Source: an uncultured Candidatus Saccharibacteria bacterium
Lineage (GTDB): Bacteria > Patescibacteriota > Saccharimonadia > Saccharimonadales > JAGQNJ01
Direction: 5' to 3'
NCBI GenBank assembly: GCA_964493895.1
Contig: CAZBPY010000004.1
Location: 13,271-77,270 of the forward strand
Length of the DNA stretch: 64,000 bases
In this document: positions 1 to 64,000 of the stretch, piece after piece
Layout of the letters: every line of letters begins with the position of its first letter
Position numbering within the stretch: the first letter of the stretch is position 1
Made by a program: the position numbers and the translations under genes
The notes under the pieces: generated by a model
Told to the model about the DNA's origin: nothing
What the model saw: only the letters and a program-made list of their open reading frames with translations
Databases searched by the model: none

Positions 1-83
1 TACTACCACAACAGAGGTGATAAGGCAAAATTTTCGCTGTCAAAGAGAGCCAAAATGAACTATACTAAAACAAAGCATAAACG

Positions 84-1625
84 GTGGCGAATATCCCAAA
101 GATGCAACAGATAAAACCTAGAAAGCGGCGAGTCTTCAACAATGTTCTGGTGGGACTAGACCTGGTGGTGATTGGGGCAGGTCTGGCTTTTTGGTACTTC
201 GGTGCACCTCAGGCATTGGCTGGTTACTGGACTATTTTTAAGGTATTGCTGGCTCTAGCCGCTATCCATCTGATTTACACTGTGGCTATTTCGCCTCTGT
301 TAGGCAGGCGGAAACTATCCTCAAAAGGCAACGATACACCGCAAATAGACACTCTCTTAAGACAAGAGCAGCTGAAGTCCAGTGTCATCTTAGAGTCCAT
401 ATCTGACGGCGTTATTCTAATCAATGCCGCCGGCGATATTCAGCTGATCAACCAAAGTGCAGCCGACTTGTTCGGCTGGGATAAAAAGGAAGCTCTGGGT
501 TTTAATTACCAGTCGCTTTATAAAATCCAGGAAGATCCGGGCGCAGCAACCGGGCCTCAGGGTCAAAAGGCTGCTGATGCTATTGCTGAGACTTTGCAAA
601 CAGGGGAAGCACACCAGAATGTCGTCCAGATAGCCACCCGCAGCAACAAACAATTCTATGCTGACATCTTGGCTTCACCGATTAAAGGTGGGGTGGATTC
701 AGATGAAGCCAAGCCAGCTGTCGTCGGAGCAGTGGTGGTCTTCCGCGATGTCGACAAGCAAAAGAAACAAGAGCAGCAACGGACTGAATTCATTAGCACG
801 GCTAGCCACGAAATGCGTACGCCAGTGGCGGCTATTGAAGGCTATTTGGCCCTGGCGATGAATGATAAGGTTTGTCTGATAGACGAAAAGGCCAGGGGAT
901 ATCTGATGAAGGCTCACACCTCGGCTGAACACTTAGGGCAATTATTCCAGGACCTATTAACTTCGGCCAAGGCTGATGATGGGCGGTTAGCCAATAAACC
1001 GGAAGTTGTCGAGATGAGCGGATTTTTGGAAAAACTAGTTGAAGACTTGAGGTTCTCGGCTGAGAAGAAGGGCTTGGGACTGGAATTCGTGATGGGAACC
1101 GATCAGGACAATATCTCCGCTAAAACCAACGGTACTAAGATAATCAAGCCTCTTTACTACGTCGAGGTTGACCCGGATCGCATCCGAGAGGTCATCACCA
1201 ACTTATTCGACAACGCCGTGAAGTACACCCAATCCGGCAAGATCACCATCGGTATCACCGGTAACCAAGAAGTAGTCCAGTTTTATATTCAAGACACCGG
1301 CAGCGGTATTCCGCCAGAAGACGTTCCGCACTTGTTCCAAAAATTTTATCGCGTCGACAACACCGATACCCGCACGATTGGCGGCACTGGTCTGGGCCTG
1401 TTTATTTGCCGCAAGATTGTTGAGCTGTACAGGGGACGCATTTGGGTCAAAAGCAATCTAGGTCAAGGCAGTACCTTTTATGTCAACCTGCCGCGCCTGG
1501 ATAGTGGTGCTGTTGAAGCGGCCAGGCAACGCCTGGCTAACACCACCCGGCCAGGCGCGGCGGGCCCGGCAACGGCTCCGGCTGATCATGGTACAATAAA
1601 GGACATAAACATAACCGCTAAGTAA
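84..1625 (+). CDS. Sensor histidine kinase (hydrophobic N-terminus, PAS-like domain, HisKA, HATPase_c)
   Basis: 513-aa ORF. PAS-like SILESISDGVILINAAGDI. H-box STASHEMRTPVAAIEGY. N-box ITNLFDNAVKYT. G-boxes IQDTGSGI and GGTGLGLFICRKIV. A receiver gene starts 18 nt downstream. Confidence 0.92.
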   Translation: MANIPKMQQIKPRKRRVFNNVLVGLDLVVIGAGLAFWYFGAPQALAGYWTIFKVLLALAAIHLIYTVAISPLLGRRKLSSKGNDTPQIDTLLRQEQLKSSVILESISDGVILINAAGDIQLINQSAADLFGWDKKEALGFNYQSLYKIQEDPGAATGPQGQKAADAIAETLQTGEAHQNVVQIATRSNKQFYADILASPIKGGVDSDEAKPAVVGAVVVFRDVDKQKKQEQQRTEFISTASHEMRTPVAAIEGYLALAMNDKVCLIDEKARGYLMKAHTSAEHLGQLFQDLLTSAKADDGRLANKPEVVEMSGFLEKLVEDLRFSAEKKGLGLEFVMGTDQDNISAKTNGTKIIKPLYYVEVDPDRIREVITNLFDNAVKYTQSGKITIGITGNQEVVQFYIQDTGSGIPPEDVPHLFQKFYRVDNTDTRTIGGTGLGLFICRKIVELYRGRIWVKSNLGQGSTFYVNLPRLDSGAVEAARQRLANTTRPGAAGPATAPADHGTIKDINITAK

Positions 1626-1643
1626 ACAGGAGCTCGATTAATA

Positions 1644-2801
1644 ATGGCAAAAATAATGTTGGTTGAGGACGACAACTCGCTGCGCGAAATTTATGAAGCT
1701 CGCCTAGCCGCTGAAGGTTACACCGTGGTTTCGGCCAAAGATGGCGAAGAGGCTCTGGCAACTGCCCTCAAAGAGCACCCTGACCTAATTATTGCCGATG
1801 TTATGATGCCTAAAGTCAGTGGTTTTGACATGTTGGATATTTTGCGCTCGACTCCCGAGACTAAACATACCCGGATTATTATGTTGACAGCGCTTAGTCA
1901 AGCCGAGGATAAGGTACGAGCCGAAAAATTAGGCGCCGATCGTTACTTGGTCAAATCACAGGTCACCCTCGAGGATGTCACCCGCGAAGCCCGCGAAATC
2001 CTAGAGGAATTAGAAAGCCAGGCTGCGGCTACAGTGGCTAAAGTTGAGGGCAACGCCCCGACCGAAGCTCCGGCCGAAGCTGCGACCGAAGCTGAAACTA
2101 AAGCCGAAGCCAAGCCGGTTCCAACGACAACCGTTGAGAAATCTGATACCACCCCACCACCGACACCGGCACCAGTGGTCACCAAACCCTCTCAACCAAA
2201 AAAAGACAAAGATACGGCCCCTGAGCCAGTTCCCACACCGTCGCCAACTCCAACGATCACCTCAATTCCAGTGGCCGCTCCCGATGATGACACCAATGAT
2301 AAACCGGTCAATGATCAGGCTAAGGCTAATGATAAGCTAGCCGCGGCTGCTAAAGCTCTTAGTACTTCAGAGGGAGTCGAAAAGGCTGAGGTTAAAGAAC
2401 AGGTAGACGAGTTTATTGCCAGCAACCCAACCTTGTCATCATCCCCAGAACCGAACGACACAGCTACCGCAGCAGTTGAGAGCTTGACTAAATCAGAAGT
2501 TGGAAAAGCTAAAACCAGTCAGGAAAAAAAGAAGCAGCCAGTCCTGGATAAGGACAGTCAGGGCGGGCGCAGCTATGTTGCTGCCAATCAATCGCAAGAT
2601 CAGCCCGCCGGTTCGACTAACAGCGGTTCGTTAGAGCACACTAGAACCATCCAGCCAACTCCTGATTCCGAAAGAGCGGCCAGCAAACCTGATCTTAACG
2701 CCTTGCTAGCTAAAGAAGTGGCAATCGAGGGACAGGACAACCCACCAGTTGACACCGTAATTACACCAGATAACAGCGGTGAATCACCACCTACCGCTTA
2801 A
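1644..2801 (+). CDS. Response regulator: CheY-like receiver fused to a ~260-aa Pro/Thr/Ala/Glu-rich low-complexity tail with no recognisable output domain
   Basis: MLVEDD acidic pocket. Phospho-acceptor context DLIIADVMMP. LTALS and KLGADRYLVKS. Residues ~125-385 are compositionally biased (PPPTPAPVVTKP, TPSPTPTITS). Confidence 0.88.
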   Translation: MAKIMLVEDDNSLREIYEARLAAEGYTVVSAKDGEEALATALKEHPDLIIADVMMPKVSGFDMLDILRSTPETKHTRIIMLTALSQAEDKVRAEKLGADRYLVKSQVTLEDVTREAREILEELESQAAATVAKVEGNAPTEAPAEAATEAETKAEAKPVPTTTVEKSDTTPPPTPAPVVTKPSQPKKDKDTAPEPVPTPSPTPTITSIPVAAPDDDTNDKPVNDQAKANDKLAAAAKALSTSEGVEKAEVKEQVDEFIASNPTLSSSPEPNDTATAAVESLTKSEVGKAKTSQEKKKQPVLDKDSQGGRSYVAANQSQDQPAGSTNSGSLEHTRTIQPTPDSERAASKPDLNALLAKEVAIEGQDNPPVDTVITPDNSGESPPTA

Positions 2802-2809
2802 GCAGCCTT

Positions 2810-3475
2810 ATGCGCATCAATCAATTTATTGCCAGCGCCAGTAAACTTTCCAGGCGAGCGGCTGACCAGGCAATTACCAATGGACGCGTCACAATCAATG
2901 GCGTCCAGGCCAAGCTAGGCCAATCGGTATCGACCAGCGACACCGTCACCCTAGACGGTCATCTCCTCAAACAATCTGTGACTCATCAAACTATTATGTT
3001 AAATAAACCGGTTGGCTACATCTGTTCGCGCCGAGGCCAGGGTAGTCAAACTATTTTTGACCTGCTGCCAGCCGAGCTTCGTCATCTCCAACCAGTGGGG
3101 AGGCTAGACAAGGATTCGTCTGGACTGCTGCTACTGACGACTGACGGCGACTTGACTCATAAATTAACTCATCCGTCTTTTGAAAAGCCAAAAGTCTATG
3201 AGGTCACTCTTGATGTCGAGCTACTGCCCAAAGATTTTGAGACCATCACCAAGCACGGTGTGAAACTCGATGACGGCCGGAGTAGCTTTCAGTTGGATTA
3301 CCTCGATGACGGCAACTTTAAGTGGCGCGTCACCATGAGTGAGGGCCGTAATCGTCAAATCCGCCGCACTTTTGCCGCTTTGGGCTACAGGGTTGAAAAA
3401 TTGCACCGAATCCAGTTTGGACCATATAAACTGGGCCAGCTTTCCAGTGGTAAACATCAAATAATTGTGGTATAA
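2810..3475 (+). CDS. Pseudouridine synthase, RsuA/RluB family (S4 domain plus catalytic domain)
   Basis: S4-like INQFIASASKLSRRAADQAITNGRVTINGV. Catalytic Asp motif GRLDKDSSGLLLLTTDG. RNRQIRR near the C-terminus. Confidence 0.9.
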   Translation: MRINQFIASASKLSRRAADQAITNGRVTINGVQAKLGQSVSTSDTVTLDGHLLKQSVTHQTIMLNKPVGYICSRRGQGSQTIFDLLPAELRHLQPVGRLDKDSSGLLLLTTDGDLTHKLTHPSFEKPKVYEVTLDVELLPKDFETITKHGVKLDDGRSSFQLDYLDDGNFKWRVTMSEGRNRQIRRTFAALGYRVEKLHRIQFGPYKLGQLSSGKHQIIVV

Positions 3476-4802
3476 TCAACTACAAGTGAGTAGTAAAACG
3501 AAAGCACCGATTATAGCTATTGTCGGCCGGGCCAATGTGGGCAAATCCAGCCTGTTTAACGCTGTCTTGCGCCGGCGGGAAGCGATTGTTTTCGACCAGC
3601 CAGGCACTACCCGGGATGCCATAACGGCTAGGGCAGAGTGGAAAGGGCACGACTTTTGGATTGTCGATACCGCCGGCGTCAAAGATCCTGAGGATGACTT
3701 TGAGTTCACCATTCAAGAGCAAATCCAACAAGCTGCCGACAGTGCTGACATTATCTGGATGGTCATCGAAGCGAATACCCAAATTACTGATGAAGAGCGA
3801 CGACTGGCCAAGCAGGCTCTAAAGTCGAAAAAGCCAGTCTTCTTAGTTGTCAACAAGGCCGATCGGGCTCGACGGGCGACCGAAGCTGATTTCCGCCGGC
3901 TTGGTGTCAAAGACATCTTCCTGACCTCTGCCACCCAAAACCGCGGTCTAGCTGAACTTTTGGACGCCGCCATCGAAGTTATGCCCAAGGCAAACATTGC
4001 TTCCGACCCGGACACCATCACCATGGCCATACTCGGCCGGCCGAATGTCGGCAAGTCTTATTTGTTCAACACATTGGCTAAAAAGCAGCAGGCCATTGTG
4101 GCTGATGTGGCCGGGACGACGCGGGATGTAAACCGCATTACCGTTCGCCACAAACAGAAGTCAATCGAGATACTTGATACCGCCGGCATCCGCCGTAGCG
4201 GTAAGATAGGCAAGGGAATTGAACGTTTTAGTGTTATCCGGGCCCTGGCGGCTATCGAAGCAGCCGATGTCTGTCTGCTGCTGATGGATGCCAACGAACT
4301 CAACACCGCGCTGGATCAGAAAATCGCCGGCATGATTAAGGAGGCCGACAGGGGATTGATTCTGGTGGTTAGCAAGTGGGACTCCGTTGATAAAGATGCT
4401 TTTACCCGCGACCAGCTGGCGCCAGCGATTCAGCACAATTTTATCTTTGTACCCTGGGCGCCGCTGATTTTCACCAGCAGTGTAACTGGGCAAAATGTCA
4501 CCAAACTGTTTGACTTGGCTCAGGAAATTGTCTTGGCTCGTTCAACTCAGATTAAAACACCGGTGCTGAATCGCTGGCTGCAGAAGATTACAGATGAGCA
4601 CCCGCCGGCCGGGCTTAAAAATAAGACTCCTAAACTGAATTACATCGTTCAGGAAAACGACAATCCGACCAATTTTAAGGTGTTTGGCCGTGACACAAAA
4701 TTCTTGCACTGGAGCTATAAACGCTTTATGGAGCGCCGCCTGCGCGAGGAGTTCGGCTTTGAAGGCACTCCAATTAGGTTCTGGTTCTTCGACAAGAAGT
4801 AG
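3465..4802 (+). CDS. der: Ribosome-associated GTPase Der/EngA (tandem GTPase domains)
   Basis: Two P-loops (GRANVGKSS, GRPNVGKSY), two DTAG motifs, NKAD and SKWD. Overlaps the upstream gene by 11 nt. Confidence 0.93.
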   Translation: MWYNQLQVSSKTKAPIIAIVGRANVGKSSLFNAVLRRREAIVFDQPGTTRDAITARAEWKGHDFWIVDTAGVKDPEDDFEFTIQEQIQQAADSADIIWMVIEANTQITDEERRLAKQALKSKKPVFLVVNKADRARRATEADFRRLGVKDIFLTSATQNRGLAELLDAAIEVMPKANIASDPDTITMAILGRPNVGKSYLFNTLAKKQQAIVADVAGTTRDVNRITVRHKQKSIEILDTAGIRRSGKIGKGIERFSVIRALAAIEAADVCLLLMDANELNTALDQKIAGMIKEADRGLILVVSKWDSVDKDAFTRDQLAPAIQHNFIFVPWAPLIFTSSVTGQNVTKLFDLAQEIVLARSTQIKTPVLNRWLQKITDEHPPAGLKNKTPKLNYIVQENDNPTNFKVFGRDTKFLHWSYKRFMERRLREEFGFEGTPIRFWFFDKK

Positions 4803-4814
4803 TAAACTAATGCT

Positions 4815-5453
4815 ATGGGTTTATTCGTTCGGCGCGATAACCAATCGGAAACTCAAACTTTATATAATACCGTCCACGAGAAGGTTCTATTAATTGTCGG
4901 TCTCGGAAATGTCGGCAAGCGTTACGAGGGCACCCGTCATAACATCGGTTTTGCTTGTCTGGATTTTTTTGCCGAGCAGCATAATTTTCCAGCCTGGTCG
5001 GAGAAGGCTGATCTGCATTGCTTGATAACTTCTCATGTTGAGGGCAGCACTAAACTCATTCTGGCAAAACCGGTGACTTTCATGAACGAATCCGGCCACG
5101 CCGTCTCCTCAGTCCAGCGCTATTTCAAGGTTAGTAATGATGAGACCTTGGTGCTGCACGATGAATTAGACCTGGATTTCGGCTTGATTCGAGCCCGCAC
5201 TGGCGGCGGCTCAGCCGGCAACAATGGCATAAAATCAATCATTCAACACTGCGGCGAAGATTTTAACCGCTTGCGGATAGGTATAAAAAACCACCAACTA
5301 GACAAGATTGACAGCGCCGACTTCGTGCTAGCCAAGTTTAATAAAGAAGAGAAAGCCTGCTTGCCCGAACTCTACCGTGAAGTATCGGCACTGCTATCTG
5401 AATACTCAGCTAGTCATCAGCTGCCGCATGACACCCGAAACTTCTTAGTATAA
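4815..5453 (+). CDS. pth: Peptidyl-tRNA hydrolase
   Basis: LIVGLGNVGKRYEGTRHNIGF, FMNESG and LHDELD motifs. 212 aa. Confidence 0.93.
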   Translation: MGLFVRRDNQSETQTLYNTVHEKVLLIVGLGNVGKRYEGTRHNIGFACLDFFAEQHNFPAWSEKADLHCLITSHVEGSTKLILAKPVTFMNESGHAVSSVQRYFKVSNDETLVLHDELDLDFGLIRARTGGGSAGNNGIKSIIQHCGEDFNRLRIGIKNHQLDKIDSADFVLAKFNKEEKACLPELYREVSALLSEYSASHQLPHDTRNFLV

Positions 5454-5896
5454 ATAAAAGACCTCCAGAGGGGGTGGGCACCGCTGGAGGCCTATTACAC
5501 CCTTCAACCCACCCCAGCGAAACATTCGGATAAACTCCACGAAAATATCCGTGTCTTCCCGCTCATCTTATGTATTTATAACAATCATATTTAACTGTTT
5601 AGGCCGCCACTATGCGGCTAAAAATACATAAGATGAGCGGCAAACCATTGAGGCTCGCTTTGAATTGGGGCCCCGAACGTTTTTCAAAGAAAAATCGGGC
5701 GGGGTTACTAGTTAAAGGGGTTAGTCTGTTTTAGAGCGTTGCCAGCTCTGAGAGAGCTATAGCGGCAATGCTATTAATAGTGGAGGGTAAACAACTATGA
5801 TAGCCGCTCTAAAACAACCTAACTTAATCACTTTTTAATAAGTGATTGTTAAATTGGGGGTATAAGGTACAGTGAATCCTATTTCAGAACTCACAG
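5452..5896 (-). ncRNA. Candidate novel structured RNA (~445 nt), family unassigned
   Basis: Bounded by a near-consensus promoter (5903-5931) and an intrinsic terminator (5462-5490 plus U-tract). The longest ATG-ORF on this strand is ~26 codons and has no SD. Strong helices lie at 5826-5847, 5727-5816, 5672-5699, 5559-5640, 5527-5551 and 5462-5515. The ends are estimates. Confidence 0.5.
5462..5490. terminator. Hairpin CCTCCAG(15 nt)CTGGAGG, 8 nt after the pth stop. A U-tract follows only in the minus-strand reading (TCTTTTATTTAT).
   Basis: 7-bp GC-rich stem at 5462-5468 / 5484-5490. An A-run lies on the + side (5452-5459), which gives a U-run for a minus-strand transcript. No T-run follows on the + strand. 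Confidence 0.55.
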
Positions 5897-5902
5897 ATTG
5901 CC

Positions 5903-5931
5903 ATTTTAGCAAATACCTGACCTTATGTCAA
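5903..5931 (-). promoter_or_regulatory. Sigma-70-type promoter reading leftward, away from dprA
   Basis: The minus strand reads TTGACA (5931-5926), a 17-nt spacer, then TAAAAT (5908-5903). An A/T-rich tract (AATTAAATATTTTAGTA) lies upstream. Confidence 0.55.
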
Positions 5932-5965
5932 TACTAAAATATTTAATTGTCTAGCGAGCAAATAC

Positions 5966-6829
5966 GTGCAGAAACCAAAGCATAAGCATATTCGGAAATT
6001 GGCCGTTCCACCCCTGTTATCAAAGCTTCCTGAGGCACCAAAGCAATTATTCTCTCTTGGCGGACAACTGTCACTGCTGCTAACAAAACCGCGGGTGGCT
6101 ATTGTTGGTTCGCGCAAAATGTCGCCCTATGGACGTCAGGTCACTGAAAAGCTGGCTGGCGATTTGGTCCGTCACGGTGTAGTGATTGTCAGTGGTCTGG
6201 CCTATGGTGTTGATGTTTGCGCCCATAAAACTGTCGCAAAGGAAGGCGGAACCGGCATTGCCGTCATGGCCTGCGGGCTGGATCGGATCTATCCTACTGC
6301 TCACACTTTAATTGCACGACAGTTGACGGACAAAGGTGGTGTGATCATTTCTGAGTACGAACAGGGCACACCGGCGCTGCGACACCATTTCTTAGAGCGC
6401 AACCGCTTGGTTTCCGGCTTGGCTGACGCTGTCATCATAACCGAGGCGGCCGGGCGATCGGGGACACTAAATACGGCTGCCCATGCAATAAACCAGGGAA
6501 AACCAGTTTTGGCGGTGCCCGGCCGTTTGAATGATCCCTTGTCAGAAGGCACCAATAACTTAATAAAGTCCGGAGCCCATCTGCTTACATCTGTCGCTGA
6601 CGTATTGTCATTATTAGGTATCGGCAAGTCTACTAACCAGTCGCTGCCAGCGGCCGAGAACCAAGCCGAATATGTAATTCTTAAACTTATCGAACAGGGC
6701 ATTACTGAAGCCGGCCAACTTTTAAAACAATCTGAACTAAGTATCGCTGTTTTCAACCAAACCCTTACGATGCTGGAAATCACCTCGAAAATCAAACCGC
6801 TGGGCGCTGATAATTGGGGCCTAGCGTAA
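5966..6829 (+). CDS. dprA: DNA processing protein DprA
   Basis: VAIVGSRKMSPYGRQV, SGLAYGVDVCAH, GGVIISEY, FLERNRLVSGL. Apparent GTG start; the first in-frame ATG is about 50 codons in. Confidence 0.88.
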   Translation: MQKPKHKHIRKLAVPPLLSKLPEAPKQLFSLGGQLSLLLTKPRVAIVGSRKMSPYGRQVTEKLAGDLVRHGVVIVSGLAYGVDVCAHKTVAKEGGTGIAVMACGLDRIYPTAHTLIARQLTDKGGVIISEYEQGTPALRHHFLERNRLVSGLADAVIITEAAGRSGTLNTAAHAINQGKPVLAVPGRLNDPLSEGTNNLIKSGAHLLTSVADVLSLLGIGKSTNQSLPAAENQAEYVILKLIEQGITEAGQLLKQSELSIAVFNQTLTMLEITSKIKPLGADNWGLA

Positions 6830-6910
6830 ATTTTCGTTTGCATTGGCGGGCTTAATTCGCTACTATCCCTGCTTGTGTAAATGTAAAGGATGCTTTAGCA
6901 TAAGCAAATA

Positions 6911-9208
6911 ATGGCCAGCGCTAAAAATTTAGTAATCGTCGAGTCACCAGCCAAGGCTAAGACTATCGAGAAGTATTTGGGTAAAGACTTTGTGGTCAAG
7001 TCCAGCATGGGCCATGTCCGGTCGTTGCCCAGTAAAAACGGCAGTGTTGACGTCAAAAATAAGTTCAAGCCAGTATATGAAGTCGATCCGGACAAGACTA
7101 AAGTTATCAACGATCTTAAAAAGGCCGCCAAAGCTGCTAGCACCGTCTGGCTGGCCTCTGATGAGGACCGCGAAGGCGAGGCTATTGCCTGGCATTTGGC
7201 CGAGGTTTTAGGCCTAAACCCCAAAACAACAAAAAGGATTGCTTTCCATGAAATCACCCAATCAGCCTTGGATGAAGCGATTAAAAATCCCCGAACTATC
7301 GATGATAAATTAGTGGAGGCTCAGCAGGCACGGCAATCTCTGGATTATTTAGTGGGGTTTGAGCTAAGCCCGGTTCTGTGGCGCAAAGTGGCTCCCAGCC
7401 TAAGCGCCGGCCGTGTCCAATCGGTGGCCGTGCGACTGATTGTTGAGCGCGAGCGCGAAATCCAGGATTTCAAACCGGAAACAACCTTCAAACTTAAGGC
7501 TGTTTTTAAGCTGTCGGATGGTACAGAAATGACGGCTGAAAGTCCGACCAAGTTCAAGACCGCAGCCGCGGCTAAAAAAGTCCTGGAGGAATTTTCCAAG
7601 TCTGATTTTGAAATCGCCGATATTACTCAAAAACCGGGCAGTCGTAACCCGTCGGCGCCGTTTACAACCAGTACGCTGCAGCAAGAAGCCAGCCAAAAAT
7701 TAGGTTATAGCCCACGTCAGACCATGCAACTGGCTCAGCGTCTATACGAAGCCGGTCACATCACCTATATGCGTACCGACTCGCTGAACCTGTCAAAAAC
7801 ATCGCTGGCAGCTATGGGCAGTTACGTCAAGAAGGAACACGGCGACAAGTATTATCAATCGCGCAATTTTAAGGCTAAGACTGCCGGAGCCCAAGAGGCT
7901 CACGAAGCTATCCGGCCGACCGATGTTAAAAAGACCGAAGCTGGGGCAGATGATAAGCAGAAAAAGCTTTACAAACTCATCTGGCGCCGAGCAGTGGCCA
8001 GCCAGATGGCTCCGGCGACGATTGAAAAAACTACGGTCAGCATCAAGGCCAGTAAGTCATCCGAAGTTCTTGAGGCTAAAGGTGAAGTGGTGATTTTCGA
8101 TGGTTTTTTGAAAGTTTATGGCCGTTCTAAAGATGATACGCTGTTGCCGCCGGTCAAAGCTGGCGACAAATTGAAATTGCAATCAGCCGATGCTACTGAA
8201 ACCCTCTCTCGAGCGCCAGCACGCTATACCGAAGCTTCATTAGTCAAAAAATTGGAAGAAATGGGCATTGGCCGACCATCAACTTATGCGCCGACGATCA
8301 ACACCATACAGGCTCGAGGTTATGTCGAGCGAGCCGACGTTGAAGGTGAAGAACGCCAAATAACCAAAGTTGTCCTTCAGAGCGGCAAGGTTACTGAAAC
8401 CCAGGAGCCTTTCATGTACGGCCGCGATAGCAACAAACTAGTGCCGACCGACACCGGGCTGGTTGTGACGGACTTTTTGGTTAAGTATTTTGCCGATGTT
8501 ATGGACTACGATTTCACTAAAGATATAGAGGAAGAACTGGACGACATCGCCGAAGGCAAGAAAGACCGGATTATGGTTCTCGAACACTTCTACGGACCGT
8601 TTCACAAACTAGTCGAAGCCAGTGGTGAGGTGAGCCGCGCTGAAGCATCGCAGGCCCGGTTAGTCGGGCTGGACCCCAAGGGCAAGGTGCCGATTTATGC
8701 TCGCTTTGGCCGCTATGGCCCGATGCTTCAGCGCGGCGAGCAGTCCGACGATCCTAAACCAACCTTCGCGCCGCTTCCACAAGGCCGCAAAATTGACGAT
8801 GTCACCCTGGACGAAGCCCTAGAAATGTTCAAACTACCGCGCCTTGTGGGCAAAACCGACAAAAACGAGGAAATTATCGCTAACATTGGTCGCTATGGAC
8901 CCTATATAAAAGTTGGCGATCTGTTCGTGTCGATCAAGCCGCACGATCCGTTCACCATCGATGAAAAAACCGCTAACAAGCTCTACAAAGAAAAACTTGC
9001 CGCCGAAAGGAAGAAAAATGTGGCTGAATTTCCGTCAGGCATCAAGGTCTTAATCGGCCCCTACGGCCCCTATATCACCGACGGTAAGAAGAATGCCAAA
9101 ATCCCAAAGGACGTCGAACCCAAGGATGTCACCGAAGAGCAAGCCAAAAAACTCCTTGAAGAAGCTCCAGCCCGCAAAAAGCACCCAACCCGTCGCAATC
9201 TCTCGTGA
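6911..9208 (+). CDS. topA: DNA topoisomerase I
   Basis: 765 aa. TOPRIM LVIVESPAKAKTIEKYLG and ASDEDREGE. Active-site region GHITYMRTDS. Basic C-terminal repeats. Confidence 0.96.
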   Translation: MASAKNLVIVESPAKAKTIEKYLGKDFVVKSSMGHVRSLPSKNGSVDVKNKFKPVYEVDPDKTKVINDLKKAAKAASTVWLASDEDREGEAIAWHLAEVLGLNPKTTKRIAFHEITQSALDEAIKNPRTIDDKLVEAQQARQSLDYLVGFELSPVLWRKVAPSLSAGRVQSVAVRLIVEREREIQDFKPETTFKLKAVFKLSDGTEMTAESPTKFKTAAAAKKVLEEFSKSDFEIADITQKPGSRNPSAPFTTSTLQQEASQKLGYSPRQTMQLAQRLYEAGHITYMRTDSLNLSKTSLAAMGSYVKKEHGDKYYQSRNFKAKTAGAQEAHEAIRPTDVKKTEAGADDKQKKLYKLIWRRAVASQMAPATIEKTTVSIKASKSSEVLEAKGEVVIFDGFLKVYGRSKDDTLLPPVKAGDKLKLQSADATETLSRAPARYTEASLVKKLEEMGIGRPSTYAPTINTIQARGYVERADVEGEERQITKVVLQSGKVTETQEPFMYGRDSNKLVPTDTGLVVTDFLVKYFADVMDYDFTKDIEEELDDIAEGKKDRIMVLEHFYGPFHKLVEASGEVSRAEASQARLVGLDPKGKVPIYARFGRYGPMLQRGEQSDDPKPTFAPLPQGRKIDDVTLDEALEMFKLPRLVGKTDKNEEIIANIGRYGPYIKVGDLFVSIKPHDPFTIDEKTANKLYKEKLAAERKKNVAEFPSGIKVLIGPYGPYITDGKKNAKIPKDVEPKDVTEEQAKKLLEEAPARKKHPTRRNLS

Positions 9209-9224
9209 TGCTACAATATAATTC

Positions 9225-9770
9225 ATGAGAGAAATTGAGATCAAGGCCCCAGTTGAAGATCTGGACAGAGTACGCCAGGCACTAGAAAAGCAGGGGTTGA
9301 AGTTCTCGAAGCCAATCAAACAATACGACCGAATCTACTACACAGAAGGTACGCCGGATAATGAACCGGGTTCTGTCTGGTTGCGCATTCGAGTCGAAAA
9401 CGACAGAAGGGCTATATTTACGGTCAAGAAAGCGACTAGTATTATGCTTGATTCCATCGAATACGAAACTGAGGTTTCCAATGCAGAAACACTTAGGGAT
9501 ATGGTACTGGCAATGGGGTACAAACCATATTTTGAAATCACTAAAACACGAGAAAAGGCCAAACAGGGAGATATTGAATACTGTCTTGATGATGTTGAAG
9601 GGTTGGGTATGTTTATTGAGGCCGAGAAATTGGTCCCTGAATCTGCTGATGGTAAAGCCATACGGCTAGAGCTCTGGAATAAGCTTAGAGCCGTAGGAAT
9701 TAAGAAAACTAGTAAGGAGTTGCCTGGATATGATGTCCTCCTTCGCAACAGGCGGCAGAAGTCGCCTTAG
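9225..9770 (+). CDS. CYTH-domain protein (class IV adenylate cyclase / triphosphate tunnel metalloenzyme family)
   Basis: N-terminal ExExK signature (MREIEIKAP). 181 aa, with an alternating beta-strand pattern typical of CYTH. Confidence 0.75.
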   Translation: MREIEIKAPVEDLDRVRQALEKQGLKFSKPIKQYDRIYYTEGTPDNEPGSVWLRIRVENDRRAIFTVKKATSIMLDSIEYETEVSNAETLRDMVLAMGYKPYFEITKTREKAKQGDIEYCLDDVEGLGMFIEAEKLVPESADGKAIRLELWNKLRAVGIKKTSKELPGYDVLLRNRRQKSP

Positions 9771-9963
9771 CTCTAGCTTTATATAGCTTTACAATGAGCT
9801 CAGGGGTAAAATAACGCATAAGAACCGCGGAGTTACATTGTATGCTGGACTTTCCCACAAGTTTACATCTGTTGCAAGAAGAGGGTGTTGTAATATTAGG
9901 GGGACTTAAAGGTGCATTTTAGGCCATTTTGTGCTAAAATGTGGTAAGAAGACGCGAAAAGTC

Positions 9964-9992
9964 TTGACTTTTAAAAGCTTAGGTTTTATAAT
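9964..9992 (+). promoter_or_regulatory. Sigma-70-type promoter for the sigma-region-4/HARE-HTH gene
   Basis: TTGACT (9964-9969), 17-nt spacer, TATAAT (9987-9992). Confidence 0.55.
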
Positions 9993-10034
9993 TACGCTTA
10001 ACAGGTGGAAAAATTAACTAAAGAGAAGGCAAAT

Positions 10035-11072
10035 ATGGCAGAACCAACCCCAACCCTCAATGTAGAACAAGCCGTGAAGGCGGTAGTTGAGACTATCGAT
10101 AAAGAGCGCGAGCGTGAAATTGTTTCGCGGCGCTTTGGCCTTAATGATCGCAAAGAGACGTTGGAGCAGATTGGTGAGCTGCTTGGCATTACTCGTGAAC
10201 GAGTTCGCCAGTTAGAGAAGGCTGTCGTTTTGCGCCTGAAAGCTCAAGCCGAGAAGGGCGAGTTGCCAGGAATGGCCAACGTTGAGGCTGAGTTGGTTAA
10301 TTTGATTACCGAAATGGGCTCTGCAGCTCGAATTCAAGATCTCAGCGCTAAGCTGACCTCTGAAAACTCCCGTGTCGATCAGGCTAGGGTAGCTTTTCTG
10401 ACCCGGCTTTGTCCAAAACTGACTGTCATCGATGAAAACGACTTTTATTACCAGGGTGCGGCTCTGGCCAATAAATATAGTGATAAACAGCTTAAAAAGC
10501 GGGTTGAGGATGTAGTCGCCGCCGTCAAACAAGTCGGCGAGCCAAGCTCTATCGATCGTATTGCTGAAGCCGACGGGAAGGGAAGCCCGGAAGAAGTCGC
10601 CGCTCTGGCCAGCCTGTCCAAGCAACTGGCAACTCTGAACGGCCGTTGGGGGCTTATCAAGTGGCCGATGGTTAATCCCAAGAACATTCGCGACAAGATT
10701 TACATTATTCTGTTTGAGAACGGGAAGTACATGCACTTTTCTGAGATTGCTGACGCCATCAAGAAGTCAGATTTCCGCCGCAAAGACGTCACCACTCAAG
10801 CTATCCACAACGAACTAATCAAGGACAAGCGTTTTGTCCTAGTCGGACGAGGCATCTATGCTCTGAAGGAATGGGGCTATAAGAAGGGCACAGTGGCCGA
10901 TGTTATCACCGAAGTTCTCAAAAAAGCCGGTGAGCCTTTGCACCGCGACGAAATCGTCAAGCGAGTGCTTAAAGACCGTTACGTCAAAGAAACTACTATC
11001 CTGTTGAACTTACAGGGCAAACCGCAATTCAAGCGCGTCGCCAAAGCTACCTACACTCTTGCCGACGCTTAA
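10035..11072 (+). CDS. Sigma-70 region-4-like HTH fused to a C-terminal HARE-HTH (RNAP delta-subunit-like) domain
   Basis: RFGLNDRKETLEQIGELLGITRERVRQLEKAVVLRLK resembles region 4.2. MHFSEIADAIKK...IHNELIKDKRFVLVGRGIYALKEWGY resembles HARE-HTH. ATG 10035 has the SD AGAAGG. The ORF track extends to GTG 10005. Confidence 0.7.
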   Translation: MAEPTPTLNVEQAVKAVVETIDKEREREIVSRRFGLNDRKETLEQIGELLGITRERVRQLEKAVVLRLKAQAEKGELPGMANVEAELVNLITEMGSAARIQDLSAKLTSENSRVDQARVAFLTRLCPKLTVIDENDFYYQGAALANKYSDKQLKKRVEDVVAAVKQVGEPSSIDRIAEADGKGSPEEVAALASLSKQLATLNGRWGLIKWPMVNPKNIRDKIYIILFENGKYMHFSEIADAIKKSDFRRKDVTTQAIHNELIKDKRFVLVGRGIYALKEWGYKKGTVADVITEVLKKAGEPLHRDEIVKRVLKDRYVKETTILLNLQGKPQFKRVAKATYTLADA

Positions 11073-11099
11073 ACAAATTAGTAAATCCATATTATAGCT

Positions 11100-11729
11100 A
11101 TGAGAGTAGACCGATATCCTGGTAATGCCCCGTTTGAGTTCAGCCGTCAGAATCTAGGCGAAATTGCTCGTTGTTTGTTCGATTTGCGCTCGTCAGATTT
11201 TCCTAATGCCGGTCTAGAATTGGTTCGGGATCCAAAGAGTTTTCAGCAAAATCGTTTTGATGATATCTACGACTTCTCGCTGGCCAGACAACTGCCGGAG
11301 TTGTTTCGGTTCAATCCAGACACCATTTTGTTTACAGCTAAATCCGCTATACCTCTAGCCGATACCATTAGAGGAGCTTATGATAGTGCCCAGGCATCTC
11401 ACCCCAACTTGGCTATAATCAACACCGAGAACGGTGAAGCCGTTACTACTGATTATGAACGCCGGCAGCTAGAACCGGTTGTTGCCGAACAGCGTGTTGC
11501 TGTGGTAGATCAATTTGCAGCCACCGGAAGGACTATACTTTCATGCCTTGAATTCTGTTCCGACCTTAAAAGTACAGACTCAATAGCCATAGCTGGCCGT
11601 TGGTATGATGAGGTGGTTGACGCCAGTATGATTGACTATTCAGAAGTTTCATCAACCCTAGCCCCAGAAATGAAGTCATTAGGTCGACAATGCCTTTTTG
11701 TCGAAGGGATGCCGCCGTTGGCAGCCTAA
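11100..11729 (+). CDS. Phosphoribosyltransferase-like protein (hypothetical)
   Basis: PRTase-type PRPP loop VAVVDQFAATGRTI. The remainder is unassigned. Confidence 0.4.
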   Translation: MRVDRYPGNAPFEFSRQNLGEIARCLFDLRSSDFPNAGLELVRDPKSFQQNRFDDIYDFSLARQLPELFRFNPDTILFTAKSAIPLADTIRGAYDSAQASHPNLAIINTENGEAVTTDYERRQLEPVVAEQRVAVVDQFAATGRTILSCLEFCSDLKSTDSIAIAGRWYDEVVDASMIDYSEVSSTLAPEMKSLGRQCLFVEGMPPLAA

Positions 11730-11928
11730 ACTGCAAAACTTTTATTATGTACATTTTGCGAACATGGCTTATAGACGGATGGTATGTAGTATAAGACATA
11801 TGTTCAAGTTAACAATAATAGAGCGCTGGTGGGTAGAGTAGGAACAAGAACAAAAACAAAATAAAAACTAAGATCGAAAAATCAACATAAATCTAGGCGA
11901 TAGAGCATGCCCCGCAAGCCTAGACAAT

Positions 11929-11956
11929 ATGTCGCACAATGTATATTTTGCGACAT
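11929..11956. other. dif-like 28-bp site (11-bp arm, 6-bp centre, 11-bp arm)
   Basis: ATGTCGCACAA TGTATA TTTTGCGACAT. The arms are near-perfect inverted repeats. The central hexamer is identical to E. coli dif, and 19 of 28 positions match it by my count. The site lies in the only +/- convergent strand-switch gap. Confidence 0.3.
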
Positions 11957-12126
11957 GCATATATGGATTTAAGTTGATTGATGATACCTCTCTAACAGGG
12001 GAGTTTCTGACTATTTAAAACTGTGTGCTCCTAAAATGCCCTGATTGCCGCACTACGCTACAACTACAGCCTTGCGTTAGTCTATATTTAGATATGTGGG
12101 CTATGTCGCTTTTTGATTGAAGTATT

Positions 12127-12158
12127 AAATCCACAGTTTCATCCACAAGTTTTCCACA
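12127..12158 (+). repeat. Three tandem DnaA-box-like 9-mers
   Basis: aaATCCACA (12127-12135), TcATCCACA (12139-12147) and TTtTCCACA (12150-12158), compared with TTATCCACA. All have the same orientation at 11-12 bp spacing and are followed by a ~140-bp AT-rich tract. Confidence 0.35.
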
Positions 12159-12376
12159 ACAATATTTGCAATATTTGACTTTTCCTTTTTTTGATATCTT
12201 TTTATGCTTATTCCCTGCACCTTCACTATTTTCACAAAAGTTTGACTTTTCACGTTTGTGATATTATTTTATATATTTTTGTGATAACTCATATGTTAGC
12301 ATACTGAACATTTTCCGAACATGAGTAGTGAAGAACGGGGGTACTCTACCTAGTCGCTTCATTGGTGCGCATGGGG

Positions 12377-13291
12377 TTACTTATAGTAAACTCGCTCTTC
12401 AACTCGAACGTCAATATATTCGGCTGGCACTGTCTTCTTCCCCTCTAAGTATTGATTGGCAGCCAGGTAGGTGCCAACCTGTTGCAAGGCATCGGCTGTG
12501 GTGGTGAATTTAACGTAGTAGGGTTTGCCGGCTATATAGACGTTAGCTTCCCCAGCCCGGGCTGGTAACTCTATCCGAGCCACACTCAGACCTTTAGCCG
12601 CCAGTTGATCACGCACCGTCCGCATAAATCCAACATCGTGGCCAGTTAGTACCTGCCCGCCCGGCTTCAAGGCCAAGGTGGCGGCATCTTTAACCTGAAT
12701 TAGGCCCAAAGAACTGAGGTCACTAACCTGGTCAGCGGCAATGACTGCCCTGCCCTTTTCATCGATTACAAACTGCTGGCCGCCGTTTTCCAACACCAAC
12801 ACTGGCTCGGCCACCTGAACATAAACAATTGGCGTCCGACTCATAATCGGCAGCACCACCGCGACATTGGTTATCTCTAAGAACTGCTCTTCCAGCTGCT
12901 CTTCAATAGCTTTAGTATCTAGGGTTAGTTTGACTTTATTGAGCGGCGAATTATTGAACAGCTTCTGAGCCGCCTTCTGATACTCTTGGAGCGGTCTAAG
13001 TATCGCCGAACTGGCCACGTTCTGTTCGTTGACTACTGTTATCTTAGGTGTCGAAGACAATGACAAGGCCCAAGCTGCGCTGGCGATAATCATCAGACCG
13101 GCGATAAGTGTCGGCAGATGCTGTAAACGGGACTTTACCCGAGTCCATACCGATGGTCTGTCTCGTGATTGTCGAGCGTCAAATTCGGTGTCACGATTTT
13201 GGTAATAGGAAAAAACCGCTTGGTTTTTGGACGGCTGCTTGCCGGCGGCTCGACGACCCTTGGACTCGGTTTGCTTCGATTTTTTGAACAT
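12377..13291 (-). CDS. ftsQ: Cell division protein FtsQ/DivIB-like (single TM plus POTRA-like domain)
   Basis: A basic N-terminus followed by the TM segment LPTLIAGLMIIASAAWAL. Sits last in the dcw cluster, right after murG (2-nt gap). Confidence 0.6.
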   Translation of the reverse strand: MFKKSKQTESKGRRAAGKQPSKNQAVFSYYQNRDTEFDARQSRDRPSVWTRVKSRLQHLPTLIAGLMIIASAAWALSLSSTPKITVVNEQNVASSAILRPLQEYQKAAQKLFNNSPLNKVKLTLDTKAIEEQLEEQFLEITNVAVVLPIMSRTPIVYVQVAEPVLVLENGGQQFVIDEKGRAVIAADQVSDLSSLGLIQVKDAATLALKPGGQVLTGHDVGFMRTVRDQLAAKGLSVARIELPARAGEANVYIAGKPYYVKFTTTADALQQVGTYLAANQYLEGKKTVPAEYIDVRVEERVYYK

Positions 13292-13293
13292 GT

Positions 13294-14445
13294 TTATCTG
13301 TTTTTGACTATCTCTACGATTATATCAGCTAATTCGTCGGCGGCATCTGTTTTAGCTAAAGCCGATATGTTTTTAGCCAGGGCCTGCCGCTCGCGCGCTG
13401 AACGCAGCAGTTGACTGATGGTCTGTTCAAAAGCCGCTGGCCGAGCGGCTTGATCTTCAGCCACCACCACCACAGCATGCTGATGGGCCAAAAACTTAGC
13501 ATTTTTGATTTGCTGGCCATCAGTCAGCTGTGGATTGGGCACCAAGATACAGGCTTTGGCCTGAACAGCAAGTTCAGCTATGGTAGTAGCTCCAGCCCGA
13601 GCAATTACCAAGTCAGCCGCCGCTGTAAAATCAGCTAGCTTTTCAGTAAAAGCCACCTCCTGAATTCTGTCACGCAGGCCGGCCGGCAAAGCCGAATAAA
13701 CCGAAGTCTGGCTGCCGGTTTGATGAATAATCCGCAGGTTTCCAAACGATTCCAGCAGTGAGCCGGCAACATCGGCAAACCATTCATTCAAGCGAGCAGC
13801 ACCCAGACTGCCACCAGTAATGGTTATCACTAGACTGTCAGTTGGCAATTTTAATCGCCGTCTCAGCCGTAATTTGTCTTCTTTAGAGACTGATTTATAG
13901 GTCTTATTCAATGGAATGCCAGTATAGCGAACTTTAGCTTTTGGGTAGTTATAGAACTCCGGCGGCATGCCAACGGCGTGATAAACAGCTCCGCCGGCAA
14001 TTAGCCGGTTGGCTAGTCCGGGCGTAGCATCAGAGTCATGGGTAAAGTATGGTATTCGGCGCAGGCGGCAAGCAAAACCAATCGGCACCCCCACAAAGCC
14101 GCCTTTAATAAAAACTACATCTGGTCGAACCCGGCTCAGAAGAGTTAGGCTTTGAAAAAACCCAGCAGTAAAATAAAACACATCGCGCAAATTTAATAAG
14201 TTGGTCTTAACATCTAACAGGTGTGACCAAAATGACTCACCATGATAGCGCCGGAACTTCCCGGCCCTAATGGTGTAATAACGATCCAGATCTTTAGACT
14301 TTCGCGGCAAGTCCTCAAACCGGCTACCCTTTTCTAATACGTAGGATATGGTGGCTTTCGGCTGATGAATACGAAGCTTATGAGCGACGGCTAGAAGGGG
14401 CGTAATGTGTCCCCCGCTGCCCCCGCCAACTAGCAGAACTCTCAC
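13294..14445 (-). CDS. murG: UDP-N-acetylglucosamine--N-acetylmuramyl-(pentapeptide) pyrophosphoryl-undecaprenol GlcNAc transferase
   Basis: MRVLLVGGGSGGHITPLLAV N-terminus. ARAGATTIAEL near the C-terminal domain. 383 aa. Confidence 0.93.
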   Translation of the reverse strand: MRVLLVGGGSGGHITPLLAVAHKLRIHQPKATISYVLEKGSRFEDLPRKSKDLDRYYTIRAGKFRRYHGESFWSHLLDVKTNLLNLRDVFYFTAGFFQSLTLLSRVRPDVVFIKGGFVGVPIGFACRLRRIPYFTHDSDATPGLANRLIAGGAVYHAVGMPPEFYNYPKAKVRYTGIPLNKTYKSVSKEDKLRLRRRLKLPTDSLVITITGGSLGAARLNEWFADVAGSLLESFGNLRIIHQTGSQTSVYSALPAGLRDRIQEVAFTEKLADFTAAADLVIARAGATTIAELAVQAKACILVPNPQLTDGQQIKNAKFLAHQHAVVVVAEDQAARPAAFEQTISQLLRSARERQALAKNISALAKTDAADELADIIVEIVKNR

Positions 14446-15637
14446 GGCGTGAACCCTCCTTTACATCCAAGCTGACTCGGAAATTGGTATAGCGCGACAC
14501 GGCAAAAACCAGGCCGACAGCAGCTCCTACAAACATCAAACTAGTGCCACCGTAACTAACAAACGGTAAAGTGATTCCTTTTAGCGGCAGCAGCCCCACC
14601 ATGGCGCCGATGTTAATTACAGCCTGGGTACTCAGCCAAGCCAAAACTCCGGCAACAAGTAGGCGCATGTAATCGTCTGGGGCGCGTTCGAAAATTCTCA
14701 TAATTCGGGCAAACAAGCCGACGAATAAACCAATTAGCACCGCTGATCCCAGAAAGCCAAATTTCTCGGCATAAATAGCGAAAATTGAATCGTTAGCTGC
14801 CTCTGGTAAGTAGCCGTAAGCCTGAACACTTCGAGCTAATCCCAAGCCAAACATACCGCCGGAGCCGACGGCAATCAGGGCTTGGCAAGACTGGTAACCT
14901 GCTCCCTGGCAATCGGCAGTCGGATTTAAGAATGTTTCTACCCTAGACCGCCGATAAGCACTAGTGGAAATAGCTAAAAATAAGCCAATTAAAACCACCC
15001 CGGCCACTATCACAATGCGTTTCATAGGCATACCGGCCACAAATGCCATTGCTGACATAATGGCCACCATAACAGCTGCCGATCCCAGATCGGACTGCAG
15101 AACAGCCACCACCGCTCCGATAATACCTAGGGCAATTAACAGAGGTTTGAGAGTCTTATTCCAATCACTAAGAGTCCCCTCTCTAATGCGAGCAGTTAAA
15201 AAGCCAGCCAGCCAGACCACTAGAGCAAATTTGATTAATTCAGCCACTTGGAAAGAAAAGCCGCCTACTTGAATCCACCGGTAGGCGCCATTAACTTGCT
15301 CGCCAAAAATACGCACAGCTACCGCTGAAAAGCCAGCTATGTATAACAGGGGTCGCTCAAATCGCTTCCAGGTAGTTGGCCGAATATTGCCGACAGCTAT
15401 AAAGGCAGCTACCCCTAAAGCAATGGCAATTAACTGTTTAGAAACATAATAATTGTCCGAAACGTTATTTTGAGCCGCTAGGGCCGGACTTATGGCGAAA
15501 ACCGTAATTAGACCGACTGCCATAAGAATTACGCTTAAAAGCGGCAGTATGTAGTCTGGGCGGTGCCTGCGAGCAATGGTTTCATCAGTTCGCTGCAAAG
15601 ACGAGGACCGCCGTTCGGCCGTTTTGACAGCTCTCAT
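14378..15637 (-). CDS. ftsW: SEDS-family peptidoglycan polymerase FtsW/RodA
   Basis: Ten-TM profile with GYQSCQALIAVGSGGMFGLGL. Start placed at the ATG that overlaps the mraY stop (ATGA at 15637-15634). The ORF-track N-extension lies inside mraY. Confidence 0.9.
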   Translation of the reverse strand: MRAVKTAERRSSSLQRTDETIARRHRPDYILPLLSVILMAVGLITVFAISPALAAQNNVSDNYYVSKQLIAIALGVAAFIAVGNIRPTTWKRFERPLLYIAGFSAVAVRIFGEQVNGAYRWIQVGGFSFQVAELIKFALVVWLAGFLTARIREGTLSDWNKTLKPLLIALGIIGAVVAVLQSDLGSAAVMVAIMSAMAFVAGMPMKRIVIVAGVVLIGLFLAISTSAYRRSRVETFLNPTADCQGAGYQSCQALIAVGSGGMFGLGLARSVQAYGYLPEAANDSIFAIYAEKFGFLGSAVLIGLFVGLFARIMRIFERAPDDYMRLLVAGVLAWLSTQAVINIGAMVGLLPLKGITLPFVSYGGTSLMFVGAAVGLVFAVSRYTNFRVSLDVKEGSRRESSASWRGQRGTHYAPSSRRS

Positions 15638-16686
15638 AAGTACCTGCCCAGGACAAACAGCGCCACACCGGCCACACCGGCCACCTGCCCCAGAATCCAG
15701 AACCGCATGGTGACCTTGGTTTCTGGCCAACCAATAGCCTCAAAGTGATGATGGAGCGGCGATATCTTAAACAGTTTCTTGCCATTGCGCAGCTTCTTGG
15801 AAATAATTTGCAGAATAACCGACCCGGTCTCGGCTACAAAAACAATGCCAATTACCGGCAACACCCAAACTGTATCTGTAATCATGGCCACAACGCCTAG
15901 GGCTGTCCCTAGGGCGAACGATCCGATGTCCCCCATAAAGAAGCGGGCTGGATAGACGTTAAACCAGGTATAGCTCAACAAAGCTCCGACTATGCTCAAG
16001 CAGAATCCAGCAACTCCATAGCGGGCTTGAATAAAGGCTACGACAGCGTAGGCACCGAAGGCAATGGCCGATAAGCCGCCAGCTAAGCCGTCTAGGCCAT
16101 CGGTAATATTTACGGCGTTAGCGGTAGCTACCACCACCAACACGAATAGAGGCACAATTAGCCATCCCAAAGCTAATTCGCTGCCGCCCGGCAAACTGAT
16201 ACTGGTGACGTCCAGCTTGGCAAAAAAGTACCAGCCACCAATTAAAGCTATCAGGGTGGTCATCAACAGTTTTAACTTCGATGGCAAGCCAGCCACGCCC
16301 TGCCCCAATCCACGTATGTTGATAATGTCATCCAGCAAGCCAACGAATCCGGCTCCGACAAAGGCCGCCAACGGTAGCCAGGTTTCACTTCGGCTGATAT
16401 TCAGCGCCAAAGTTACCAGGGCCACGCTAACCACAAAAATCAGTCCGGCCATGGTTGGAATATGACGATCGTGCTTTTTGGCATGCAATTTAGTGAAAAC
16501 CTTGGCGATTTGCCCGGTCAAAGTCGTTGTCCGCGGCTTTTTCCACCACTCATATTTATAGGCAAACCAGGAAAAAACAGGGGTCAGCAACATACTCAGC
16601 ATGAAAGTTGCTATGCCCAAGCCTAAAATTCGCAGCAAGGTGTTGGTCTCAATAACTAGCTCTAGAGTTTCATGCATAGTTGTCAT
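15634..16686 (-). CDS. mraY: Phospho-N-acetylmuramoyl-pentapeptide transferase
   Basis: DDIINIRG, NAVNITDGLDGLA and FMGDIGSFALG motifs. 350 aa. Confidence 0.95.
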   Translation of the reverse strand: MTTMHETLELVIETNTLLRILGLGIATFMLSMLLTPVFSWFAYKYEWWKKPRTTTLTGQIAKVFTKLHAKKHDRHIPTMAGLIFVVSVALVTLALNISRSETWLPLAAFVGAGFVGLLDDIINIRGLGQGVAGLPSKLKLLMTTLIALIGGWYFFAKLDVTSISLPGGSELALGWLIVPLFVLVVVATANAVNITDGLDGLAGGLSAIAFGAYAVVAFIQARYGVAGFCLSIVGALLSYTWFNVYPARFFMGDIGSFALGTALGVVAMITDTVWVLPVIGIVFVAETGSVILQIISKKLRNGKKLFKISPLHHHFEAIGWPETKVTMRFWILGQVAGVAGVALFVLGRYL

Positions 16687-16695
16687 TATTATACC

Positions 16696-18471
16696 TCACG
16701 AGCCTTTCGGAGACACTGCAAAATTATTGATTAGCATTTGAGCTGCTGCCGAGAAAATTGGTCCAGCTGCTCGGGATCCGGCGTAACCGGGCAAGCCCGG
16801 CTCATCGACTCTAACCACTATTACATACTCAATCCTATCGCCGCCGACAAAACCCATGAACATACCATTGTATTTATCTTCATAATAGCCGCCGTCCGGC
16901 CGGGGAATCTGGGCTGTGCCGGTTTTGCCGCCAATACTATAGTTGCCTGGTAGATTTCTCCAGCCATAAACTACATGATTGGTTTGCATGACTCGCTGCA
17001 TAAAATCGCGGATGGTCTCTGAAACGCTTGGACTTACAACATCTCGGACAGCGACCCCTGGTTTAGTCACCTGTTCTTGTCCATCCGGCAGAATCACTTT
17101 ATCAACCAGGTGCGGACGATAATAGGTGCCGCCGTTGAGGACGGCTGAAATAGCTCCTCCAACCTGCAGCGGTGTCGCCGACATTCCCTGGCCAAAGGCG
17201 GTATTGGCATACTGGATATCTAATCCAAAGCCTTCGGTTGGACTTGGGATTATGCCGGCCTGCTCGTAACCTTGCTCTACCCCGGTTGGTTTGCCAAATC
17301 GGTAATGATTAGTCATGTAGTCATACCAAGTTGTTCGAGCTTTCTCGTTAATCTGGCCGCCACCCATCTGCATTAATAACCAGGCTGCTCCGGTGTTTAG
17401 CGACATCGTCAAAATATCAGCCACGCTGCGAGTGCCAGCGCCGCGGACCTCCTCAACATTAGTAATTTCCTTATTATCAATTTTAAGTATCCCGGGATCG
17501 TAATAAGTCGTGTCCGGTTTAACCGAGCCGCTGTCCAGCGCCGCGGCTGTGGTTAGGGGCTTCATGACCGAACCAATTTCCAACGGACTACTGACCGAAG
17601 AGTTATTGAAAACCGCTCCATCCTCAACTTTAAAAAACTCGGCTGGATTATAGGTTGGGTAGTTAGCCATGGCTTTAATGGCCCCGGTGTTAGGATCCAT
17701 CACCAAAATGCTGCCGGACTTCGACCGAGCCTGATCCAACCCTGCTTTGAGAATATTCTCCAAATGACGCTGCATCGGTACATCAATGGTTAAAACAACC
17801 TCCTCGCCCGCCACTGGATCAATAATTACGTTGTCACTATTAGCCGCCAAGGGCACGCCCTTAGCATCAGTTATAGCTTTCAGTTGCCCGGGTGTGCCCC
17901 GCAAATCTTCATCGAGGGCTTGCTCGACACCATACTTACCCTCGCCTTCATCATTGACAAAACCCAGTACTTGAGCCGCCAGTGACCCCTGGGGATAAAC
18001 TCGCTGCGACTGCGCTCGAGTGCCAACACCTTTAATTTCCAACTCGGCAATAGCATCTGCCTGATCCCGCGTCAATTTCTTGGCTAGAATGGCATAGCGG
18101 GTGTCTGCCTGCATCTTTTCCTCATACTCAGTGGCGTTACCGCCGATAAGTTTGGCGACCTTTTCGGCCGCGTCCTGTGGATTGCGAACAAACTTTGGGT
18201 CGGCAAACAAAGTAAACCGCTCCTCATTTAAGACCAACGGCACCACCTTATCGCCATCATGAGCCATAATAGTGCCGCGCTCTGGCGGCACTTCGTATTC
18301 CTTAAACTGACCGGCCAAAGCCATATCGTGGTAATAACTGTGACGAATCACCTGTAAATAAAAAAGTCGCACCAAAATCAAACCAAACACTATCAGCACC
18401 AGAACGTACCAACTGCGGGCTCGGGTCAGAATATGCGGCCTTTTAGGGGTTTTTAGCGAAACTGGCGGCAT
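16696..18471 (-). CDS. ftsI: Class B penicillin-binding protein / FtsI-type transpeptidase
   Basis: N-terminal TM. SxxK (GSVMKP), SxN (MSLNTG) and KTG (GGKTGTA) motifs. 591 aa. Confidence 0.92.
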   Translation of the reverse strand: MPPVSLKTPKRPHILTRARSWYVLVLIVFGLILVRLFYLQVIRHSYYHDMALAGQFKEYEVPPERGTIMAHDGDKVVPLVLNEERFTLFADPKFVRNPQDAAEKVAKLIGGNATEYEEKMQADTRYAILAKKLTRDQADAIAELEIKGVGTRAQSQRVYPQGSLAAQVLGFVNDEGEGKYGVEQALDEDLRGTPGQLKAITDAKGVPLAANSDNVIIDPVAGEEVVLTIDVPMQRHLENILKAGLDQARSKSGSILVMDPNTGAIKAMANYPTYNPAEFFKVEDGAVFNNSSVSSPLEIGSVMKPLTTAAALDSGSVKPDTTYYDPGILKIDNKEITNVEEVRGAGTRSVADILTMSLNTGAAWLLMQMGGGQINEKARTTWYDYMTNHYRFGKPTGVEQGYEQAGIIPSPTEGFGLDIQYANTAFGQGMSATPLQVGGAISAVLNGGTYYRPHLVDKVILPDGQEQVTKPGVAVRDVVSPSVSETIRDFMQRVMQTNHVVYGWRNLPGNYSIGGKTGTAQIPRPDGGYYEDKYNGMFMGFVGGDRIEYVIVVRVDEPGLPGYAGSRAAGPIFSAAAQMLINNFAVSPKGS

Positions 18472-18483
18472 ACCACTATTCTA

Positions 18484-18864
18484 CTACTGATTGATAGTTC
18501 CGGTTGGGACTACACTAACTAGGTTTTTAGCCGGGTCACTGTTTTGGACGCGGTCCAAAGCCTGCAACCGGGCTGAAGCCACCTCAAGCTCGGCATGTTC
18601 CTGCCGCAATTCGGTCTGCTGCCGATTCAAATCGTTGATCTGGTAACCATAGCTGTTGGTTTTAGTCACCTGGGTTAAATACAGCAGCCCAAGCAGACAG
18701 GCCAAGACAATCAAAATAATGGTGTTGCTAACCGGGCCAATTCCCTTTTTGGATGAGCGGAAGCTGGTGGTATTTTGGTTTCTTTGACCAAATCGGGTCG
18801 ATCGGCCGAGAGCAATGCTGCTGGAGTATGTCATATTTTTCCTTTTTTGTTTTTGGTGGGGCAA
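18484..18864 (-). CDS. ftsL: FtsL/DivIC-like division protein (TM plus coiled coil)
   Basis: TM IILIVLACLLGLLYL followed by the heptad-like NDLNRQQTELRQEHAELEVASARLQAL. Positioned between rsmH and ftsI. Confidence 0.55.
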   Translation of the reverse strand: MPHQKQKRKNMTYSSSIALGRSTRFGQRNQNTTSFRSSKKGIGPVSNTIILIVLACLLGLLYLTQVTKTNSYGYQINDLNRQQTELRQEHAELEVASARLQALDRVQNSDPAKNLVSVVPTGTINQ

Positions 18865-18943
18865 GCGGCTCAGCCGCCCACCCCGGGCGTCGACGCTAAG
18901 TTTCGTTTAGAGAACTTTAACGCGGACTTTGTATGTTCGGGAG

Positions 18944-19897
18944 CTACCTTTTACCGTAATTGGCATTAGTCGTTCCCCTTCCTGTGTTTATTTTTACGGC
19001 GGCTCGCAGTTTGGCACTACGGGCTCGCGGGTTTAAAACTAGTTCAGTCGTCGTGGCTGTAACCGGCTTCTTGGTTAGAACTTCCAGTTCAGCATCATAT
19101 CGTTTGCCGCCATGCTCAGCCAAAAATTGCTTGACCAGGCGGTCTTCCAGGCTGTGAAAGCTAATGATAGCTATCCTGCCTCCTGGCCTCAGTAACTTCA
19201 GCCACAGGGGCAAGGCCCGCTCTAGCTGACCCAGCTCATCGTTAACAGCAATTCTCAGAGCTTGAAAGGTCTTAGTTGCCGGATGAGTTTTACGCCACTT
19301 ACTGCGCAGAGCTTTTTCAACCACCCCAGCCAACTGTTTGGTTGAACTGATCGGCCGAGCCTCTACGATGGACCGGGCAATCCGCCGAGCTCGAGACTCT
19401 TCCCCGTACTCGCGTACGATCCGGACTAATTCACCTTCTGGATAGTCGTTTACGATCTGCTCGGCAGTCAGCGCCTGGGTCTGATCCATGCGCATGTCCA
19501 GCTTGGCATCTTCTGTAAACGAAAAGCCACGACTATTATTGTCAAGGTGCGGTGAACTGACTCCGAGGTCAGCCACGATGATATCGAACTGCTCACCTTC
19601 TTCAACCAGGACCCGGGCAGAGTCCGCGAAGTTATCGTGGACTATTTTGACCGGCCGGCCGCTAAAAGTTGCTTGCAATTCTTTGACAGCCAGAAGGTCA
19701 CGGTCGACCAGCACGCTGCCGCTATCAGTTAAGGTTCGTTCCAATATTGCCCTGGCGTGTCCGCCGTAGCCGGCAGTAGCGTCCAAAAGGGTTTCCCCTT
19801 TGACGGGCTGCAGCGCATCGATAACAGCGTCAAGCAGTACTGGAATATGTTTTTGGTGATCTTTTTGTTTCATTTTTTTGTTTTGTTTCAAAGTCAC
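18944..19897 (-). CDS. rsmH: 16S rRNA (cytosine1402-N4)-methyltransferase
   Basis: HIPVLLDAV, DATAGYGGH, ADLGVSSPHLD, ISFHSLEDRLVK. GTG start per the ORF track; an alternative ATG lies at 19873. Confidence 0.93.
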   Translation of the reverse strand: MTLKQNKKMKQKDHQKHIPVLLDAVIDALQPVKGETLLDATAGYGGHARAILERTLTDSGSVLVDRDLLAVKELQATFSGRPVKIVHDNFADSARVLVEEGEQFDIIVADLGVSSPHLDNNSRGFSFTEDAKLDMRMDQTQALTAEQIVNDYPEGELVRIVREYGEESRARRIARSIVEARPISSTKQLAGVVEKALRSKWRKTHPATKTFQALRIAVNDELGQLERALPLWLKLLRPGGRIAIISFHSLEDRLVKQFLAEHGGKRYDAELEVLTKKPVTATTTELVLNPRARSAKLRAAVKINTGRGTTNANYGKR

Positions 19898-20171
19898 CTA
19901 ATCAGCAGTCAACATTTTTGTTTTTAGATATGTTTTTGTTTTTGTTTCCAAGCGTTTTTAAAGTGAAAGTGATTTGACTGGTTTTCCCTAGTTACCCATT
20001 GAAGACCGTATGTCGAACCGCTTTCTAAAAACCCTTGTTTGAGAGACTTTTGTGTGAGGTGGAGTTTTGGGAGGTGTTTTTCCTAAAGGTACCAGGGTTA
20101 TTAGCGTGGTTTTGCCTTGTCCCACGTGTTGACTGCCAAATAGCTGACTTTGACCTAAGTTGTTAATGTTC

Positions 20172-20528
20172 TTAACTAGCGCTGATACGCCAGTATTTGC
20201 CAGCTCTTACCGCTGTTACTGCTCGGTCGATACCAGCAAAATCCAGCAGATGCTGTTCAAAACTGATTCGACCTTGCTTGCGATCAAGCACTGCCACAGA
20301 CTTGCCCATTCGAAACTGAACGTTCAGATCGGCCGTTTTTTCGTCCAGGATATTGCCCTGCAACTGCGGCTCAACCAGCTCGTCCCACACTGCTTTGGGA
20401 TACAGGTGGAGATAATTCCGAAAACCTCTGGTGATAACTACCCCGCTAGCAAACTCAGATCGAAGTTCGGTCGGTATGGTTAACCGCCGCTTGTCGTCGA
20501 GTCTCCTTTCGAAATAGTCCACCGCCAT
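20172..20528 (-). CDS. mraZ: Transcriptional regulator MraZ
   Basis: Two DxxxR/GR-type repeats (DDKRRLTIP and DRKQGRISF). 118 aa. First gene of the dcw cluster. Confidence 0.85.
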   Translation of the reverse strand: MAVDYFERRLDDKRRLTIPTELRSEFASGVVITRGFRNYLHLYPKAVWDELVEPQLQGNILDEKTADLNVQFRMGKSVAVLDRKQGRISFEQHLLDFAGIDRAVTAVRAGKYWRISAS

Positions 20529-20592
20529 TGGATATAGGCCAGTCCTTTGCTTTTATATGTTCTCGTGGTTTTTGTTTTGTGTTTGTGTGGTA

Positions 20593-20639
20593 ACCCACGT
20601 TGACCCACTGCCAACAGCATACTACCCACCACTACCCAC
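20593..20639 (-). promoter_or_regulatory. Putative MraZ operator: four GTGGGT boxes upstream of mraZ
   Basis: ACCCAC on the + strand at 20593, 20603, 20624 and 20634. The spacings of 10, 21 and 10 bp put all four boxes on one helix face. They overlap a candidate TTGATT-18-TATGCT promoter on the minus strand. Confidence 0.5.
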
Positions 20640-20695
20640 AATCAAGGGGTTTTAGTGACGATTTTCCCTATTTATCCACAGTTTTGACATATTAC

Positions 20696-20735
20696 AAAAC
20701 CCCTACGCTACATGTAGTGTGCAGGGGTTTGTTTT
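20696..20735. terminator. Bidirectional intrinsic terminator between the orphan gene and the mraZ promoter
   Basis: AAAA CCCCT(18-nt loop containing the CTACATGTAG palindrome)AGGGG TTTGTTTT. Confidence 0.55.
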
Positions 20736-20747
20736 ATACGCTAGAGC

Positions 20748-21377
20748 TTACTGGCCTTGAGTCGTGGCCTCAACCTGACCGTAGACTGTCGGATCGACAC
20801 CCTCTGGAGCGGCCGGTACAGTTCCGGTACTGCCCAATCGTCGTTGTTCATCAGTTTCTGGGCTTCCGTCGGTTTGACCTCCAATAACTCTATCCAGAGC
20901 ATTATTGGTGCTCTCAACAACGTTGCCAACACTTTCGATGACCTGACCGGGAGTAGCCGCTCCCGTCGCAACAGCACCGCCAACGCCGAGTGTTGCAGCA
21001 CCTGTCACAGCTAGACCAGCTACAGCCGCCCGGCCGGCAACAGATTTAACTTTTGCTCGCCGATTTTCCCTTCGCTGCAGGACGTCTTTGTTATCTTCCA
21101 GCCATTGAGCCCTATCAGCATCCTGTTGTTCTTGAATCTCATTATGTCGTTTTGGATATGGGCCAATTTCTTTTGCCGAACTATAGGACTTGCCACTGCC
21201 AATCAGAGGCTTCTTGTCCGTCGCCGACTCTACTTCAGGCACTAATTCGGCCTTGGCTCTTTGGACGTTTTTTGGATGCGTAGGATCACTTTCCAGTCTG
21301 GTTACTGCTTGAACAGGATGGCGAACAACAGCTTTAAGGGGTTGAAATCGACTTTGTGTATTGTCTATATTTGGCAT
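20748..21377 (-). CDS. Hypothetical protein with a Gly/Ala/Thr/Val-rich segment
   Basis: 209-aa ORF co-oriented with its neighbours and followed by a terminator. No motif recognised. Confidence 0.5.
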   Translation of the reverse strand: MPNIDNTQSRFQPLKAVVRHPVQAVTRLESDPTHPKNVQRAKAELVPEVESATDKKPLIGSGKSYSSAKEIGPYPKRHNEIQEQQDADRAQWLEDNKDVLQRRENRRAKVKSVAGRAAVAGLAVTGAATLGVGGAVATGAATPGQVIESVGNVVESTNNALDRVIGGQTDGSPETDEQRRLGSTGTVPAAPEGVDPTVYGQVEATTQGQ

Positions 21378-21425
21378 AACTGTTATATAATAGCAAACAT
21401 AAGCACTTTTGTCAATATTGGGGTG

Positions 21426-22691
21426 TTATTTAGTTTTCCGGCGGACTGAAATTTCCTTAGCGAACCATTTGGCTGATGGCCGTATTTCACGCTGCATACC
21501 CTGCTGGCGGTTGACACTGATTAAGCCAAACTTTGGCCACCATCCATAAGCCCACTCAAAGTTATCCAGCAGGCTCCAATGCAGATAACCTCGCACTTGG
21601 ACACCTTCGCTGAGAGCTTTCTCCATGGCAATAATCGTTTCTTCCAACCACCACTGGCGATACTGATCTTGCTCATCGGCTACACCGTTCTCAGCCACAA
21701 TAATTGGCTTGCGGTAATGCGCCCAGACGCGCATCAGCAGCGGATATAGCCCCTCGGGTTCCATATACCAACCTAGGTCATTAACCGGTACGGCCGGGTT
21801 GTCCCGCCGAAAGTTTTTATAATAATCAGTAAAGTAATAATTAAAGCCAACAAAATCCTGCTGGCGCCGAATCCGATTCAAAAACCACCAGTTCCAATAG
21901 TAGCGCATCCATTTGGTAGAGATCGAATCAATCAGATTGTGCGGCCGCTTGGCCTGAATATTAGCCAGCTGGGCAGCGATGCCAACCATGAGGCTAGGAT
22001 TTTTGTGCTTTAGAATCCTATAGGCTTTTTTATGAGCCCGAATCAGGTTGCAATAGACTAAAAAGGCCTTCGGCCAATTGCGCTCGTTCGGCGGCCACTC
22101 CCCCGCTCCATAACCAAAACCGACATAAACATTAGGTTCGTTCAGGGTAATAATGTAGGTCAGGTCTTCACTATACTCGTCAGCAATTTTCTGAACAAAC
22201 CGCTCAAAATCCTTAATATTGTCTCTTTTTGCAAAGCCGCCCTTATCGGTGAACCAGGTCGGCATCGTCCAGTGCCAGATGTTTAAAAACGGCTCCAGGC
22301 CTAAGGCCCGCATCTCACGAATATACTGGCGGTAGTGTTCGATTTCCTTTTCGTCCCATTTGCCTGGGCGAGGTTCGATACGCGACCATTCAATGCCAAA
22401 CCGAAAAGCATTCAGATTCAATTTCTTGGCCAGTTTAAAGTCCTCTTTATACATCTGGTAATGCCGAACGCCGCGGCCGGAAACATAGTTGTCCGGGTCC
22501 TCGGCTGACTTTTTGATATCTTCCCAACCCGGCAGCCACCCCAGGCGCTGATGAGCCGTTTTGGCCAAGTCTTTGGCATGGGCCAGTTCCCACACTGACC
22601 ACTGGTTATCGGTGCCGCCCTCAACCTGGTGCGAGGCTGTAGAGGCTCCCCAAAAGAAATTCGGCGGAAATTGATTCTTGTATTTATCCAT
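21426..22691 (-). CDS. Glycoside hydrolase family 1 beta-glucosidase
   Basis: FPPNFFWGASTASHQVEG. Acid/base TLNEP. Nucleophile VAENG. 421 aa. Confidence 0.92.
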   Translation of the reverse strand: MDKYKNQFPPNFFWGASTASHQVEGGTDNQWSVWELAHAKDLAKTAHQRLGWLPGWEDIKKSAEDPDNYVSGRGVRHYQMYKEDFKLAKKLNLNAFRFGIEWSRIEPRPGKWDEKEIEHYRQYIREMRALGLEPFLNIWHWTMPTWFTDKGGFAKRDNIKDFERFVQKIADEYSEDLTYIITLNEPNVYVGFGYGAGEWPPNERNWPKAFLVYCNLIRAHKKAYRILKHKNPSLMVGIAAQLANIQAKRPHNLIDSISTKWMRYYWNWWFLNRIRRQQDFVGFNYYFTDYYKNFRRDNPAVPVNDLGWYMEPEGLYPLLMRVWAHYRKPIIVAENGVADEQDQYRQWWLEETIIAMEKALSEGVQVRGYLHWSLLDNFEWAYGWWPKFGLISVNRQQGMQREIRPSAKWFAKEISVRRKTK

Positions 22692-22835
22692 AAGCGCTTC
22701 TTGGCCTATTGTACCAGGCTTATAGCCGATTCAGAGGATATCGACTTTTTTGGCGGCTTTGTATGACCAGCTAGCCAGGCGGTTGAATTTAGCACCGCGC
22801 GCCGTTCTTAAGAAATCCTTCAAATCTTTCTGGGA

Positions 22836-23558
22836 CTAACGGTATTCAGGGTTTTCAAAGTCGAATCGTTCGCCCTTATCCCATTTGCTGCGCTGGTTGC
22901 CGCCAACTGGAAAACCGCCGGCATCCTTCAACAATCGAGCCAAGTGCATCAAGTTCCAGGTCATGAAGGTGGTATTTCGATTAGTAAAATCATTGTCCAA
23001 TCCTGCCCTAGAGCCATCATCCAATTTGTCGCCATAGCTTGGTCCGGGCCCGGCTTCGCCTATCCAGCCGGCATCGGCTTGCGGCGGAATTGTAAAACCG
23101 ATGTGCCCCAAACTGTAGAGCACATTCATGGCGCAGTGTTTGACTCCGTCTTCGTTGCCGGTGATCAAGCAGCCGCCCACTCGGCCATAAAAGTCATACT
23201 GCCCTTCTTTGTTAAGCTCGCCGGAATGTCCATACAGCCGCTCGATAACTTTCTTCATTTCAGAAGAATTATCTCCCAGCCAAATCGGCCCACAAAGCAC
23301 TAAAATGTCAGCGGCCAGAATCTGCCTTAAGATGGCCGGCCACTCATCTTTGGCCACACCATGCTCGGTCATATCATCATAAACACCCTGAGGGATATCG
23401 TGGTCAATGGCTCGGATGACAGTAGTCTTTACTCCCTGTTTGTCCATGATCCGGCGACTGACTTCAATCAGCTTTTCAGTGTGGCTCTCATCCGGACTGC
23501 GCTTTAGGGTGCAGTTGATATACACCGCTTTTAAATCGCGAAAATCTTTCACAGCCAT
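22836..23558 (-). CDS. Flavodoxin-like fold NAD(P)H-dependent FMN reductase family protein
   Basis: VYINCTLKRS at the N-terminus, ADILVLCGPIWLG, and an overall length and pattern typical of multimeric flavodoxin/WrbA-like reductases. Confidence 0.65.
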   Translation of the reverse strand: MAVKDFRDLKAVYINCTLKRSPDESHTEKLIEVSRRIMDKQGVKTTVIRAIDHDIPQGVYDDMTEHGVAKDEWPAILRQILAADILVLCGPIWLGDNSSEMKKVIERLYGHSGELNKEGQYDFYGRVGGCLITGNEDGVKHCAMNVLYSLGHIGFTIPPQADAGWIGEAGPGPSYGDKLDDGSRAGLDNDFTNRNTTFMTWNLMHLARLLKDAGGFPVGGNQRSKWDKGERFDFENPEYR

Positions 23559-23595
23559 ACTGCCATTATGCCCCCATGTTAGGGTATAAGTCCAG

Positions 23596-24831
23596 TCATT
23601 TCACGGCTGACATTTGAATCTTTAAATTCTGTGGAGCGTCTTTACCAAAGCGTGTCTGCCAGTACTCCTGGATCCCACTATCTTCAAGTTTATCTTTTCG
23701 AGCCTTAGCTCTGTCATGATTTTCTCTTGCCTCAGTAATTATATCTGATACATCTTCTTTTGTTTCTGAAAACTTATTCTCTAGGCGAAACGGCGATTCA
23801 GCTTTTAATACGACTACAAAGGTGACCTCAGGATACTTATCGACTAGCTCGGCCATTTCTGACGAAAGTGTACCGCTTGTACCAAAACCATCCGGCAATC
23901 TGACAGTCAGAGGAACTCCAGGTGCTCTTTCCGACACATCCTTGATAAGATGCTCTATATCTTCAACTTTGGACCAGGCTTTTTCTCCTTGTTGGCTAGG
24001 CTGTTCTTGACTTGCAACATCTACCGTTATGGACTCAATGTCGGATAGCTTTATACCTCCTTGAATTTGGGCCTCTGTGTAGTAATCTCTACGGGCCCCA
24101 GGTGTATATTCGGCGACCTCTCGTGCCGTCTCCATTTTGACCGCATCTCTAAAGCCCATCAGCCGGCTGCCTCCGGAAGTGGGACTTACGCTATCACCGA
24201 TTGTAAAGGTTGATCGCTCAGATACTTCAGGCTTTAAAATAATTGTTGCATCTCCGTAACCACTGGCTATGCCCCCACCCACATTACCTTGCCTCTCTAA
24301 AGTTGTATCTGTCAAATAGCCGTAAGAAATATCCTCTTCTCCTGGTTCAGGTGCAATTCCAAGCTTCCTCTCGGCTTGCACACGTGTTGATAGGCCTTTT
24401 GTCCCACCATACCCGGCTTCGAACTGTGATTTCTTTCTACCCTCCTCTAGCATGCCCTCCAACCCATATCGAGGTAAGTTAATGGCAATCCGCATGGCTG
24501 GCTCCCTGACTTCAGCTGTAGATACAACACCTTCGGATTGCTCTTGGCTCAAATTGAATCTTTGGGCGATTTCTGCTGCATCAACCTCTGGTGAATGCTC
24601 TAACAGCTCTTCTACTTTCTGCGAAGGTGGCTTCACTACGCTACCCTCAAGAGACACACTCCCTGTCTCTTTGGCGACCTTGACTATGTCCTCTTGATCA
24701 GTTGTTTCTGGATTTTGCAAGGCATAAGGAGCTAGATCGCCAGCTTCTATCATTGGGTTGGGGCTGTATTCCAATGTTTGAACCATTGTCATGGGATCCT
24801 GTGCTGGTTCTAGTTCGAGAGTTGCGGGCAT
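23596..24831 (-). CDS. Hypothetical acidic protein (orphan, 411 aa)
   Basis: Long ORF with its own promoter (24875-24903). No domain confidently recognised. Confidence 0.6.
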   Translation of the reverse strand: MPATLELEPAQDPMTMVQTLEYSPNPMIEAGDLAPYALQNPETTDQEDIVKVAKETGSVSLEGSVVKPPSQKVEELLEHSPEVDAAEIAQRFNLSQEQSEGVVSTAEVREPAMRIAINLPRYGLEGMLEEGRKKSQFEAGYGGTKGLSTRVQAERKLGIAPEPGEEDISYGYLTDTTLERQGNVGGGIASGYGDATIILKPEVSERSTFTIGDSVSPTSGGSRLMGFRDAVKMETAREVAEYTPGARRDYYTEAQIQGGIKLSDIESITVDVASQEQPSQQGEKAWSKVEDIEHLIKDVSERAPGVPLTVRLPDGFGTSGTLSSEMAELVDKYPEVTFVVVLKAESPFRLENKFSETKEDVSDIITEARENHDRAKARKDKLEDSGIQEYWQTRFGKDAPQNLKIQMSAVK

Positions 24832-24874
24832 ATTTTTATTCTTTGTTTTATTACTTGAATAACACTACTTTAGT

Positions 24875-24903
24875 ATTGTAGCATTTTTTTGTAACTTTTG
24901 CAA
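24875..24903 (-). promoter_or_regulatory. Sigma-70-type promoter for the 411-aa orphan gene
   Basis: Minus strand TTGCAA (24903-24898), 17 nt, TACAAT (24880-24875). Flanked by the 9-bp inverted repeat TAACACTAC (24860-24868) / GTAGTGTTA (24919-24927). Confidence 0.5.
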
Positions 24904-24928
24904 TATAAACGTCGTGTTGTAGTGTTAA

Positions 24929-25537
24929 CTAGTGTTTTTTGGACTTTCGGCGCGGCTGGTGATCTTTGTAGGCTAGTTCACGGCGCAACTCATCAATTCG
25001 GATGATGTACTTCTCATAAGGTTTTAGTAAGGAGGAATAAAACCGGTTCGGTGTCATGATAGCTTTGAGGCGATTCTTTTCGGCGAGATACTCGGCCAAA
25101 CAGTAAAAGTCACCGTCACCGGAGACAATGATGGCTTTCTCGTACTTTGGCAGGAACTTCATAGCATACAGAACCAGTTCGGCGTCAACATTTCCCTTCA
25201 CCGCTGGACCATCTTTCTTTTTATCGCCGTTTTTGCCGGAGGAGCCGTTGCCACCGGCACTTGACTCATCAGCTGGCCCCATGCCGCCAACCGTCGGCTT
25301 TAAAACCACCGAATAGCCCATGTCATGCAAGCCGTGGTACATATCTTCATGCTCGTACATATAGCCAATGAACAAAAAAGCCCGCGTCACACCGTATTCG
25401 GTCTTAAGGTATTCGTAGAACTTTTTCCAATCCATCTTCCAGCCCACCCGCTGAGTGCCCAGATTCAGATTTTGGCTGTCAATAAAGGCGTAGACACCTT
25501 TGGGTTTGGCTGGTTTTTTTCTTCGAAATGGCCGCAT
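24929..25537 (-). CDS. NYN/LabA-like (PIN-like) domain protein with a Gly/Ser/Lys-rich insertion
   Basis: YAFIDSQNLNLG N-terminal acidic motif and IIVSGDGDFYCL. An internal GGMGPADESSAGGNGSSGKNGDKKKDG insert. Confidence 0.7.
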   Translation of the reverse strand: MRPFRRKKPAKPKGVYAFIDSQNLNLGTQRVGWKMDWKKFYEYLKTEYGVTRAFLFIGYMYEHEDMYHGLHDMGYSVVLKPTVGGMGPADESSAGGNGSSGKNGDKKKDGPAVKGNVDAELVLYAMKFLPKYEKAIIVSGDGDFYCLAEYLAEKNRLKAIMTPNRFYSSLLKPYEKYIIRIDELRRELAYKDHQPRRKSKKH

Positions 25538-25557
25538 TTATGGATATTGTACCATTA

Positions 25558-26247
25558 TTAAGCTTCGAGTTTCTGAGCACGCCTCAATAAATTAGCGATA
25601 TTATGATTAAACCATTTGATGGTGCCGCTGTGCTCACGTATCAACGGTACGATCTCGTTTGGGGCGTCTTCAGCCCATAGCCGCAGGCGCCTCTGAGCTT
25701 GCCAGTAAAGCACGATTGGATCCAAAATTCCTAAGGCCACCACAAAAGGAGCCTGTGGCGACTGCTGCAATGGCTGCCAGATTTGACTGAGCTTTTCTTT
25801 TGTAAGCCCGGGGTTGTTAGCCTTATAGTCCGATCTAGCCTTAAGAAACAGTGGGTTGTGCATGACCACTGATGCTGGATCAGTCCCGCCGGCAGCGTAG
25901 ATTCCCGGTGCCAATAGCTCACCGTTCTGGCGTTGAGCATGAAGCCCCATGCCCATTCCCAAACTCACTCCGCAAAATCGTCGCTGTCGATAATCAACTG
26001 TTGACTGCAGATAGTTTTTACGAATATCTTCGGCACAATCAGGCAGTAGTCCAGGATTTCCGCCGATCAAGACCTCATTCGGATATTGATATGCTAGCAC
26101 ATCATAGCCACCATCATTCAGAGTATCAATCGCCAAGCCGGCACCTCGGAAATAGTCAATTTCTCCGGAGTGACCGCAGACTAAAGCCGCCGATTGGCCG
26201 CTGGGTCTGTCGGCTGGAAATTCTCGTCTTTCAAACGCCAAGCTCAT
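25558..26247 (-). CDS. Putative alpha/beta-hydrolase-fold protein
   Basis: GxSxG-like nucleophile elbow (CGVSLGMG). 229 aa. Otherwise unassigned. Confidence 0.4.
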   Translation of the reverse strand: MSLAFERREFPADRPSGQSAALVCGHSGEIDYFRGAGLAIDTLNDGGYDVLAYQYPNEVLIGGNPGLLPDCAEDIRKNYLQSTVDYRQRRFCGVSLGMGMGLHAQRQNGELLAPGIYAAGGTDPASVVMHNPLFLKARSDYKANNPGLTKEKLSQIWQPLQQSPQAPFVVALGILDPIVLYWQAQRRLRLWAEDAPNEIVPLIREHSGTIKWFNHNIANLLRRAQKLEA

Positions 26248-26290
26248 AGCAAGGTTATTATGCCAGAAAACAGCCGGCTATCCATGAGCG

Positions 26291-26677
26291 TCATGACCTA
26301 GAGTCACAGTGGACCTCTAGCCAATCGGCAATCTCGCCAACAGTCAACTTGTCAGTCGCTACCTTGACCGCAAAATCCTCTAGCTCACCCTTCCTAAAGC
26401 TGGGTTTGACTTGGTTAATATCCAGCAATGTGATTGCCATTAAAATCGCCGTCCGCTTATTCCCATCAACAAACGGATGGTCACCTATAATGGTTCGCAA
26501 AATCGCTGCGGACTTCTCGAATATAGTCGCATATAGAACCTGGCCAAATACTTCCTGTTGTTGAGCGGCTATGGCTGACTTAATTGGGCTTAGATCGCGA
26601 ATACCGCTAGAACCGCCAGTCTCTGTTATCACAAGCACGTGTATTTCTAGTGCTTGCTGAAGGGTTAGCAGTTTCAT
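26291..26677 (-). CDS. doc: Doc (death-on-curing) Fic-fold toxin
   Basis: Doc-type Fic motif HPFVDGNKRTA. 128 aa. The start overlaps the antitoxin stop (ATGA). Confidence 0.88.
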   Translation of the reverse strand: MKLLTLQQALEIHVLVITETGGSSGIRDLSPIKSAIAAQQQEVFGQVLYATIFEKSAAILRTIIGDHPFVDGNKRTAILMAITLLDINQVKPSFRKGELEDFAVKVATDKLTVGEIADWLEVHCDSRS

Positions 26678-26898
26678 CTCTGGCTCAGATTTTCAAAATC
26701 TTGACGATACTTATCAAGAAGTTTCTTGGCCGATTTAATCACCTCGGCATCATCGCTGATTGATGCTTCGGCTTTTAGTTGATTAACAATTGCTTTTCGA
26801 ATGTAGTCACTTCTAGAGGAGTAGTCCTTTTTAGCCTGTTTGTCCAAAGACTCAACTAATTCTTCAGGTAATGATAGATTGAAAGTTTTGCTTGCCAT
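26674..26898 (-). CDS. Ribbon-helix-helix (CopG-like) antitoxin
   Basis: 74 aa. FNLSLPEELVESLDKQAKKDYSSRSDYIRKAIVNQL fits a strand-helix-helix pattern. Lies upstream of and overlaps doc. Confidence 0.75.
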   Translation of the reverse strand: MASKTFNLSLPEELVESLDKQAKKDYSSRSDYIRKAIVNQLKAEASISDDAEVIKSAKKLLDKYRQDFENLSQR

Positions 26899-26904
26899 AC
26901 AATA

Positions 26905-26932
26905 ATTGTATCAAACTTGTATATAAAGTCAA
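26905..26932 (-). promoter_or_regulatory. Promoter of the RHH-doc operon, predicted to give a leaderless mRNA
   Basis: Minus strand TTGACT (26932-26927, overlapping the glyQS stop), 16 nt, TACAAT (26910-26905). Only 6 nt separate the -10 from the ATG at 26898. Confidence 0.45.
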
Positions 26933-28302
26933 GCTTGCAGCCGCTTCGGCAAGTCTTTGATCTTGAGGCGTTCTTGCTTGGTGGTGTCGCGGTCGCGGAC
27001 CGTCACCGTACCATCTTCCAGGGTTTGGAAATCAATTGTCACACAATACGGGGTTCCGATCTCATCCTGGCGGCGATAACGCTTGCCAATATTGCCGTTG
27101 TCATCCCACTCGGTCGCCAGCTGCGGCGCCAAGTCTTCAAAAATCTGGCGAGCTTTTTTAACTAGCTCGGGCTTGTTTTTAAGCAGCGGGAAGACAGCCG
27201 CTTTGACAGGCGCTAAATCGCGATGCAGCTTCAACACAGTCCGCTCTTCCCCGTCTATTTCCTCAACCGTATAGGCGTCGCACACAACCGCTAGGAACAT
27301 TCGTCCCATACCAACGGAGGTCTCCAAAATCCACGGGATATATTTTTCTTGAGTAACTGGATCCCGGTAATGCAAGTCGGTGCCAGAGAATTTCTCGTGT
27401 TGCGTGAGGTCATAATCAGTACGGTCATGAACCCCTTCAATTTCATCAAAGCCCCACGACGGAAAGTTGTACTCAATGTCCCAAGCATCAGCCGCGTAAA
27501 AAACCAGATTTTCATGTTGTTTCCAGCGCAAGTTTTCTTCGCGCACGCCGATATCTAAATACCACTGCCAGCGTTCTTTTTTAATGCGCTCGTAATTTTG
27601 TTTGTTTTGATGCGGCGGAACGAAATATTGGGTATCAGCTTGTTCCATCTCGCGGGTCCTAAACAGGAAGTTTCGAGGGCTGATCTCATTGCGAAAAGCT
27701 TTGCCAATCTGAGCAATTCCAAACGGCACTTTCATACGAGTGGTATCAACCACATTTTTGAAATTGAGATAAATGCCCTGGCAAGCTTCGCCCGGCAAAT
27801 AAACCGGCCGGTCGTTCTTGCCGGTAAAATCACCCAGGTTCGATTGAACTAGCAGATTAAATTTAACTACCCTAGCAAAGTCTTTCTTGCCGCAGTTGGG
27901 ACACTTGATTTTATCACGATTGGCATCAAACAATTCATTAATTTCCTCTTCAGACATTTTCTCGTCAGCTGTGACACCGATTGCCTCCAACTCTTTGTCA
28001 GCACGGATGCGGTAATGGCAGTTCTTACATTCGGCCAATGGGTCAGAAAAGCCGCCAACATGCCCCGAAGCTTCCCAAACTTTTGGATGCTTGAACATGG
28101 CCGAATCCAATCCAACATAATCTGATCGTCTAGTAACATTAGCTTTCCACCAAGCCGCTTTTAGATTGTTAAGCAGCTCGACACCATAGGGCCCAAAGTC
28201 ATAGAGACCGGCTTCACCACCGTAAATTTCGCTACCCGGATACACAAAACCGCGCCGCTTGCACAGAGCGACAATATCATCCATAGAAACTTTTTTGCTC
28301 AT
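26929..28302 (-). CDS. glyQS: Glycine--tRNA ligase (homodimeric GlyQS type)
   Basis: 457 aa. MDDIVALCKRRGFVYPGSEIYGG N-terminus. Class II motifs (FRNEISPR, GVGMGRMF-like SVGMGRMFL). C-terminal anticodon-binding domain. Confidence 0.95.
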   Translation of the reverse strand: MSKKVSMDDIVALCKRRGFVYPGSEIYGGEAGLYDFGPYGVELLNNLKAAWWKANVTRRSDYVGLDSAMFKHPKVWEASGHVGGFSDPLAECKNCHYRIRADKELEAIGVTADEKMSEEEINELFDANRDKIKCPNCGKKDFARVVKFNLLVQSNLGDFTGKNDRPVYLPGEACQGIYLNFKNVVDTTRMKVPFGIAQIGKAFRNEISPRNFLFRTREMEQADTQYFVPPHQNKQNYERIKKERWQWYLDIGVREENLRWKQHENLVFYAADAWDIEYNFPSWGFDEIEGVHDRTDYDLTQHEKFSGTDLHYRDPVTQEKYIPWILETSVGMGRMFLAVVCDAYTVEEIDGEERTVLKLHRDLAPVKAAVFPLLKNKPELVKKARQIFEDLAPQLATEWDDNGNIGKRYRRQDEIGTPYCVTIDFQTLEDGTVTVRDRDTTKQERLKIKDLPKRLQA

Positions 28303-28323
28303 TTCAAAATCAAGTATAACAGA

Positions 28324-28663
28324 TTACACTTTGGTGAGCGTCAGGCGTCTGCCCAGAACCGCTGCTACTTGGGCCAACGTCTGGTACGTTGGGCTTGCCT
28401 GACCATTTTCAATTCTGGCAATCATGGCTTGAGTTACCCCAGCTTTTTTTTGCCAATTGCACTTGGGTCAGTTTCATCTCATGCCGGGCTTGAATGAATT
28501 GTATAAAGAAGTCGGTTCGATCTTTATAGCTGACCACGGACCCCTGTTGGAGCTTCATTTTCTGGTGCTCGGCGATCATATTTCCAGTTCTTGCTGCGGA
28601 TCTATTATGTAAGCCATTCTTATGATATACCTTAAAAGATATATCACGAAGACCCTGGCCCAA
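28324..28663 (-). pseudogene. XRE-family HTH gene interrupted by a +1 frameshift in an A8 homopolymer
   Basis: The ORF reads ...MKLTQVQLAKK and then leaves frame at AAAAAAAA (T8 on the + strand, 28444-28451). Removing one A continues AGVTQAMIARIENGQASPTYQTLAQVAAVLGRRLTLTKV to the stop at 28324-28326. Confidence 0.7.
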
Positions 28664-28672
28664 TGTGCTGGA

Positions 28673-29368
28673 CTAGTTAGTGGATTGCTTGACAAGAGAT
28701 TTAAGTAGCCCCTCGAGATCTTCGAGGATCTGATCGGCACCACCAACTACAGCAATTTTGGCTGGAGTTTCCGCCAGCAATAGACGCATCATTTTTATGT
28801 GGCTATCAGAATACAACCCAGATTGGTGGGCAAAAAAAGCCTGGGCTTCAAAATCGAATTGATAAGAAGTGTTGGGCTCTAATTTGGCACCGTAAATGTC
28901 GGTGTTGAGATTCGGAGTGTGCCCGCCTAGCCGCAGGGCTTGCATGTACAACCATGATTCGGCTAAAACAATGCTCAGCGAAGTGTTATCCAAAGTCGCC
29001 AGCGTTCGCAGTAGGACATGGTAATAATCAGCCTCGCAATCATCTTGAGTGATTTTATCAATCAGTTTCAAGGCATTGTAGCCGGCTGTAGTCCGGTTGA
29101 TGTCGCTAACAATGCGACCATAATGGGTTACCAGACGAGCTGACACTAGAGTGCCGATGTCGCGTCGACCGACCAAAAAACTGATTTCTGATACACTAAA
29201 TAGCTCTATGCCGCCGGCCAGTTTGCTTTTGACCCGCCGAACACCTTTAGCCATTAGACGCAGTTTGCCATGTTCGGGCGTGATAATAGTGATGATCCGG
29301 TCAGCCTCCCCGAAGTTGATCCGGCCAAGAATTATGCCCCTGGTTTGTTGGCTATTCATGGTTAACAC
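28673..29368 (-). CDS. recO: DNA repair protein RecO
   Basis: GIILGRINFGEADRIITIITPEHGKLRLMAKGVRRVKSKLAG (OB-fold N-terminus). 231 aa. Confidence 0.9.
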   Translation of the reverse strand: MLTMNSQQTRGIILGRINFGEADRIITIITPEHGKLRLMAKGVRRVKSKLAGGIELFSVSEISFLVGRRDIGTLVSARLVTHYGRIVSDINRTTAGYNALKLIDKITQDDCEADYYHVLLRTLATLDNTSLSIVLAESWLYMQALRLGGHTPNLNTDIYGAKLEPNTSYQFDFEAQAFFAHQSGLYSDSHIKMMRLLLAETPAKIAVVGGADQILEDLEGLLKSLVKQSTN

Positions 29369-29738
29369 CTATACTTTCATCGACTAGCCAGCAAAGCTTT
29401 TCCAGACTAGTGTCAGATTTATAGTAATAGCCATTGATGCCAAGTTTGCTCTGGTCAGCGCTAGCCAAGTTTAGCCGGTCAGACTCCAGGCTGCTTAAAA
29501 TTAGTACCGGAATGGCTTGCCAATCGCTGTGGCTGCGAAGTTCATAGAGAAACTCGACACCGTTGTGATGCGGCAGTTGAATTTCCAGAATAATTAAATC
29601 TGGCAGTGCGGCATCGGTAGCATTGATTGCCGACTGGGCATCCTGCGCTCTTAGTACGTGATGACCTTCAGCCATCAAAGCCGAGGCGTAGGTCTTCGCC
29701 AAAACATGATCGGGTTCGACCAGTAACACCTGTGACAT
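29352..29738 (-). CDS. Stand-alone receiver-domain protein with a substituted phospho-acceptor (pseudo-receiver)
   Basis: Receiver fold with LLVEPD and PDLIILEIQLP, so Glu sits where the acceptor Asp is expected. The conserved S (VLILSS) and K (YYYKSD) are retained. Confidence 0.8.
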   Translation of the reverse strand: MSQVLLVEPDHVLAKTYASALMAEGHHVLRAQDAQSAINATDAALPDLIILEIQLPHHNGVEFLYELRSHSDWQAIPVLILSSLESDRLNLASADQSKLGINGYYYKSDTSLEKLCWLVDESIGVNHE

Positions 29739-29761
29739 ACTATATATAGTACCGCGTTTGC

Positions 29762-30454
29762 CTACAGTAACGCTAGTTGTTGGCTGGGTAGCAGCGTGGC
29801 AGCCAGTCCGGTTTGGCGGCCGGACTTTATAGCCCGCAGCGGTGCTTCCATACCGGCTAGCAAACTGTCAGCAATATAAATTCCGACTCCACTGTTTTGG
29901 GTAAAGCCGCTGGCTGGCTGCCGCGCTTGGCCAAAAAGCTTCCGAGCTACTTGCAAGTCTTCAGCTGAAACATTAGCCGTCGGGCTGACTACCCCCGTGT
30001 CAATGCCCTCTTCGGATGACTTAGCTATTAAAGTCAATGATTGCTTGGGCCGGCGTAAGCCACCGGTCAAAAAGGTGTAGGCCAAGGCCAGCAAGGCGGC
30101 TTTAAGCCCCGATTCATTGGCCATAACTTGCGGCATCGACCCGGTCACTTTGATGTCCAGACGACTGTCATAAAGTTTGGACAAATCATACAGTTCTTGA
30201 GCCACATCGTAGAGAATCGCTGTGACTGACACTGGGGTCAGTGGCAGTTGTAGTTGCGGACTACTGGTAATCAGCAAATAGCTATCGATCAGTTTCAGAC
30301 CGCTATTGGCAGCGATTTCTATCGACTGCAAGTTCTCGGTGGTATCCTGTGACTCGGCTAATTCGGCTAGCCGGGCAATTTGGGTCAGCGGCAGTTTCAG
30401 CTCATCTGCCAGAGATTTCCATAGGTCCACCCCTGTTATTTGTGGCTCGCTCAC
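29762..30454 (-). CDS. Cytoplasmic histidine-kinase-like protein lacking the phospho-acceptor His (pseudo-kinase)
   Basis: H-box-like SLADELKLPLTQIARLAELAE has Asp at the His position. No Asn is recognisable in the N-box region (AALLALAYTFL). G-box remnants IDTGVV and SGVGIYIADSL. No TM segment. Confidence 0.6.
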   Translation of the reverse strand: MSEPQITGVDLWKSLADELKLPLTQIARLAELAESQDTTENLQSIEIAANSGLKLIDSYLLITSSPQLQLPLTPVSVTAILYDVAQELYDLSKLYDSRLDIKVTGSMPQVMANESGLKAALLALAYTFLTGGLRRPKQSLTLIAKSSEEGIDTGVVSPTANVSAEDLQVARKLFGQARQPASGFTQNSGVGIYIADSLLAGMEAPLRAIKSGRQTGLAATLLPSQQLALL

Positions 30455-30496
30455 CGCCTGCTATCCTCACTTATCTAGTGAGTCCAGTATAACCAA

Positions 30497-31162
30497 CTAA
30501 GGCGTAAATTTGAAGTTAGCCAGAATATTATCGAAGAAATCGCTGCGGAATTGATCGCCCTCGGTCCACAGTTTAATAGTCTTGTCGCGAAGCGGTAACA
30601 AAACCAGCGTGCCGGTTTTATTCTCACCCAGATCTCCGGTGATTTGGGTGCCAATAACATTATCGACATTAACTGGTTTGTAGGGAGCTGCCTGTGCTGC
30701 ACCTTGTTTGACCCGGCCATCAAAACTGCGCAGTTCGTCGGCATAGCTGCTATTAGTTACTTGGACTCGAAGAGCATAGTTGGCTCCAGTTTCTACGCCG
30801 GGCACAAAATTGGGCTGGAAATAACCATCAACAGCCAGCGAGCCGTTGTCACGCTGGTCAACATAGGCTGACCAAGTTTTCGGGTATTTTATTGATAATG
30901 TGCCGGCCGATGATGGGCTTTGGTATTCCTTCAAGGGTTGTTTTTCGCGCTGGATAAATTCATTGTCCTTTTCGGTAGCCGTTTCCTGCTCAGCTACCTC
31001 GACAGCTGTAGCAATTTTTTGATCAACATTGTTTTTGTAATCCTGTCGTCCGGCGTAAGCCCACAGGGCAAAACCAAGGGCAGCAAAAAAGAAAACCACC
31101 GCCAAGATTAACGGAATTAATAGTACGTTTATTGAGCCCTCTTGCCGGCCCGAGATCTTCAT
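30497..31162 (-). CDS. Membrane-anchored extracytoplasmic hypothetical protein
   Basis: N-terminal TM VLLIPLILAVVFFFAALGFALWAY followed by a ~170-aa beta-rich domain. Confidence 0.6.
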   Translation of the reverse strand: MKISGRQEGSINVLLIPLILAVVFFFAALGFALWAYAGRQDYKNNVDQKIATAVEVAEQETATEKDNEFIQREKQPLKEYQSPSSAGTLSIKYPKTWSAYVDQRDNGSLAVDGYFQPNFVPGVETGANYALRVQVTNSSYADELRSFDGRVKQGAAQAAPYKPVNVDNVIGTQITGDLGENKTGTLVLLPLRDKTIKLWTEGDQFRSDFFDNILANFKFTP

Positions 31163-31177
31163 ACTGCTTATGTTATA

Positions 31178-31693
31178 TCAAAATTGGTACAGGTGCAAAC
31201 CGGTCTTTTTCGACGATTTCACTGGCTTACGTGAATTAATAGTAAAAGCAAAACTCACCAACTTTACACCCTTCCCTTTTTTGCCGCCGTATTCTTGGAT
31301 GATTTTGTTATCAAGCTTTTCCATGTATGGTTGCAGCAGAAAAACAAAAACACCATCAGCTGGAGGCCAGCGACGACGCCAAAAATTAGTCCAGTAAATT
31401 TTAACCTGTTTGCGGTAGCGCCAGGTTACCATCCTCGAGTAAATCACCAGCAGCGGATTTAACTCGAAACCGACGACTTTGAGACCACGCTGGGCGGCGG
31501 CTTTGAGCACCCGACCGTCGCCGCTGCCTAGCTCGATCAAGGTTTGTCCGGGCTTTAAATCCAGCAAATCCAAGGCCGCCGCCACCTTTGGGCTAAGTGT
31601 CGGTAGGAACGGCGCGCCAAAAATAATCACAAAGCTGAAAGCCACAAAGACAACAGCCACGATAACTAGTGCTATTTGCCAAGCAAGTTCCAT
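31178..31693 (-). CDS. Class I SAM-dependent methyltransferase with an N-terminal TM helix
   Basis: Motif I LIELGSGDGRVL and an acidic post-I motif (VGFELN). The start overlaps the xseB stop (TAATG). Confidence 0.6.
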   Translation of the reverse strand: MELAWQIALVIVAVVFVAFSFVIIFGAPFLPTLSPKVAAALDLLDLKPGQTLIELGSGDGRVLKAAAQRGLKVVGFELNPLLVIYSRMVTWRYRKQVKIYWTNFWRRRWPPADGVFVFLLQPYMEKLDNKIIQEYGGKKGKGVKLVSFAFTINSRKPVKSSKKTGLHLYQF

Positions 31694-31875
31694 TAGCTCT
31701 TGATCTTGTTGAGTTTATTTTCGGCTTGCTTTAATTTTTTCTGCAGTTGGGAAATCAATTTACTAGCCTGATCGTAAAGTTCCAAAGCCTCATCAACATC
31801 CAAATCATCAGCTTGAAGCTTAGCCATGGCTTCATCTAATTCAGTCTGTAGTTGACGATAAGTTTTCTCAGCCAT
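31693..31875 (-). CDS. xseB: Exodeoxyribonuclease VII small subunit
   Basis: YRQLQTELDEAMAKLQADDLDVDEALELYDQASKLISQLQKKL. Start set at MAEKTY, 4 nt after the xseA stop. The ORF track extends to 31911. Confidence 0.85.
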   Translation of the reverse strand: MAEKTYRQLQTELDEAMAKLQADDLDVDEALELYDQASKLISQLQKKLKQAENKLNKIKS

Positions 31876-31879
31876 AGAA

Positions 31880-32995
31880 TTATTGTACCGTAGTCTCGAC
31901 TTGGCCGTCATGAAATTCGATTGTTAGGCTTTCACCAGATTTTAGATTTTTTGAGCTTCGGATGTTATTACCGCCGCGGCGGACGATGGCATAACCTCGA
32001 GCCAGAACTTTCTTCGGATGAATTTGCTCTAGGGTTAGCTGTAAACTGTCCAGGTATTGTTTTTGGCTGGCCAAGCGATCAGAGACAGTCTGCTGAAGGC
32101 GCCCCGCAATATCGGTAAGCTGTTCTTGCTTGTGCTTAAAATGATCTGTTAATTGACGTTGGAGACTGGTCTGGAGTTGATTGAGCCAAATAATTTGTTC
32201 ACGGCGATCGGGCACCAACAGCTCGGCGGCATTGCTGGGTGTACTGGCCCGAAGATCGGCTGCCAATTCAGCGAGGCTGACGTCTCTTTCGTGGCCGATT
32301 GCCAGCAGTGTCGGAATTCGACTGGCGGCAATGGCTCGCACCACTGGCTCGGCTGAAAAGGCCTGCAAATCATCCAACGAACCGCCGCCGCGGGTTATCA
32401 CCAACACTTCAGGCGGCTGAAAGTGTGCATTGAAATATTCTATTGCCGACTTAACTTGGTTGGCCGCTTCCTCACCCTGAACCTGAACATCATAATGATC
32501 AATCTCAACCCCACCCCAACGAGCATTCAATACCTTAATAAAATCACTGTAAGCCGCCGATTCACCAGAGGCAATCAAACCAATCCGGTTCGGCGGATAT
32601 GGCAGTTGCCTTTTACGCTCGCTGTCAAACAGTCCTTCCTTGCGTAAGTTGGCCTCCAGCATCTGAGCCGCTTTTTTTATCGACCCCTCACCAGCCAATG
32701 AAATTGTGCTTATCGTGATACTAAAACCATAAAGTGGGTGTAACATCGGTGTGCCGCTGACCCGAAGTTTCAAACCGTCTTCTAGGGGTCCGGGTAAGTT
32801 ATAAACGCTGCCAAAGAACCTGACGCTGGCCGCTTGGTCTTTGAGATCAAAATATACCCAACGATTTTTGCTGACCCGGAAACTACTTAGCTCTCCCTCG
32901 ATAATCACCGATGGATAGACAGTCGAGATGGTCTGGTTAAAAACGGCTACAAAATCAGAAACTGAGTACAGAATTGGCTCAGGCTGTCTAGTCAT
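31880..32995 (-). CDS. xseA: Exodeoxyribonuclease VII large subunit
   Basis: N-terminal OB fold (VSDFVAVFNQTI...VIIEGELSSFRVSKNRWVYFDLKD). Catalytic region ITRGGGSLDDL. 371 aa. Confidence 0.92.
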   Translation of the reverse strand: MTRQPEPILYSVSDFVAVFNQTISTVYPSVIIEGELSSFRVSKNRWVYFDLKDQAASVRFFGSVYNLPGPLEDGLKLRVSGTPMLHPLYGFSITISTISLAGEGSIKKAAQMLEANLRKEGLFDSERKRQLPYPPNRIGLIASGESAAYSDFIKVLNARWGGVEIDHYDVQVQGEEAANQVKSAIEYFNAHFQPPEVLVITRGGGSLDDLQAFSAEPVVRAIAASRIPTLLAIGHERDVSLAELAADLRASTPSNAAELLVPDRREQIIWLNQLQTSLQRQLTDHFKHKQEQLTDIAGRLQQTVSDRLASQKQYLDSLQLTLEQIHPKKVLARGYAIVRRGGNNIRSSKNLKSGESLTIEFHDGQVETTVQ

Positions 32996-32998
32996 GAC

Positions 32999-34036
32999 TT
33001 ACCTGCCAGCTGTTTGATTGCGAATTGCTCGGTGATAGAAATAATAGCCCGGCGGCAACTGGACAGCCATGTTCAGCACCCGGTAGGTAATGGTAATTGG
33101 GATGCTGACGCCTGGAGGCACACCGGCTGAAGCTAAAACCGCCGTCATCAGTGCTTCGTAGATTCCCACCCCGCCGGGCAGCACTGAAATCAAACCGGCA
33201 AAATTGGCTATGGCATAAGCGATGACTATTGCTCCGGGGTTAACCCACTGATTGAAAGCAATGTAGACTACGTAAATTGTCAGGATCTCAGCAATATTAG
33301 CCATGGTCGCCTCAAATAAAGGTTTACGCAGCACTTTAGGGTTTTTCTTTAGCTCTATGTAGTTTTCGTGCAGTTCGGTGAACAAGTTCTCAACTTTGGC
33401 AATGTTGATAGTCTCCGGATGCGACGGCCTAACCACTTTGATGACTCGATTAATTGCCCTGGTGATATAAGTAAAAAAACCGTTGATACGCTTCTTACTG
33501 CCAACAATAAACATCGCCCCCAGCGTTCCGACCAACAACAATGTTGCCAACGATCCGGCCACTAAAATCATGAAATTATTGGCTTGTCCCCCGATGGCCA
33601 GAATGATCAGACCGCCGAATAGCAGAATTTGAAACGACACAAACAACAACACAAACCTAAGAAACTGAACCAAAGTCGACTTACCGGCGCTAACTCCAAA
33701 TTGCTTCATTCTTAGCCCAAAGTAAGATATACCGGTCACACCGCCGCTTGGAAAAACATTGTTGACAAAATTAAGCTCCAAAGAAACTAGCAGCAGTTTA
33801 ATATAGCGAATCCGCTCATTTAAAATCATAAACAACGCTTGATACATCTCGGCATGGGCATGATAGCTTAAAACCTGGGCCGGCAGTATTAGCACCAAAG
33901 CCCAGAACTCTAGCCGCTTGATGTTGTCCAGAGTGCTGATAATTTCGTCGCGCACACCCCAGATCAAAGCTGCCAAAGCCACCAAAGTAATGATGTTGAT
34001 AATCAACTTCCACGGAGTACCCTTCTTTTTCGCCAT
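32999..34036 (-). CDS. Polytopic membrane protein, UPF0104 / lysylphosphatidylglycerol-synthase-TM-region-like (flippase-like)
   Basis: About 8 predicted TM helices. KKK N-terminus. Family assignment rests on overall pattern only. Confidence 0.5.
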   Translation of the reverse strand: MAKKKGTPWKLIINIITLVALAALIWGVRDEIISTLDNIKRLEFWALVLILPAQVLSYHAHAEMYQALFMILNERIRYIKLLLVSLELNFVNNVFPSGGVTGISYFGLRMKQFGVSAGKSTLVQFLRFVLLFVSFQILLFGGLIILAIGGQANNFMILVAGSLATLLLVGTLGAMFIVGSKKRINGFFTYITRAINRVIKVVRPSHPETINIAKVENLFTELHENYIELKKNPKVLRKPLFEATMANIAEILTIYVVYIAFNQWVNPGAIVIAYAIANFAGLISVLPGGVGIYEALMTAVLASAGVPPGVSIPITITYRVLNMAVQLPPGYYFYHRAIRNQTAGR

Positions 34037-34063
34037 AACTTCACCCTATTATATACTAAGCCT

Positions 34064-35236
34064 ATGTCGCAATCTTTAGTTATCTTGGGCAGGCAACCGG
34101 CTCTGGGACTTGCCGAGCTAGAGAGTTTATTAGGCCCTGACAAAATTCAGCCGCTTGGGTCAATGGCCGCTCTTATAGATTGCCACCACAGTGAAGTTCC
34201 GTTCGGTAGACTTGGCGGCTCAATAAAATTGGCCAAATTGCTGCATGAATTCCCCAACCCAAGTTGGGCCCAAATTGAAAAATATCTTTTGGAGAATTTG
34301 CCCAAGCACCTTCACTTCACCGACAAAGGCAGCAAGCTAACAGTTGGCCTGAGCCTATTCGGACTAAAAGTATCAGTCAAACAATTGCTGCGCACTGGGC
34401 TATCAATTAAAAAGGTGCTCAAAAATGCTGGCAAGTCAGTGCGGATTGTTCCTAACAAGGACGCTGCCCTGAACAGCGCTCAGGTTCGCAGCAATAAGTT
34501 ATATGGCCCTAATGGTTGGGAGTTAATTTTTATTCAGAATGGCTCAAAAATTATCATGGGATTGACTGTTCATGAGCAAGATATCGATGCCTATGCGGCC
34601 CGCGATCACGGGCGACCCAAACGCGATTCACAAGTCGGCATGCTGCCGCCTAAACTGGCTCAGATAATTATTAACCTAGCCAAACCGCCTCAAGATGGAA
34701 TCGTTCTCGACCCTTTCTGTGGCACAGGAGTAATTTTGCAGGAAGCCCGACTCATGGGATACAGTGCTGTTGGTACCGATTTAGATGAACGCATGGTCGA
34801 ATACACTAAAATTAATATGGAGTGGCTATCTAAGACTTTTCAGCCTCCTGGCAAGCGCTACACCACTGAAGTTGCTGACGCAACCAAAGCCGACTGGCCC
34901 GATTTTAACTCGATTGCCGCCGAGACTTACCTCGGCCGTCCTTTTTCGCACGAACCAGATCCCGAAACGCTTAAAAAAGTTATGCAAGACACTGACACTA
35001 TTCACCAGAAATTCATAGCCAATGTGGCCCGACAGACTAAAGCTGGATTTAGGATGTGCATTGCGGTGCCGGCTTGGTTCACAAAGTCAGGCGTCAAACA
35101 CTTAAAAACCCTTGATTCTCTCGAGAAACTTGGGTATAATCGATTAAGTTTCACGCACGCGGAGAATAAAGATCTTATCTATCACCGCCAAGGCCAAATT
35201 GTCGGCCGCGAACTAGTAGTACTGAAAAGGAAGTAA
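34064..35236 (+). CDS. SAM-dependent methyltransferase (UPF0020/Trm11-like putative nucleic-acid methylase)
   Basis: Motif I VLDPFCGTGVILQEA, and GTDLDERMV. 390 aa. Confidence 0.6.
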   Translation: MSQSLVILGRQPALGLAELESLLGPDKIQPLGSMAALIDCHHSEVPFGRLGGSIKLAKLLHEFPNPSWAQIEKYLLENLPKHLHFTDKGSKLTVGLSLFGLKVSVKQLLRTGLSIKKVLKNAGKSVRIVPNKDAALNSAQVRSNKLYGPNGWELIFIQNGSKIIMGLTVHEQDIDAYAARDHGRPKRDSQVGMLPPKLAQIIINLAKPPQDGIVLDPFCGTGVILQEARLMGYSAVGTDLDERMVEYTKINMEWLSKTFQPPGKRYTTEVADATKADWPDFNSIAAETYLGRPFSHEPDPETLKKVMQDTDTIHQKFIANVARQTKAGFRMCIAVPAWFTKSGVKHLKTLDSLEKLGYNRLSFTHAENKDLIYHRQGQIVGRELVVLKRK

Positions 35237-35237
35237 T

Positions 35238-35510
35238 ATGTCACACGTCAAAGCTGGCGGTTCCAGCAAAAACATCCATGACTCCCCCGGTCAACGCCTG
35301 GGCGTAAAGCTATTTGGCGGCCAAAAAGTAAAAAACGGCCAAGTTATCGTCCGCCAGGTCGGCATGACCAAAAGATCTGGCCCCGGAACTTACATGTCTA
35401 GAAACTTCACTATTCACGCCGCTAAAGATGGTGTGGTTGGCTTTCGGCAACGAAAAGTTCGTCGCTTTACCGGCAAAACCACTACTCGCACCGAAGTAAC
35501 TGTTGAGTAG
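35238..35510 (+). CDS. rpmA: 50S ribosomal protein L27
   Basis: MSHVKAGGSSKNIHDSPGQRLGVKLFGGQKVKNGQVIVRQ. 90 aa. Confidence 0.95.
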   Translation: MSHVKAGGSSKNIHDSPGQRLGVKLFGGQKVKNGQVIVRQVGMTKRSGPGTYMSRNFTIHAAKDGVVGFRQRKVRRFTGKTTTRTEVTVE

Positions 35511-35524
35511 ATCGCTTGTAGTTG

Positions 35525-36925
35525 CTACTCAATAGCCTCAATGACCACTGCTGTGCCATCATCTATTTTTCGCGAAACTCCAACAAGCTTATGAGCAACT
35601 TGTCCAGCATTGCCCCTGCAAGTTTGTATAATTTCTTGATCACTAAGAATTTCATAACCCCTATCTCCAGTAATGCCGTCGGTAACTAAAAGTAGACGGT
35701 CGCCCCGGTTAAGAGCTACTACCCCAGTTTGCCTTACGCCTTTGCTGCCGTCACCTAGGTGGTTATACAGAAAGTGTCCCTCACCTTCATCGCGTGACAA
35801 TTGTCGTAACTGGCTACGGCTATCTACCAGGTATATTCGTGAATCGCCGACAGAAGCCCATGCCGCATAGGGATGACTATTCCCCAAGGCATCCCGTATG
35901 TAGAGCACCTCTGAAATAAGTCCAGTTGTAATACCGCCTTCTCCAGATTTTTTAACAGCCGCATTAGCCCTTTCAAGCATTAATCGAATCCGTTCACGAG
36001 CGGCATCTTCTGAATCGACAGTTTTGCCAGTAATACTTAGGCTTTCGACCGCTGATTTTGCGGCTTGGGCAGCTGCTCGTCCACCGCTGTGTCCGCCGGC
36101 TCCGTCAAAAACAGCAAACAAGCCCTTTTCTTCGGATACATATGAAGCATCTTGGCCCTTCCTGACCTTCTCATCATGTCCTGCTCTAACATCTGGCACT
36201 AACAATTCACTGCCGGCTTCGGCGGACGGCTCGCCTACTGACTGTAGTTCTATGGGCAGTACCGGCTTGACAGTTGATTGGTCAGTTAAAACTTCAACTG
36301 TTGTTTCGTCATTGTCTAACTTGCTTTTTGCCTGGACAACACCGGTGCCATTCAATGACACATCAGTTACCTTAAGGCCCCTTTCAGTTACCTCAAAACT
36401 GACATGGCGACGCGAGACTAAAGGGCTGCTTGCCAGTTCCCGCAGACCTAGTCCAAGGCCGCTAGACAGATCGACTTCCAATATAATTTGTCCATCTTTC
36501 TGTATTATAAATCCGTTTCGTCCTATCGTTAAGCTATCCCCTGGCTCTGAACCAATACTAAGGGGGATCTCTTTTAACCTCTTAGCCCAGTCCTGGGACT
36601 CTGGCATGCCGTTAATAACCGGGGCTGACGGTGGACACAATACATACCCGACATCCGGTCTATAAGCAACTTTTAATCGATTGTCCGTTTGGCTACCGGA
36701 AGGCTGATCCATCTGAGGTAATTCAATGGTCGCTACAATGGCTGCGTCAGTTTCTTCATCTATGCTTAATGGCTGGTCAGGATCAAGCAGCGTGGATTCA
36801 TGTCGTAAAACAGCTTTTTCGATACTGTCCAGTTGTTCAAGTTGCAGGAGTTGTTGGTCTTTATGGTTCGGTATTCTGTCGTTGTCCATGCTACTAATAA
36901 TAGCATAGAAATGACATTTAGTCAA
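35525..36925 (-). CDS. FHA domain plus PP2C-family Ser/Thr phosphatase
   Basis: FHA: LTIGRNG...VSRRHVSFEVTERGLKVTDVSLNGTGV. PP2C: FAVFDGAGGHSGG, ASVGDSRIYLV, LLLVTDGITG. Confidence 0.85.
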   Translation of the reverse strand: MTKCHFYAIISSMDNDRIPNHKDQQLLQLEQLDSIEKAVLRHESTLLDPDQPLSIDEETDAAIVATIELPQMDQPSGSQTDNRLKVAYRPDVGYVLCPPSAPVINGMPESQDWAKRLKEIPLSIGSEPGDSLTIGRNGFIIQKDGQIILEVDLSSGLGLGLRELASSPLVSRRHVSFEVTERGLKVTDVSLNGTGVVQAKSKLDNDETTVEVLTDQSTVKPVLPIELQSVGEPSAEAGSELLVPDVRAGHDEKVRKGQDASYVSEEKGLFAVFDGAGGHSGGRAAAQAAKSAVESLSITGKTVDSEDAARERIRLMLERANAAVKKSGEGGITTGLISEVLYIRDALGNSHPYAAWASVGDSRIYLVDSRSQLRQLSRDEGEGHFLYNHLGDGSKGVRQTGVVALNRGDRLLLVTDGITGDRGYEILSDQEIIQTCRGNAGQVAHKLVGVSRKIDDGTAVVIEAIE

Positions 36926-36929
36926 TGGC

Positions 36930-38198
36930 TTAACGGGGATCTTGAGGCTCGATTTCGCTTTCTGGACGCCAGGTTAGTATTGGCCTTACCCTAAAAGTCT
37001 TGCCCGTCTGAGGATGCCCAAAGTCAGCCTCGGCCGGATCGTGAACAACAGATTCCACAAATCTTGGTCCCTCGGGACGTCCTTGAGCTGAAATTATATT
37101 TCTGACCTTATTATCAAGGGCGTTGCGGCGAACAGCGTCAACATCACTGCCGCCAGTTTCAGCAGAATAGTGCACATACGGTACGAATGCTTCGGCAGCA
37201 TCCTCTCCTGACTCTTCAGATCCGTACTTTGAGGTAGGCTTAACTTCTTGATCACCAACCAAACTCTGGGTCGGAACTTTCAGGTACTGGCCATTTCTAT
37301 AGACCCAGGTTTTATCTGGCGGCTGGCCAAGTTCTTCGGATGGATTGAGCACATCGCTTTCATCAACATACCCCCAACCAAGAGCCTGACTAAAGTTTGA
37401 GGTATCTGCTCCATGATCGGTGCCGTCAGAAAAGAGATGATATAACTCGTGAGTAAGGGTAGCTTGAGCTGCTGTCAGGTTTGGCAGCTGCTCATCTGTC
37501 TCGGTGGCCTTTTCTCTGTCAAAAATTAAACTATTGAGCCGAATTAGGCCCCTGGAGTGTATGGTTTGCCCCAAAGTGTCCAGATTAGAATCTGCTTGAG
37601 AAGCTTCACTAATAAGGTACTCTGGATCTTGTACGACAATATATTTAGCCAGCTGGCTACTAAGACCATTAGTGCGCTGCGAGACTGACTGTAAAACAGT
37701 TCTGATATCTTCAATTTCTTGTTCGGATAGCTGTCTTTTTGAAAGATTAAGTAGAGCTGTGCGCTGATCCCCATCAATAAACTCAATAAACTGTTGAAGT
37801 TGCCCGCCGTTTTCAATATTTCTAGCTAAATCAGGTTGCCACAAATACCAGGTAGCATCGCTCAGCAAGGCTTTAATTACATACTCGCTAGCTTGTTCCT
37901 CTATTCGGTTGCCGACAGCCTGGCGGTGATCTTGACGAATTTGGATTTCATCAATAGGTTTGCTAAAGCCATCTTCCATTTCTATATCGGTTACACTCGA
38001 GGGATCAAAATCCTCTGGCTCCAAATCAACATCCGCCCATATCTCCCCCTGCAAAGGGTTTATTTCTATGGTCGTGTCCATTAAGGCAGCTTCGGCCTCC
38101 CGACGAGCTTGGGCGGCTGTTATAAACACCTTATCCAGAGGCACAGGTTCGATGTTGCTGTGGTTCTCTTCTGGTGCGAATACTTCAGCTGCAGACAT
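36930..38198 (-). CDS. Hypothetical acidic protein with an HExxH zincin-like motif
   Basis: TLTHELYHLFSDG, with a downstream GSEESGEDAAEAF as a possible third ligand region. Its stop is 4 nt from the FHA-PP2C start. Confidence 0.4.
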   Translation of the reverse strand: MSAAEVFAPEENHSNIEPVPLDKVFITAAQARREAEAALMDTTIEINPLQGEIWADVDLEPEDFDPSSVTDIEMEDGFSKPIDEIQIRQDHRQAVGNRIEEQASEYVIKALLSDATWYLWQPDLARNIENGGQLQQFIEFIDGDQRTALLNLSKRQLSEQEIEDIRTVLQSVSQRTNGLSSQLAKYIVVQDPEYLISEASQADSNLDTLGQTIHSRGLIRLNSLIFDREKATETDEQLPNLTAAQATLTHELYHLFSDGTDHGADTSNFSQALGWGYVDESDVLNPSEELGQPPDKTWVYRNGQYLKVPTQSLVGDQEVKPTSKYGSEESGEDAAEAFVPYVHYSAETGGSDVDAVRRNALDNKVRNIISAQGRPEGPRFVESVVHDPAEADFGHPQTGKTFRVRPILTWRPESEIEPQDPR

Positions 38199-38224
38199 GT
38201 TTGTATTACTGTTCTAACACTTTA

Positions 38225-38253
38225 ATTATAGCACAAATTGACAGTCTATTCAA
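38225..38253 (-). promoter_or_regulatory. Promoter of the HExxH / FHA-PP2C gene pair
   Basis: Minus strand TTGAAT (38253-38248), 17 nt, TGcTATAAT extended -10 (TATAAT at 38230-38225). Confidence 0.5.
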
Positions 38254-38319
38254 GTAGCTGCGGTTTGGTGGGCAGTGAATTAAATGTCACTGTTCGTGCT
38301 CAAGTTATAATCGTCCTTG

Positions 38320-38700
38320 CTACTGCAAACCCAGGTGGTGTTTGATGCGCTCAATAACATCGGCTATGACAACCTGGGATTTGACCATGTAATCATCAGC
38401 TCCTAATTTGTCGGCTTTGTCCTTGTCAGTATCTTGCGACAAAGCTGTTAACATAACCACCTTGATATTTGCTGTTTCAGGAGTATTACGGAGGATATCC
38501 AAGACATCAAAGCCGCTAACTTTGGGCATCATGATATCAAGAACGATTAGATCTGGCCGAAACTCAATCGCCGCAGCCAGGGCGTCCTCGCCATTGGGAA
38601 CACGGCGAACATTAAAGCCCTCGGTTTCCAGACGAGTCTTGTAGACATTGGCCAAACCGTCGTCATCTTCAACCAGCAGTATCTTTTTTGGCGGGTTCAT
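38320..38700 (-). CDS. Stand-alone CheY-like receiver protein
   Basis: ILLVEDDD, DLIVLDIMMP, LTALS, KLGADDYMVKS. A close paralog of the receiver domain at 1644-2020. Confidence 0.9.
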   Translation of the reverse strand: MNPPKKILLVEDDDGLANVYKTRLETEGFNVRRVPNGEDALAAAIEFRPDLIVLDIMMPKVSGFDVLDILRNTPETANIKVVMLTALSQDTDKDKADKLGADDYMVKSQVVIADVIERIKHHLGLQ

Positions 38701-38719
38701 GCTTATCCTTAACTGTAAA

Positions 38720-40348
38720 CTATTTATGTTTAGCCTGCAAGCTTTTGAGTCTCTCTATAAAGCCGTTGAATAATGGGTGTGGTCGGTTGGGCCGGGACTT
38801 AAATTCGGGATGAAATTGGCTGGCTATAAAAAATGGGTGGTTGAGACCTTCGATTATTTCAACCAAGTTGCCATCGGGAGATTGGCCACTGGCTTTAATG
38901 CCCCATTTTTTGTACTGATCACGGTATTCATTATTACATTCGTAACGATGTCTGTGCCGTTCGTTAATTTTGCGAGCTTTGTATAATCTCTCGGCCAGGC
39001 TGCCCTTCTCTAAAACACAAGGGTAATTGCCTAGTCGCATGGTTCCCCCGGTGTTTTCTTTGCCCTTTTGGTCATTCATAGTATGGATGACGGCGTCTTT
39101 GGGTGTCGGTTCTAACTCGATCGAAGTGGCCTCTTTCAAGCCAGCGTTGCGAGCCGCGGCTACCACTGCTACCTGAAGTCCTAGACACAGCCCAAGATAT
39201 GGCATGTTATTTTTTAAAGCGTATCTGGCGGCAATAATTTTGCCCTCGACTCCGCGACTGCCAAAACCGCCCGGCACCACAATACCGTCAACCGTCCGCA
39301 GGATTTTTAAGGCTTGCTTATCAGCTTTTTCTAGTTCAGCCGCATCAATCCAGACTATATCAACTGCGACATCATTCCATAGCCCAGCCGCTTTTAAAGC
39401 CTCGAAAACGGACATATAAGTATCGGTGTTATCCATATATTTGGCAATAACGCCGACGGTTACTTTGTGGGAATGATTGGCTGTGGCTCGCTTTACGACT
39501 GCCCGCCATTTCTTTAGGTCTGGTTTGCGGGTTCTGAGGCTCAGGCGCTTGGTTATGACATCAGCTACACCAGTGTCTTCAAGGGTCAATGGCACTTCGT
39601 AAATACTGTCTGCGTTCGGCAACAAGGGGATGGCCTCGGGTTTAACGCCGGAGAACAAGCTTAGTTTTTCTCGCACGCGATCATTAGCCTTCCTTTCGCT
39701 GCGAGCCACTAAAATGTCTGGACTAATTCCTAGACCCCGCAGTTCACGAACTGAATTCTGGGCAGGTTTGGTTTTGGTTTCTTGACTGGCACCCAGAAAT
39801 GGCAGATAAACAACGTGGACATATGCACAGTTTTCCCGCCCTACTTTAACGCCTAATTCTCGAATGGCTTCGATAAAGCTTAGTGATTCGTAATCGCCTA
39901 CTGTGCCGCCGATTTCAACAATGTGAACATCATAGCCGTCGGCAGCTTTGGTAATAAACTTTTGAATCGCTTCTGTAAAGTGAGGGATGATTTGGACATC
40001 ATCCCCTTCGTACAAACCAGATCGCTCGTCGGCAATAACTTTTTGCAATACCCGACCGCTCATTACGCTACTGGTACTGGTCAGCTCTTGATCTAAAAAT
40101 CTTTCATAATGACCTAGATCGAGGTCAGTTTCGGCTCCGTCCTTTGTTACAAAACACTCACCATGTTCGCGCGGGTTTAACAAGCCGGCGTCAACATTTA
40201 AGTAGGGATCGCATTTTTGGATGTTTACTTTTAGTCCGCGAGCTTTGAGAAGGTTGCCAATTGAGGCGGCGGTGATACCTTTGCCGAGTCCTGATAACAC
40301 TCCGCCGGTTACAAATATGTACTTAGTCTGCCGCTTGGTTAGCGCCAC
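38720..40348 (-). CDS. pyrG: CTP synthase
   Basis: 542 aa. KYIFVTGGVLSGLGKG N-terminus. GATase region GLCLGLQ. HRHRYE. GTG start with SD AGGAGG. Confidence 0.96.
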   Translation of the reverse strand: MALTKRQTKYIFVTGGVLSGLGKGITAASIGNLLKARGLKVNIQKCDPYLNVDAGLLNPREHGECFVTKDGAETDLDLGHYERFLDQELTSTSSVMSGRVLQKVIADERSGLYEGDDVQIIPHFTEAIQKFITKAADGYDVHIVEIGGTVGDYESLSFIEAIRELGVKVGRENCAYVHVVYLPFLGASQETKTKPAQNSVRELRGLGISPDILVARSERKANDRVREKLSLFSGVKPEAIPLLPNADSIYEVPLTLEDTGVADVITKRLSLRTRKPDLKKWRAVVKRATANHSHKVTVGVIAKYMDNTDTYMSVFEALKAAGLWNDVAVDIVWIDAAELEKADKQALKILRTVDGIVVPGGFGSRGVEGKIIAARYALKNNMPYLGLCLGLQVAVVAAARNAGLKEATSIELEPTPKDAVIHTMNDQKGKENTGGTMRLGNYPCVLEKGSLAERLYKARKINERHRHRYECNNEYRDQYKKWGIKASGQSPDGNLVEIIEGLNHPFFIASQFHPEFKSRPNRPHPLFNGFIERLKSLQAKHK

Positions 40349-40377
40349 TGGCTGCCTTCCCCTCCTTATCAGCTTGT

Positions 40378-40406
40378 ATTCTACGCTAATGATTAGGCTA
40401 TAGCAA
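40378..40406 (-). promoter_or_regulatory. Candidate pyrG promoter
   Basis: Minus strand TTGCTA (40406-40401), 17 nt, TAGAAT (40383-40378). Confidence 0.45.
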
Positions 40407-40411
40407 TGAAA

Positions 40412-41647
40412 TCACTGTTGTAGCTTTTGCGTCGCCGCGTCCTTTTGCGGATCGCGTCCGGCCCGAACATCTTCGATAGTGCGGTCAATTTTGATGTCCG
40501 GCGTAATACCGCCTTTGTCGATATTTTGGCCATCAGGCGTAAACCACCGGGCGATAGTTACTTTCAAAACCCCGCCACTTGGCAGATCGATTAGACTTTG
40601 GACGCTACCCTTGCCAAAACTGTTCATACCAATCACAGTGGCAACTTGGTTGTCCTGGAGAGCTCCGGCCAAAATCTCGCTTGAACTAGCGCTGCTTTCA
40701 TCGATTAGCACAACTGTTGGTACATCTTGCAATATGGAGTTACCTTTTGATTTGTATGATTTAATGACTTTGCCGCCGCGCTGTTCGGTCAGAATAGTTG
40801 CGCCCGTTGGCAGCCACAGACTGGCTACGTCGACAGTGCTGTCAACTAGACCGCCGGGATTACCGCGGACATCGACGACTACGCCGCGGACTTTTTGGTT
40901 TCTGAATTCCTGTGCCGCCCGGGCCGCCAAGCGAGGTGTGTCTTCAGAAAAAGTCGAAATTGTTATATAGCCAATGTTGTTTTTTACTTCCCACTCGACG
41001 CTTGGGATGGTGATACTTTCTCTGGTGATGGTGAAATCTTGTTCGACACCGCCGCGCAAGATTTTCAACTTGACCGGAGTGCCTGAGGGGCCTCGGATGA
41101 TATTCACAGCTTGGGTCAAAGTCATGCCAGCAGTTGGCTTATCATCGACTGAAATAATTACGTCCTTGGGTTGCAAACCAGCCTTTTGAGCCGGATAGCC
41201 AGCAATTGGCGCCACTATAATAATAGCCTCTCCCTCTTTGCCCAGTTCGGCACCAATACCACTGAAGGTGCCATTGAGATCATTTCTAAACTCTTTGGAT
41301 TCTTCTGGGTTTAGATACTCGGTATATACATCACCTGTGGACTCAGCTAGTCCCTGTTTTATACCGTCCAGCAATTGCTCGACAGTCAGCTCACCGTCGT
41401 AATTATCTCTAAGAGCCTGATAAACTTCCTGGACTGATTCCATATCCAGCCGTGATGGTAGGCTGCTATTTTGTGAATCAAGCGGCGATAGCGCCGAAAA
41501 ATGAATCCGGCCCGAACCGATTCCCCAACCAAACAAAAATATCACTGTCGCGCCAACCACAGTCAAAGCGGCGTGTTTGAAACGGCCCTGTTTTGACGCC
41601 TCCAGCTCTGATACTTTCCGCCTACTAGCGGCTGTTTGTTTACTCAT
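40412..41647 (-). CDS. ctp: S41 C-terminal processing peptidase (Ctp/Prc family) with a PDZ domain
   Basis: N-terminal TM. PDZ (AGYPAQKAGLQPKDVIISVDD). VDVRGNPGG, SASSSEILAG, SFGKGSVQ. Confidence 0.9.
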   Translation of the reverse strand: MSKQTAASRRKVSELEASKQGRFKHAALTVVGATVIFLFGWGIGSGRIHFSALSPLDSQNSSLPSRLDMESVQEVYQALRDNYDGELTVEQLLDGIKQGLAESTGDVYTEYLNPEESKEFRNDLNGTFSGIGAELGKEGEAIIIVAPIAGYPAQKAGLQPKDVIISVDDKPTAGMTLTQAVNIIRGPSGTPVKLKILRGGVEQDFTITRESITIPSVEWEVKNNIGYITISTFSEDTPRLAARAAQEFRNQKVRGVVVDVRGNPGGLVDSTVDVASLWLPTGATILTEQRGGKVIKSYKSKGNSILQDVPTVVLIDESSASSSEILAGALQDNQVATVIGMNSFGKGSVQSLIDLPSGGVLKVTIARWFTPDGQNIDKGGITPDIKIDRTIEDVRAGRDPQKDAATQKLQQ

Positions 41648-41720
41648 AAGCAGTTTTTAGTATAGCACGGCTTCACCCAGGCAAAACGGTCTGTTATTTT
41701 GTCTGGGTTGAATGTTAGTC

Positions 41721-42944
41721 TTAGAAGCTTAGGAACGACAGGCCGGCAGCACTAATTCGGCTGGTGGCGTATTTACCGGTACCGGCTCGGTTGTAGTCAC
41801 TGATGGTGATGGTACCATCGCCGTGAACAGCTTCGACATACATAACGTGTCCGTAGGTTCCGGCGTTACTGACAGCTGCATCTCCCGGTGATGGTGAGGA
41901 ATCAGATGGGTAGCGGTTGTCCCAGTCTTTGGCGTTACCCAGTCCGGCTGGCACATATCGGCCTTGGGAGCGAATTCGCCAAGACACATAGTCTGTACAG
42001 TTTCGATAGCCATAGCCACCGGTGTGTGGATTCCAGATCGAACCGCCAACTGCCCAGTCATAGTTAGGGCACGGTCCATCAACTTGACCGGTGTGGATAC
42101 AGGCTGCATAGCCCCATGGGTAGCCACCGCCGCCGAGCTGTCCGCCGCCGCCGCCGAACAGACGCATATTCTCAATCGCCTGTTGACGCTTCAGTTCTTC
42201 GATACGCTTGCTGTTGCCACGAATTTGGGCATCTAGAGAATTACGCTGATCTTGGTTCAACCCTAACAACTGATCTTGTTCACCTTTCTGTTTAGCCAAT
42301 TCGTTCTGGTTGTTCTTTTGGTCATTCAACCGACGTTGCAAGGTATCACGCTGGCTATTCAGCTGAGCCTTCAGAGCGGTAACCTTATCAAGGGTGTCTT
42401 TAATTTTCTGTTGAACCGAGGTGCGATACTGTTGTTTATCAACAAATTCGCTAAGATCGCGGCTAGAAGCCAACATTTCTAGTGTCGAAATGTCGCCCTC
42501 AACATACATTGCCCGGATATTTTGTCCTAGAAGACTGCGCTGTTTGGCTAGCTCTACCTCAGCCTTGGCAATTTCACCCTCTAAAGCCGTAATTTTGGCC
42601 TGATTATCGTTAATTTCAGCCTGTAAAGCATTAATTTTAGCCTGCAAACCGTTAATCTTATCCTGCAAACTAACTGCTTCATTAGCTAAAGCATCAGTCT
42701 GCCCTTGCAAGCCAGCATTTTGTTGCGATAACTGGTTAATCTGTTCCTGCAAGTTGGCTCGAACAGCTGGAACGCTAATACCAGCTAATAGAAAACCGGC
42801 TACCAAAACCAGGGCGAGGCGTTTCTTAGACCATGACCGGTGTTGTTTTGATTGATTTTGCTGCACGTTTTTGTTTCTTTGGAAGCGCTTTATGGCGTTT
42901 CTTATAGACATAAGCAGTATAGCATACCCTCCTGATAGGTTCAA
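41721..42944 (-). CDS. PcsB-like secreted protein: long coiled coil plus C-terminal CHAP amidase/peptidase domain
   Basis: About 200 aa of heptad repeats (LQAKINALQAEINDNQAKITALEGEI). Gly linker. CHAP Cys (NCTDYVSWR) and His (GHVMYVE). Immediately downstream of ftsEX. Confidence 0.8.
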   Translation of the reverse strand: MNLSGGYAILLMSIRNAIKRFQRNKNVQQNQSKQHRSWSKKRLALVLVAGFLLAGISVPAVRANLQEQINQLSQQNAGLQGQTDALANEAVSLQDKINGLQAKINALQAEINDNQAKITALEGEIAKAEVELAKQRSLLGQNIRAMYVEGDISTLEMLASSRDLSEFVDKQQYRTSVQQKIKDTLDKVTALKAQLNSQRDTLQRRLNDQKNNQNELAKQKGEQDQLLGLNQDQRNSLDAQIRGNSKRIEELKRQQAIENMRLFGGGGGQLGGGGYPWGYAACIHTGQVDGPCPNYDWAVGGSIWNPHTGGYGYRNCTDYVSWRIRSQGRYVPAGLGNAKDWDNRYPSDSSPSPGDAAVSNAGTYGHVMYVEAVHGDGTITISDYNRAGTGKYATSRISAAGLSFLSF

Positions 42945-42960
42945 GTTTATTACAGTAGTT

Positions 42961-43920
42961 TTACTTGGTCGATTTGAATTTTAAGTACCGCCTGGTCGCT
43001 ATCATGGAAGAAGCGGCACCAATTAGTATACCAAGCGTAAGCTGAATGGCAAGTATAAACCAAAAATGTTTGGCAAAATAGTCGCTGGCGTATTGAATAT
43101 CTAGTAATCCCAAGGTGCTGGCATTAAAGGCTTGGCTTTGAACCGTAAACACAATACTGCACAGCATTACTGAAGCTAGGGCTGCAACTATGCCGTAGAA
43201 AACAGTTTCAACCACAAATGGGCCTCGAATATACCAGGTGCTAGCTCCTAGCAGCCGCATGATTGTTAGCTCATCACGTCGATTAAAGATGGCCATACGA
43301 ATAGTGTTAAAGATAATCAACACTGAGATTAAAGCGAATATAATTACCCCAGCGATACCCGCCCGGCGAATAAAGGTGGTGGCCTTACCGATTTTATCTA
43401 TCGCCTCTTTTCGATCACCTGAATAAGAGGTTTGTTCAGACTGCATCTCGCGAATGTCGGACTGCTCTAGGAATTGGCGAATTGGCTCAATGTTATCAGG
43501 GTTATGCGGCTTTATCTGCAAGCTAGCCGGTAGCGGATTGTCTGTTTGGGATATAGCCAGCAACAGATCAAGATTATCTTTATTCTGCTCTTTGTATCTT
43601 TCCAATGCCTGTTCTTTAGAGACAAAGTTGACCGATTGGACATTCTCTAGAGCCTCGATCTGGTTAATTAGAACCTCCCTTTTGGATTCATCGTTAGCTA
43701 CTTCATCTTTTAGGTATACTGACACATCGATACGCTCGGTAATCTGATCAATAGTGTTAGCAAAAGTAGCGTTGGCAATCACCGAGAATAAGACAATACT
43801 TAAAGTAATCACCATGACGGCTATGGCGGCCACTGCCAACCAAGCATTGCGGAAAAAGTTAATAAAACCGGCCTTGATCACCCTTTCCACACTGATAAGT
43901 TCGCGTCGGATATCACTCAT
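42961..43920 (-). CDS. ftsX: Cell division permease-like protein FtsX
   Basis: 4-TM topology with a large first extracellular loop. Follows ftsE by 3 nt. Confidence 0.88.
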   Translation of the reverse strand: MSDIRRELISVERVIKAGFINFFRNAWLAVAAIAVMVITLSIVLFSVIANATFANTIDQITERIDVSVYLKDEVANDESKREVLINQIEALENVQSVNFVSKEQALERYKEQNKDNLDLLLAISQTDNPLPASLQIKPHNPDNIEPIRQFLEQSDIREMQSEQTSYSGDRKEAIDKIGKATTFIRRAGIAGVIIFALISVLIIFNTIRMAIFNRRDELTIMRLLGASTWYIRGPFVVETVFYGIVAALASVMLCSIVFTVQSQAFNASTLGLLDIQYASDYFAKHFWFILAIQLTLGILIGAASSMIATRRYLKFKSTK

Positions 43921-43923
43921 AGT

Positions 43924-44610
43924 CTATATGGCACCCGTATATTTTCCGCGAGCTTTATCGCTGACCAGCTTGCCACTGTCAATGGTGATGACCCGGCGCT
44001 TTAGTTTATTAACAATATCCTGGTTGTGAGTAGTTAGCAGTACAGTTGTGCCATAGCGGTTAATTTTCTCTAGTACTTTAATGACGTCCCAGGCGTGTTT
44101 GGGGTCAAGATTCCCGGTCGGCTCATCGGCTATAAGGATTTTTGGTTGCCGAGCTATTGCCCGGGCAATAGCGACGCGCTGCCTTTCCCCTCCAGATAAT
44201 TGCCAGGGGTACTGTTTCTCTTTGCCCTTTAGACCGACAATCGACAGGACTCGGGGCACGGTGTGCTCAATCTCTTTGTTGCTAGCTCCTACAATTTCTA
44301 AGGCAAAGGCTACGTTTTCTTCAACGGTTTTATTAGGCAGCAGTTTGAAGTCTTGAAAAACTACCCCGATTTTCCGCCTAATCAGGGGGATTTTTTTGTC
44401 GGGTAGATGTTCGTAATCAATGCCGCCAACCACTATTTTACCGCTATTAGGCCTTTCCTCGCGAGTAAGCAATTTCAAAAAAGTCGACTTACCAGCCCCA
44501 CTAGCTCCGACAATTACCACAAATTCTTTCGATTCAACGTGGAGGCTAACGCGGTCTAGGGCTACATTGGTCTTATTGTAAACTTTTGTAACTCGGTCAA
44601 GCAAAATCAT
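43924..44610 (-). CDS. ftsE: Cell division ATP-binding protein FtsE
   Basis: Walker [10 protein letters not shown], signature LSGGERQR, Walker [10 protein letters not shown]. 228 aa. Confidence 0.93.
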
Positions 44611-44641
44611 GCATAACCATTATACCAGAAGGTAATTATGC

Positions 44642-45172
44642 TCATGCAGCTTTAGCTGTCGGAGTAGCTTGGAAGTGTAAAATACGCGAATGGCTAGCTT
44701 GCTGTTCAGTGAATCCTGGATCATAGACCTCACCAATTTCGACTTCTCGCAGCCAGTAATCTTGGCCACGATATTGGGCTAGACGCGCCCAACGCTGCAC
44801 GCCAGCAACCGTAATAACTTCGTCAGTTTTTGCTTCCTCGACGTCAAGCATTGTTTGCATCCATGGCTCGAGATCAACTGTTAAGCCGCGATCAGCCCGC
44901 CAAGACTGTTCTGCTTGATTCAAAGTTGCCTCTAGATCTGTTTGGAAACGAAGTGATAGTTGACGAATCAATTCATCACGGTAAGCTTCGTCAGTATCGT
45001 AACCATTCCGCTGCACAACTGGCTGTGGTTCTTGCTGCCCTTCGCTCTCAACAAAGCTAAATACCTGATCAACCACCATGGCGGCATGCTTAACTAATTC
45101 CGGGGTTAGCAGCTCAGCTTGTCTCGGAGGTAATTCTCGATACTTCTCGGGGTCGAAAGACACTGTAGTCAT
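44642..45172 (-). CDS. Hypothetical protein (176 aa)
   Basis: ORF co-oriented between prfB and ftsE. No motif recognised. Confidence 0.5.
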   Translation of the reverse strand: MTTVSFDPEKYRELPPRQAELLTPELVKHAAMVVDQVFSFVESEGQQEPQPVVQRNGYDTDEAYRDELIRQLSLRFQTDLEATLNQAEQSWRADRGLTVDLEPWMQTMLDVEEAKTDEVITVAGVQRWARLAQYRGQDYWLREVEIGEVYDPGFTEQQASHSRILHFQATPTAKAA

Positions 45173-45203
45173 TCTGATATTATATCAAATTTTCGATATA
45201 ATG

Positions 45204-46298
45204 TCAATGATTATTTGGGGTAGTTTTTTGGGTCAGGTATGCTTCGATCAGGGGGTCAAGATCGCCGTCCAGTACTTTCTGTACTTCGGTTGTTTCGTAT
45301 TTTGATCGTAAGTCCTTTACTTGCTTGTAAGGGTGCATAACATAGTTTCGTATCTGACTGCCCCACTCGTTAGCCTCGTTGGGACCTTTAAGTTCTTCGA
45401 CTTTTTCCTTGTGTTGCTCCATCATTAAGGCCGCTAATCTTGACCGCAAAATTGTCAAAGCCGTTTCCTTGTTTTGGAGTTGAGACCGTTCATTCTGGAT
45501 AGCCACCGTTATACCAGTGGGAATATGTGTCACGCGGACGGCCGAATCTGTCGTATTAACTGACTGGCCACCATGGCCGCCGGCTCGGTAAACATCGATT
45601 TTTATATCTTTATCATCTATTTCAACCTCTGTTGGCTCATCAATTTTTGGCATAACTACCACTTTGGCGAAACTGGTTTGACGTAGATTGTCGGCATTGA
45701 AAGGGCTTAACCTAACCAGTCGGTGCACACCATGTTCACCCTTGAGGCGGCCATAAACTAAATCACCATCAACCTCCAAGGTGGCACTTTTTATGCCGGC
45801 CTCGTCGCCGGCAGATTTATCAATGATAGTAGCGGTGTAGCCTTCGGCTTCGGCCCAGCGGCTATACATACGAAGTAACATTTCCGCCCAATCTTGAGCA
45901 TCCGTGCCGCCAGCTCCAGCATGTATATCTATGATTACGCTGGAGCGGTCGTATGGCCCGTCATAAGTTAATTCGTGAGCCTGCTTTTCAAACTGCTCTT
46001 TCAGGGATTGGTACTGAGCCTTTAATTCCTGTTCCATAGAATCATCACCAAACCGTACCATCTCCAAAATATCATCACAGGTTTCTTCTAGCCGCCGCCA
46101 GAGATCAATTCGCTTGTCCAGAGCAGCCAATCTCTTAGTGACTGATTGAGCCTTGACGTTGTCAGACCAAAACTTGGGATCGAGCGTCTTTTTATATAGA
46201 TCATCGCGTTCGCGCACCAGCTCATCCATACCAATAGCTGTCATGGCCTGACTAATCTTTAGGCGCAAATTATCAAGTTGTTTTTTGAGCTCTTGCAT
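45204..46298 (-). CDS. prfB: Peptide chain release factor 2, encoded without a programmed frameshift
   Basis: SPF tripeptide (RLSPFN) and GGQ (GGHGGQSVN). A continuous 364-aa ORF. Confidence 0.93.
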   Translation of the reverse strand: MQELKKQLDNLRLKISQAMTAIGMDELVRERDDLYKKTLDPKFWSDNVKAQSVTKRLAALDKRIDLWRRLEETCDDILEMVRFGDDSMEQELKAQYQSLKEQFEKQAHELTYDGPYDRSSVIIDIHAGAGGTDAQDWAEMLLRMYSRWAEAEGYTATIIDKSAGDEAGIKSATLEVDGDLVYGRLKGEHGVHRLVRLSPFNADNLRQTSFAKVVVMPKIDEPTEVEIDDKDIKIDVYRAGGHGGQSVNTTDSAVRVTHIPTGITVAIQNERSQLQNKETALTILRSRLAALMMEQHKEKVEELKGPNEANEWGSQIRNYVMHPYKQVKDLRSKYETTEVQKVLDGDLDPLIEAYLTQKTTPNNH

Positions 46299-46329
46299 TA
46301 CTTCTTACAAGTATAGCAAGAATGGTGGT

Positions 46330-46815
46330 CTACAGAAGGACTAGTACCAAGATGAGCAGGACTAAGACAATTGCCACGCCGATCATAACTAGTGGCATTT
46401 TGCTTTTGTGGCCTGTTTCAGTCGGCATTTCTGGCATGGCTCCGGACGTTGGGTTCACGCCTGGAGCTGGAGCCGGCATTGATACTGGGCCACCGGCCTC
46501 GGTTGGCGGTTGCGGTGATTGTGGCGATGCTGGCATTTGCGGATCGAGCGTGGGTGAATTTGTCATCTCGGGAGATGAGGCTGGAACTGGACCGAGATCG
46601 TTCATAGTTTGTCCAGGCTGCGGTTGGGGCATGGCTGGATTGCCCATGGCCACTGTATTTGGATCAGGGCCGGGCATCGGTTCAGGTGTGGGTGGATTAG
46701 GATTAATTTGCGGATCCTGCACCGGGGCGACGGGCGCGTCTGGAATCGGTGGCACCGGAGTCGCTGGGGCGTTTGGATCCTGCGGTTGATTATTAGTATT
46801 TGGGTCCATACACAA
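46330..46815 (-). CDS. Proline-rich tail-anchored membrane protein (hypothetical)
   Basis: About 135 aa of P/Q/N/T-rich sequence, then the C-terminal TM MPLVMIGVAIVLVLLILVLVLL. Co-oriented with its neighbours. A mirror Gly-rich ORF exists on the + strand. Confidence 0.5.
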   Translation of the reverse strand: MCMDPNTNNQPQDPNAPATPVPPIPDAPVAPVQDPQINPNPPTPEPMPGPDPNTVAMGNPAMPQPQPGQTMNDLGPVPASSPEMTNSPTLDPQMPASPQSPQPPTEAGGPVSMPAPAPGVNPTSGAMPEMPTETGHKSKMPLVMIGVAIVLVLLILVLVLL

Positions 46816-46864
46816 AACTCCTTATGGTTATCTAGGTCTAGTGTACGCTGCTAGGCTATCAGAA

Positions 46865-48160
46865 TCAATGCTTTTGCCAAAGTGATTCAAGATGGGGCAA
46901 AAGCTCGTTCACAAATTTAGAATCGCAGTTACCCAAAACGCCTAGACCACCGATTTTCTCGTCGAATAGTTGATTGGCCACGGCTACCATCTCCTCTTTG
47001 GTAACATTATCTATCCGCCCCGGAATGGCATAGGTATCTTCGATGTGATCATCAAAAAAATATCGGCTACTATACCCCATAGCTGTTCCAGCGACAGTCT
47101 GGGCACTGCGTTGAAATCGACCCAAGGCATATTGTTTAGCGGCAATAATGTCTTGGTCAGCGATCTTGTTGCTGCGAACAAAGCTAATCTCGCGGACAAT
47201 TATGTCAAAAAGCTTAATGATGTTTTGGGGCATGACTTGTGCGGCAAACCACCAATTGCTGCCGCCCTTCCATCGGGCGTAGGAAGAATTCATTCCATAA
47301 ACCAGACCCTGTTCGCGGGCAGCCCCGAAAATCCTGGAGTGCAGAGTTTCAGTCAACATGTTATTGACCAGTGCTAGAGCATCGGTCTCTTTGTTCTGCA
47401 TCCAGCGGGTCATGAATGTATCGATATAAAAATAAATGTTATCGACGGTCTTGTTAGGTATAAACAGTGGTTTTTTGACGTTCTTGGGCGTCTCTTGGTT
47501 GAGCTTGCGCCGGCCGCCTTTATTAGTTGGCAAGGCAATGCTTTCAAACAATTTGGCAATGGCTTCTTGCCGGGCGGCCGGCAACTTGCCAGCAACCACA
47601 AACCTAATATTGTCAGTAGTGTGGGTAGCTGCATAGTGAGCCTTGATGTCTTCAAGTTTGACGTTACCCATTCGCTTGACTCGTTCTTGATCAGTCATGG
47701 CACACAAGCCATACTTTTCACGCAGGGCCAGACTCAGGTGTCGAAAATGATTATTAGACCGGGCAATTAATTCTTCTTGGACATTGCCGAACTCAGCTTG
47801 AAACTCTTCTTCTAAAAACAGCGGCTTGGTAATGGCAAAAATAAACAGCTCTAAAACCCGTTGCCACTCAAAATCAGCACATTCAACCTCATAAGTAATA
47901 TCGTAAGCACCAGTCGAAGCATTATAATATGCGCCGTTTTTTTCAATCTCGCGCTGGAAATCTTTGGCCCGGGAAAAGCGTTGGTTAGCATTGAAAATCA
48001 GATGCTCTAACAGATGAGCAGTCTCCCATTTATCCCGGTTAAGCAGATATTCGCCAGCTCGAAAGTTGACGTCACAAGTTAGCACTGTGGCATCGGGAAT
48101 GTGGATCATAAGCCCTTTGGCACCGTTGGATAGCTTGAGTTCGCTAACGGTATGCTTCAT
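46865..48160 (-). CDS. M16-family (pitrilysin/insulinase-like) zinc peptidase
   Basis: Inverted zinc motif HxxEH (HLLEHLIF). 431 aa. The start overlaps the secA stop (TAATG). Confidence 0.75.
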   Translation of the reverse strand: MKHTVSELKLSNGAKGLMIHIPDATVLTCDVNFRAGEYLLNRDKWETAHLLEHLIFNANQRFSRAKDFQREIEKNGAYYNASTGAYDITYEVECADFEWQRVLELFIFAITKPLFLEEEFQAEFGNVQEELIARSNNHFRHLSLALREKYGLCAMTDQERVKRMGNVKLEDIKAHYAATHTTDNIRFVVAGKLPAARQEAIAKLFESIALPTNKGGRRKLNQETPKNVKKPLFIPNKTVDNIYFYIDTFMTRWMQNKETDALALVNNMLTETLHSRIFGAAREQGLVYGMNSSYARWKGGSNWWFAAQVMPQNIIKLFDIIVREISFVRSNKIADQDIIAAKQYALGRFQRSAQTVAGTAMGYSSRYFFDDHIEDTYAIPGRIDNVTKEEMVAVANQLFDEKIGGLGVLGNCDSKFVNELLPHLESLWQKH

Positions 48161-50835
48161 TATCGGCGACGCCCTTTCGCCCGGCGCTTGCGCTCGGCTT
48201 TTCTGGCTTTGGCTTTGCTGCGCTTTTTCTTTGGAGCTGGCCTTGGCCGAGCAGTTGGCTGAGCAGCAGCGACAGCTGGATCGGCCGGCAGATTGGCTCC
48301 AATTGGCGGCATCGGATTAATTGCTGATGGAGCGTTTAAGAAGTCAGATTCTTCAAACTCATCGGCTTCAAGAATTTGGTCGGCGTTATCAACTGATCGA
48401 CGAGCCGCCCTGGTTAATTCTGTTTCAATCGGCCGATCCAGCTGGTCCTCACTGACTGGCTGAGCATTATAAATAGCCCGCAGCACATCGCGGCGCAAAG
48501 TAGACTGCATGTCTTCAAACATTGCCTGGGCTTGGCGGCGATATTCGACCAGCGGATCTTTCTGACCGACTCCCATCCAGCCAATACCATTACGCAAGTG
48601 ATCCATATCTTCGAGATGCTGCATCCAGAGATTATCAAGTACTTGCAGGTAGATGTCGCGTTCGACTTTACGCATGACTTCGTGGCCAAAAGCGGCTTCG
48701 CGGGCTTCGTAGAGTTCTTCAGCTTTTTGTTTTATGACTTTTGGAAACGTCAGAATATCAGTGTCGAACAGTTCATCTAGAGTTGCTTCATCAAATGGGA
48801 AAATATCCAAAATGACATCCTCAAAACCTGGTTGAGTAGCCTGAGGTGAGTTGGCCAGAGCGTCGGATTCTTGCTTGATAATGAAACGGATGCGAGCACT
48901 AATGTCGGCTTGTTTTAGAATTTCACGGCGCATTGTGTAAGTAGCTCGGCGGTGGCGGTTCATGACATCATCGTATTTAACGACGTTTTTTCGAGTGTCA
49001 AAGTGAAAGCCTTCAACTTTCTTTTGAGCCCCTTCTAGAGATTTGGATATAAAGCGATTTTCAATTGGCTGGTCTTCAGAATCCGTTAAACGGTTCATAA
49101 CCGCAGCGATTCTTTCACCACCGAAAATTCGCATCAAGTCGTCTTCACAAGACACGAAGAATTGGCTGACACCGGGGTCACCTTGGCGACCGGATCGACC
49201 GCGCAACTGGTTGTCGATACGGCGGGATTCGTGGCGCTCGGAGCCCAACACAAACAGCCCGCCGGCCTTTTTGGCCTCTGCATCTAAAACGATGTCCGTG
49301 CCGCGGCCAGCAATGTTGGTCGCCAGGGTGACCGCACCTTTGGTGCCAGCTTTGGCTACGATAGCCGCTTCTTTTTCATTATTCTTAGCATTCAAAACCT
49401 GGTGCGGAATGCCAGCCTTTTTTAGCAACCTGGATAGTTCTTCGTTTTTCTCGATTGAAACCGTGCCAATTAGAACCGGCTGGCCTTTTTTGTGCAGCTG
49501 CTGGACTTCTTTAATAATGGCTCGGAACTTTCCAGCCTCGGTCTTATAAATCCGATCCGGCCGATCTTCGCGAATAATTGGTTTGTTCGGTGGAATTTGA
49601 ACTACATCCAACTCGTAGACCTGATGAAATTCTTCACTCTCGGTTTCGGCTGTGCCGGTCATGCCAGCCAACTTGTCATACAAACGGAAGTAGTTCTGGA
49701 ACGAAATACTGGCCAGGGTCATTGATTCTTCTTGAACCGGCACAGCCTCTTTAGCTTCTATAGCTTGGTGCAGGCCCTCATTATAGCGGCGACCAGGCAG
49801 TAAGCGACCAGTAAATTCATCAACGATTACTACTTCACCATCCCTGGTAACGACATAGTTTTTATCGCGGTGAAAAAGAGCCTGAGCTCTTAGAGCTTGT
49901 TCTAAATGGTAAATCGTCCGAATATTTTGGTTGGCATATAGACTATCGATGCCCAGCATTTTCTCAACTTCGTCAATACCCTCGTTAGTCAGCACCACGC
50001 TGTTGCGCTTTTCGTCTTTGGTATAGTGTTTGCTTTCGCTAAGGCGTTTTACTAAGCGAGCAAATTGCTCATAGGCAGTGGCACTAGCTGCCGCCGGAGC
50101 CGAAATGATTAATGGAGTTCGAGCTTCGTCAATTAAGATAGAGTCAACTTCGTCAACGATGGCGAAATTCAAATCTCGCTGGCGCAGCTGGTCAACTTCC
50201 CGAACCATATTGTCGCGTAGATAATCAAAACCGAACTCATTATTTGTTCCATAAGTAATGTCAGCCTGATAGGCCTCCTGGCGAGTGCAAGGTCGCAGAT
50301 GTTTTAGCCGCGGATCGACATGCTTGTCGTTCTCGAACTTTGGATCATAGATAAAAGATTCTTCAGGAATGATTACGCCAACCGACAAACCCAGGAAGTC
50401 AAAAACTGGTCCGTTCCAGCCAGCATCACGCTGAGCCAGATAGTCGTTAACCGTCACTAGATGAGCCCCCTGGCCTGTCAAACCATTCAAAAACAGAGGC
50501 AGAATAGCCATCAAGGTCTTACCCTCGCCGGTTTTCAGTTCGGCAACATTACCTTCATGCAGAACCATACCGCCCATCAACTGAACATCAAAATGGCGCA
50601 TTTTCAGTTTGCGGTCTGATACTTCGCGGGCCAGAGCAAAAGCATCAGGTAAAATCTTGTCCAACGACTCCTTTTCCAGACGCTTTTTTAGTTTATCAGT
50701 CTGTTGACCCAGTACCTTATCTGTCATTTTTTTGTATTTAGGCGCCAAGGCGTTGACTTCCACAACCCGCTTGCTAAGCCTTTTTAGAGTGCGGGCCTGG
50801 GGATCTCCTAAAACTTTCTTGAAAACTTTTTTCAT
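48160..50835 (-). CDS. secA: Preprotein translocase ATPase SecA
   Basis: 891 aa. MRHFDVQLMGG, TGEGKT, DEVDSILIDEARTPLIIS, TNIAGRGTDI. Lys/Arg-rich C-terminus. Confidence 0.97.
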   Translation of the reverse strand: MKKVFKKVLGDPQARTLKRLSKRVVEVNALAPKYKKMTDKVLGQQTDKLKKRLEKESLDKILPDAFALAREVSDRKLKMRHFDVQLMGGMVLHEGNVAELKTGEGKTLMAILPLFLNGLTGQGAHLVTVNDYLAQRDAGWNGPVFDFLGLSVGVIIPEESFIYDPKFENDKHVDPRLKHLRPCTRQEAYQADITYGTNNEFGFDYLRDNMVREVDQLRQRDLNFAIVDEVDSILIDEARTPLIISAPAAASATAYEQFARLVKRLSESKHYTKDEKRNSVVLTNEGIDEVEKMLGIDSLYANQNIRTIYHLEQALRAQALFHRDKNYVVTRDGEVVIVDEFTGRLLPGRRYNEGLHQAIEAKEAVPVQEESMTLASISFQNYFRLYDKLAGMTGTAETESEEFHQVYELDVVQIPPNKPIIREDRPDRIYKTEAGKFRAIIKEVQQLHKKGQPVLIGTVSIEKNEELSRLLKKAGIPHQVLNAKNNEKEAAIVAKAGTKGAVTLATNIAGRGTDIVLDAEAKKAGGLFVLGSERHESRRIDNQLRGRSGRQGDPGVSQFFVSCEDDLMRIFGGERIAAVMNRLTDSEDQPIENRFISKSLEGAQKKVEGFHFDTRKNVVKYDDVMNRHRRATYTMRREILKQADISARIRFIIKQESDALANSPQATQPGFEDVILDIFPFDEATLDELFDTDILTFPKVIKQKAEELYEAREAAFGHEVMRKVERDIYLQVLDNLWMQHLEDMDHLRNGIGWMGVGQKDPLVEYRRQAQAMFEDMQSTLRRDVLRAIYNAQPVSEDQLDRPIETELTRAARRSVDNADQILEADEFEESDFLNAPSAINPMPPIGANLPADPAVAAAQPTARPRPAPKKKRSKAKARKAERKRRAKGRRR

Positions 50836-50880
50836 TAGTAATTAATCACCTCTTCTGTCAACTCAGTCTATTGTAGCAAC

Positions 50881-51246
50881 TTAGACTTGTCTGCGCGACC
50901 GAATTTTGGCCACCATGCGATGCGGTAAACGCATCCTTGAATGCGTTTCTTTGTACTTTTTAATTTGGTTTTTTAGCTTCGTCTCAATAATATCTACCGC
51001 TGCGTAAATATTCATGGTGGTCTCAGCAATCCTTAAAGTGTCGTGCGGCAGATTCAAAATCACCTCACAAGTATATTTTTGACCGCCCTTGGAGTTGTTG
51101 AGCTTTAACTTGACCACAAGATGAGCCGCTTCCCTAGCCCGTCGCGGAATAAATTTATCGACACTGCCAAGTTTTTTGGTGGCATACTTACGGAGCCTAG
51201 GTTCGACGTCCATATGAACGCCGGAAATTTCTAATTTTTGAATCAT
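50881..51246 (-). CDS. hpf: Ribosome hibernation promoting factor / RaiA family (short form)
   Basis: 121 aa. Beta-alpha-beta-beta-beta-alpha pattern with IYAAVDIIETKLKNQIKKYK. The start overlaps the serS stop. Confidence 0.8.
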   Translation of the reverse strand: MIQKLEISGVHMDVEPRLRKYATKKLGSVDKFIPRRAREAAHLVVKLKLNNSKGGQKYTCEVILNLPHDTLRIAETTMNIYAAVDIIETKLKNQIKKYKETHSRMRLPHRMVAKIRSRRQV

Positions 51247-52541
51247 GCTAGTTTCTCTTTATTGTTCATATATGGCCGCAGCACTTCTGGGATAGTCACC
51301 GAGCCATCGCTATTCTGATAATTTTCCAGTATTGCAATCAGCGGCCTTTCCGAAAACACTGTAGCATCATTAGTGTGAGCCAGTTCGGTGACACCATCAG
51401 TCCGATGGACCTTAGTGCGCATACCTCGAGCCTGAAAATCAGTTATATGATCAGCTGTGTGCGTTTCACGGTACTGACCCTGAGCCGGCAGCCAAACATT
51501 AATATCAACGCCTTTGGCGTTAGGAAAACCAATATCGGCCGTGCACTTTTCTAGAACCTGATAAGGCAAGCCCAGTTGCTGCATTAAATATTCCTGTATG
51601 GCTACCTGGAAGAGATGCTCATCAAGTGACCGATCAGCGGTGGTAAAGCTTTCCATCTCTAATTTATTAAACTGATGCAAACGGAAAATGCCCTCGGTAT
51701 CTTTGCCATAGCTGCCGGCTTCACGACGAAAGGCTGTGGTGTAACCCACCAACCGCAGCGGTAAATCTTTCTCATCTAGAGTTTCGCCTAAAAACATTGG
51801 CGACAAAGTGTGTTCGGCACTGGCGTTTAACCATAAGTCTTCGTCTTCAAGTTTGTAAGTCATTTCTTCGCGATTTAATCGACCGGTAGCTTCGAAAACT
51901 TCTGTTTTAGCCACGGCTGGCGGCAAAACAAAAGTAAACGGTTTAGGGCTAACTTCCAGATTGTTATCTTCGGCAATTTGAGCCAGAATCTTTTGGTCGG
52001 TTAAGATATCGATGCCGTACTGCCACAAGGCAAATTCCAGCCTGGCCAAATCACCCATGATGTAGGCAAAGCGGGCACCGGCAACCTTGGCGGCTCTCTC
52101 CTTGTCCAGCCAGCCGTGTTTTTCAGCTAGTTCAGCGTGACTTTTAGGTTTAAAGGCAAAGTCCGGTTTTTCACCCACGGTTCGAACCACGACATTTTCT
52201 TCTTCGCTCGAACCAACTGGAACTTCCGGCAAGGCTATATTTGGTATTTTGCGTAAGCCAGCCTTAAAGTCGGCTTCGAGTTTTTCTAGTTGATCCTCCT
52301 TGGTCGATAGCTCATCCTTGATCTGTTTGCCTTTTGTGATATCTGCTTCAGATGGTTTGCTACCTTTGGCGGCATGCGCTAGTCTATTGCGCTGAGCCCT
52401 TAGGTTCTCAACCTCGGTGATTAGCTCCCGGCGCTGTTCATCAACCTTCAGCAAAGCCTTTACATCGACTTCATAACCCTTGGCTCGAGCATTGGCGGCC
52501 ACAGCATCAGGATTGTCCCGAATAAACTGGATGTCTAACAT
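51243..52541 (-). CDS. serS: Serine--tRNA ligase
   Basis: MLDIQFIRDNP N-terminal coiled-coil arm. Class II motifs (FRREAGS, RLHQFNKLE, GQYRETHTADH-type region). 432 aa. Confidence 0.95.
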   Translation of the reverse strand: MLDIQFIRDNPDAVAANARAKGYEVDVKALLKVDEQRRELITEVENLRAQRNRLAHAAKGSKPSEADITKGKQIKDELSTKEDQLEKLEADFKAGLRKIPNIALPEVPVGSSEEENVVVRTVGEKPDFAFKPKSHAELAEKHGWLDKERAAKVAGARFAYIMGDLARLEFALWQYGIDILTDQKILAQIAEDNNLEVSPKPFTFVLPPAVAKTEVFEATGRLNREEMTYKLEDEDLWLNASAEHTLSPMFLGETLDEKDLPLRLVGYTTAFRREAGSYGKDTEGIFRLHQFNKLEMESFTTADRSLDEHLFQVAIQEYLMQQLGLPYQVLEKCTADIGFPNAKGVDINVWLPAQGQYRETHTADHITDFQARGMRTKVHRTDGVTELAHTNDATVFSERPLIAILENYQNSDGSVTIPEVLRPYMNNKEKLA

Positions 52542-52596
52542 GATTACCTATTATTATACCAGGTTTGACGCTGCAGTTTATAGCCGCACCTCCCTG

Positions 52597-53364
52597 TTAT
52601 TTAGCTTTAATGTGATCGAGTGTCAACTTGGTACGCTGCCGAGCATACTCACAAAAATCACAAGGTCCGCCCATGGCCGCCGTCCCAACCTCTGGCATAT
52701 CACCTTCCAGGGTGTCTTTCATCTGCATTAAAGTTTTCTCCACCCACTTGTCACTGCCCCTGTAGGGGATGATTTTGGTCCGGAATTCAACTCGGTCATA
52801 AAAACCCTCGACATCAAGACGGCCATTTGCATAAACAAAGTATCCGGTGTCACTGACTTTAAAGCCATTTTGCCTAAGCAACCATTGATAGACCTCGATC
52901 TGTCGTTTGTAGGCAATCTGCCAATCCGAGTCAATATTTACTTCGCTGGCTTTGGCAGTAGCCTTATAGTCAACCACTATTAGCTCTTGGTTGGAATTGA
53001 CCCAGATATCATCGACTGCGCCAGTCACTAGCAGATTAGATGGCTGGTGCAAAACCTGAATACCGACAAAATTTTCTCGCCATTTATCCAGATCATCATG
53101 AGCAAACGGTATAGCCTCGACGCTATACTCTTGCATGATGGCATGCGGTGTACCCTTTTTACGGTGAACGTCAAATTCTTTTTTCAGCAGTTCATCGATA
53201 GCCGAATTAATTCGAAATGGCGGGCTGCTGGGACGTCTGATCTTCAACCGGGCATCCAACCAAAAGCAACGCCGGCACTGTTTGAATAGTTCAATCTTGC
53301 TGCGGCTAACTTTAAAGGCCGCTTTTTGGCCAGGTTTATACGGCAAAGCCCTTTGATATCCCAT
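52597..53364 (-). CDS. PD-(D/E)XK nuclease, Cas4/RecB-like, with four Cys
   Basis: N-terminal CRRC and C-terminal CDFC. GAVDDIWV, VVDYKAT (D-x-K) and QIEVYQW motifs. 255 aa. Confidence 0.7.
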   Translation of the reverse strand: MGYQRALPYKPGQKAAFKVSRSKIELFKQCRRCFWLDARLKIRRPSSPPFRINSAIDELLKKEFDVHRKKGTPHAIMQEYSVEAIPFAHDDLDKWRENFVGIQVLHQPSNLLVTGAVDDIWVNSNQELIVVDYKATAKASEVNIDSDWQIAYKRQIEVYQWLLRQNGFKVSDTGYFVYANGRLDVEGFYDRVEFRTKIIPYRGSDKWVEKTLMQMKDTLEGDMPEVGTAAMGGPCDFCEYARQRTKLTLDHIKAK

Positions 53365-53381
53365 AGGCTTTTATTGTAGCA

Positions 53382-54161
53382 CTACGGACGCAGTGCTCCG
53401 AAGAAGACCTGCCAAGCTAAAGCTGACTTGGCCACCAGGCTTAAAATCATATAAGCCCTTTCACCGTAGAGGTAATCTTTCCAGGATCCAATTTTTTTGT
53501 ATTGCAAATACATATTGACAGCAAAACAGTTGAAAAACACCAATAAGCTGCCGAAAATCCAGTAAACAAAGCTAGGGATTTGGCCACTGCCGTAAACATT
53601 AGATCCCCAGAGGTAAATTGCCACCACAACCCATGGCACAAGGCCGGCTTTACCGCCCAAAATAAATGGCAGCCAGTTAACTTTTCGAGACTTGCCGTTC
53701 CAAACCTCCATAATTAGTCCAGTTCCGTTCATTACAGCCGTTAAGGCAAAGATCATCAGCAGGCTAGCTAGGTCATAAACACCGGCCAAAATAGCAATGG
53801 CCACCATCATGATACTAGCGCTAAAGGCATATTCATACCATCTAGCCGGATTGAGATTACTCTTGAGGTTTTTCTCATACCATCTGCGGCAAAACGTCGC
53901 TAAACTGATGTGAGCCAAAGCTGATGCCAAGAAGAAAGCCGCCACTAGCCAGGCTAGATTAACATCAAAGATCACCTGCGACGCTGGTACCAATTGAACC
54001 GAGTCGCCGGCAGTTAGGCTGTTTGGCGTCAAAAAACTAATACTGATCGGAAAGGATGCGGCTTTGGCCAGTACTAGTACTGCCACCGCCTGCACTGCAT
54101 GCAAGCCGGCCAACACAAAATTCCAAGTTCGCAAATGTTCGAAGTTAACTGTTTTTTTCAT
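53382..54161 (-). CDS. Heliorhodopsin (7-TM retinal-binding protein)
   Basis: 259 aa, 7 TM. C-terminal signature YLQYKKIGSWKDYLYGERAYMILSLVAKSALAWQVF with the Schiff-base Lys (K245). E110 in RWYEYAFSAS. H21 and H84 at family-typical positions. Confidence 0.85.
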   Translation of the reverse strand: MKKTVNFEHLRTWNFVLAGLHAVQAVAVLVLAKAASFPISISFLTPNSLTAGDSVQLVPASQVIFDVNLAWLVAAFFLASALAHISLATFCRRWYEKNLKSNLNPARWYEYAFSASIMMVAIAILAGVYDLASLLMIFALTAVMNGTGLIMEVWNGKSRKVNWLPFILGGKAGLVPWVVVAIYLWGSNVYGSGQIPSFVYWIFGSLLVFFNCFAVNMYLQYKKIGSWKDYLYGERAYMILSLVAKSALAWQVFFGALRP

Positions 54162-54173
54162 GTCTTTACTTTA

Positions 54174-54701
54174 CTACTTCTTGAGACGAGCCGCAAACTT
54201 GTCACGCAACTTTTTCAGCTTTGGATTTATTACTACTTGACAGTAAGCCGCTTCGGGGTGTTTTTGATAGTAATTATGGTGCTCAGGTTCAGCTTCATAG
54301 AAAACTTGGAGCGGCTCTACCTCTGTTACGATCGGGTCAAGCCAAAGCTTTTGAGCTTTATCAATTGACCGACGAACAATACCTTCTTGCTCTGGCGAAT
54401 TGAACAAAATAATTGAACGATATTGCGGACCAACATCATTACCCTGCCGATCCGGAGTAGTCGGATCGTGAATAGTCCAAAAGATATCCAGGATGTCCTC
54501 TAGACTGATAATTTCCGGATTAAAGGTCACCTGCACAGTTTCAGCCCAGCCGTCATCACTGCCATGCAAAGTAGCATATGACGGTTGCGGCCCCTGTCCG
54601 CCGGCATAGCCTGGTACAATCTTCTCAACACCATCAACTAGTTGGTAGGCCGCCTCCAGGCACCAGAAACAACCTCCGCCGAGAACTATTGACTGACTCA
54701 T
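54174..54701 (-). CDS. msrA: Peptide methionine (S)-S-oxide reductase
   Basis: GGGCFWCLEAAY active site. 175 aa. Confidence 0.94.
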   Translation of the reverse strand: MSQSIVLGGGCFWCLEAAYQLVDGVEKIVPGYAGGQGPQPSYATLHGSDDGWAETVQVTFNPEIISLEDILDIFWTIHDPTTPDRQGNDVGPQYRSIILFNSPEQEGIVRRSIDKAQKLWLDPIVTEVEPLQVFYEAEPEHHNYYQKHPEAAYCQVVINPKLKKLRDKFAARLKK

Positions 54702-54874
54702 TTATTTTGTTTGGTAGCCAGCATAGTGATGGCCATTAGCGCAAAACCAATTCCCATACCAATGAACAGTCCGGCCGCAGTATTGCCCAAAGCAATGCCG
54801 ACGCCCATACCGCCGATGATCCCGGCTGGCACGAAAATTGCCCCAGGATTACTGTCTTCTTTATTTTTTGCCAT
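54698..54874 (-). CDS. Unannotated 58-aa glycine-zipper membrane protein, translationally coupled to msrA
   Basis: Not in the ORF track because it is shorter than 60 aa. SD GGGAGGG lies 5 nt before the ATG at 54874. Sequence MAKNKEDSNPGAIFVPAGIIGGMGVGIALGNTAAGLFIGMGIGFALMAITMLATKQNK. Its stop TGA overlaps the msrA ATG (ATGA). Confidence 0.6.
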   Translation of the reverse strand: MAKNKEDSNPGAIFVPAGIIGGMGVGIALGNTAAGLFIGMGIGFALMAITMLATKQNK

Positions 54875-54900
54875 TTTGCCCTCCCTTTTTAGTTACTTAT

Positions 54901-57294
54901 TTACTCTTGTTGAGCTTTCCGGCGTCGATACCATGCATAAAACGCACCAGCCAGGGCGAGCAGAATAAGCAGCCACCACCATGACAGAGCGCTGCCAACT
55001 TTTTCAGTTGTTGCCGCAGAAACTTTGACATTGTCAGCATTCACCTCACCTGCTTGCTCGTCAGTGTCTTCAGTTTCACCCTCAACACCTTGGGCTACTT
55101 GATCTCCATCGCCACCGCCATCGCCGCCCCCGGCTCCATCAGGTCCAGCTGGGCCGGCACCGGCAGCTCCGGCTCCTCCATCAGCAGCAGTTGCTGCTAG
55201 AGGCTGGAAGAATAGTGTTGGTCCACCACCGCCGTCTTGGCCGCCGCCTCCATTTCCGCTAAGGACTATATTGAAGTCATCGGTTGGCTCTGGGTCAGCC
55301 TGGTTGCCAGCTTGGTCAACGGCTGATACAACAACATTGTAGCTGCCGATTGACAAAGATGGAGTAATGAATGACCAGGTTCCACCGGTGTTTTGAGCTT
55401 CTTTTGGAGTGTCGCCATTGATTGATACAAGCACTGTGGCATCTGGATCATTAATTGTTCCGGATAATGTCAGAACTGTATCGCTGGTGTCATCAATTGA
55501 GTCGAGTGTCACAACCGGAGCTGTATTATCGACAGTTACAGTGATCTTGGCAACAGATGGCCCGGGATTAGCTCGCGATCCATCTTTGTTATTGGCTTGG
55601 TCGCGTGTCTCGAAGTAAATGGTGTATTCCCCGTCCTCAAGACCGACAGTATCCCAATCTAATTCGTGAACCAACACTCCGTTAGTAAGCAAGCTTGTCT
55701 TTACATAGCCATTGGGCCCTTCGATACGGAAATAACTGTTCATTGGGTTATCATCAGTTACTTCGCCGACTAGCTTAACTAGGCCATTTACGAAATCGCC
55801 ATCATTATGAGATGTAATCTCCGCAAGAGGCGCATGACGGTCGATTGTAAAGTTTCGAACTAGCGTGGTTGACAGCGTATCTGATACATCCCGAGCATTG
55901 GCCTTGACGTAATAATCGCCATCGGCCAGACCGCTAGTATCACATGACAGAGTGAATTCATCGACGTTAAGAGCCAGGACATTTTTAGTACATGACTTAA
56001 TTAGTTGATTGGCGCTAGTGTAGATGTGGCCAGTAACCTGTTTTAGTTTGACGTTGTCGGTTGCTTTCACTTGAACCAGGCTATTAAAGATTGAGCTATC
56101 AACTGTTGGTTCGAGAATTTCGATGGTTGGTTTGGTTTTGTCATAGTAATAGTGGACTGGGTCGCTCCAATCACTGGCATTGCCAGCATTGTCAAAGGCT
56201 CGTACTCGAATGGTCACACCACCCTGCTCGAAAGTTGCCGGACTATGGTTGCGTTTGGATTGGTTGCCAGCAGTTTCACGGTACGGCCCGCCGCTAAAAC
56301 TGTGACCATCATCGTAAATGTACTCAATTTGGTACTTATTAATGCCATTAGCGTCTGTCGAATCTGTCCAGTCGTTTAGGATTGGTGAACTAGTGAAGGC
56401 TTGCTCATTCAATGGTTTTTCGATCTGGGGCGTTGTCGGAGCAACATTGTCAAAAGTTACTGTAAATGGCGTACTGTAATCAGAGCATAGATCCCCATTA
56501 CAGGCACTGAATGAGAAATAATGTATTCCAGGTCCTTGGGTAAAGTTGTCGTGGTAAACACCCAGACCTGATGAATAGCCGGCCAGATCAGTTGGGTTCC
56601 ATGGAGTACCTACTTTAAATGGTGAGCCGACTATGTCGTTCCAATACTTCAACTGATATCTAGTTACTGTCCCAGCGGAGTTAAGGCTAAAAATAAAGTG
56701 CTGTGAATCGGTTAAGCCTCCGTCAGGAACAACTTCACCGCTTGGATCTTCAGTAAAAGTGGCTGTTGGTACTTGGGGCGGCGGAGCTAATATATCAAAC
56801 AGAGTCCAATCAAAACGTTCGTCGGCTTCTGCACCAAAGGTGGACCTTATCTCAACATAATCATTACCTAAAAATTGCTTATCTGTACTGGAGTGACCGT
56901 TTACACAAAAGGCTGGATAACGATCTTCGACAGCCGGATTTGGATTTGGGCTGGCTAGAGCCTGACCTATATCACCATCTGTTCGATACTCAAAGCAACT
57001 TATATGATTAGCGGATATTTGGGTGCCGCCGTAAAAGCGCATGGTTATTTTTCCAGGGACGCTATCATCGAGAACTTCGGCATGTGCCCAACCATTGGTC
57101 ACATTATTCGCATGAGTGCTGGGATAGGCATAGGCAGCTCTAGCAATGTCTGGGTGAGATAATCCGACAGCTACTGCCGCCAAAGCAAAGCCTACGGCCA
57201 TCGCTCCATGGTATAAATGTCGAATCTTTTTGTTAAGGTTTTTGTATGAATTGAAAATGCGTTTAGTTCGCATAACTATGCTCCTCTGTTCCAA
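54901..57294 (-). CDS. Large secreted/cell-surface protein with Ig-like repeats, a Gly/Asp-rich stalk and a C-terminal TM anchor
   Basis: 797 aa. Signal-like N-terminus (AVGFALAAVAVGLSHPDIARA). Repeated beta-rich modules (DNVAPT, DKTKPT, DNTAPV linkers). GGGGQDGGGG...GGGDGGGDGD. C-terminal WWWLLILLALAGAFYAWYRRRKAQQE. Confidence 0.75.
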   Translation of the reverse strand: MEQRSIVMRTKRIFNSYKNLNKKIRHLYHGAMAVGFALAAVAVGLSHPDIARAAYAYPSTHANNVTNGWAHAEVLDDSVPGKITMRFYGGTQISANHISCFEYRTDGDIGQALASPNPNPAVEDRYPAFCVNGHSSTDKQFLGNDYVEIRSTFGAEADERFDWTLFDILAPPPQVPTATFTEDPSGEVVPDGGLTDSQHFIFSLNSAGTVTRYQLKYWNDIVGSPFKVGTPWNPTDLAGYSSGLGVYHDNFTQGPGIHYFSFSACNGDLCSDYSTPFTVTFDNVAPTTPQIEKPLNEQAFTSSPILNDWTDSTDANGINKYQIEYIYDDGHSFSGGPYRETAGNQSKRNHSPATFEQGGVTIRVRAFDNAGNASDWSDPVHYYYDKTKPTIEILEPTVDSSIFNSLVQVKATDNVKLKQVTGHIYTSANQLIKSCTKNVLALNVDEFTLSCDTSGLADGDYYVKANARDVSDTLSTTLVRNFTIDRHAPLAEITSHNDGDFVNGLVKLVGEVTDDNPMNSYFRIEGPNGYVKTSLLTNGVLVHELDWDTVGLEDGEYTIYFETRDQANNKDGSRANPGPSVAKITVTVDNTAPVVTLDSIDDTSDTVLTLSGTINDPDATVLVSINGDTPKEAQNTGGTWSFITPSLSIGSYNVVVSAVDQAGNQADPEPTDDFNIVLSGNGGGGQDGGGGPTLFFQPLAATAADGGAGAAGAGPAGPDGAGGGDGGGDGDQVAQGVEGETEDTDEQAGEVNADNVKVSAATTEKVGSALSWWWLLILLALAGAFYAWYRRRKAQQE

Positions 57295-57407
57295 ATGCCT
57301 CCACCTGGCTGTTACGGATTAAGCCTACCATATTTTTAAGAAAAAGTTAATAATTGGAGCAATATTACAACAAACCGCTTATGCCTCTAAAGGCAGGTGA
57401 AGTGTGA

Positions 57408-57599
57408 TTAGCCCAGCAGCGCCTGCAAGCCGTAATAGACGATATAGGCTGGCCAGACGCATGCCTGCAAGAAAGCTACGACGATGTTCCAAAAGCCATC
57501 GGCGCGGCCAACGAAAAACACTAGCGCCCCGATCCAGGCCGTGAAAAATACCCAGCCACCGGGTCCGTGATTAGCTACTTTTTGACTATTCTTTCCCAT
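57408..57599 (-). CDS. Small two-TM membrane protein (hypothetical)
   Basis: 63 aa with two hydrophobic helices. Co-oriented with its neighbours. Confidence 0.45.
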   Translation of the reverse strand: MGKNSQKVANHGPGGWVFFTAWIGALVFFVGRADGFWNIVVAFLQACVWPAYIVYYGLQALLG

Positions 57600-57647
57600 A
57601 ACTTCCCTCCCTCTTGTTGTTCGCTACATAAATGGTAACACTATGGG

Positions 57648-58154
57648 CTATCGATCGATAGAGGACACTACAGCCTGCATTTTAACGGCCCAGCCCTGCC
57701 CATCCTCTCCCTCTAAGCTAATCATATGATAGTAAACCGGTCCGGTCGGAAAAGTTCGATCAGAAAGAGTTACATGCCAGTTTTGAGCTACCGGATCTTG
57801 CGGATCGCGGCGCGGCACGTGGTCAGTCGTCGAGACGTCGCCGGCTGGTACCTTATCCAGGTACTCTTCCCATAGCCTTCGTTCCTCAAGGTAACGCTTA
57901 ATAGCCACCTGCCTTGCATAAGCAATTGTCGGCTTCTGGGCACTGTTATAGCCAGCTATCATTACAGGTTTTGTGGGACGCTGGGCGACAACTCTCTCCA
58001 CACCTCTGCCTATAGCAGTAGTGTACCTCGTGATTAGTTTAGCCAACCGGCTGCTGGCCGCAGCATCTGGACCAGGCTGACCATCAACCAACTCATTTGA
58101 CTCTAGCACTTCGCTAGAGTGTTTTAACCAAGCATCTATTTCATGACTGTTCAT
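57648..58154 (-). CDS. Hypothetical protein (168 aa)
   Basis: ORF preceded by a promoter-leader-terminator unit (58193-58338). No motif recognised. Confidence 0.55.
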   Translation of the reverse strand: MNSHEIDAWLKHSSEVLESNELVDGQPGPDAAASSRLAKLITRYTTAIGRGVERVVAQRPTKPVMIAGYNSAQKPTIAYARQVAIKRYLEERRLWEEYLDKVPAGDVSTTDHVPRRDPQDPVAQNWHVTLSDRTFPTGPVYYHMISLEGEDGQGWAVKMQAVVSSIDR

Positions 58155-58192
58155 AAGTTCTTACTGCTAATTTCATGTATTAATCATAAAGC

Positions 58193-58218
58193 AAAAAAGG
58201 ACCGCGGGGGCCCTTTTG
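58193..58218 (-). terminator. Intrinsic terminator, 38 nt upstream of the next start codon
   Basis: The minus strand reads AAAAGGGCC CCCGC GGTCCTTTT followed by TTGC, an 8-bp stem with one mismatch and then a U-run. Confidence 0.5.
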
Positions 58219-58303
58219 TGCCTGCTAGTAAGGCTACGGGAGTCTTGCTAGCCAACAAGCGGAACTATTGCTAGCACTACTTGCTTGTCACCTCACAATG
58301 ACA
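58219..58303 (-). promoter_or_regulatory. Candidate cis-regulatory leader or small RNA with three CTAGCA repeats
   Basis: Lies between the promoter (58310-58338) and the terminator (58193-58218). Hairpins GTCA(8)TGAC, CAAGC(22)GCTTG and GCTAG(19)CTAGC. The motif GCTAGCAA/GCTAGCAA/ACTAGCAG occurs three times. Confidence 0.4.
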
Positions 58304-58309
58304 GGTCTA

Positions 58310-58338
58310 ACTATAACCCTCATCAAGCGCGCCGTCAA
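58310..58338 (-). promoter_or_regulatory. Sigma-70-type promoter downstream of lysS
   Basis: Minus strand TTGACG (58338-58333), 17 nt, TATAGT (58315-58310). Confidence 0.5.
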
Positions 58339-58395
58339 GATATCATTGTAAAAACTACAAATTATGATATAAATGCTTATGTTTATGTTTCGGAG

Positions 58396-59907
58396 TTAAT
58401 CGAAGTTGATGTCGGGGTAAATTGCCCTGGTGGTGGCATCGATCTCTGCCCTAAGTTGCGGGAATGGCACGCCTTCACGGGCTGAAACACCTTCAAATAC
58501 CCAAAAAACTCTTTCCGAATAACCCAAACCGCAAGCCGGCGGCATGCCATACTCCAGCATCTCGACATAATCAATATCCAGCATCTGGGCTTCATCGTCA
58601 CCCTCGTCGCGCAGGCGCTGCTGCTCCATGAAACGCTCTAATTGATCAATCGGGTCGTTCAGCTCACTCCAACCATTACACAGCTCCGAACCAGCAATAA
58701 CTGCTTGAAAACGCTGTACAAATCGTCCATCCTTGTCATCGGTCTTCGACAACGGCGAAATAAACGTCGGTGTGTCGATCAGCCAAACTGGACCGGCGAC
58801 CTCGGCACGAACCTTTTTCCATAACTTATCAATACCGCGAGCTCGATTTTCAGTCTTCTCGACCTCAATATTATGTTTCTTAAGTTGGGCTTTGACTTCA
58901 TCTAAAGTGCAATCAAAAACATCCAGGCCGTAGTGTTCTTTAATAACATCAGCGTATTTCCATCGCTCCCAACGAGCACCCATATCAACTTGCTTGCCCT
59001 CAATAGTGAACTTCAGGGTTCCGAAAGTTTCTTTGAGGACTTGTTTGAACATTTCCTCCATCATGGCCATGCCGTCTTGCCAGTCGGCATAAGCCCAGTA
59101 CCACTCCATGGCCACGTGTTCGGGCAAATGCTCATCGGAGTAATTTTCGTTTCTAAACCGCGGACCGATATCAAAAACCTTCTCAAAACCGCCGCCCAAC
59201 AAACGCTTGAGGGGTAATTCATGGCTAATGCGCAAGTAAAAATCCTGATCCAAGGCATCCATGTGCGTCACAAATGGCGTAGCATCAGCCCCACCAGTGG
59301 TGTGTTCTAAAACTGGAATGTTGATTTCTAGAAAGTCACGTTTGAGGAGAAAATCACGCGTAGCTTGCCAGAACTTGCTGCGGCGCACAAACCTTTGGCG
59401 CACCTCTGGATTGACGTTCATGTCAACATAGCGTCGGCGCATCCGCTCTTCTTTATTAGTAAAGCCATTCTCGGCCGTTGGCATAGGTCGTAGCGACTTG
59501 GTTAGTAGGCGCAACTTCTCGACATCAACTGAAATCTCGCCAGTTTGAGTCTTGACCACCTTGCCGCTGGCTTCGACAAAATCGCCCGGATCTAACAGGC
59601 TCAGATCAGTAAATTCTAACTCACTGTTTTTATAATCAGCCGATTCAATGCCGCCAGATCGCAAAAACAATTGGACATCACCGCTAGCGTCGCGCAGGAC
59701 TACAAAGGCTAGTTTACCAATGTCACGAATCCGGATAATTCGGCCGACAACCGAGACCTGTTGGCCTTCTAGGCTGGAAAAATCCTTGATGACTTCAGCG
59801 TTGGTGTGGGTACGATTTGAATTAGCCGGATAGGGGTTAACTCCCAAATCACGCAATTGTTTAAGTTTACGTAGCCGCTCATCGCGCAGCTCTTGCAGGT
59901 TTGCCAT
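58396..59907 (-). CDS. lysS: Lysine--tRNA ligase (class II)
   Basis: 503 aa. OB-fold N-terminus (VSVVGRIIRIRDIGKLAFVVLRD). Class II motifs (FRNE, GGADATPF region, GLGYSERV). Confidence 0.95.
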   Translation of the reverse strand: MANLQELRDERLRKLKQLRDLGVNPYPANSNRTHTNAEVIKDFSSLEGQQVSVVGRIIRIRDIGKLAFVVLRDASGDVQLFLRSGGIESADYKNSELEFTDLSLLDPGDFVEASGKVVKTQTGEISVDVEKLRLLTKSLRPMPTAENGFTNKEERMRRRYVDMNVNPEVRQRFVRRSKFWQATRDFLLKRDFLEINIPVLEHTTGGADATPFVTHMDALDQDFYLRISHELPLKRLLGGGFEKVFDIGPRFRNENYSDEHLPEHVAMEWYWAYADWQDGMAMMEEMFKQVLKETFGTLKFTIEGKQVDMGARWERWKYADVIKEHYGLDVFDCTLDEVKAQLKKHNIEVEKTENRARGIDKLWKKVRAEVAGPVWLIDTPTFISPLSKTDDKDGRFVQRFQAVIAGSELCNGWSELNDPIDQLERFMEQQRLRDEGDDEAQMLDIDYVEMLEYGMPPACGLGYSERVFWVFEGVSAREGVPFPQLRAEIDATTRAIYPDINFD

Positions 59908-59935
59908 TACTTGAATTGTACGTGCCTTAGTGGCT

Positions 59936-60406
59936 TTAGTAAATATCGACGATTTTATAAGTCATGGTTTCGACAGGAGTTTTGATTTCAACCTCGTCGC
60001 CTTCTTTTTGTCCCATCAAAGCCTTGCCAATCGGTGATTCATCAGAAATTTTGCCGTTCATTGGGTCGGCTTCGACAGTTCCGACAACTCGGAATTCTTT
60101 CATTTTCCCGCCCTCTTTAGCCTTCAATTTGACGCCTGACCCTAAGCGGACCTTGCTATCGTTGGTTGGCTTTCTAATAACTTCAACGTTTTGGAGGATA
60201 TTCTCGATTTCAGCAATTCGAGTCTCGGCCTTTTCCTGCTCTTCGCGGGCAGCTGCATATTCGGCGTTTTCAGCCAAATCACCGAATTCGCGGGCAGTCT
60301 TGATGCGTTCGGCAATTGGAATACGTTCGGCCAATAGCGACTCTAGCTCAGCTTTTAGCTCAGCTACACCTTCTTTGGTCAAATGGAATTGCTTCTTCAT
60401 AGACAC
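59936..60406 (-). CDS. greA: Transcription elongation factor GreA
   Basis: LTKEGVAELKAELESL, GDLAENAEYAAAREEQ, C-terminal ISDESPIGKALMGQKEGDEV. 156 aa. Confidence 0.94.
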   Translation of the reverse strand: MSMKKQFHLTKEGVAELKAELESLLAERIPIAERIKTAREFGDLAENAEYAAAREEQEKAETRIAEIENILQNVEVIRKPTNDSKVRLGSGVKLKAKEGGKMKEFRVVGTVEADPMNGKISDESPIGKALMGQKEGDEVEIKTPVETMTYKIVDIY

Positions 60407-60484
60407 CTCTTTTCCTGCACATCTACCTCAAGAATTATTAAATTTTTCTTAAATTCCAGGAGTTGCTGTATTATAGCAAGCTCT

Positions 60485-61738
60485 TCAAGTCCTGGCCAAT
60501 TTTTCCAGCAACTCATCTTCTGTAATCATTTTTGCTTCAGTTTCTGTTCTGCTTTTATATTCAATTTTGCCCTGTTTAAGCGTTTTTTGACTGATCACCA
60601 CTCGGTGTGGAATGCCTAACAAATCGGCATCGGCAAATTTCTCGCCCGGCCTCATATCACGGTCATCGTAAAGTACCTCGACTCCTTGCTGAGAGAGATT
60701 GTCATACAGACTATCAGCCGCTGAGGCTACTTGTTCGTCTGCCTCCAGACGGACAACAATTACCTGGGCCGGAGCAATCTCCTCTGGCCAAACCAGGCCG
60801 TTGTTATCCGAAAACAGTTCGGCAATTGTGCCCATCACCCGGCTGACACCGATGCCATAGCAGCCCATGATCAGGGTCTGCTCTTGGCCATTTTCGTCAA
60901 TCACCGCCAGGTCAATCGGAGCCGAAAACTTAGTACCTAGGCTGAAGATGTTGCCTACTTCAATGGCTCGGGCTTCCTCTAGCTCCTCGCGGTTCAAACC
61001 AAGTTCAGATAGAACTTCATCAAACAGTACCTCTTTGTTAACAGCGATATTCTTATCACGACTGATGTAAATAGTGTCCTCACCGGCCTCTGATAAAGTC
61101 TGGTATTCGTGGCTGTATTTGCTAAAGCTGCCGCCGCTGGCAAAAGTCATGAACGTTCGATCACCCAGACCAAATCTCTGATAAATTTTTGCGTAGGCCT
61201 CTTGAGCCTTTTTATAGAACTCGTCGTGCATTTCCTGAGACGTGGCAAACGAGTACATGTCCTTCATCAGAAACTCGCGGCCACGCATCAGTCCACTTTT
61301 ACTACGAAGCTCGTTACGAAACTTGGTTTGTATCTGGTAGATAGCCAGTGGCAGGTCACGGTAGGACGAGACATACTCCTTGACAATTGGTGTCAGGTTT
61401 TCTTCGTGCGAAAACCCCAAACCCAACTCAGTGCCATTTACTAGCTTGGTTTTAAACCAATTATCAACCACCTTGTCATCCCAGCGGCCAGTGGCTTCAT
61501 AGCGTTCTTTTATCTGCAGAGCCGGCATCGACACCTCCTGAGCGCCCATGGCATCCATTTCTTCGCGGATAATTTGCTCGACTTTGCGCAGCACTTTCAG
61601 CCCCAGCGGTAAATAGCTATACACCCCGGCCATCTCCTTATGGATGTAACCGGCCTGTATCAGTAACTGGGCATTCTTGGCCGTCTCGTCAGCTGGAACA
61701 TCTTTGCGAGTCCTAGTAAATAATTTTGATAGTCTCAC
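60485..61738 (-). CDS. proS: Proline--tRNA ligase, bacterial type, lacking the INS editing domain
   Basis: Start set at GTG 61738 (VRLSKLF... aligns with the canonical MR.S.L N-terminus). That GTG overlaps the upstream stop (GTGA). Motif 2 FRNELRSKSGLMRGREFLMKD and motif 3 GCYGIGVSRV are only ~130 aa apart. The ORF track extends to 61765. Confidence 0.92.
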   Translation of the reverse strand: MRLSKLFTRTRKDVPADETAKNAQLLIQAGYIHKEMAGVYSYLPLGLKVLRKVEQIIREEMDAMGAQEVSMPALQIKERYEATGRWDDKVVDNWFKTKLVNGTELGLGFSHEENLTPIVKEYVSSYRDLPLAIYQIQTKFRNELRSKSGLMRGREFLMKDMYSFATSQEMHDEFYKKAQEAYAKIYQRFGLGDRTFMTFASGGSFSKYSHEYQTLSEAGEDTIYISRDKNIAVNKEVLFDEVLSELGLNREELEEARAIEVGNIFSLGTKFSAPIDLAVIDENGQEQTLIMGCYGIGVSRVMGTIAELFSDNNGLVWPEEIAPAQVIVVRLEADEQVASAADSLYDNLSQQGVEVLYDDRDMRPGEKFADADLLGIPHRVVISQKTLKQGKIEYKSRTETEAKMITEDELLEKLART

Positions 61739-62067
61739 CTTAGCACCCCTTTTCTTCTGCTGCATTTTACCATGTCGGTGACCAGGGCGCGAACCAACTT
61801 ATTGCGGTAGCCAAATTGGGCTTGTTGGCGGGCAGTCTTCATCTCAGCGGCGATCATTTCTTCGTCGCCAGAGCAAAAGGCGTCGCGTAAATTAGACTTT
61901 AATCCATGGAAGTGGTTGTTTTCTGATAGCAATTGGTCCAGGGCCGCTTTACTGACTGCCCGGACTTTCACATCATTTTCTATAGCTACTTGTTGTTCAA
62001 TTGACAGTTCAAAAGCGGCTTCGACAGCCATCTCTAAGCTTTTAGACAAAATTACTGAGTGGTTCAT
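61735..62067 (-). CDS. Hypothetical helical protein (110 aa) coupled to proS
   Basis: ATG 62067 is preceded by GGAGAG. Its stop overlaps the proS GTG. No motif recognised. The ORF track starts at TTG 62079. Confidence 0.55.
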   Translation of the reverse strand: MNHSVILSKSLEMAVEAAFELSIEQQVAIENDVKVRAVSKAALDQLLSENNHFHGLKSNLRDAFCSGDEEMIAAEMKTARQQAQFGYRNKLVRALVTDMVKCSRRKGVLR

Positions 62068-62081
62068 TTTTCTCTCCAATC

Positions 62082-62106
62082 AAAAACCCCTCTTATTTTA
62101 GAGGGG
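62082..62106 (-). terminator. Intrinsic terminator ending 4 nt upstream of the SD of the next gene
   Basis: The minus strand reads CCCCTC TAAAATAA GAGGGG TTTTT, then GATTGGAGAGAAAAATG. Confidence 0.55.
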
Positions 62107-62107
62107 C

Positions 62108-62189
62108 GTATTACAGTTACATTTTTTAAAACATGTACAAATTACGCCCGGGTGGGCGGTGTGGGTACGTCAAAATGTAGCTGTAATAC
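62108..62189 (-). promoter_or_regulatory. 18-bp inverted repeat enclosing a 46-nt GC-rich loop (leader helix)
   Basis: GTATTACAGTTACATTTT (62108-62125) pairs with AAAATGTAGCTGTAATAC (62172-62189), with one non-Watson-Crick position. The loop contains CGCCC-ACCC-GGGCG. Confidence 0.45.
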
Positions 62190-62205
62190 ATGAATCATGA
62201 TGCTA

Positions 62206-62235
62206 ATTATATCATCTTACTTGAAAAACAAACAA
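62206..62235 (-). promoter_or_regulatory. Candidate extended -10 promoter overlapping the end of the CPBP protease gene
   Basis: Minus strand TTGTTT (62235-62230), 18 nt, TGaTATAAT (TATAAT at 62211-62206). The TG belongs to the TGA stop of the upstream gene. Confidence 0.35.
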
Positions 62236-62973
62236 TAGTGTAAAGGCCAGGCCGTTTTTCAACATATGCAGAGCAATCGGTGCCCCAAGATTGCCGGTTT
62301 TCTCACGCAAATAAATCAATACCAGTGACAAAGTGAAGGTATCCAAGGCTGCTACCCATAACAATGGTGCACCGCTGCCAAATTGCAAGTGAGCAATGGC
62401 GAACAACAGACTAGTGACCACAGCGGCGGTCGGCACCGGCCATTTAGTTTTTAGTCCGCTGTAGAGAAAGCCGCGCATTAAGATTTCCTCGACTATTGGC
62501 GGTAGGATTACTAGGCTGATGAAAACCAGAATTAAATCAAAGCCGGCCCGGGCGGTCTCAAAGCCAACTTGCTGCTCTTGCTGGAAATTAAGTCCTGGAA
62601 ATATGAGTTTGGCCACAATCGCAATGAACAGATAAAGCAGAAAATAGACTCCGAAACCAGCGGCCGCCAGACCCAGGTCTTTCAGACGAGGCCAGGCCAG
62701 ACCAATATCGGAAAAATTGTGCTTTTTGACGTGCAGAAGCCCCCAGATCATCAGCAAAACCAGAGCTTCAATCAGAACAATAAAACTAAACTGGCCGACC
62801 GGATCCTTCAACCACCTATCCAACCCCATTTCCGACACTCCGGCGGCTATTGGAATTGTCAACAATAGAAAACTAGCCGCAATTTGCGAACTAATATATA
62901 CCCCGGTTGTCAGAATTATCGACTGAACCGGATCCCAAAATTTGGTAATTGGCTTCTGGTTATCACTTTTCAC
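62212..62973 (-). CDS. CPBP-family (CAAX/Abi) intramembrane glutamic protease
   Basis: EEILMRGFLY, FAIAH and a distal H (ALHMLKN). Polytopic. 253 aa. Confidence 0.85.
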   Translation of the reverse strand: MKSDNQKPITKFWDPVQSIILTTGVYISSQIAASFLLLTIPIAAGVSEMGLDRWLKDPVGQFSFIVLIEALVLLMIWGLLHVKKHNFSDIGLAWPRLKDLGLAAAGFGVYFLLYLFIAIVAKLIFPGLNFQQEQQVGFETARAGFDLILVFISLVILPPIVEEILMRGFLYSGLKTKWPVPTAAVVTSLLFAIAHLQFGSGAPLLWVAALDTFTLSLVLIYLREKTGNLGAPIALHMLKNGLAFTLLFVFQVR

Positions 62974-64000
62974 TTAAAAAAACCTGCGTACATCAACAAT
63001 TGTAATAAGCACAAACAACAGCATCAAGGCCGCAAAACCAAAACCGTGGATTTTCTCTTCTAGACTCCTAGTTAGCGGCTTTTTCAGTCCCTTAAACAAC
63101 AGTGTCACGAACAAGCGGCCCCCGTCCAAGGCTGGAATTGGCAGAATATTCATAATCGCCAAAGTCAGCGAGATAACAGCGATAATCATCAATATAAACT
63201 GATACCCCAGGATGGCTCCGTCTTTGATGACCACGAAAATACCTACCGGTCCCGATACCTGGTCAGCCGCCTGCCCAGCGTGACCACTAAACACGCTGGC
63301 CAGAGCCGATCCAATGCCCTGCAAAGTCAGTTTGGTGAATTGAGCAGCTGTGCCAACCGCCACTATCGGTGCAGACCAAGTCGAACGCCGCAGGCTGTAT
63401 TCGGTCGGCACTACACCTAGGTAGCCCTTGGGGCTGTCAGTATTTTGGCTGGCTTCAACTTCTTCTTCCGAGCGCAGTTGAACCGTTTTTTGCGATATCT
63501 CGCCGCCAGATTCGATCTCTAAAACCACCTCCTGTCCGGCGTGGTTTTTTGTTAGCTCGGGGAATGAGTCAACTGACTTTATCGGCTGAAGCTTGTTGGC
63601 ATTTGTGCCAACCGCCACCAGTTGATCGCGGCTTTTCAGGCCTGCTTGGGCAGCCGGCGAATCAGGCTCGACATAACCGACCAGGATGTCTTGTTTGACG
63701 GTTTTGGTATCACTGCCCACCGTAAATTGATCATTGACTAGCTTGGGCAGGCCTACTAGAGCCAAAATGGTCAAAATTAACAGAGCTGTCAGTAAATTCA
63801 TCACCACTCCGGCAGTCATAATCTTAACTTTTGTACTTAAATTGGCCGCGCCGTAAGTTCCTTTGCCGATGTCAGCATCGTGTTCGCCTTTTAATCTGAC
63901 GAATCCGCCCAAAGGCAGCCAATTGACACTCAGCAACATACCGTCTTTGAGCTTTTTACCCCAGGCTCGCGGCGGAAACCCAATACCAAATTCTTCGACT
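62974..64000 (-). CDS. rseP: RseP-type site-2 protease (M50), partial: the N-terminus lies beyond the window
   Basis: The reading frame stays open to the window edge (VEEFGIGFPPRAWGKKLKDGMLLSVNWLPLGGFVRLKGE). PDZ region. C-terminal NILPIPALDGGRL. Confidence 0.88.
   Translation of the reverse strand, partial: VEEFGIGFPPRAWGKKLKDGMLLSVNWLPLGGFVRLKGEHDADIGKGTYGAANLSTKVKIMTAGVVMNLLTALLILTILALVGLPKLVNDQFTVGSDTKTVKQDILVGYVEPDSPAAQAGLKSRDQLVAVGTNANKLQPIKSVDSFPELTKNHAGQEVVLEIESGGEISQKTVQLRSEEEVEASQNTDSPKGYLGVVPTEYSLRRSTWSAPIVAVGTAAQFTKLTLQGIGSALASVFSGHAGQAADQVSGPVGIFVVIKDGAILGYQFILMIIAVISLTLAIMNILPIPALDGGRLFVTLLFKGLKKPLTRSLEEKIHGFGFAALMLLFVLITIVDVRRFF

Follow-up and report, generated by a model that had tools for sequence, protein, structure and literature searches.

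What occupies the 512 nt between pth and dprA in this Saccharimonadales genome? Saccharibacteria and other CPR genomes are about 1 Mb in size and hold very little non-coding DNA. Within the window, meaning the whole 64-kb stretch of DNA that was analysed, the spacer separates the end of pth (Pfam Pept_tRNA_hydro) at 5453 from the start of dprA (DNA_processg_A) at 5966 and so has the length originally noted. Gaps around the spacer are mostly 8-30 nt. The broader observation that most gaps fall below 50 bp holds for this vicinity, but other big gaps also occur in the window, for example at 11730-12376. The original prediction placed in the spacer an RNA gene of its own, on the minus strand and of unknown class, a view that the absence of an Rfam match and the conservation and covariation described below support. 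The preferred reading, to which a probability of roughly 0.6 is assigned, is that of a stand-alone gene for a structured ncRNA of ~445 nt that acts in trans and represents a previously undescribed family of the Saccharimonadales (Saccharibacteria, CPR).

The signals expected of a separate gene are in place. A sigma-70-type promoter occupies 5903-5931 on the minus strand, matching the consensus at 11 of 12 positions and extended by TG; the promoter scan places the -35 element TTGACA at 5931-5926 and the TG-extended -10 element TAAAAT at 5908-5903, separated by a 17-nt spacer, just as had been claimed. This is the top promoter-like site within 4800-6900. A conserved A/T tract ending in AUUUUAGUA (5932-5950) lies directly upstream, and TTGACA...TA(A/G/T)AAT is conserved in register in every relative. 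Transcription of the gene is a prediction, as are the transcript, its ends and its abundance: an RNA of ~445 nt (5453-5897, minus strand) would run between promoter and terminator, its 5' end lying 5-8 nt past the -10 box and its 3' end within the U-tract.

At the 3' end, the segment 5452-5499 (minus strand) comprises a conserved linker, UGUAAUA (5499-5493), and an intrinsic terminator. The terminator stem pairs GGCCUCCAG (5492-5484) with CUGGAGGUC (5468-5460), and the U-tract UUUUAUUU (5459-5452), which abuts the pth stop codon, exists on the minus strand only. A GC hairpin with a U-tract in the minus orientation alone had been described here, and the stem at 5492-5460 followed by 5459-5452 confirms it. 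An automatic terminator scan missed the hairpin because it limited loops to 8 nt and the actual loop has 15 nt. That loop, CGGUGCCCACCCCCU, is invariant and contains CCCACC (5478-5473), while the 10 pairs of the stem are at least 98% canonical, mostly with 4 to 6 pair types per position. The interval holds no ORF longer than 40 aa, and no ORF is conserved across 91 homologues, whose lengths are spread evenly modulo 3; the proposed lack of coding potential is thereby upheld. Thus the locus has the features of a stand-alone ncRNA gene, namely its own promoter, its own terminator, no ORF, and covariation, the transcript being predicted. Such a gene would be transcribed divergently from dprA, from its own near-consensus sigma-70 promoter to its own intrinsic terminator.

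A terminator so placed could also belong to a 5' leader or riboswitch, where it would control a downstream minus-strand gene. Several relatives do have a same-strand ORF of 97-311 aa, with no Pfam domain, following the RNA, and the terminator loop is involved in a proposed pseudoknot. These downstream ORFs, however, vary in length and are preceded by promoter-like sequences of their own; pth is convergent in the window, L002 is without a same-strand gene, and the ORF that comes next in L087 lies on the opposite strand. Nor is an antiterminator pairing with the stem conserved, the stem covarying freely with only the loop fixed. A riboswitch or cis-regulatory leader, rejected on the absence of a same-strand downstream gene in the window and L002 and of a conserved antiterminator alternative, is extremely unlikely.

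The RNA is a family rather than a peculiarity of one genome. Ten of ten Saccharimonadales loci found via the neighbouring proteins carry it with the same promoter and terminator, at 52-66% identity to the window for DprA and 49-57% for Pth. It is carried by at least 120 metagenome contigs; among the matches listed, 91 are distinct full-length copies of 268-508 nt bounded by the same promoter and terminator. One copy per locus was observed. Because the blocks ACCCUCCAC and CUAACCCCUUUAA formed the pattern for the metagenome scan, their invariance in that set arises partly by construction, and the independent test of block invariance is confined to the 10 protein-anchored loci. A covariance model (CM) of the P3 domain only recovers 7 loci withheld from it, with 84-94 bits, and matches L004 at E = 0.009; scores are 80-94 bits on the RNA strand versus 27-34 on the other. 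The same model has no match in 75 pth loci of other phyla, and leaves the short-form clade (L005) undetected at E <= 1. The comparison of homologous spacers suggested with the original prediction has in this way returned relatives with the same promoter and terminator, and covariation in P3, in the terminator stem and in a pseudoknot (PK-A).

The neighbours of the RNA gene are der, pth, dprA and topA, and family synteny follows the housekeeping order der-pth-RNA-dprA-topA. That dprA is divergent from the RNA in 82 of 102 evaluable loci, its start lying an almost constant ~51 nt away from the 5' end of the RNA, leaves room for some effect on it in cis. Conceivably the locus regulates dprA or dprA-topA, by divergent or overlapping transcription or as antisense to pth-to-dprA read-through, with the RNA product secondary. 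The AUUUUAGUA upstream of the -35 element reads TACTAAAAT on the dprA strand, ~25 nt before the dprA start codon, and could be an overlapping dprA -10 box. Against such a role, ~12 loci among the matches listed have the order der-pth-RNA-topA, with dprA absent or present only as a remnant, and in these the conserved RNA blocks are intact. Neither interference nor antisense needs invariant loops, covarying helices and a pseudoknot. Furthermore, a cultivated Saccharibacterium loses no fitness without dprA (PMC10633639), and the RNA blocks are invariant despite DprA/Pth identities of ~50-65%. Control of dprA in cis is accordingly judged quite improbable. The pth-dprA placement is correct for the window, but the family is tied to der-pth-(dprA)-topA and not to dprA itself, persisting where that gene is lost.

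The stand-alone RNA is predicted to be unusually stable. The minimum free energy of 5453-5897 (minus strand) is -173.6 kcal/mol. Dinucleotide shuffles give -115.5 +/- 5.3, so that z is -10.9, and none of 100 attains the stability of the RNA; the opposite strand folds less well (MFE -161.3, z = -6.7). The RNA of relative L088 has a fold z of -8.75. All helices originally listed (5826-5847, 5727-5816, 5672-5699, 5559-5640, 5527-5551 and the 3' pseudoknot) were recovered, but two of these helices are not part of the core. Among homologues, invariant sequence blocks are interspersed with variable hairpins, and compensatory changes hold the pairing in P1, P3, P6 and the terminator stem. The molecule would thus be arranged as a 5' hairpin, P1, then a long multibranch P3 with its UGUUACCCUCC loop, variable elements P2, P3b, P5 and P6b, and a compact 3' core.

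P1 (GUGAGUUCUG / UAGGAUUCAC; 5872-5894, minus strand, as for all elements that follow) recurs in 87 of 88 homologues as a hairpin of 5 bp or more, formed from 84 distinct sequences. The conserved single-stranded segment J1/2, UGUACCUUAUACCCCCAAUUUAAC (5848-5871), contains an ACCUU (5868-5864) that is invariant in the main clade and a C5 run (5860-5856) that is mostly present, being absent from several homologues and from the short form. No pairing partner for J1/2 could be demonstrated; pairing with GGGUG was tested and found unsupported. P2 (5826-5847), which has 8 bp in the window, is an optional variable hairpin found in 39 of 88 homologues.

The P3 domain (5720-5823) encloses P3a and P3b within a closing helix of GUUAG.UUGUUUUAGAGCG (5823-5805) and CGCUCUAAAACAG.CUAAC (5738-5720). 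Ten of its 18 pairs are altered on both sides, and 94.7% of cells are paired; 0 of 500 shuffles match the observed score, and at most 52.7% of cells pair when the partners are slid. P3 displays the invariant 11-12-nt loop, which caps the P3a hairpin (5777-5798) as UGUU(U)ACCCUCC (5793-5782). Both the distant L004 and the short-form clade retain its ACCCUCC, which has no intramolecular partner in the structure model. P3b (5741-5766) is a variable hairpin that differs among homologues in sequence and length, and P5 (5671-5704) is likewise variable.

The P6 domain (5516-5659) is closed by AGCGAG (5659-5654) and UUCGCU (5521-5516), with inner helices P6a (5653-5645), P6b (5643-5556) and P6c (5554-5522). 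Covariation is seen in the closing helix at 5657-5518 (CG 47, UA 24, UG 10) and in P6a at 5653-5645 (UA 43, CG 37), and further at 5643-5556 and 5554-5522. P6b is an 88-nt expansion specific to this genome, the 19-bp helix at 5559-5640 being a window-specific expansion of a short hairpin.

The 3' core is organised around a G-rich hub, GGUGGGUUGAAGGG (5500-5513), whose GUUGAAGGG (5508-5500) forms the 3' strand of PK-A; the 5' strand, CCCUUUAAC (5711-5719), lies in the junction that follows P3. The CCCUUUAAC:GUUGAAGGG pairing covaries in the main clade: UUUAAC occurs with GUUGAA, and in 14 of 14 cases UUUAAG is matched by CUUGAA, with zero exceptions among ~125 sequences. The short-form clade adds two more double changes. 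A third lineage uses a different sequence for the pairing, which in L004 is a perfect 10 bp. A second pairing, PK-D, would join GGUGGG of the hub (5513-5508) to CCCACC in the terminator loop (5478-5473), linking two invariant strands. It is deduced from complementarity alone because GGUGGG is invariant in the main clade; neither L004 nor the short-form clade has the motif. In the resulting model of the 3' core, the hub would pair with the post-P3 junction and probably with the CCCACC of the terminator loop.

Three further pairings were rejected. A kissing interaction between CUCCAC of P3a and GUGGAG of the P6c loop is available in the window, yet no more than about one third of homologues have (G/A)UGGAG. 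The pairing of G(U/C)ACCUU, the 5' motif, with GAAGGGUG, proposed by RNAalifold on the full alignment, displays no covariation and recurrent C-A mismatches, and that of G(U/C)ACC with GGUGC of the terminator loop does not co-vary consistently.

Is the RNA a known one? Rfam 15 (4227 families) yields no match at gathering thresholds in the whole 64-kb window, and nothing meaningful at E <= 10 in a 701-nt region and 16 homologous loci, which agrees with the earlier failure to find any known-family signature. The sole low-threshold noise was a hit to plant-miRNA hairpins (MIR4378) on both strands of P3. Literature searches found no description of this RNA.

The individual candidates fail on diagnostic features as well. 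RNase P RNA is recognised by its P4 pseudoknot strands, the P1 pairing of its ends and S-domain modules; RF00010 and RF00011 match neither the region nor the 16 homologues, at gathering thresholds or at E <= 10, and the P4 motifs (GAGGAAAGUCC / ACAGAA) are absent. The marks of tmRNA are a tRNA-like domain with T-arm and 3' CCA and a tag-peptide reading frame. ARAGORN finds none in the window and no Rfam tmRNA model matches the region; one partial match of 12.8 bits (L097, 657-725) lies almost all 5' of the RNA (700-1042). SRP RNA (4.5S / 6S scRNA) is distinguished by domain IV (helix 8), which carries a GNRA tetraloop together with conserved loops of both the symmetric and the asymmetric kind. 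Its models are unmatched, and a hairpin of domain IV type is absent from the consensus fold. 6S RNA is a ~180-nt rod of closing stem, large central bubble and terminal stem that mimics an open promoter; RF00013 gives no match, and the consensus here is no rod, being multi-domain with two multibranch helices and a pseudoknot. The raiA-motif model is likewise unmatched at E <= 10 in the region and 16 homologues.

A tracrRNA or natural single-guide RNA was also entertained, the GUUUUAGAGC...GCUCUAAAAC stem having resembled a Cas9 repeat:anti-repeat. A tracrRNA is identified by an adjacent cas9 and CRISPR array and a conserved repeat:anti-repeat. This lead was rejected, since cas genes are lacking nearby and covariation turns the stem into something else; L097, L116, L126 and L197, for example, have unrelated but mutually complementary sequences in place of the GUUUUAGAGC stem. 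The resemblance is coincidental.

A known housekeeping RNA (6S-like, RNase P, SRP or tmRNA) could in principle have diverged so extremely that sequence and structure models no longer detect it. Sequence conservation is poor in 6S RNAs, and the segment GGGUUGAAGGGUGUAAUAGG may loosely resemble the RNase P J11/12-P12 sequence GGGUGAAAGGGUGCGGUAAGAGC. Moreover, some CPR bacteria have RNase P RNAs so diverged that they score under the Rfam thresholds, and RF00010 at lowered threshold still found them (PMC8172020). An RNase P RNA detectable with RF00010 is present in two circular Saccharimonadia genomes; being recognisable there, it implies that the lineage has its RNase P RNA elsewhere. The failure of any family to match at E <= 10 across 701 nt and 16 homologous loci, the absence of a tmRNA in ARAGORN, and a consensus with no end-to-end P1, P4-type conserved strands, central-bubble rod or tRNA-like end likewise count against such divergence, which is considered very improbable.

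For the stand-alone trans-acting RNA, the closest analogue, judged by analogy, is the raiA-motif RNA (ModT) of Bacillota and Actinomycetota, a trans-acting RNA from a single-copy gene, with P1-P6, two pseudoknots and 51 conserved positions (PMC10861870). Shared traits are independent transcription of a structured ncRNA (predicted here), several covarying stems, two pseudoknots (PK-D being inferred here), dozens of invariant nucleotides with variable substructures, action in trans (proposed here), and a natural-competence gene alongside, comFC for raiA (PMC10861870) and dprA here. The two RNAs nevertheless have no detectable sequence or structure similarity, and they differ in size (268-508 nt here), in conserved motifs and in phylum; in the present RNA, moreover, the intrinsic terminator hairpin belongs to the fold as a conserved and integral element.

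Other long RNAs invite comparison. OLE, ROOL, GOLLD and HEARO are ornate, covariation-supported RNAs of restricted range whose functions are unknown or poorly known, and the Saccharimonadales RNA resembles them in ornateness, covariation and narrow phylogenetic range. In contrast to these, to none of which it has an Rfam match, it sits in der-pth-RNA-dprA-topA and is not associated with phages or mobile elements; it is also smaller than GOLLD, ROOL and OLE. Type A RNase P RNA is similar in size, with a long-range pseudoknot of invariant strands and variable peripheral hairpins within a conserved core, and the G-rich GGGU..GAAGGGUG..UAA segment is presumably reminiscent of its J11/12-P12. However, the present RNA is without the GAGGAAAGUCC / ACAGAA P4 strands, its 5' and 3' ends are unpaired, and RF00010 and RF00011 do not match it.

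How might the RNA act? Comparative analysis of the sequences establishes the predicted gene boundaries, conservation, P1, P3, P6, terminator and PK-A, and the independence from dprA and downstream genes. The mature folded RNA, probably one of housekeeping type, would act in trans, most likely as a ribonucleoprotein scaffold or as a binding or catalytic RNA, possibly a ribozyme. The C-rich elements that are both invariant and unpaired (the ACCCUCC loop and the ACCUU/C5 of J1/2) may serve as contact surfaces for a conserved partner in the cell, whether protein or G-rich RNA.

Those same elements raise the alternative of a base-pairing regulatory sRNA, whose C-rich motifs (the ACCCUCC loop, ACCUU/CCCCC and CCCCCUC) would pair with G-rich Shine-Dalgarno regions and repress translation. 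RsaE and RoxS of Firmicutes, sRNAs of ~100 nt with simple hairpins, work with C-rich loops that pair with G-rich ribosome-binding sites. Like them, the RNA has its own promoter and terminator, the promoter being strong, and unpaired C-rich motifs in loops; an invariant unpaired CCUCC-containing loop is presented on a stable stem, several further C-rich blocks are unpaired, and the ACCCUCC loop may resemble an anti-Shine-Dalgarno sequence. Yet at 268-508 nt the RNA is 3-4x larger than RsaE/RoxS, and its covarying, multi-domain, pseudoknotted architecture exceeds the needs of an sRNA that presents a seed. The 64-kb window shows no enrichment of sites that could pair with the ACCCUCC loop, and the C5 run is lost in several homologues and in the short form. 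Such an sRNA is therefore thought unlikely.

A bolder version of the trans-acting, partner-binding RNA would make it the core of a new essential Saccharibacteria-specific RNP or ribozyme, ranking it among the housekeeping RNAs alongside RNase P, SRP and tmRNA. This is a speculative and rather unlikely proposition. Were it true, the RNA would perform or scaffold a basic process in ultrasmall epibionts of reduced genome, such as ribosome biogenesis, or translation control via the anti-Shine-Dalgarno-like ACCCUCC loop.

Large bacterial RNAs whose function is unknown (OLE, raiA, ROOL and GOLLD) form a short list, which this RNA would extend by a further class, and the P3 covariance model offers annotators a means of finding a gene now overlooked in Saccharimonadales genomes. 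According to the TM7x transcriptome paper, there are currently no validated small RNAs in Saccharibacteria or CPR. Natural transformation and Tn-seq are established in Southlakia and Nanosynbacter (PMC10633639), and because genetic tools thus exist for the lineage, the function of the RNA is directly testable. Within such small genomes, 270-500 nt are devoted to one RNA. Since its blocks are invariant where DprA and Pth are only ~50-65% identical, and since the RNA is kept where dprA is lost, the pattern points to a function that is under constraint and probably important.

The pth-dprA spacer of this Saccharimonadales (Saccharibacteria/TM7, CPR) genome appears to hold, on its minus strand, a real and conserved gene for a structured RNA, a reading to which we give a probability of roughly 0.95. 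The spacer is flanked by der (EngA) and pth on one side and by dprA and topA on the other, and 512 nt separate the pth stop codon (5451-5453) from the dprA start (5966). In a species-representative genome set the closest relatives of Pth come from Saccharimonadales metagenome-assembled genomes (49-57% identity), and DprA matches one NCBI protein at 100% and all others at 66% or less. The minus-strand promoter comprises TTGACA (5931-5926), a 17-nt gap and a TG-extended TAAAAT (5908-5903); it agrees with 11 of the 12 consensus positions and is the top-scoring site of the region. About 445 nt further 3' on the same strand lies the terminator, a hairpin, GGCCUCCAG/CUGGAGGUC, followed by UUUUAUUU, which an automatic scan overlooked only because its 15-nt loop exceeds the scan maximum of 8. 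The spacer contains no ORF longer than 40 aa. The promoter, the minus-strand terminator and the absence of an ORF, all three claimed in the original prediction, are thus borne out. Adjoining the -35 box upstream, AUUUUAGUA (5932-5940) is conserved at the same position in all relatives; on the dprA strand it reads TACTAAAAT, about 25 nt ahead of the dprA start codon. It could serve the RNA promoter as an UP-like element, or it could be the -10 box of a divergent, overlapping promoter for dprA.

Relatives were fetched via neighbouring proteins, independently of the RNA sequence: loci L001 and L002 via Pth, and L081-L089 via DprA homologues at 52-66% identity. In 10 of 10 such protein-anchored relatives the element lies directly upstream of dprA in divergent orientation, and all ten share the TTGACA...TAAAAT promoter, the terminator and the invariant blocks, which are G(U/C)ACCUU, GUUAG, UUGUUACCCUCCACU, ACUAACCCCUUUAAC, GGUGGGUUGAAGGG and GCGGUGCCCACCCCCUC. 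A scan of metagenome contigs with one pattern made from two of these blocks found at least 120 loci with the RNA; among all the loci listed, protein-anchored ones included, 94 copies are complete from promoter to terminator, representing 91 distinct sequences of 268-508 nt. Neither a conserved ORF nor a length periodicity is seen among the homologues. For the P3 domain, a covariance model trained on 40 diverse copies scored 84-94 bits on the RNA strand of seven held-out protein-anchored loci against 27-34 bits on the opposite strand, and gave a single match in the window. In L004, a distant locus of the Patescibacteria, it reached E = 0.009, and 75 pth loci of other phyla gave no match. In one Saccharibacteria contig (L003), which ends about 250 nt beyond pth, the RNA family was not seen; the sequence after pth (4790-4897, minus strand) differs and finishes, at the edge of the contig, in CCCAGTTCGAGTCTGGGAGGAGCCACCA, which resembles the 3' end of a tRNA or tmRNA.

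The RNA very probably lies outside every Rfam 15 family. At gathering thresholds no family matched in the whole 64-kb window, and at E <= 10 nothing relevant appeared in the RNA region and 16 homologous contigs; the models for raiA, HEARO, ROOL, GOLLD and OLE found no match, and the window contains no tRNA gene. Since the RNase P RNAs of CPR bacteria are diverged, this family was examined with particular attention; those found by Lui et al. 2021 (PMC8172020), two circular Saccharimonadia genomes included, were detected by RF00010 at lowered thresholds. A known housekeeping RNA diverged beyond recognition, third in weight among the alternatives, is improbable: the sequence lacks the P4 strands and is not matched by the RNase P models even at E <= 10, 6S and SRP find no match, and ARAGORN detects no tmRNA in the window.

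The RNA interval folds with a minimum free energy of -173.6 kcal/mol, compared with -115.5 +/- 5.3 in dinucleotide shuffles (z = -10.9). The plus strand of the interval is weaker (-161.3, z = -6.7), and the homologue L088 is likewise much stabler than its shuffles (z = -8.75). Every helix listed in the original prediction was recovered in the fold. Of 88 copies, 87 form a 5' hairpin (P1) of at least 5 bp, which occurs in 84 sequence versions, and P2 is optional (39 of 88). The closing helix of P3, GUUAG.UUGUUUUAGAGCG with CGCUCUAAAACAG.CUAAC, has 18 pairs, 10 of them with both sides changed; 94.7% of cells are paired, the covariation score was reached by none of 500 column shuffles, and sliding the partners by 1-3 columns lowers pairing to 32-53%. 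In L097, L116, L126 and L197 the stem is wholly different yet complementary, so that a resemblance to a Cas9 repeat:anti-repeat duplex is superficial and was ruled out. Within P3 are P3a, with the invariant loop UGUUACCCUCC, and the variable hairpin P3b.

P5, also variable, precedes P6, whose helix AGCGAG/UUCGCU covaries at 5657-5518 (C-G 47, U-A 24, U-G 10) and encloses P6a, P6b and P6c. P6a covaries at 5653-5645 (U-A 43, C-G 37). In the window P6b is an 88-nt branched hairpin (5643-5556); the perfect 19-bp helix predicted earlier is present at its base but is not general, since in most homologues its place is taken by a short, tetraloop-capped GC hairpin of 15-25 nt. The window's P6b is a genome-specific expansion, and it looks like a lineage-specific insertion at a permissive site. 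The terminator stem has 10 pairs, at least 98% canonical and most with 4-6 pair types, and its loop is invariant.

A candidate pseudoknot (PK-A) pairs CCCUUUAAC (5719-5711), the junction that follows P3, with its complement GUUGAAGGG (5508-5500). In the main clade the end pair switches from C-G to G-C: UUUAAG is accompanied by CUUGAA each time it occurs (14 of 14), and about 125 sequences contain no exception. The internal U.G is replaced by U-A in other copies. A short-form clade, fetched via the DprA of L005, has a PK-A of 12 bp, CCCUUGGAUACC:GGUAUCGAAGGG in three members and CCCUCGAAUACC:GGUAUUGGAGGG in the fourth; the two versions differ by two compensatory double changes, in which U-A becomes C-G and G-C becomes A-U. 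The locus L004 has a perfect 10 bp, CCCUUCAAUU:AAUUGAAGGG. PK-A is therefore supported by covariation in two clades, and in L004 by a different but complementary sequence. A second pseudoknot, PK-D, is proposed from the complementarity of GGUGGG (5513-5508) and CCCACC in the terminator loop (5478-5473); both strands are invariant and so carry no covariation signal, and GGUGGG is missing from L004 and the short form. Were both pseudoknots to form, the P3 base and the terminator loop would be linked through a single G-rich strand of 14 nt.

The short-form RNAs, about 235-290 nt and all on the minus strand, lie at L005 4215-4490, L210 ~2195-2490, L211 ~2205-2490 and L212 ~2255-2490, and the P3 covariance model does not detect them at E <= 1. 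Long and short forms have in common P1, P3, P3a with its ..ACCCUCC loop, PK-A, P5, GAAGGGUGUAAUA and the terminator with CCACC in its loop; the short form is without the ACCUU/C5 segment (C5 being the CCCCC run after ACCUU), the P6 domain and GGUGGG. For the ACCUU/C5 segment and the ACCCUCC loop no pairing partner was found, three candidate pairings having been examined and none supported. These unpaired C-rich elements may be interaction surfaces of the RNA; a small RNA of the RsaE type, with a C-rich seed, is the heaviest of the alternatives, and is unlikely.

Of 102 evaluable loci among those listed, 82 have the RNA and dprA in divergent orientation, and a nearly constant distance of about 51 nt separates the 5' end of the RNA from the start of dprA. 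A cis effect on dprA via divergent or antisense transcription ranks second among the alternatives and is less likely still, since the RNA is intact in about 12 loci that read der-pth-RNA-topA without dprA (L161, L164, L165, L171, L181, L184, L188, L190, L192, L206, L208) or keep only a C-terminal DprA remnant, residues 244-286 (L091, L096). The remnants suggest recent pseudogenisation. In several Saccharimonadales lineages dprA has thus dropped out of the der-pth-RNA-dprA-topA block and the RNA has stayed, so the maintenance of the RNA does not depend on dprA. A leader or riboswitch of a downstream gene, the lightest alternative, is very improbable: no gene lies downstream of the terminator in the window or L002, where pth is convergent, and in other relatives the ORFs vary in length (97-311 aa), match no Pfam family, are in one case on the opposite strand, and have their own promoter-like sequences. 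Around the conserved block, relatives carry insertions of small accessory genes, such as a WhiB-like ORF between der and pth in L081 (918-1262), and a PemK-family toxin and a CdiA_C toxin-domain ORF directly after dprA in short-form loci (L210 3349-3747, L212 3388-3777).

The window has a second large gap, an ORF-free, AT-rich stretch of about 650 nt (11730-12376) between convergent genes. It coincides exactly with the switch of gene orientation from plus to minus and with the cumulative GC skew peak, and is probably the replication terminus. It contains CGCACAATGTATATTTTGCGACA, which we take to resemble a XerCD dif site, and three TTxTCCACA-like boxes; the stretches of special note are ~11931-11953 and 12130-12160.

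The invariant RNA blocks persist across relatives in which DprA and Pth are only about 50-65% identical. Together with the covarying pseudoknotted core, the terminator within the fold and the independence of neighbours, this invariance points to a putative trans-acting, housekeeping-type structured RNA, which would most plausibly serve as an RNP scaffold or act through binding or catalysis. In kind, its closest analogue is the raiA-motif RNA, which is independent, single-copy and trans-acting, adjoins the competence gene comFC, and combines two pseudoknots with several covarying stems and about 50 invariant positions (PMC10861870); homology between the two is not detectable. A literature search found no description of the present RNA, and the TM7x transcriptome paper reports "no currently validated small RNAs" in TM7x. 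The original observation and its interpretation, a dedicated RNA gene of unknown class, both stand. To our knowledge, the ncRNAs of this lineage are essentially just the universal ones. The RNA found here is a new class among bacterial RNAs, in a lineage where genetics recently became possible.

Follow-up and report, generated by a model that had tools for sequence, protein, structure and literature searches.

In Saccharibacteria an adjacent kinase-like protein and receiver, the pseudo-histidine kinase psHK and the pseudo-receiver psRR, have lost the phospho-His and the phospho-acceptor Asp, respectively. We consider it likely, at a probability of roughly 60%, that the pair is a fossilised HisKA-type kinase/OmpR-PhoB-like receiver, which acts as a phosphorylation-independent protein-protein module and is critical for growth. 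The carboxylates at both phospho-sites date back to the ancestor shared by the whole class, and the pair has been kept despite extreme genome reduction. The features of the locus, within the window (the whole 64-kb stretch of DNA that was analysed), are as follows.

29762..30454, minus strand: psHK, 230 aa, GTG start (ORF, Pfam, phmmer, AF2, Foldseek)
30266..30433, minus strand: DHp helical hairpin of psHK, residues 8-63 (AF2 helices 8-35 and 38-63; weak HisKA match, residues 11-63)
30404..30406, minus strand: GAT codon of Asp17, the phospho-His position of psHK
29792..30238, minus strand: CA-like domain of psHK, residues 73-221
29765..29791, minus strand: C-terminal tail LLPSQQLALL, specific to the psHK family
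29352..29738, minus strand: psRR, 128 aa, a single receiver domain without an output domain
29709..29717, minus strand: Glu8-Pro9-Asp10, acidic (DD) pocket of psRR
29583..29585, minus strand: GAA codon of Glu52, the phospho-acceptor Asp position of psRR (family E264, D3)
29418..29495, minus strand: Ser82 at the T site, Tyr104 at the aromatic switch (K-3) and Lys107 at the K site, the switch residues that psRR keeps
28673..29368, minus strand: recO, directly downstream of psRR in all loci
30486..30514, minus strand: TTCAAA-17-TATACT, a sigma-70-like promoter by consensus match alone, a short way upstream of psHK
30497..31162, minus strand: tm221, a membrane-anchored protein with an N-terminal TM helix and an outside domain of ~150 aa
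31178..31693, minus strand: mt171, a small membrane-anchored class I SAM methyltransferase-like protein

The psHK is a soluble protein that comprises a DHp and a degenerate CA domain, without a sensor domain or TM segment. Its HisKA score in Pfam is 22.1 bits, below the cutoff of 26.9; no HATPase_c match was found in psHK or in any of 48 members of its family, and NCBIfam returned only sub-threshold kinase matches. When the core of the window's canonical kinase was used as a phmmer query, no psHK family member came closer than E = 0.03. The AlphaFold model (pLDDT 87.5, pTM 0.87) nevertheless displays the arrangement that defines the HisKA family, a DHp hairpin that leads into an alpha/beta CA (Bergerat) domain, and resembles the catalytic cores of HK853, CusS, DivL and RetS (Foldseek TM of 0.65-0.72 against the cores of HK853, DivL and CusS). 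The label 'HAMP domain-containing histidine kinase' that psHK carries in databases is misleading.

The H-box of psHK reads SLADELKLPLTQI (given over the DHp segment, 30266..30433, as ADELKLPLTQIARLAEL), in which D17 falls on the His of the CusS motif 'AHEIRTP' in phmmer searches of the PDB, while the corresponding column of the family profile coincides with the His of ShkA and CpxA. Indeed the whole 230-aa protein contains no His residue. The N-box Asn positions are occupied by A123/T127 (S/A/T/V in the family) and that of the G1 Asp by V156 (Y/F in the family); the G2 remnant NSGVGIYIA is kept, with its GxG glycines at G189 and G191 (the latter in 343/359 orthologues), and conservation extends to the lid motif LFGQARQP. 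The Thr/Asn at H+4, which belongs to the HisKA phosphatase motif E/DxxT/N as described in PMC12963549, is absent, the position being L21 in psHK and Leu in 220/348 of the family. Judged on its sequence, psHK is thus excluded from canonical ATP binding, from carrying a phospho-His and from HisKA phosphatase action. By the same measure it fits the definition of a pseudo-histidine kinase (Collins and Childers, via PMC12632262) as a homologue that lacks at least one of the ATP binding, autophosphorylation, phosphodonor and phosphatase functions.

The receiver is more readily recognized, scoring 51.4 bits against Pfam Response_reg (PF00072; cutoff 30.2), and its AF2 model (pLDDT 90.9) adopts the (beta-alpha)5 receiver fold, with a TM of ~0.8 to RR468, YycF, DivK and KdpE. 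At the end of beta3, E52 aligns with KdpE D52 and RR468 D53; among the orthologues this site is Glu in 264/267 and Asp in 3/267. The E8-P9-D10 pocket aligns with E8-D9-E10 of KdpE, such that Pro stands in place of the second acidic residue (DD2), as it does in 263/267 orthologues, and the acidic pair for Mg2+ is lacking. The next residue, D10 (DD2+1), is Asp in 246 orthologues and Asn in 18. The K site, by contrast with these lost residues, is Lys in 267/267, the T site is Ser or Thr in 266/267 and the aromatic switch is Tyr or Phe in 226/267. A pseudo-receiver has been defined as a computationally identified receiver that lacks at least one of five catalytic residues, and as an aspartate-less receiver (ALR) where the missing residue is D (PMC12632262); with D and DD2 lost, and T and K kept, psRR is an ALR. 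Phosphorylation at the canonical site is excluded, as far as residues can tell, by Glu52 together with Pro at the metal-binding DD2. The engineered PhoB D10A/D53E (PDB 2jb9) matches psRR both in sequence (E 1.2e-8) and in fold.

An earlier note on this DNA, made by eye, had proposed a histidine-kinase core with Asp at the phospho-His position, no N-box Asn and a remnant G-box, alongside a receiver that kept its fold markers while bearing Glu at the acceptor site and an E-P pocket. Alignment upheld this description, placing Asp and Glu, rather than His and Asp, at the catalytic positions. The term 'dead kinase' appears well founded on sequence because phospho-His, the ATP-binding Asn/Asp and the H+4 Thr/Asn are all missing. 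The labels 'phosphomimetic' and 'scaffolding', however, we would treat as inference. It was also correct that the window's remaining kinase (84-1625) and other two receivers (1644-2801 and 38320-38700) are canonical.

The substitutions are conserved across Saccharibacteria. A scan with the receiver motif EFLYE[LFI]RS[YH], which is biased toward receivers that keep this motif, matched 335 species genomes; the psHK family alignment has no conserved stretch of 7-10 residues. A search with a divergent receiver profile added 120 family members, all environmental and none from a cultivated strain. Homologues of psHK form ~300 clusters (50% identity) at E<1e-30, and among the 150 matches listed these measure 168-259 aa, mostly 225-250 aa. 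The His site is E in 285, D in 40, Q in 11, H in 4 and A in 3 of the 359 orthologues (348 aligned), and is thus acidic in 325/348 (93%); Glu is the usual residue of the family, and in the window's own clade the variant is Asp. Glu at both the His site of psHK and the Asp site of psRR was found in 73/79 complete pairs. The four psHKs that keep His might have been members of functional ancestral His + Asp pairs, a possibility that was rejected, as all four are paired with an E-P-D/Glu52 receiver. Given that only 0.9% of HisKA domains lack His and 2.0% of receivers lack Asp (PMC12632262), the coincidence of both substitutions in neighbouring genes, conserved over hundreds of species, lies far beyond chance.

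The gene order xseA-xseB-methyltransferase-membrane protein-psHK-psRR-recO-glyS is held in essentially all 80 Saccharibacteria loci examined, with intact, full-length psHK and psRR ORFs at every locus that spans the position. Median identity to the window is 47% for psRR, on a par with RecO (49%) and GlyRS (47%), and 37% for psHK, the fastest-evolving gene of the cluster. Breadth of occurrence, constant gene order and these identities point to purifying selection. It could be argued that the pair represents decaying remnants, or errors of sequencing or assembly, since a single base change would restore the canonical codon at either site (CAT from GAT; GAT/GAC from GAA) and psHK is barely recognized by Pfam. 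Independent assemblies, however, show the identical substitutions by the hundred, the ORFs are intact and the gene order is fixed; family-specific residues such as Q226 in the psHK tail (359/359) and K107 of psRR (267/267) are invariant; and the syntenic genes are fitness-critical in Southlakia (see below). The probability of decay or error is therefore close to nil, the conservation data refuting it, and the orthologue survey revealed conserved substitutions and not the random decay that would have refuted the earlier note. The psHK/psRR substitutions are neither lineage noise nor decay.

With respect to the neighbouring genes, the 17-nt overlap of psRR with recO that the earlier note described exists if recO starts at its GTG, and shrinks to 8 nt if translation begins at the ATG (29359), a likelier start that is better supported because GGTG lies 6 nt upstream and Pfam RecO_N begins at residue 4. 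The tm221 gene is conserved directly upstream of psHK and its product may be inferred to be a possible third member of the module. Most clusters, though not all, include the mt171 gene, whose product carries an N-terminal TM helix. Scans of the 64-kb window for tRNAs and Rfam families found nothing, and a terminator scan stayed at background level.

Evidence for a role in growth is provided by Tn-seq of Southlakia epibionticum, in which the syntenic pair SEML1_0246/0247 was called essential after passaging (PMC10633639, Table S1). Insertions in SEML1_0246 fell from an input of 32 to 8, 3 and 1 (calls GD/GD/ES), and those in SEML1_0247 from 10 to 2, 1 and 0 (NE/GD/ES) (PMC10633639). The downstream recO (NE/NE/GD) tolerated insertions (PMC10633639), which argues against polarity. 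SEML1_0245, the counterpart of tm221, is annotated as PsbP-like and was likewise called essential, while the counterpart of mt171 is non-essential (PMC10633639). It should be emphasized that SEML1_0246/0247 are putative orthologues, assigned by identical synteny, gene sizes, weak Pfam scores and a shared generic NCBI name; through this apparent counterpart the psHK/psRR module is probably essential. The canonical kinase SEML1_0318 was NE at every time point and its regulator SEML1_0317 was NE/NE/GD (PMC10633639).

These last data bear on the possibility that psHK acts mainly on the canonical kinase (84-1625; SEML1_0318), through DHp heterodimers or by sequestering its regulators, in the manner of RetS with GacS or DivL with CckA, with psRR as a cofactor. 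The psHK model matches the cores of RetS and DivL as well as those of active kinases, each genome seen carries a single canonical HisKA kinase nearby, and pseudo-histidine kinases are known to feed into genuine two-component networks (PMC12632262). In Southlakia, however, the canonical kinase and regulator tolerate insertions whereas the pseudo pair does not; thus, essentiality exerted solely through the canonical kinase would require its unrestrained activity to be lethal. Furthermore, psHK and its own Glu receiver are tightly co-conserved (E,E in 73/79), which points to a dedicated partner. We therefore regard this alternative as unlikely.

The pair might also signal by covalent modification elsewhere, at Asp10 or at a receiver Ser/Thr, by the canonical or a Ser/Thr kinase, or through the two carboxylates, reversibly methyl-esterified by mt171. 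The conservation of psRR D10 (D246/N18), the essentially invariant S/T82 and K107, and the class I methyltransferase with weak PCMT/DOT1-like matches in most loci are consistent with such schemes. The Asn found at position 10 in 18 orthologues shows, however, that D10 is not an obligatory acceptor. Similarly, the methyltransferase is absent from loci that keep the pair (L019, L028, L030, L045, L047 and L065), its Southlakia counterpart is non-essential, and mt171, for which a protein substrate is at most hypothetical, has an N-terminal TM helix. Modification at another site is, in our view, very unlikely.

Under the preferred reading, that of a protein-protein module, an ancestor of the Saccharimonadia would have turned a phosphorylating pair into a phosphorylation-independent one. 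The alpha1 face of psRR may still dock on DHp helix 1 of psHK, as adjacency, fold and conservation suggest. Positions equivalent to specificity residues are strongly conserved in both proteins (psHK H+8 Q, H+11 R and H+15 L; psRR alpha1 L13, T16 and A20), their counterparts being A268/A271/T275 of HK853 and L14/I17/N21 of RR468, named in PDB 4jas and 4jav. Mutual information with APC over 102 psHK-psRR pairs (Neff ~94) was dominated by phylogeny, the top pairs involving the clade-marker column psRR 70 (H/Y), and these 102 phylogeny-dominated pairs gave no interface signal. Glu52 and the loss of DD2 may keep psRR in a state resembling the active one, as the engineered D10A/D53E changes do for constitutive PhoB, and the receiver is probably locked "on"; Glu often mimics phospho-Asp, yet disproved cases have been noted (PMC12632262). 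The carboxylate at the His position of psHK would then serve the docked interface and not catalysis, output would proceed through protein binding by psRR and/or by the lid and C-terminal tail of psHK, and the module may cooperate with the membrane-anchored PsbP-like protein encoded directly upstream. The fixed gene order in hundreds of species, and an apparent counterpart needed for growth, indicate that psHK/psRR would be a working phosphate-free relic and not junk.

A bolder version, which we consider quite unlikely, is a phosphate-free switch in which carboxylates permanently replace both phosphoryl carriers (Glu/Asp in psHK; Glu52 and Glu8/Asp10 in psRR) and come together where the two proteins dock. 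Assembly of the complex would then be controlled by a cue that is not phosphorylation, such as a bridging divalent cation, a change in pH (protonation) or reversible methylation of carboxyl groups by mt171, and the module would link the essential, membrane-anchored PsbP-like protein encoded upstream to an essential cytoplasmic process in epibiotic Saccharibacteria.

Parallels exist for each half of the system. DivL of Caulobacter crescentus is likewise a HisKA-type DHp-CA protein that lacks the phospho-His and binds a single-domain receiver, DivK; its core (4q20) ranks with the best matches of psHK by both fold and profile, as DivK does with those of psRR. DivL, however, is membrane-anchored, has PAS domains for input and bears Tyr in place of the His, while DivK is a genuine phosphorylatable receiver that DivL binds in its active, phosphorylated state. 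The psHK, which bears Asp/Glu at that position, lacks an input domain (its full length is 230 aa) and has an Asp-less partner, is not of the DivL type. RetS of Pseudomonas aeruginosa similarly uses a kinase fold for DHp-mediated binding (to the GacS DHp) instead of phosphotransfer, but is a large hybrid sensor of the membrane, contains periplasmic and receiver domains, and has another kinase as its target. We know of no dedicated pseudo-receiver partner of RetS. Information flow in the DivL-DivK pair is reversed (PMC4211667).

In Streptomyces PsmA the H-box His is replaced by Glu (S. venezuelae) or Asp (S. coelicolor), the ATP-binding motifs are not conserved, the phosphatase motif is lost, and the protein works through protein-protein interaction (PMC12963549). 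PsmA, in contrast to psHK, is a large hybrid with an Asp-keeping receiver, varies at the His site (E, D, Q, V, Y) and is not essential; the psHK/psRR system has E/D in 93%, a separate Asp-less receiver and a syntenic Southlakia pair called essential. As for the receiver, PhoB D10A/D53E (2jb9, titled 'constitutively-active double mutant') is altered at the same two active-site positions, but was engineered in the laboratory from a DNA-binding regulator, whereas psRR is natural, consists of a single domain and has Pro at DD2. Plant PRR clock proteins, fungal Rim15p and bacterial ALRs share the receiver fold, the change of Asp to Glu (the commonest replacement) and independence of Asp phosphorylation (PMC12632262), although, unlike psRR, they are multi-domain proteins.

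Pseudokinases and Asp-less receivers are thus already known singly; what is new is a co-encoded, class-wide and doubly dead pair that is probably essential. How bacterial pseudo-receivers are switched on and off has been called "a mystery", and the examples studied are almost all orphans without a partner (PMC12632262). The psHK/psRR pair offers a minimal system of two small, soluble, co-encoded and cognate-looking proteins. In the genetically tractable Southlakia, in which the apparent pair was called essential and the canonical two-component system is dispensable, it would provide a test bed for phosphate-free signalling. This study also flags, through psHK/psRR, an unannotated function in Saccharibacteria that is probably critical for growth.

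The pseudo-histidine kinase (psHK) and pseudo-receiver (psRR) are encoded on the minus strand, where the earlier note had placed both reading frames, within a compact cluster:

31178-31693, minus strand: 171-aa class I SAM methyltransferase-like protein with an N-terminal transmembrane helix and weak CMAS, DOT1 and PCMT matches
30497-31162, minus strand: 221-aa protein with one N-terminal transmembrane helix and a ~150-aa external domain, directly upstream of psHK; no Pfam match
29762-30454, minus strand: psHK, 230 aa; GTG start with GAGGA 9 nt upstream
29352-29738, minus strand: psRR, 128 aa
28673-29368, minus strand: recO, downstream of psRR
26929-28302: glyS, after recO in the same cluster

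The 17-nt overlap between psRR and recO reported previously holds when counted from the recO GTG; an ATG three codons further on, preceded at 6 nt by GGTG and located where the RecO_N match begins, gives an overlap of 8 nt. A sigma-70-like promoter match (30486-30514, minus strand; consensus match only) lies within the end of the upstream gene, ~30 nt before the psHK start, and could give psHK, psRR and recO their own transcript. RNA scans of the window returned no matches and the terminator scan stayed at background level. The recO-glyS spacer (28303-28672, 370 nt) contains an 84-aa ORF with, by eye, an HTH-like stretch; among the loci examined this is the sole variable junction of the cluster, ranging from overlap to ~3 kb.

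The Pfam HisKA match of psHK is weak (E = 1.6e-4; 22.1 bits, below the 26.9-bit cutoff) and HATPase_c was undetected by Pfam. A phmmer comparison with the PDB, however, sets LADELKLPLT of psHK on IAHEIRTPIT of CusS, placing Asp17 at the phospho-His, and in a psHK family profile (48 sequences), which also matched DivL, ShkA and CpxA have their His in this column. Indeed, psHK contains no His. Against CusS, Ala123 and Thr127 occupy the N-box Asn positions and Val156 that of the G1 acidic residue, with the G2 box persisting as NSGVGIYIA. The AlphaFold model built from the family alignment (pLDDT 87.5, pTM 0.87) comprises helices 8-35 and 38-63 followed by an alpha/beta domain, and its top PDB matches are HK853 in RR468 complexes, then CusS, EnvZ-type chimeras, DivL and RetS. 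Judged from sequence, psHK lacks the phospho-His, a canonical ATP site and the HisKA phosphatase residue and preserves the DHp-CA fold.

Pfam clearly identifies the receiver as Response_reg (51.4 bits). Glu52 aligns with KdpE Asp52 and RR468 Asp53, Glu8-Pro9-Asp10 aligns with KdpE Glu8-Asp9-Glu10, and in a confident model (pLDDT 90.9) Ser82 and Lys107 sit at the ends of beta4 and beta5. On sequence, psRR lacks the phospho-Asp and has a disrupted metal site, with the receiver fold and the Ser/Thr-aromatic-Lys switch triad preserved. The earlier note's reading by eye (Asp for His, a lost N-box Asn with a G-box remnant, Glu for Asp, an E-P pocket, and Ser and Lys fold markers) thus survives alignment, as does its view that the window's other two-component proteins are canonical: the kinase at 84-1625 carries SHEMRTP, NLFDNAVKY, DTGSGI and GGTGLGL, and both other receivers carry LVEDD...D. 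The receiver beside that kinase (1644-2801, plus strand) continues into ~260 aa of low-complexity sequence rich in Pro, Thr, Ala and Glu, in which no output domain is obvious by eye; the Southlakia epibionticum counterpart of this receiver, SEML1_0317, is only 130 aa. A 466-aa ORF (35525-36925, minus strand) has, by eye, an FHA-like segment and the PP2C-type phosphatase motif FAVFDGAGGH, a combination that would point to Ser/Thr phospho-signalling in this genome.

Homologue searches returned 120 psHK-like proteins and 90 receiver relatives (33-68% identity), the few named ones being Saccharibacteria/Saccharimonadales. When one genome was scanned for each GTDB species, the receiver motif EFLYE[LFI]RS[YH] was encoded in 335 species genomes; the best 80 of these are almost all labelled Saccharibacteria/Saccharimonadia, and in them the order xseA-xseB-methyltransferase-membrane protein-psHK-psRR-recO-glyS is near-exceptionless. 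The membrane protein adjoins psHK in ~70 of the 80, most others being cut short on that side; the methyltransferase-like gene is conserved in the cluster, but six loci have the pair and lack this gene (L019, L028, L030, L045, L047 and L065). Full Saccharibacteria-type clusters also occur at L028, L049, L071 and L079, and with family proteins P0414 and P0431; these contigs or proteins bear the labels Burkholderiaceae, Chlamydiae, Dormiibacterota, Verrucomicrobiia or Binatia and are probably mis-binned Saccharibacteria contigs. Searching 1.8 billion cluster representatives with the psHK profile gave ~300 clusters at E < 1e-30; all 150 among the matches listed are 168-259 aa long, mostly 225-250 aa.

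Among 267 distinct receivers the acceptor site is Glu in 264 and Asp in 3, DD1 is Glu in 265, DD2 is Pro in 263, the T site is Ser/Thr in 266, the aromatic switch is Tyr/Phe in 226 and Lys is invariant (267/267). Among 359 distinct kinase-like proteins the His site is Glu in 285, Asp in 40, Gln in 11, His in 4 and Ala in 3; Glu is the norm there and Asp a marker of the window's own clade. H+4 is mostly Leu, the second N-box Asn is replaced by Ser, Ala, Thr or Val and the G1 Asp by Tyr or Phe, and the G2 Gly is retained. The C-terminal tail LLPSQQLALL (29765-29791, minus strand) is a family signature in which Gln226 is invariant (359/359); to our knowledge, canonical kinases have no comparable conserved tail. 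The four His-retaining members (L081, 508-1574; L082, 2405-3536; L085, 684-1791; L086, 209-1258), with motifs such as AHELRMPL and AHDLRLPL, have an equally degenerate CA domain, and each precedes an E-P-D/Glu52 receiver and recO; receiver loss therefore appears more universal than kinase loss. At L072 and L063 the receivers (about 5001-5390) have Asp at the acceptor and still Pro at DD2, beside pseudokinases with Asp and Glu, respectively; these may be reversions.

It could be argued that the substitutions are sequencing errors, as the His-site and D-site codons are each one nucleotide from the canonical codon. The same changes recur across hundreds of independent assemblies, which rules this out. 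Compared with the window proteins, psRR has a median identity of 47%, RecO 49%, GlyRS 47% and psHK 37%; psHK is the fastest-evolving gene of the cluster, yet always intact. Only 0.9% of HisKA domains lack the His and 2.0% of receivers the Asp (PMC12632262). The double substitution reflects neither chance nor decay; the orthologues, on which the earlier note had rested the distinction from pseudogenes, have intact ORFs with no random decay.

Wang et al. 2023 (PMC10633639) list the same cluster for S. epibionticum ML1 in their Tn-seq tables; the text of that paper makes no mention of two-component proteins.

Tn-seq calls for the S. epibionticum cluster at T0/T1/T2 (NE, non-essential; ES, essential; PMC10633639)
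SEML1_0242/0243: xseA/xseB
SEML1_0244: counterpart of the methyltransferase-like gene, annotated class I SAM methyltransferase; NE
SEML1_0245: counterpart of the 221-aa membrane protein, 663 bp, annotated hypothetical with a Mog1p/PsbP-like fold and as Patescibacteria-enriched; ES/ES/ES
SEML1_0246: kinase of the pair; GD/GD/ES; insertions 32 (input) to 8, 3, 1
SEML1_0247: response regulator, 366 bp; NE/GD/ES; insertions 10 (input) to 2, 1, 0
SEML1_0248: RecO; NE/NE/GD; 25-36 insertions retained
SEML1_0249: GlyRS; essential

As recO, between the pair and glyS, tolerates insertions, polarity does not account for the loss of insertions in the pair. In the canonical system, the PAS kinase SEML1_0318 is NE at all time points and its regulator SEML1_0317 is NE/NE/GD (PMC10633639). 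The Southlakia pair is apparently orthologous to psHK and psRR, as judged from gene context, profile scores and annotation: synteny and gene sizes are identical to the window cluster, the HATPase_c conditional E of its kinase is ~20 orders of magnitude weaker than that of the canonical kinase (1.1e-9 versus 1.5e-29), its generic NCBI name is also that of P0362, a family member verified to be His-less (AEQLKLPL), and all family members examined are non-canonical.

Residues H+8, H+11 and H+15 of psHK helix 1 (Gln, Arg, Leu) and 13, 16 and 20 of psRR alpha1 (Leu, Thr, Ala) are strongly conserved, and are equivalent to the specificity residues of HK853/RR468 given in PDB 4jas and 4jav. As these positions are conserved on both proteins, psHK and psRR would be expected still to dock; inter-protein covariation across 102 pairs gave no informative signal. 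Glu52 together with loss of DD2 may hold psRR in an active-like state, by analogy with PhoB D10A/D53E, called constitutively active in the title of its PDB entry, and with Glu often mimicking phospho-Asp (PMC12632262). The conserved carboxylate at the psHK His site would form part of the interface, and output would be by protein binding, candidate surfaces being the lid LYGxARQP, conserved though low in pLDDT, and the invariant tail LPSQQLxL. Input from the membrane-anchored PsbP-like neighbour is speculative, its cytoplasmic segment being only ~12 residues. That the pair is a phosphate-free switch gated at the paired carboxylates by metal, pH or carboxyl methylation we consider improbable.

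Pseudo-histidine kinases are an established kind (DivL, RetS, PsmA), as are Asp-less receivers with Glu (plant PRRs, Rim15p and many bacterial ALRs). In PsmA, a Streptomyces pseudokinase, the Glu/Asp at the His site is variable (PMC12963549), whereas 93% of the psHK family has Glu or Asp there. A recent review covers 20 bacterial atypical regulators, of which all but 2 are orphans (PMC12632262). This study adds a dedicated pair, encoded together, whose two partners are both dead, carboxylates at both phosphoryl positions conserved class-wide, and the apparent essentiality of such a pair in a ~1-Mb genome whose real two-component system is dispensable.

Follow-up and report, generated by a model that had tools for sequence, protein, structure and literature searches.

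A heliorhodopsin gene next to msrA and a RecB-like nuclease gene in Saccharibacteria probably belongs to a compact array of separately promoted housekeeping genes

A heliorhodopsin (HeR) gene lies between msrA and the gene for a four-Cys PD-(D/E)XK nuclease on the minus strand of a 64,000-nt stretch of DNA from an uncultured Candidatus Saccharibacteria bacterium, and this arrangement raises the question whether light sensing is coupled to the repair of oxidized proteins and of DNA. The whole 64,000-nt stretch is referred to as the window. The block reads 58-aa ORF, msrA, HeR, nuclease and serS; the first two genes share a 4-nt ATGA overlap, and the gaps that follow are 12, 17 and 55 nt long. 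Gene order and spacings given by a first-pass annotation match the ORF coordinates exactly, with all genes on the minus strand, and the identities that it proposed for HeR, MsrA, the nuclease and serS are borne out by family-model matches. It had further proposed that the genes are co-transcribed as a response module for light and photo-oxidative damage. According to our analysis, the block is probably part of a compact and for the most part co-directional array of housekeeping genes, common to environmental Saccharibacteria (Saccharimonadales), in which the genes are separately promoted and each has its own job.

The HeR gene (53382-54161, minus strand) codes for a protein of 259 aa and is apparently intact. 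The protein matches PF18761 over its full length (residues 10-257, E 1e-88, 297 bits, cutoff 26.7) and also NF038020 (301 bits, cutoff 100). S241-x3-K245, E110, H21 and H84 are invariant in an alignment of 37 sequences; we take these key residues to be equivalent to those in the reference numbering of 48C12. The predicted protein thus has the last-helix SxxxK lysine, the Glu counterion and the two His residues of the family, the SxxxK retinal lysine being a criterion for heliorhodopsins (PMC9166423). Its homologues are found in Saccharibacteria, and it resembles the HeRs (PF18761) of other Patescibacteria/CPR and of monoderm bacteria in its full length, its SxxxK motif and its monoderm-type CPR host. 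The protein is predicted to be a retinal-binding light sensor and would perform this job separately from its neighbours.

The gene msrA (54174-54701, minus strand) encodes a peptide-methionine (S)-S-oxide reductase of the GCFWC subtype (group G3), which matches PF01625 (E 5.5e-54, 183 bits) and TIGR00401 (160.5 bits, cutoff 108). The active-site motif GGGCFWC occupies residues 8-14 and includes GCFW with the catalytic Cys. MsrA would repair oxidised methionine, also as a job of its own.

The nuclease gene (52597-53364, minus strand) encodes a stand-alone member of the RecB/Cas4 superfamily of PD-(D/E)XK nucleases, which matches PF12705 with 47.9 bits (cutoff 22). Within the family D118, D119 and K134 do not vary, D132 (of D132-Y-K134) is conserved to at least 90%, and Q155 to Y159 are conserved, as are all four cysteines, which form an N-terminal (C30, C33) and a C-terminal CxxC (C235, C238). 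When an AlphaFold2 model (pLDDT 94) was compared by Foldseek, the best matches were the nuclease domain of AdnAB, MGME1, Cas4 SSO0001, RecE, Exo5 and lambda exonuclease; their E-values lay between 1e-5 and 1e-3, but the TM-scores were low, at 0.35-0.45. A search of PDB sequences with the nuclease gave chance matches only. PF12705 match, catalytic residues and modelled fold point to a place in the PD-(D/E)XK/RecB-like superfamily.

The designation as a Cas4-like nuclease holds for the four-Cys PD-(D/E)XK fold and not for membership in the CRISPR-associated Cas4 proteins. The protein shares the PD-(D/E)XK core, the Q...Y motif, four Cys residues and the predicted fold with nucleases of the Cas4/RecB type (Cas4 SSO0001, AddB, AdnAB, MGME1, Exo5). 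Nevertheless, it scores below the cutoffs of both Cas4 models (PF01930, 17.4 bits, cutoff 22.7; TIGR00372, 35.3 bits, cutoff 65). The cysteine cluster of Cas4 is built from one N-terminal and three C-terminal Cys residues, unlike the CxxC...CxxC arrangement of this nuclease family. Furthermore, there are no cas genes nearby: where the adjoining genes have Pfam labels, the nuclease gene is flanked by HeR or rRNA methyltransferases and, on its other side, by serS, the constant neighbour. Most likely the enzyme would act as a general RecB-like exonuclease in DNA repair or recombination.

The view that mini-protein, msrA, HeR and nuclease form a single operon by which the cell would sense light and respond to photo-oxidative and DNA damage draws on the shared strand and on the gaps of 12 to 17 nt. 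However, genes in this genome are commonly separated by short gaps. For the 57 pairs of neighbouring genes that share a strand in the window the median gap is 27 nt, and 26 of the pairs (46%) are separated by 20 nt or less; the block itself is part of a co-directional run of 27 genes extending from 35.5 to 59.9 kb. Since short gaps are this common in the window, the tight packing of msrA, HeR and nuclease is weak evidence for a common transcript. A generic promoter and terminator scan returned no more sites than shuffled sequence did. Read-through across the block is possible given that no terminators were found. An Rfam search of 50.0-58.5 kb gave no match.

The same scan demanded a -35 hexamer and missed -10 elements close to start codons. 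Such elements are present in both of the gaps that had been described as free of promoters. Half of the 12-nt gap is taken up by the -10-like hexamer TAAAGT (54168..54173, minus strand), 6 nt before the ATG of HeR. Directly after the HeR stop codon follows the extended -10 sequence TGCTACAAT (53373..53381, minus strand), which ends 8 nt before the ATG of the nuclease gene, and a further extended -10 sequence, TGGTATAAT (52553..52561, minus strand), ends 11 nt before the ATG of serS. These elements are conserved in relatives. A TANNNT hexamer starting at -15 to -11 precedes 62 of 93 HeR genes (67%; about 17% expected), with a TGn extension in 46, and Shine-Dalgarno (SD)-like sequences are found in 5%. 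For the nuclease genes the corresponding numbers are 59 of 73 with a -10 element where the window has its own before the nuclease gene (81%; about 12% expected), TGn in 52 and SD-like sequences in 11%. The serS genes have a -10 hexamer starting at -15 to -11 in 59 of 69 cases (86%) and SD-like sequences in 19%; a second peak, of 30 occurrences, has the hexamer start at -17 or -18, which is also the arrangement in the window. In the relatives' loci the pattern is reversed for hpf (-10 in 2%, SD-like in 91%) and secA (8% and 82%). Within the window 18 genes have a proximal -10 element and 13 are SD-led, and no gene belongs to both sets.

Starts with a -10 element directly upstream of the start codon are of the leaderless type, known from Actinobacteria and some other bacteria. 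HeR and nuclease resemble these in their motifs: the -10 stops 6 to 8 nt short of the ATG, and there is no SD. The promoter evidence consists of motif matches. Gene identities, synteny statistics and the conservation of the promoter motifs are shown by the data, whereas the start sites, translation without a leader and genes that function independently of each other are inferred. HeR, nuclease and serS each have a -10 of their own, whose end lies 6 to 11 nt ahead of the start codon, and they lack a ribosome-binding site; they would therefore form separate transcription units. The genes are thus probably transcribed as separate leaderless messages, the messages of HeR and nuclease being leaderless and that of serS having a very short leader. 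The most likely units would be (upstream genes?)-mini58-msrA, HeR, nuclease and serS-hpf-secA. The earlier argument for co-transcription fails with the conserved -10 elements of HeR, nuclease and serS, which are almost never accompanied by an SD.

The 58-aa ORF (mini58; 54698..54874, minus strand), glycine-rich and hydrophobic, was taken from the ORF list, and its stop codon overlaps the msrA start in ATGA. Four nt upstream of its ATG lies the SD sequence GGGAGGG (54879..54885, minus strand). Searches against Pfam and NCBIfam gave no match even at E ≤1, and tblastn found no homologue in 176 loci, including the closest relative, L001. Thus mini58 is a putative and unproven gene, the strong upstream SD being the single feature in its support. 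Neither a -10 element nor an SD precedes msrA itself, and its translation is therefore probably dependent on mini58. Upstream of mini58 a gene at 54901..57294 (minus strand) encodes a 797-aa surface protein with Ig-like domains (Big_13 and Big_3_3 matches), for which a partial homologue was present in L001 only. This gene appears to be a lineage-specific insertion upstream of mini58-msrA, in a slot that holds ABC-ftsX-DUF427 in relatives.

Comparison of HeR neighbourhoods among relatives had been put forward earlier as a check on the proposed module. One backbone is common to 70 of 80 species-level HeR loci, and the same conserved order was found in 9 further distinct loci that were seeded from the nuclease or from msrA. 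It reads rseP-CPBP protease-proS-greA-lysS-(ABC-ftsX)-(zincin)-(DUF427)-msrA-(sortase, opposite strand)-HeR-(HAD)-(rumA)-(rsmE)-nuclease-serS-hpf-secA-M16 peptidase-prfA. In the window its right-hand part includes serS (51243-52541, minus strand), 55 nt from the nuclease gene and with hpf and then secA downstream; Pfam matches define a serS-hpf-secA housekeeping unit (48160..52541, minus strand) with a 4-nt overlap of hpf and serS. In the relatives serS and hpf are adjacent in 40 of 42 loci, and nuclease and serS in 37 of 53, with a median gap of 17 nt. HeR occupies a slot of variable content that separates the lysS side of the array from its nuclease-serS side. The sortase, HAD hydrolase, rumA and rsmE genes are absent in this lineage, and because these usual in-between genes are absent, HeR touches both msrA and the nuclease gene.

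Nuclease and mini-protein do not stay with HeR. The nuclease gene directly adjoins HeR in only 2 of the 80 species-level loci; otherwise the two are separated by 150 nt to more than 3 kb, usually with one to six housekeeping genes (HAD hydrolase, rumA, rsmE) in between. All five contigs found from the nuclease contain HeR. Nevertheless, the nuclease family is far wider than HeR, with 1743 cluster representatives, and in a distant branch, reached by a metagenome scan from distant representatives, HeR is absent in 79 of 80 loci and the nuclease is not beside serS. Two other loci, L001 and L176, do repeat msrA-HeR-nuclease-serS without intervening genes, as a single operon would have it. Against this stand the rarity of the adjacency, the extended -10 of the nuclease's own in 81% of loci, the width of its family and the confinement of the mini-protein to this contig. 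The single-operon reading appears largely refuted by the comparative data, and we regard it as highly improbable. Nuclease and mini58 both appear to be bystanders beside HeR. The three-part light and photo-oxidative-damage module is not upheld: nuclease and mini-protein are not kept beside HeR, and the genes have their own promoters. What the neighbourhood comparison does support is a loose retention of msrA near HeR, and not the adjacency of the nuclease or the presence of the mini-protein. This loose HeR-msrA neighbourhood is the sole part recurring in relatives that might have a meaning.

It is rather unlikely, though conceivable, that HeR and MsrA are a functional pair in Saccharibacteria, in which light-activated HeR would bind or allosterically stimulate MsrA, or both would be co-regulated, and more oxidised methionine would be repaired under photo-oxidative stress, with nuclease and mini-protein as bystanders. 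Of the 80 species-level loci, 42 have msrA upstream of HeR, all of them among the 70 backbone loci. This frequency equals that of unrelated backbone genes, however: near HeR in the same 80 loci are greA in 44, rsmE in 41 and DUF427 in 38. Only 10 of the 80 loci have msrA directly adjoining HeR and co-directional. A sortase gene on the opposite strand lies between the two in 19 loci, in 2 loci msrA itself is on the opposite strand, and a conserved promoter element of its own precedes HeR. Where HeR lies outside the backbone (10 loci), no msrA is present within 6 kb, and msrA is missing in about 24 of the 66 backbone loci having at least 2 kb of upstream sequence. One of the loci lacking it belongs to a close relative, L175, which has ftsX-HeR-nuclease.

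Indications for a pair come from the way in which msrA keeps its place. It stays within about 2 kb upstream of HeR, although the genes to its left vary (DUF427, DUF308, lysS, ftsX, ddl or, beyond an unannotated gene, one of the TrmB family). Three MsrA subfamilies, with 39-49% identity between groups, share the position and are interspersed on the HeR tree. Among the contigs found from msrA, HeR was alongside in 4 of 6 new loci, and also in an additional seventh locus that was picked with its nuclease match in view. On the other side, the same MsrA subtype occurs free of HeR in two loci (L169, L171), which are not of the syntenic region and may not be Saccharibacteria. Furthermore, other genes of the array are replaced in place. 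The gene after greA codes for a class I lysyl-tRNA synthetase in some loci and for a class II enzyme in others, and a group of serS genes with less than 45% identity (14 loci, shorter serS ORFs) stands apart from the main spread of 45-75%; same-slot replacement thus affects lysS and probably serS too. Given these swaps, the presence of three msrA subtypes need not mean selection linked to HeR.

An independent lineage, L163, contains TspO-HeR, then a terminator, then MsrB-MsrA, all within 2 kb, and this arrangement hints at a functional link between HeR and MsrA. The intrinsic terminator and an opposite-strand ORF between HeR and msrB-msrA speak against such a link. In another locus (L052) msrB lies on the strand opposite to HeR, 1.3 kb upstream of it. 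A light-tuned protein-repair pair, in which selection keeps msrA of any of the three subfamilies, or msrB-msrA together with TspO, beside HeR and the illuminated HeR binds or activates MsrA, we consider quite unlikely.

The variability of the region could also be explained by a gene gain and loss hotspot. If the slot between lysS and nuclease-serS were such a site, msrA and HeR would co-occur through the shared permissive position, without any need for a functional link or for strict vertical inheritance. The cargo does vary between species and includes the 797-aa Ig-like protein, DUF308, zincin, sortase, HAD hydrolases and a second HeR-like paralogue, as well as pilin-like genes, which are predicted from sequence inspection only; in addition, three MsrA subtypes and two lysS classes alternate. 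However, the position of HeR relative to nuclease and serS is very stable (70 of 80 species), which looks like one old, vertically inherited insertion. The hotspot, which we hold to be improbable, moreover overlaps with the separately promoted housekeeping array instead of excluding it.

A link of HeRs to oxidative stress is not new in itself. From gene context, Bulzu et al. 2021 (PMC8612252) propose that HeRs are sensory switches tied to the defence against light-induced oxidative stress; the neighbours named there, on the criterion of an intergenic distance <10 bp, are glutaredoxin, glutathione peroxidase, catalase, thioredoxin and two-component systems. This published context is in line with a HeR-MsrA pair, and its main text mentions neither MsrA nor the nuclease. 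MsrA is also outside the ten recurrent groups of HeR neighbours in PMC11109279, which counts against the pair. The novelty claimed for an MsrA partnership thus holds in part: such a partner was not found in the literature searched, whereas the proximity of HeRs to oxidative-stress genes is already on record in PMC8612252.

Experimentally shown HeR partners are glutamine synthetase (PMC9529153), photolyase and the ABC transporter OmrDE (PMC11109279). For these pairs one operon with HeR has been reported, binding has been shown, and light alters the activity of the partner. In each of them the gene beside HeR, on the same strand, codes for a soluble or membrane enzyme, and these pairs are the model for the earlier proposal; the arrangement described here is similar in that a same-strand gene is encoded next to HeR. 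It differs in the conserved promoter that HeR has to itself and in the opposite-strand gene that often separates HeR from the neighbour.

The confirmed HeR partners each started as gene neighbours, and a conserved new neighbour is hence worth checking. If the HeR-MsrA pair were true, a protein-oxidation repair enzyme would join the short list of HeR partners, and a testable HeR function in ultra-small episymbionts would be at hand. Adjacency is a weak guide in the compact, highly syntenic genomes of CPR bacteria, and the hypothesis that remains, restricted to HeR and MsrA, is bounded. Furthermore, these genomes appear to mix leaderless, promoter-proximal genes with SD-led ones, which bears on operon inference across the phylum.

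The open reading frames (ORFs) and distances around the heliorhodopsin (HeR) gene in the first-pass annotation match the ORF list and the sequence exactly, and all of the genes lie on the minus strand. A glycine-rich, hydrophobic ORF of 58 aa (mini58, 54698-54874) overlaps msrA (54174-54701) in an ATGA, HeR (53382-54161) follows msrA after 12 nt, a PD-(D/E)XK nuclease gene of 255 aa (52597-53364) follows HeR after 17 nt, and serS, then hpf and secA, begin 55 nt after the nuclease. MsrA passes PF01625 and TIGR00401, HeR passes PF18761 and NF038020 at full length, and the nuclease passes PF12705. Residues S241-x3-K245, E110, H21 and H84 of HeR are invariant among the aligned relatives. The family assignments of these three proteins are solid, and family-model searches gave no match for mini58. 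Judging by its HeR homologues and by locus titles, the host belongs to the Saccharibacteria. The tight packing of msrA, HeR and the nuclease is not special: the block sits within a run of 27 co-directional genes, and the gaps between the 57 same-strand neighbour pairs of the window have a median of 27 nt and are ≤20 nt in 46%.

Upstream regions of 60 nt, counted from the start codon, were aligned for the window and for the loci seeded from HeR, the nuclease or msrA (L001-L087, L168-L175). A −10 element (TANNNT) starting at −15 to −11 precedes 67% of the HeR genes (expected ~17%), 81% of the nuclease genes (expected ~12%) and 86% of the serS genes (expected ~9%), and Shine-Dalgarno (SD)-like sequences are found in 5, 11 and 19% of them, respectively. 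For hpf and secA the hexamer occurs in 2% (expected ~4%) and 8% (expected ~24%), and SD-like sequences in 91 and 82%. Many of the hexamers are extended by TGn; counted over all genes of each kind, this form precedes 49% of HeR and 71% of nuclease genes. Between msrA and HeR of the window, TAAAGT (54168-54173) plus 6 nt make up the 12-nt gap; the 17-nt gap between HeR and the nuclease consists of TGCTACAAT (53373-53381) plus 8 nt, and TGGTATAAT (52553-52561) ends 11 nt upstream of the serS ATG.

The same split runs through the window: of the 67 ORFs whose upstream sequence was long enough, 18 have a start-proximal −10 element, 13 an SD-like sequence and none both. In the first class the box, often TGnTAnnnT, starts 11-15 nt (ends 6-10 nt) before the start codon and no SD is present; genes of the second class have an SD-like sequence and lack a −10 box close by, and the two classes do not overlap. 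Further examples are found at 44610-44640 and 25537-25560, and the split holds gene by gene in about 90 related loci. This pattern suggests that −10-proximal genes lacking an SD give rise to leaderless transcripts.

Judged by these motifs, HeR, the nuclease and serS would most simply each begin a transcript of their own, leaderless in the case of HeR and the nuclease, with hpf and secA as internal genes of an operon. No terminator stood out in the block in a terminator scan, so that some read-through across it is possible. The window msrA has neither a −10 element nor an SD and overlaps mini58, which is preceded by a strong GGGAGGG SD; mini58-msrA may therefore be part of an upstream unit. The first-pass proposal of a single operon over the whole block is thus unsupported, given the separate −10 elements at HeR, the nuclease and serS and the poor conservation of the adjacencies in relatives.

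For comparison with relatives, one genome per species was scanned with a HeR alignment, yielding 80 loci (L001-L080) that were analysed by tblastn and ORF clustering, the clusters being annotated by Pfam; nuclease-seeded and msrA-seeded loci were added. One gene order is common to 70 of the 80 HeR loci. This backbone reads rseP-CPBP protease-proS-greA-lysS-(ABC-ftsX)-(zincin)-(DUF427)-msrA-(sortase, opposite strand)-HeR, and continues after HeR as (HAD)-(rumA)-(rsmE)-nuclease-serS-hpf-secA-M16 peptidase-prfA.

Several slots of the backbone vary in content. The slot after greA (58396-59907 in the window) holds a class II lysyl-tRNA-synthetase-like gene (PF00152, ~505 aa) in 31 loci and a class I lysyl-tRNA-synthetase-like gene (PF01921, ~510 aa) in 20, as if non-homologous enzymes had been exchanged at one position. 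A group of 14 loci has serS with <45% identity to the window, apart from the main spread of 45-75%, and with shorter ORFs (~415 vs ~431 aa). In the window, the slot holding ABC-ftsX-DUF427 in relatives is occupied by a 797-aa protein gene (54901-57294) and, upstream of it, a 63-aa membrane ORF (57408-57599), both SD-led. Ig-like domains (Big_13, Big_3_3) were recognised in the larger protein, which also has a stretch rich in Gly, Ala and Asp and a hydrophobic anchor at its C-terminus; a partial homologue was found in L001 only. In one clade (L009, L018, L027, L038, L060) three large-protein genes (~510, 268 and 405 aa) replace msrA directly upstream of HeR; their products have hydrophobic N-terminal segments and appear pilin-like on inspection of the sequences alone. 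In one Saccharibacteria species the main HeR is followed after 59 nt by a second, divergent HeR-like gene (L016:7086-7748, ~28% identity, ~306 aa). The secA gene of a 1.1-Mb contig was called as five short fragments (L081:11700-14309), representing either a pseudogene or frameshift errors of long-read assembly.

The nuclease lies downstream of HeR in 58 of the 80 loci and is directly adjacent in just two (L001 and L028); in the others 150 nt to >3 kb of housekeeping genes lie between. Its constant partner is serS, which it adjoins in 37 of 53 loci with a median gap of 17 nt. The nuclease belongs to a very large family, in which 1743 cluster representatives pass E ≤0.001 and clustering at 90% identity gives >8000 clusters, and a metagenome scan with distant members returned 80 loci, 79 of them without HeR, serS or msrA nearby. 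Since the nuclease rarely adjoins HeR, is tied to serS and has so many relatives, its contact with HeR in the window is lineage-specific and stems from loss of intervening genes. For mini58 no homologue was present in any fetched locus, including that of the closest relative, L001. Nuclease and mini-protein are bystanders, and a three-part photo-damage module of HeR, MsrA and nuclease, as suggested in the first-pass annotation, is unsupported.

The CxxC...CxxC cysteines, D118/D119, D132-Y-K134 and the Q...Y motif are invariant or nearly so in the nuclease family. A confident AlphaFold2 model (pLDDT 94) most resembles the RecB-type domains of AdnAB, MGME1, Cas4 SSO0001, RecE and Exo5, with TM-scores of only 0.35-0.45. 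The label 'Cas4-like' is appropriate at the superfamily level; identity with CRISPR Cas4 was rejected, as the protein scores below both Cas4 model cutoffs. Cas4 and AddB have a 1+3 cysteine pattern, whereas this stand-alone family keeps a 2+2 arrangement in its alignment.

The recurrence of msrA near HeR was borne out in part. Of the 80 loci, 42 carry msrA no more than ~2 kb upstream of HeR, and each of these 42 has the backbone order, but greA (44 loci), rsmE (41) and DUF427 (38) accompany HeR about as often. Direct co-directional adjacency is seen in 10 loci; msrA is divergent in 2, separated from HeR by the opposite-strand sortase in 19 and by other genes in 11. From the locus of the close relative L175 (ftsX-HeR-nuclease) msrA is missing, and in the 10 loci where HeR lies off the backbone no msrA occurs within 6 kb. 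A genuine functional link between HeR and MsrA is rather unlikely in our estimation. It would accord with the finding that three MsrA subfamilies, 39-49% identical between groups, share the slot (GCFWC type, ~175 aa, 27 loci including the window; GCFWG type, ~160 aa, 20 loci; and 2 loci with a third type, encoded on the opposite strand) and are intermingled on an approximate HeR tree. Same-slot replacement is nevertheless common in this region, as with the lysyl-tRNA synthetases and the low-identity serS group. Also in favour of the link, the gene to the left of msrA varies and HeR stays on its right; on the other side, GCFWC-type msrA is found in unrelated gene settings that have no HeR (L169, L171). 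A locus of a different lineage outside the backbone (L163, 3329-6736) has a PEMT/ICMT-like methyltransferase gene, TspO/MBR and HeR (TspO-HeR gap 21 nt); after HeR come a clear intrinsic terminator, one ORF on the opposite strand and msrB-msrA. In L052 an opposite-strand msrB lies 1.3 kb upstream of HeR; against these stands an msrA-msrB-TspO cluster without HeR (L133).

From gene context, Bulzu et al. (PMC8612252) proposed that HeRs act as sensory switches in protection from light-induced oxidative stress. In the main text of that study, which applies an intergenic cutoff of <10 bp, glutaredoxin, glutathione peroxidase, catalase, thioredoxin and two-component systems are described as HeR neighbours, and Msr genes and nucleases are absent. 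MsrA is not one of the ten recurrent HeR neighbour groups in PMC11109279, and no paper combining "heliorhodopsin" and "methionine sulfoxide reductase" was found in the searchable literature. Being missing from these sources, as far as the main text of PMC8612252 goes, the pairing of HeR with MsrA would be new in its particulars and would fall within an already published framework.
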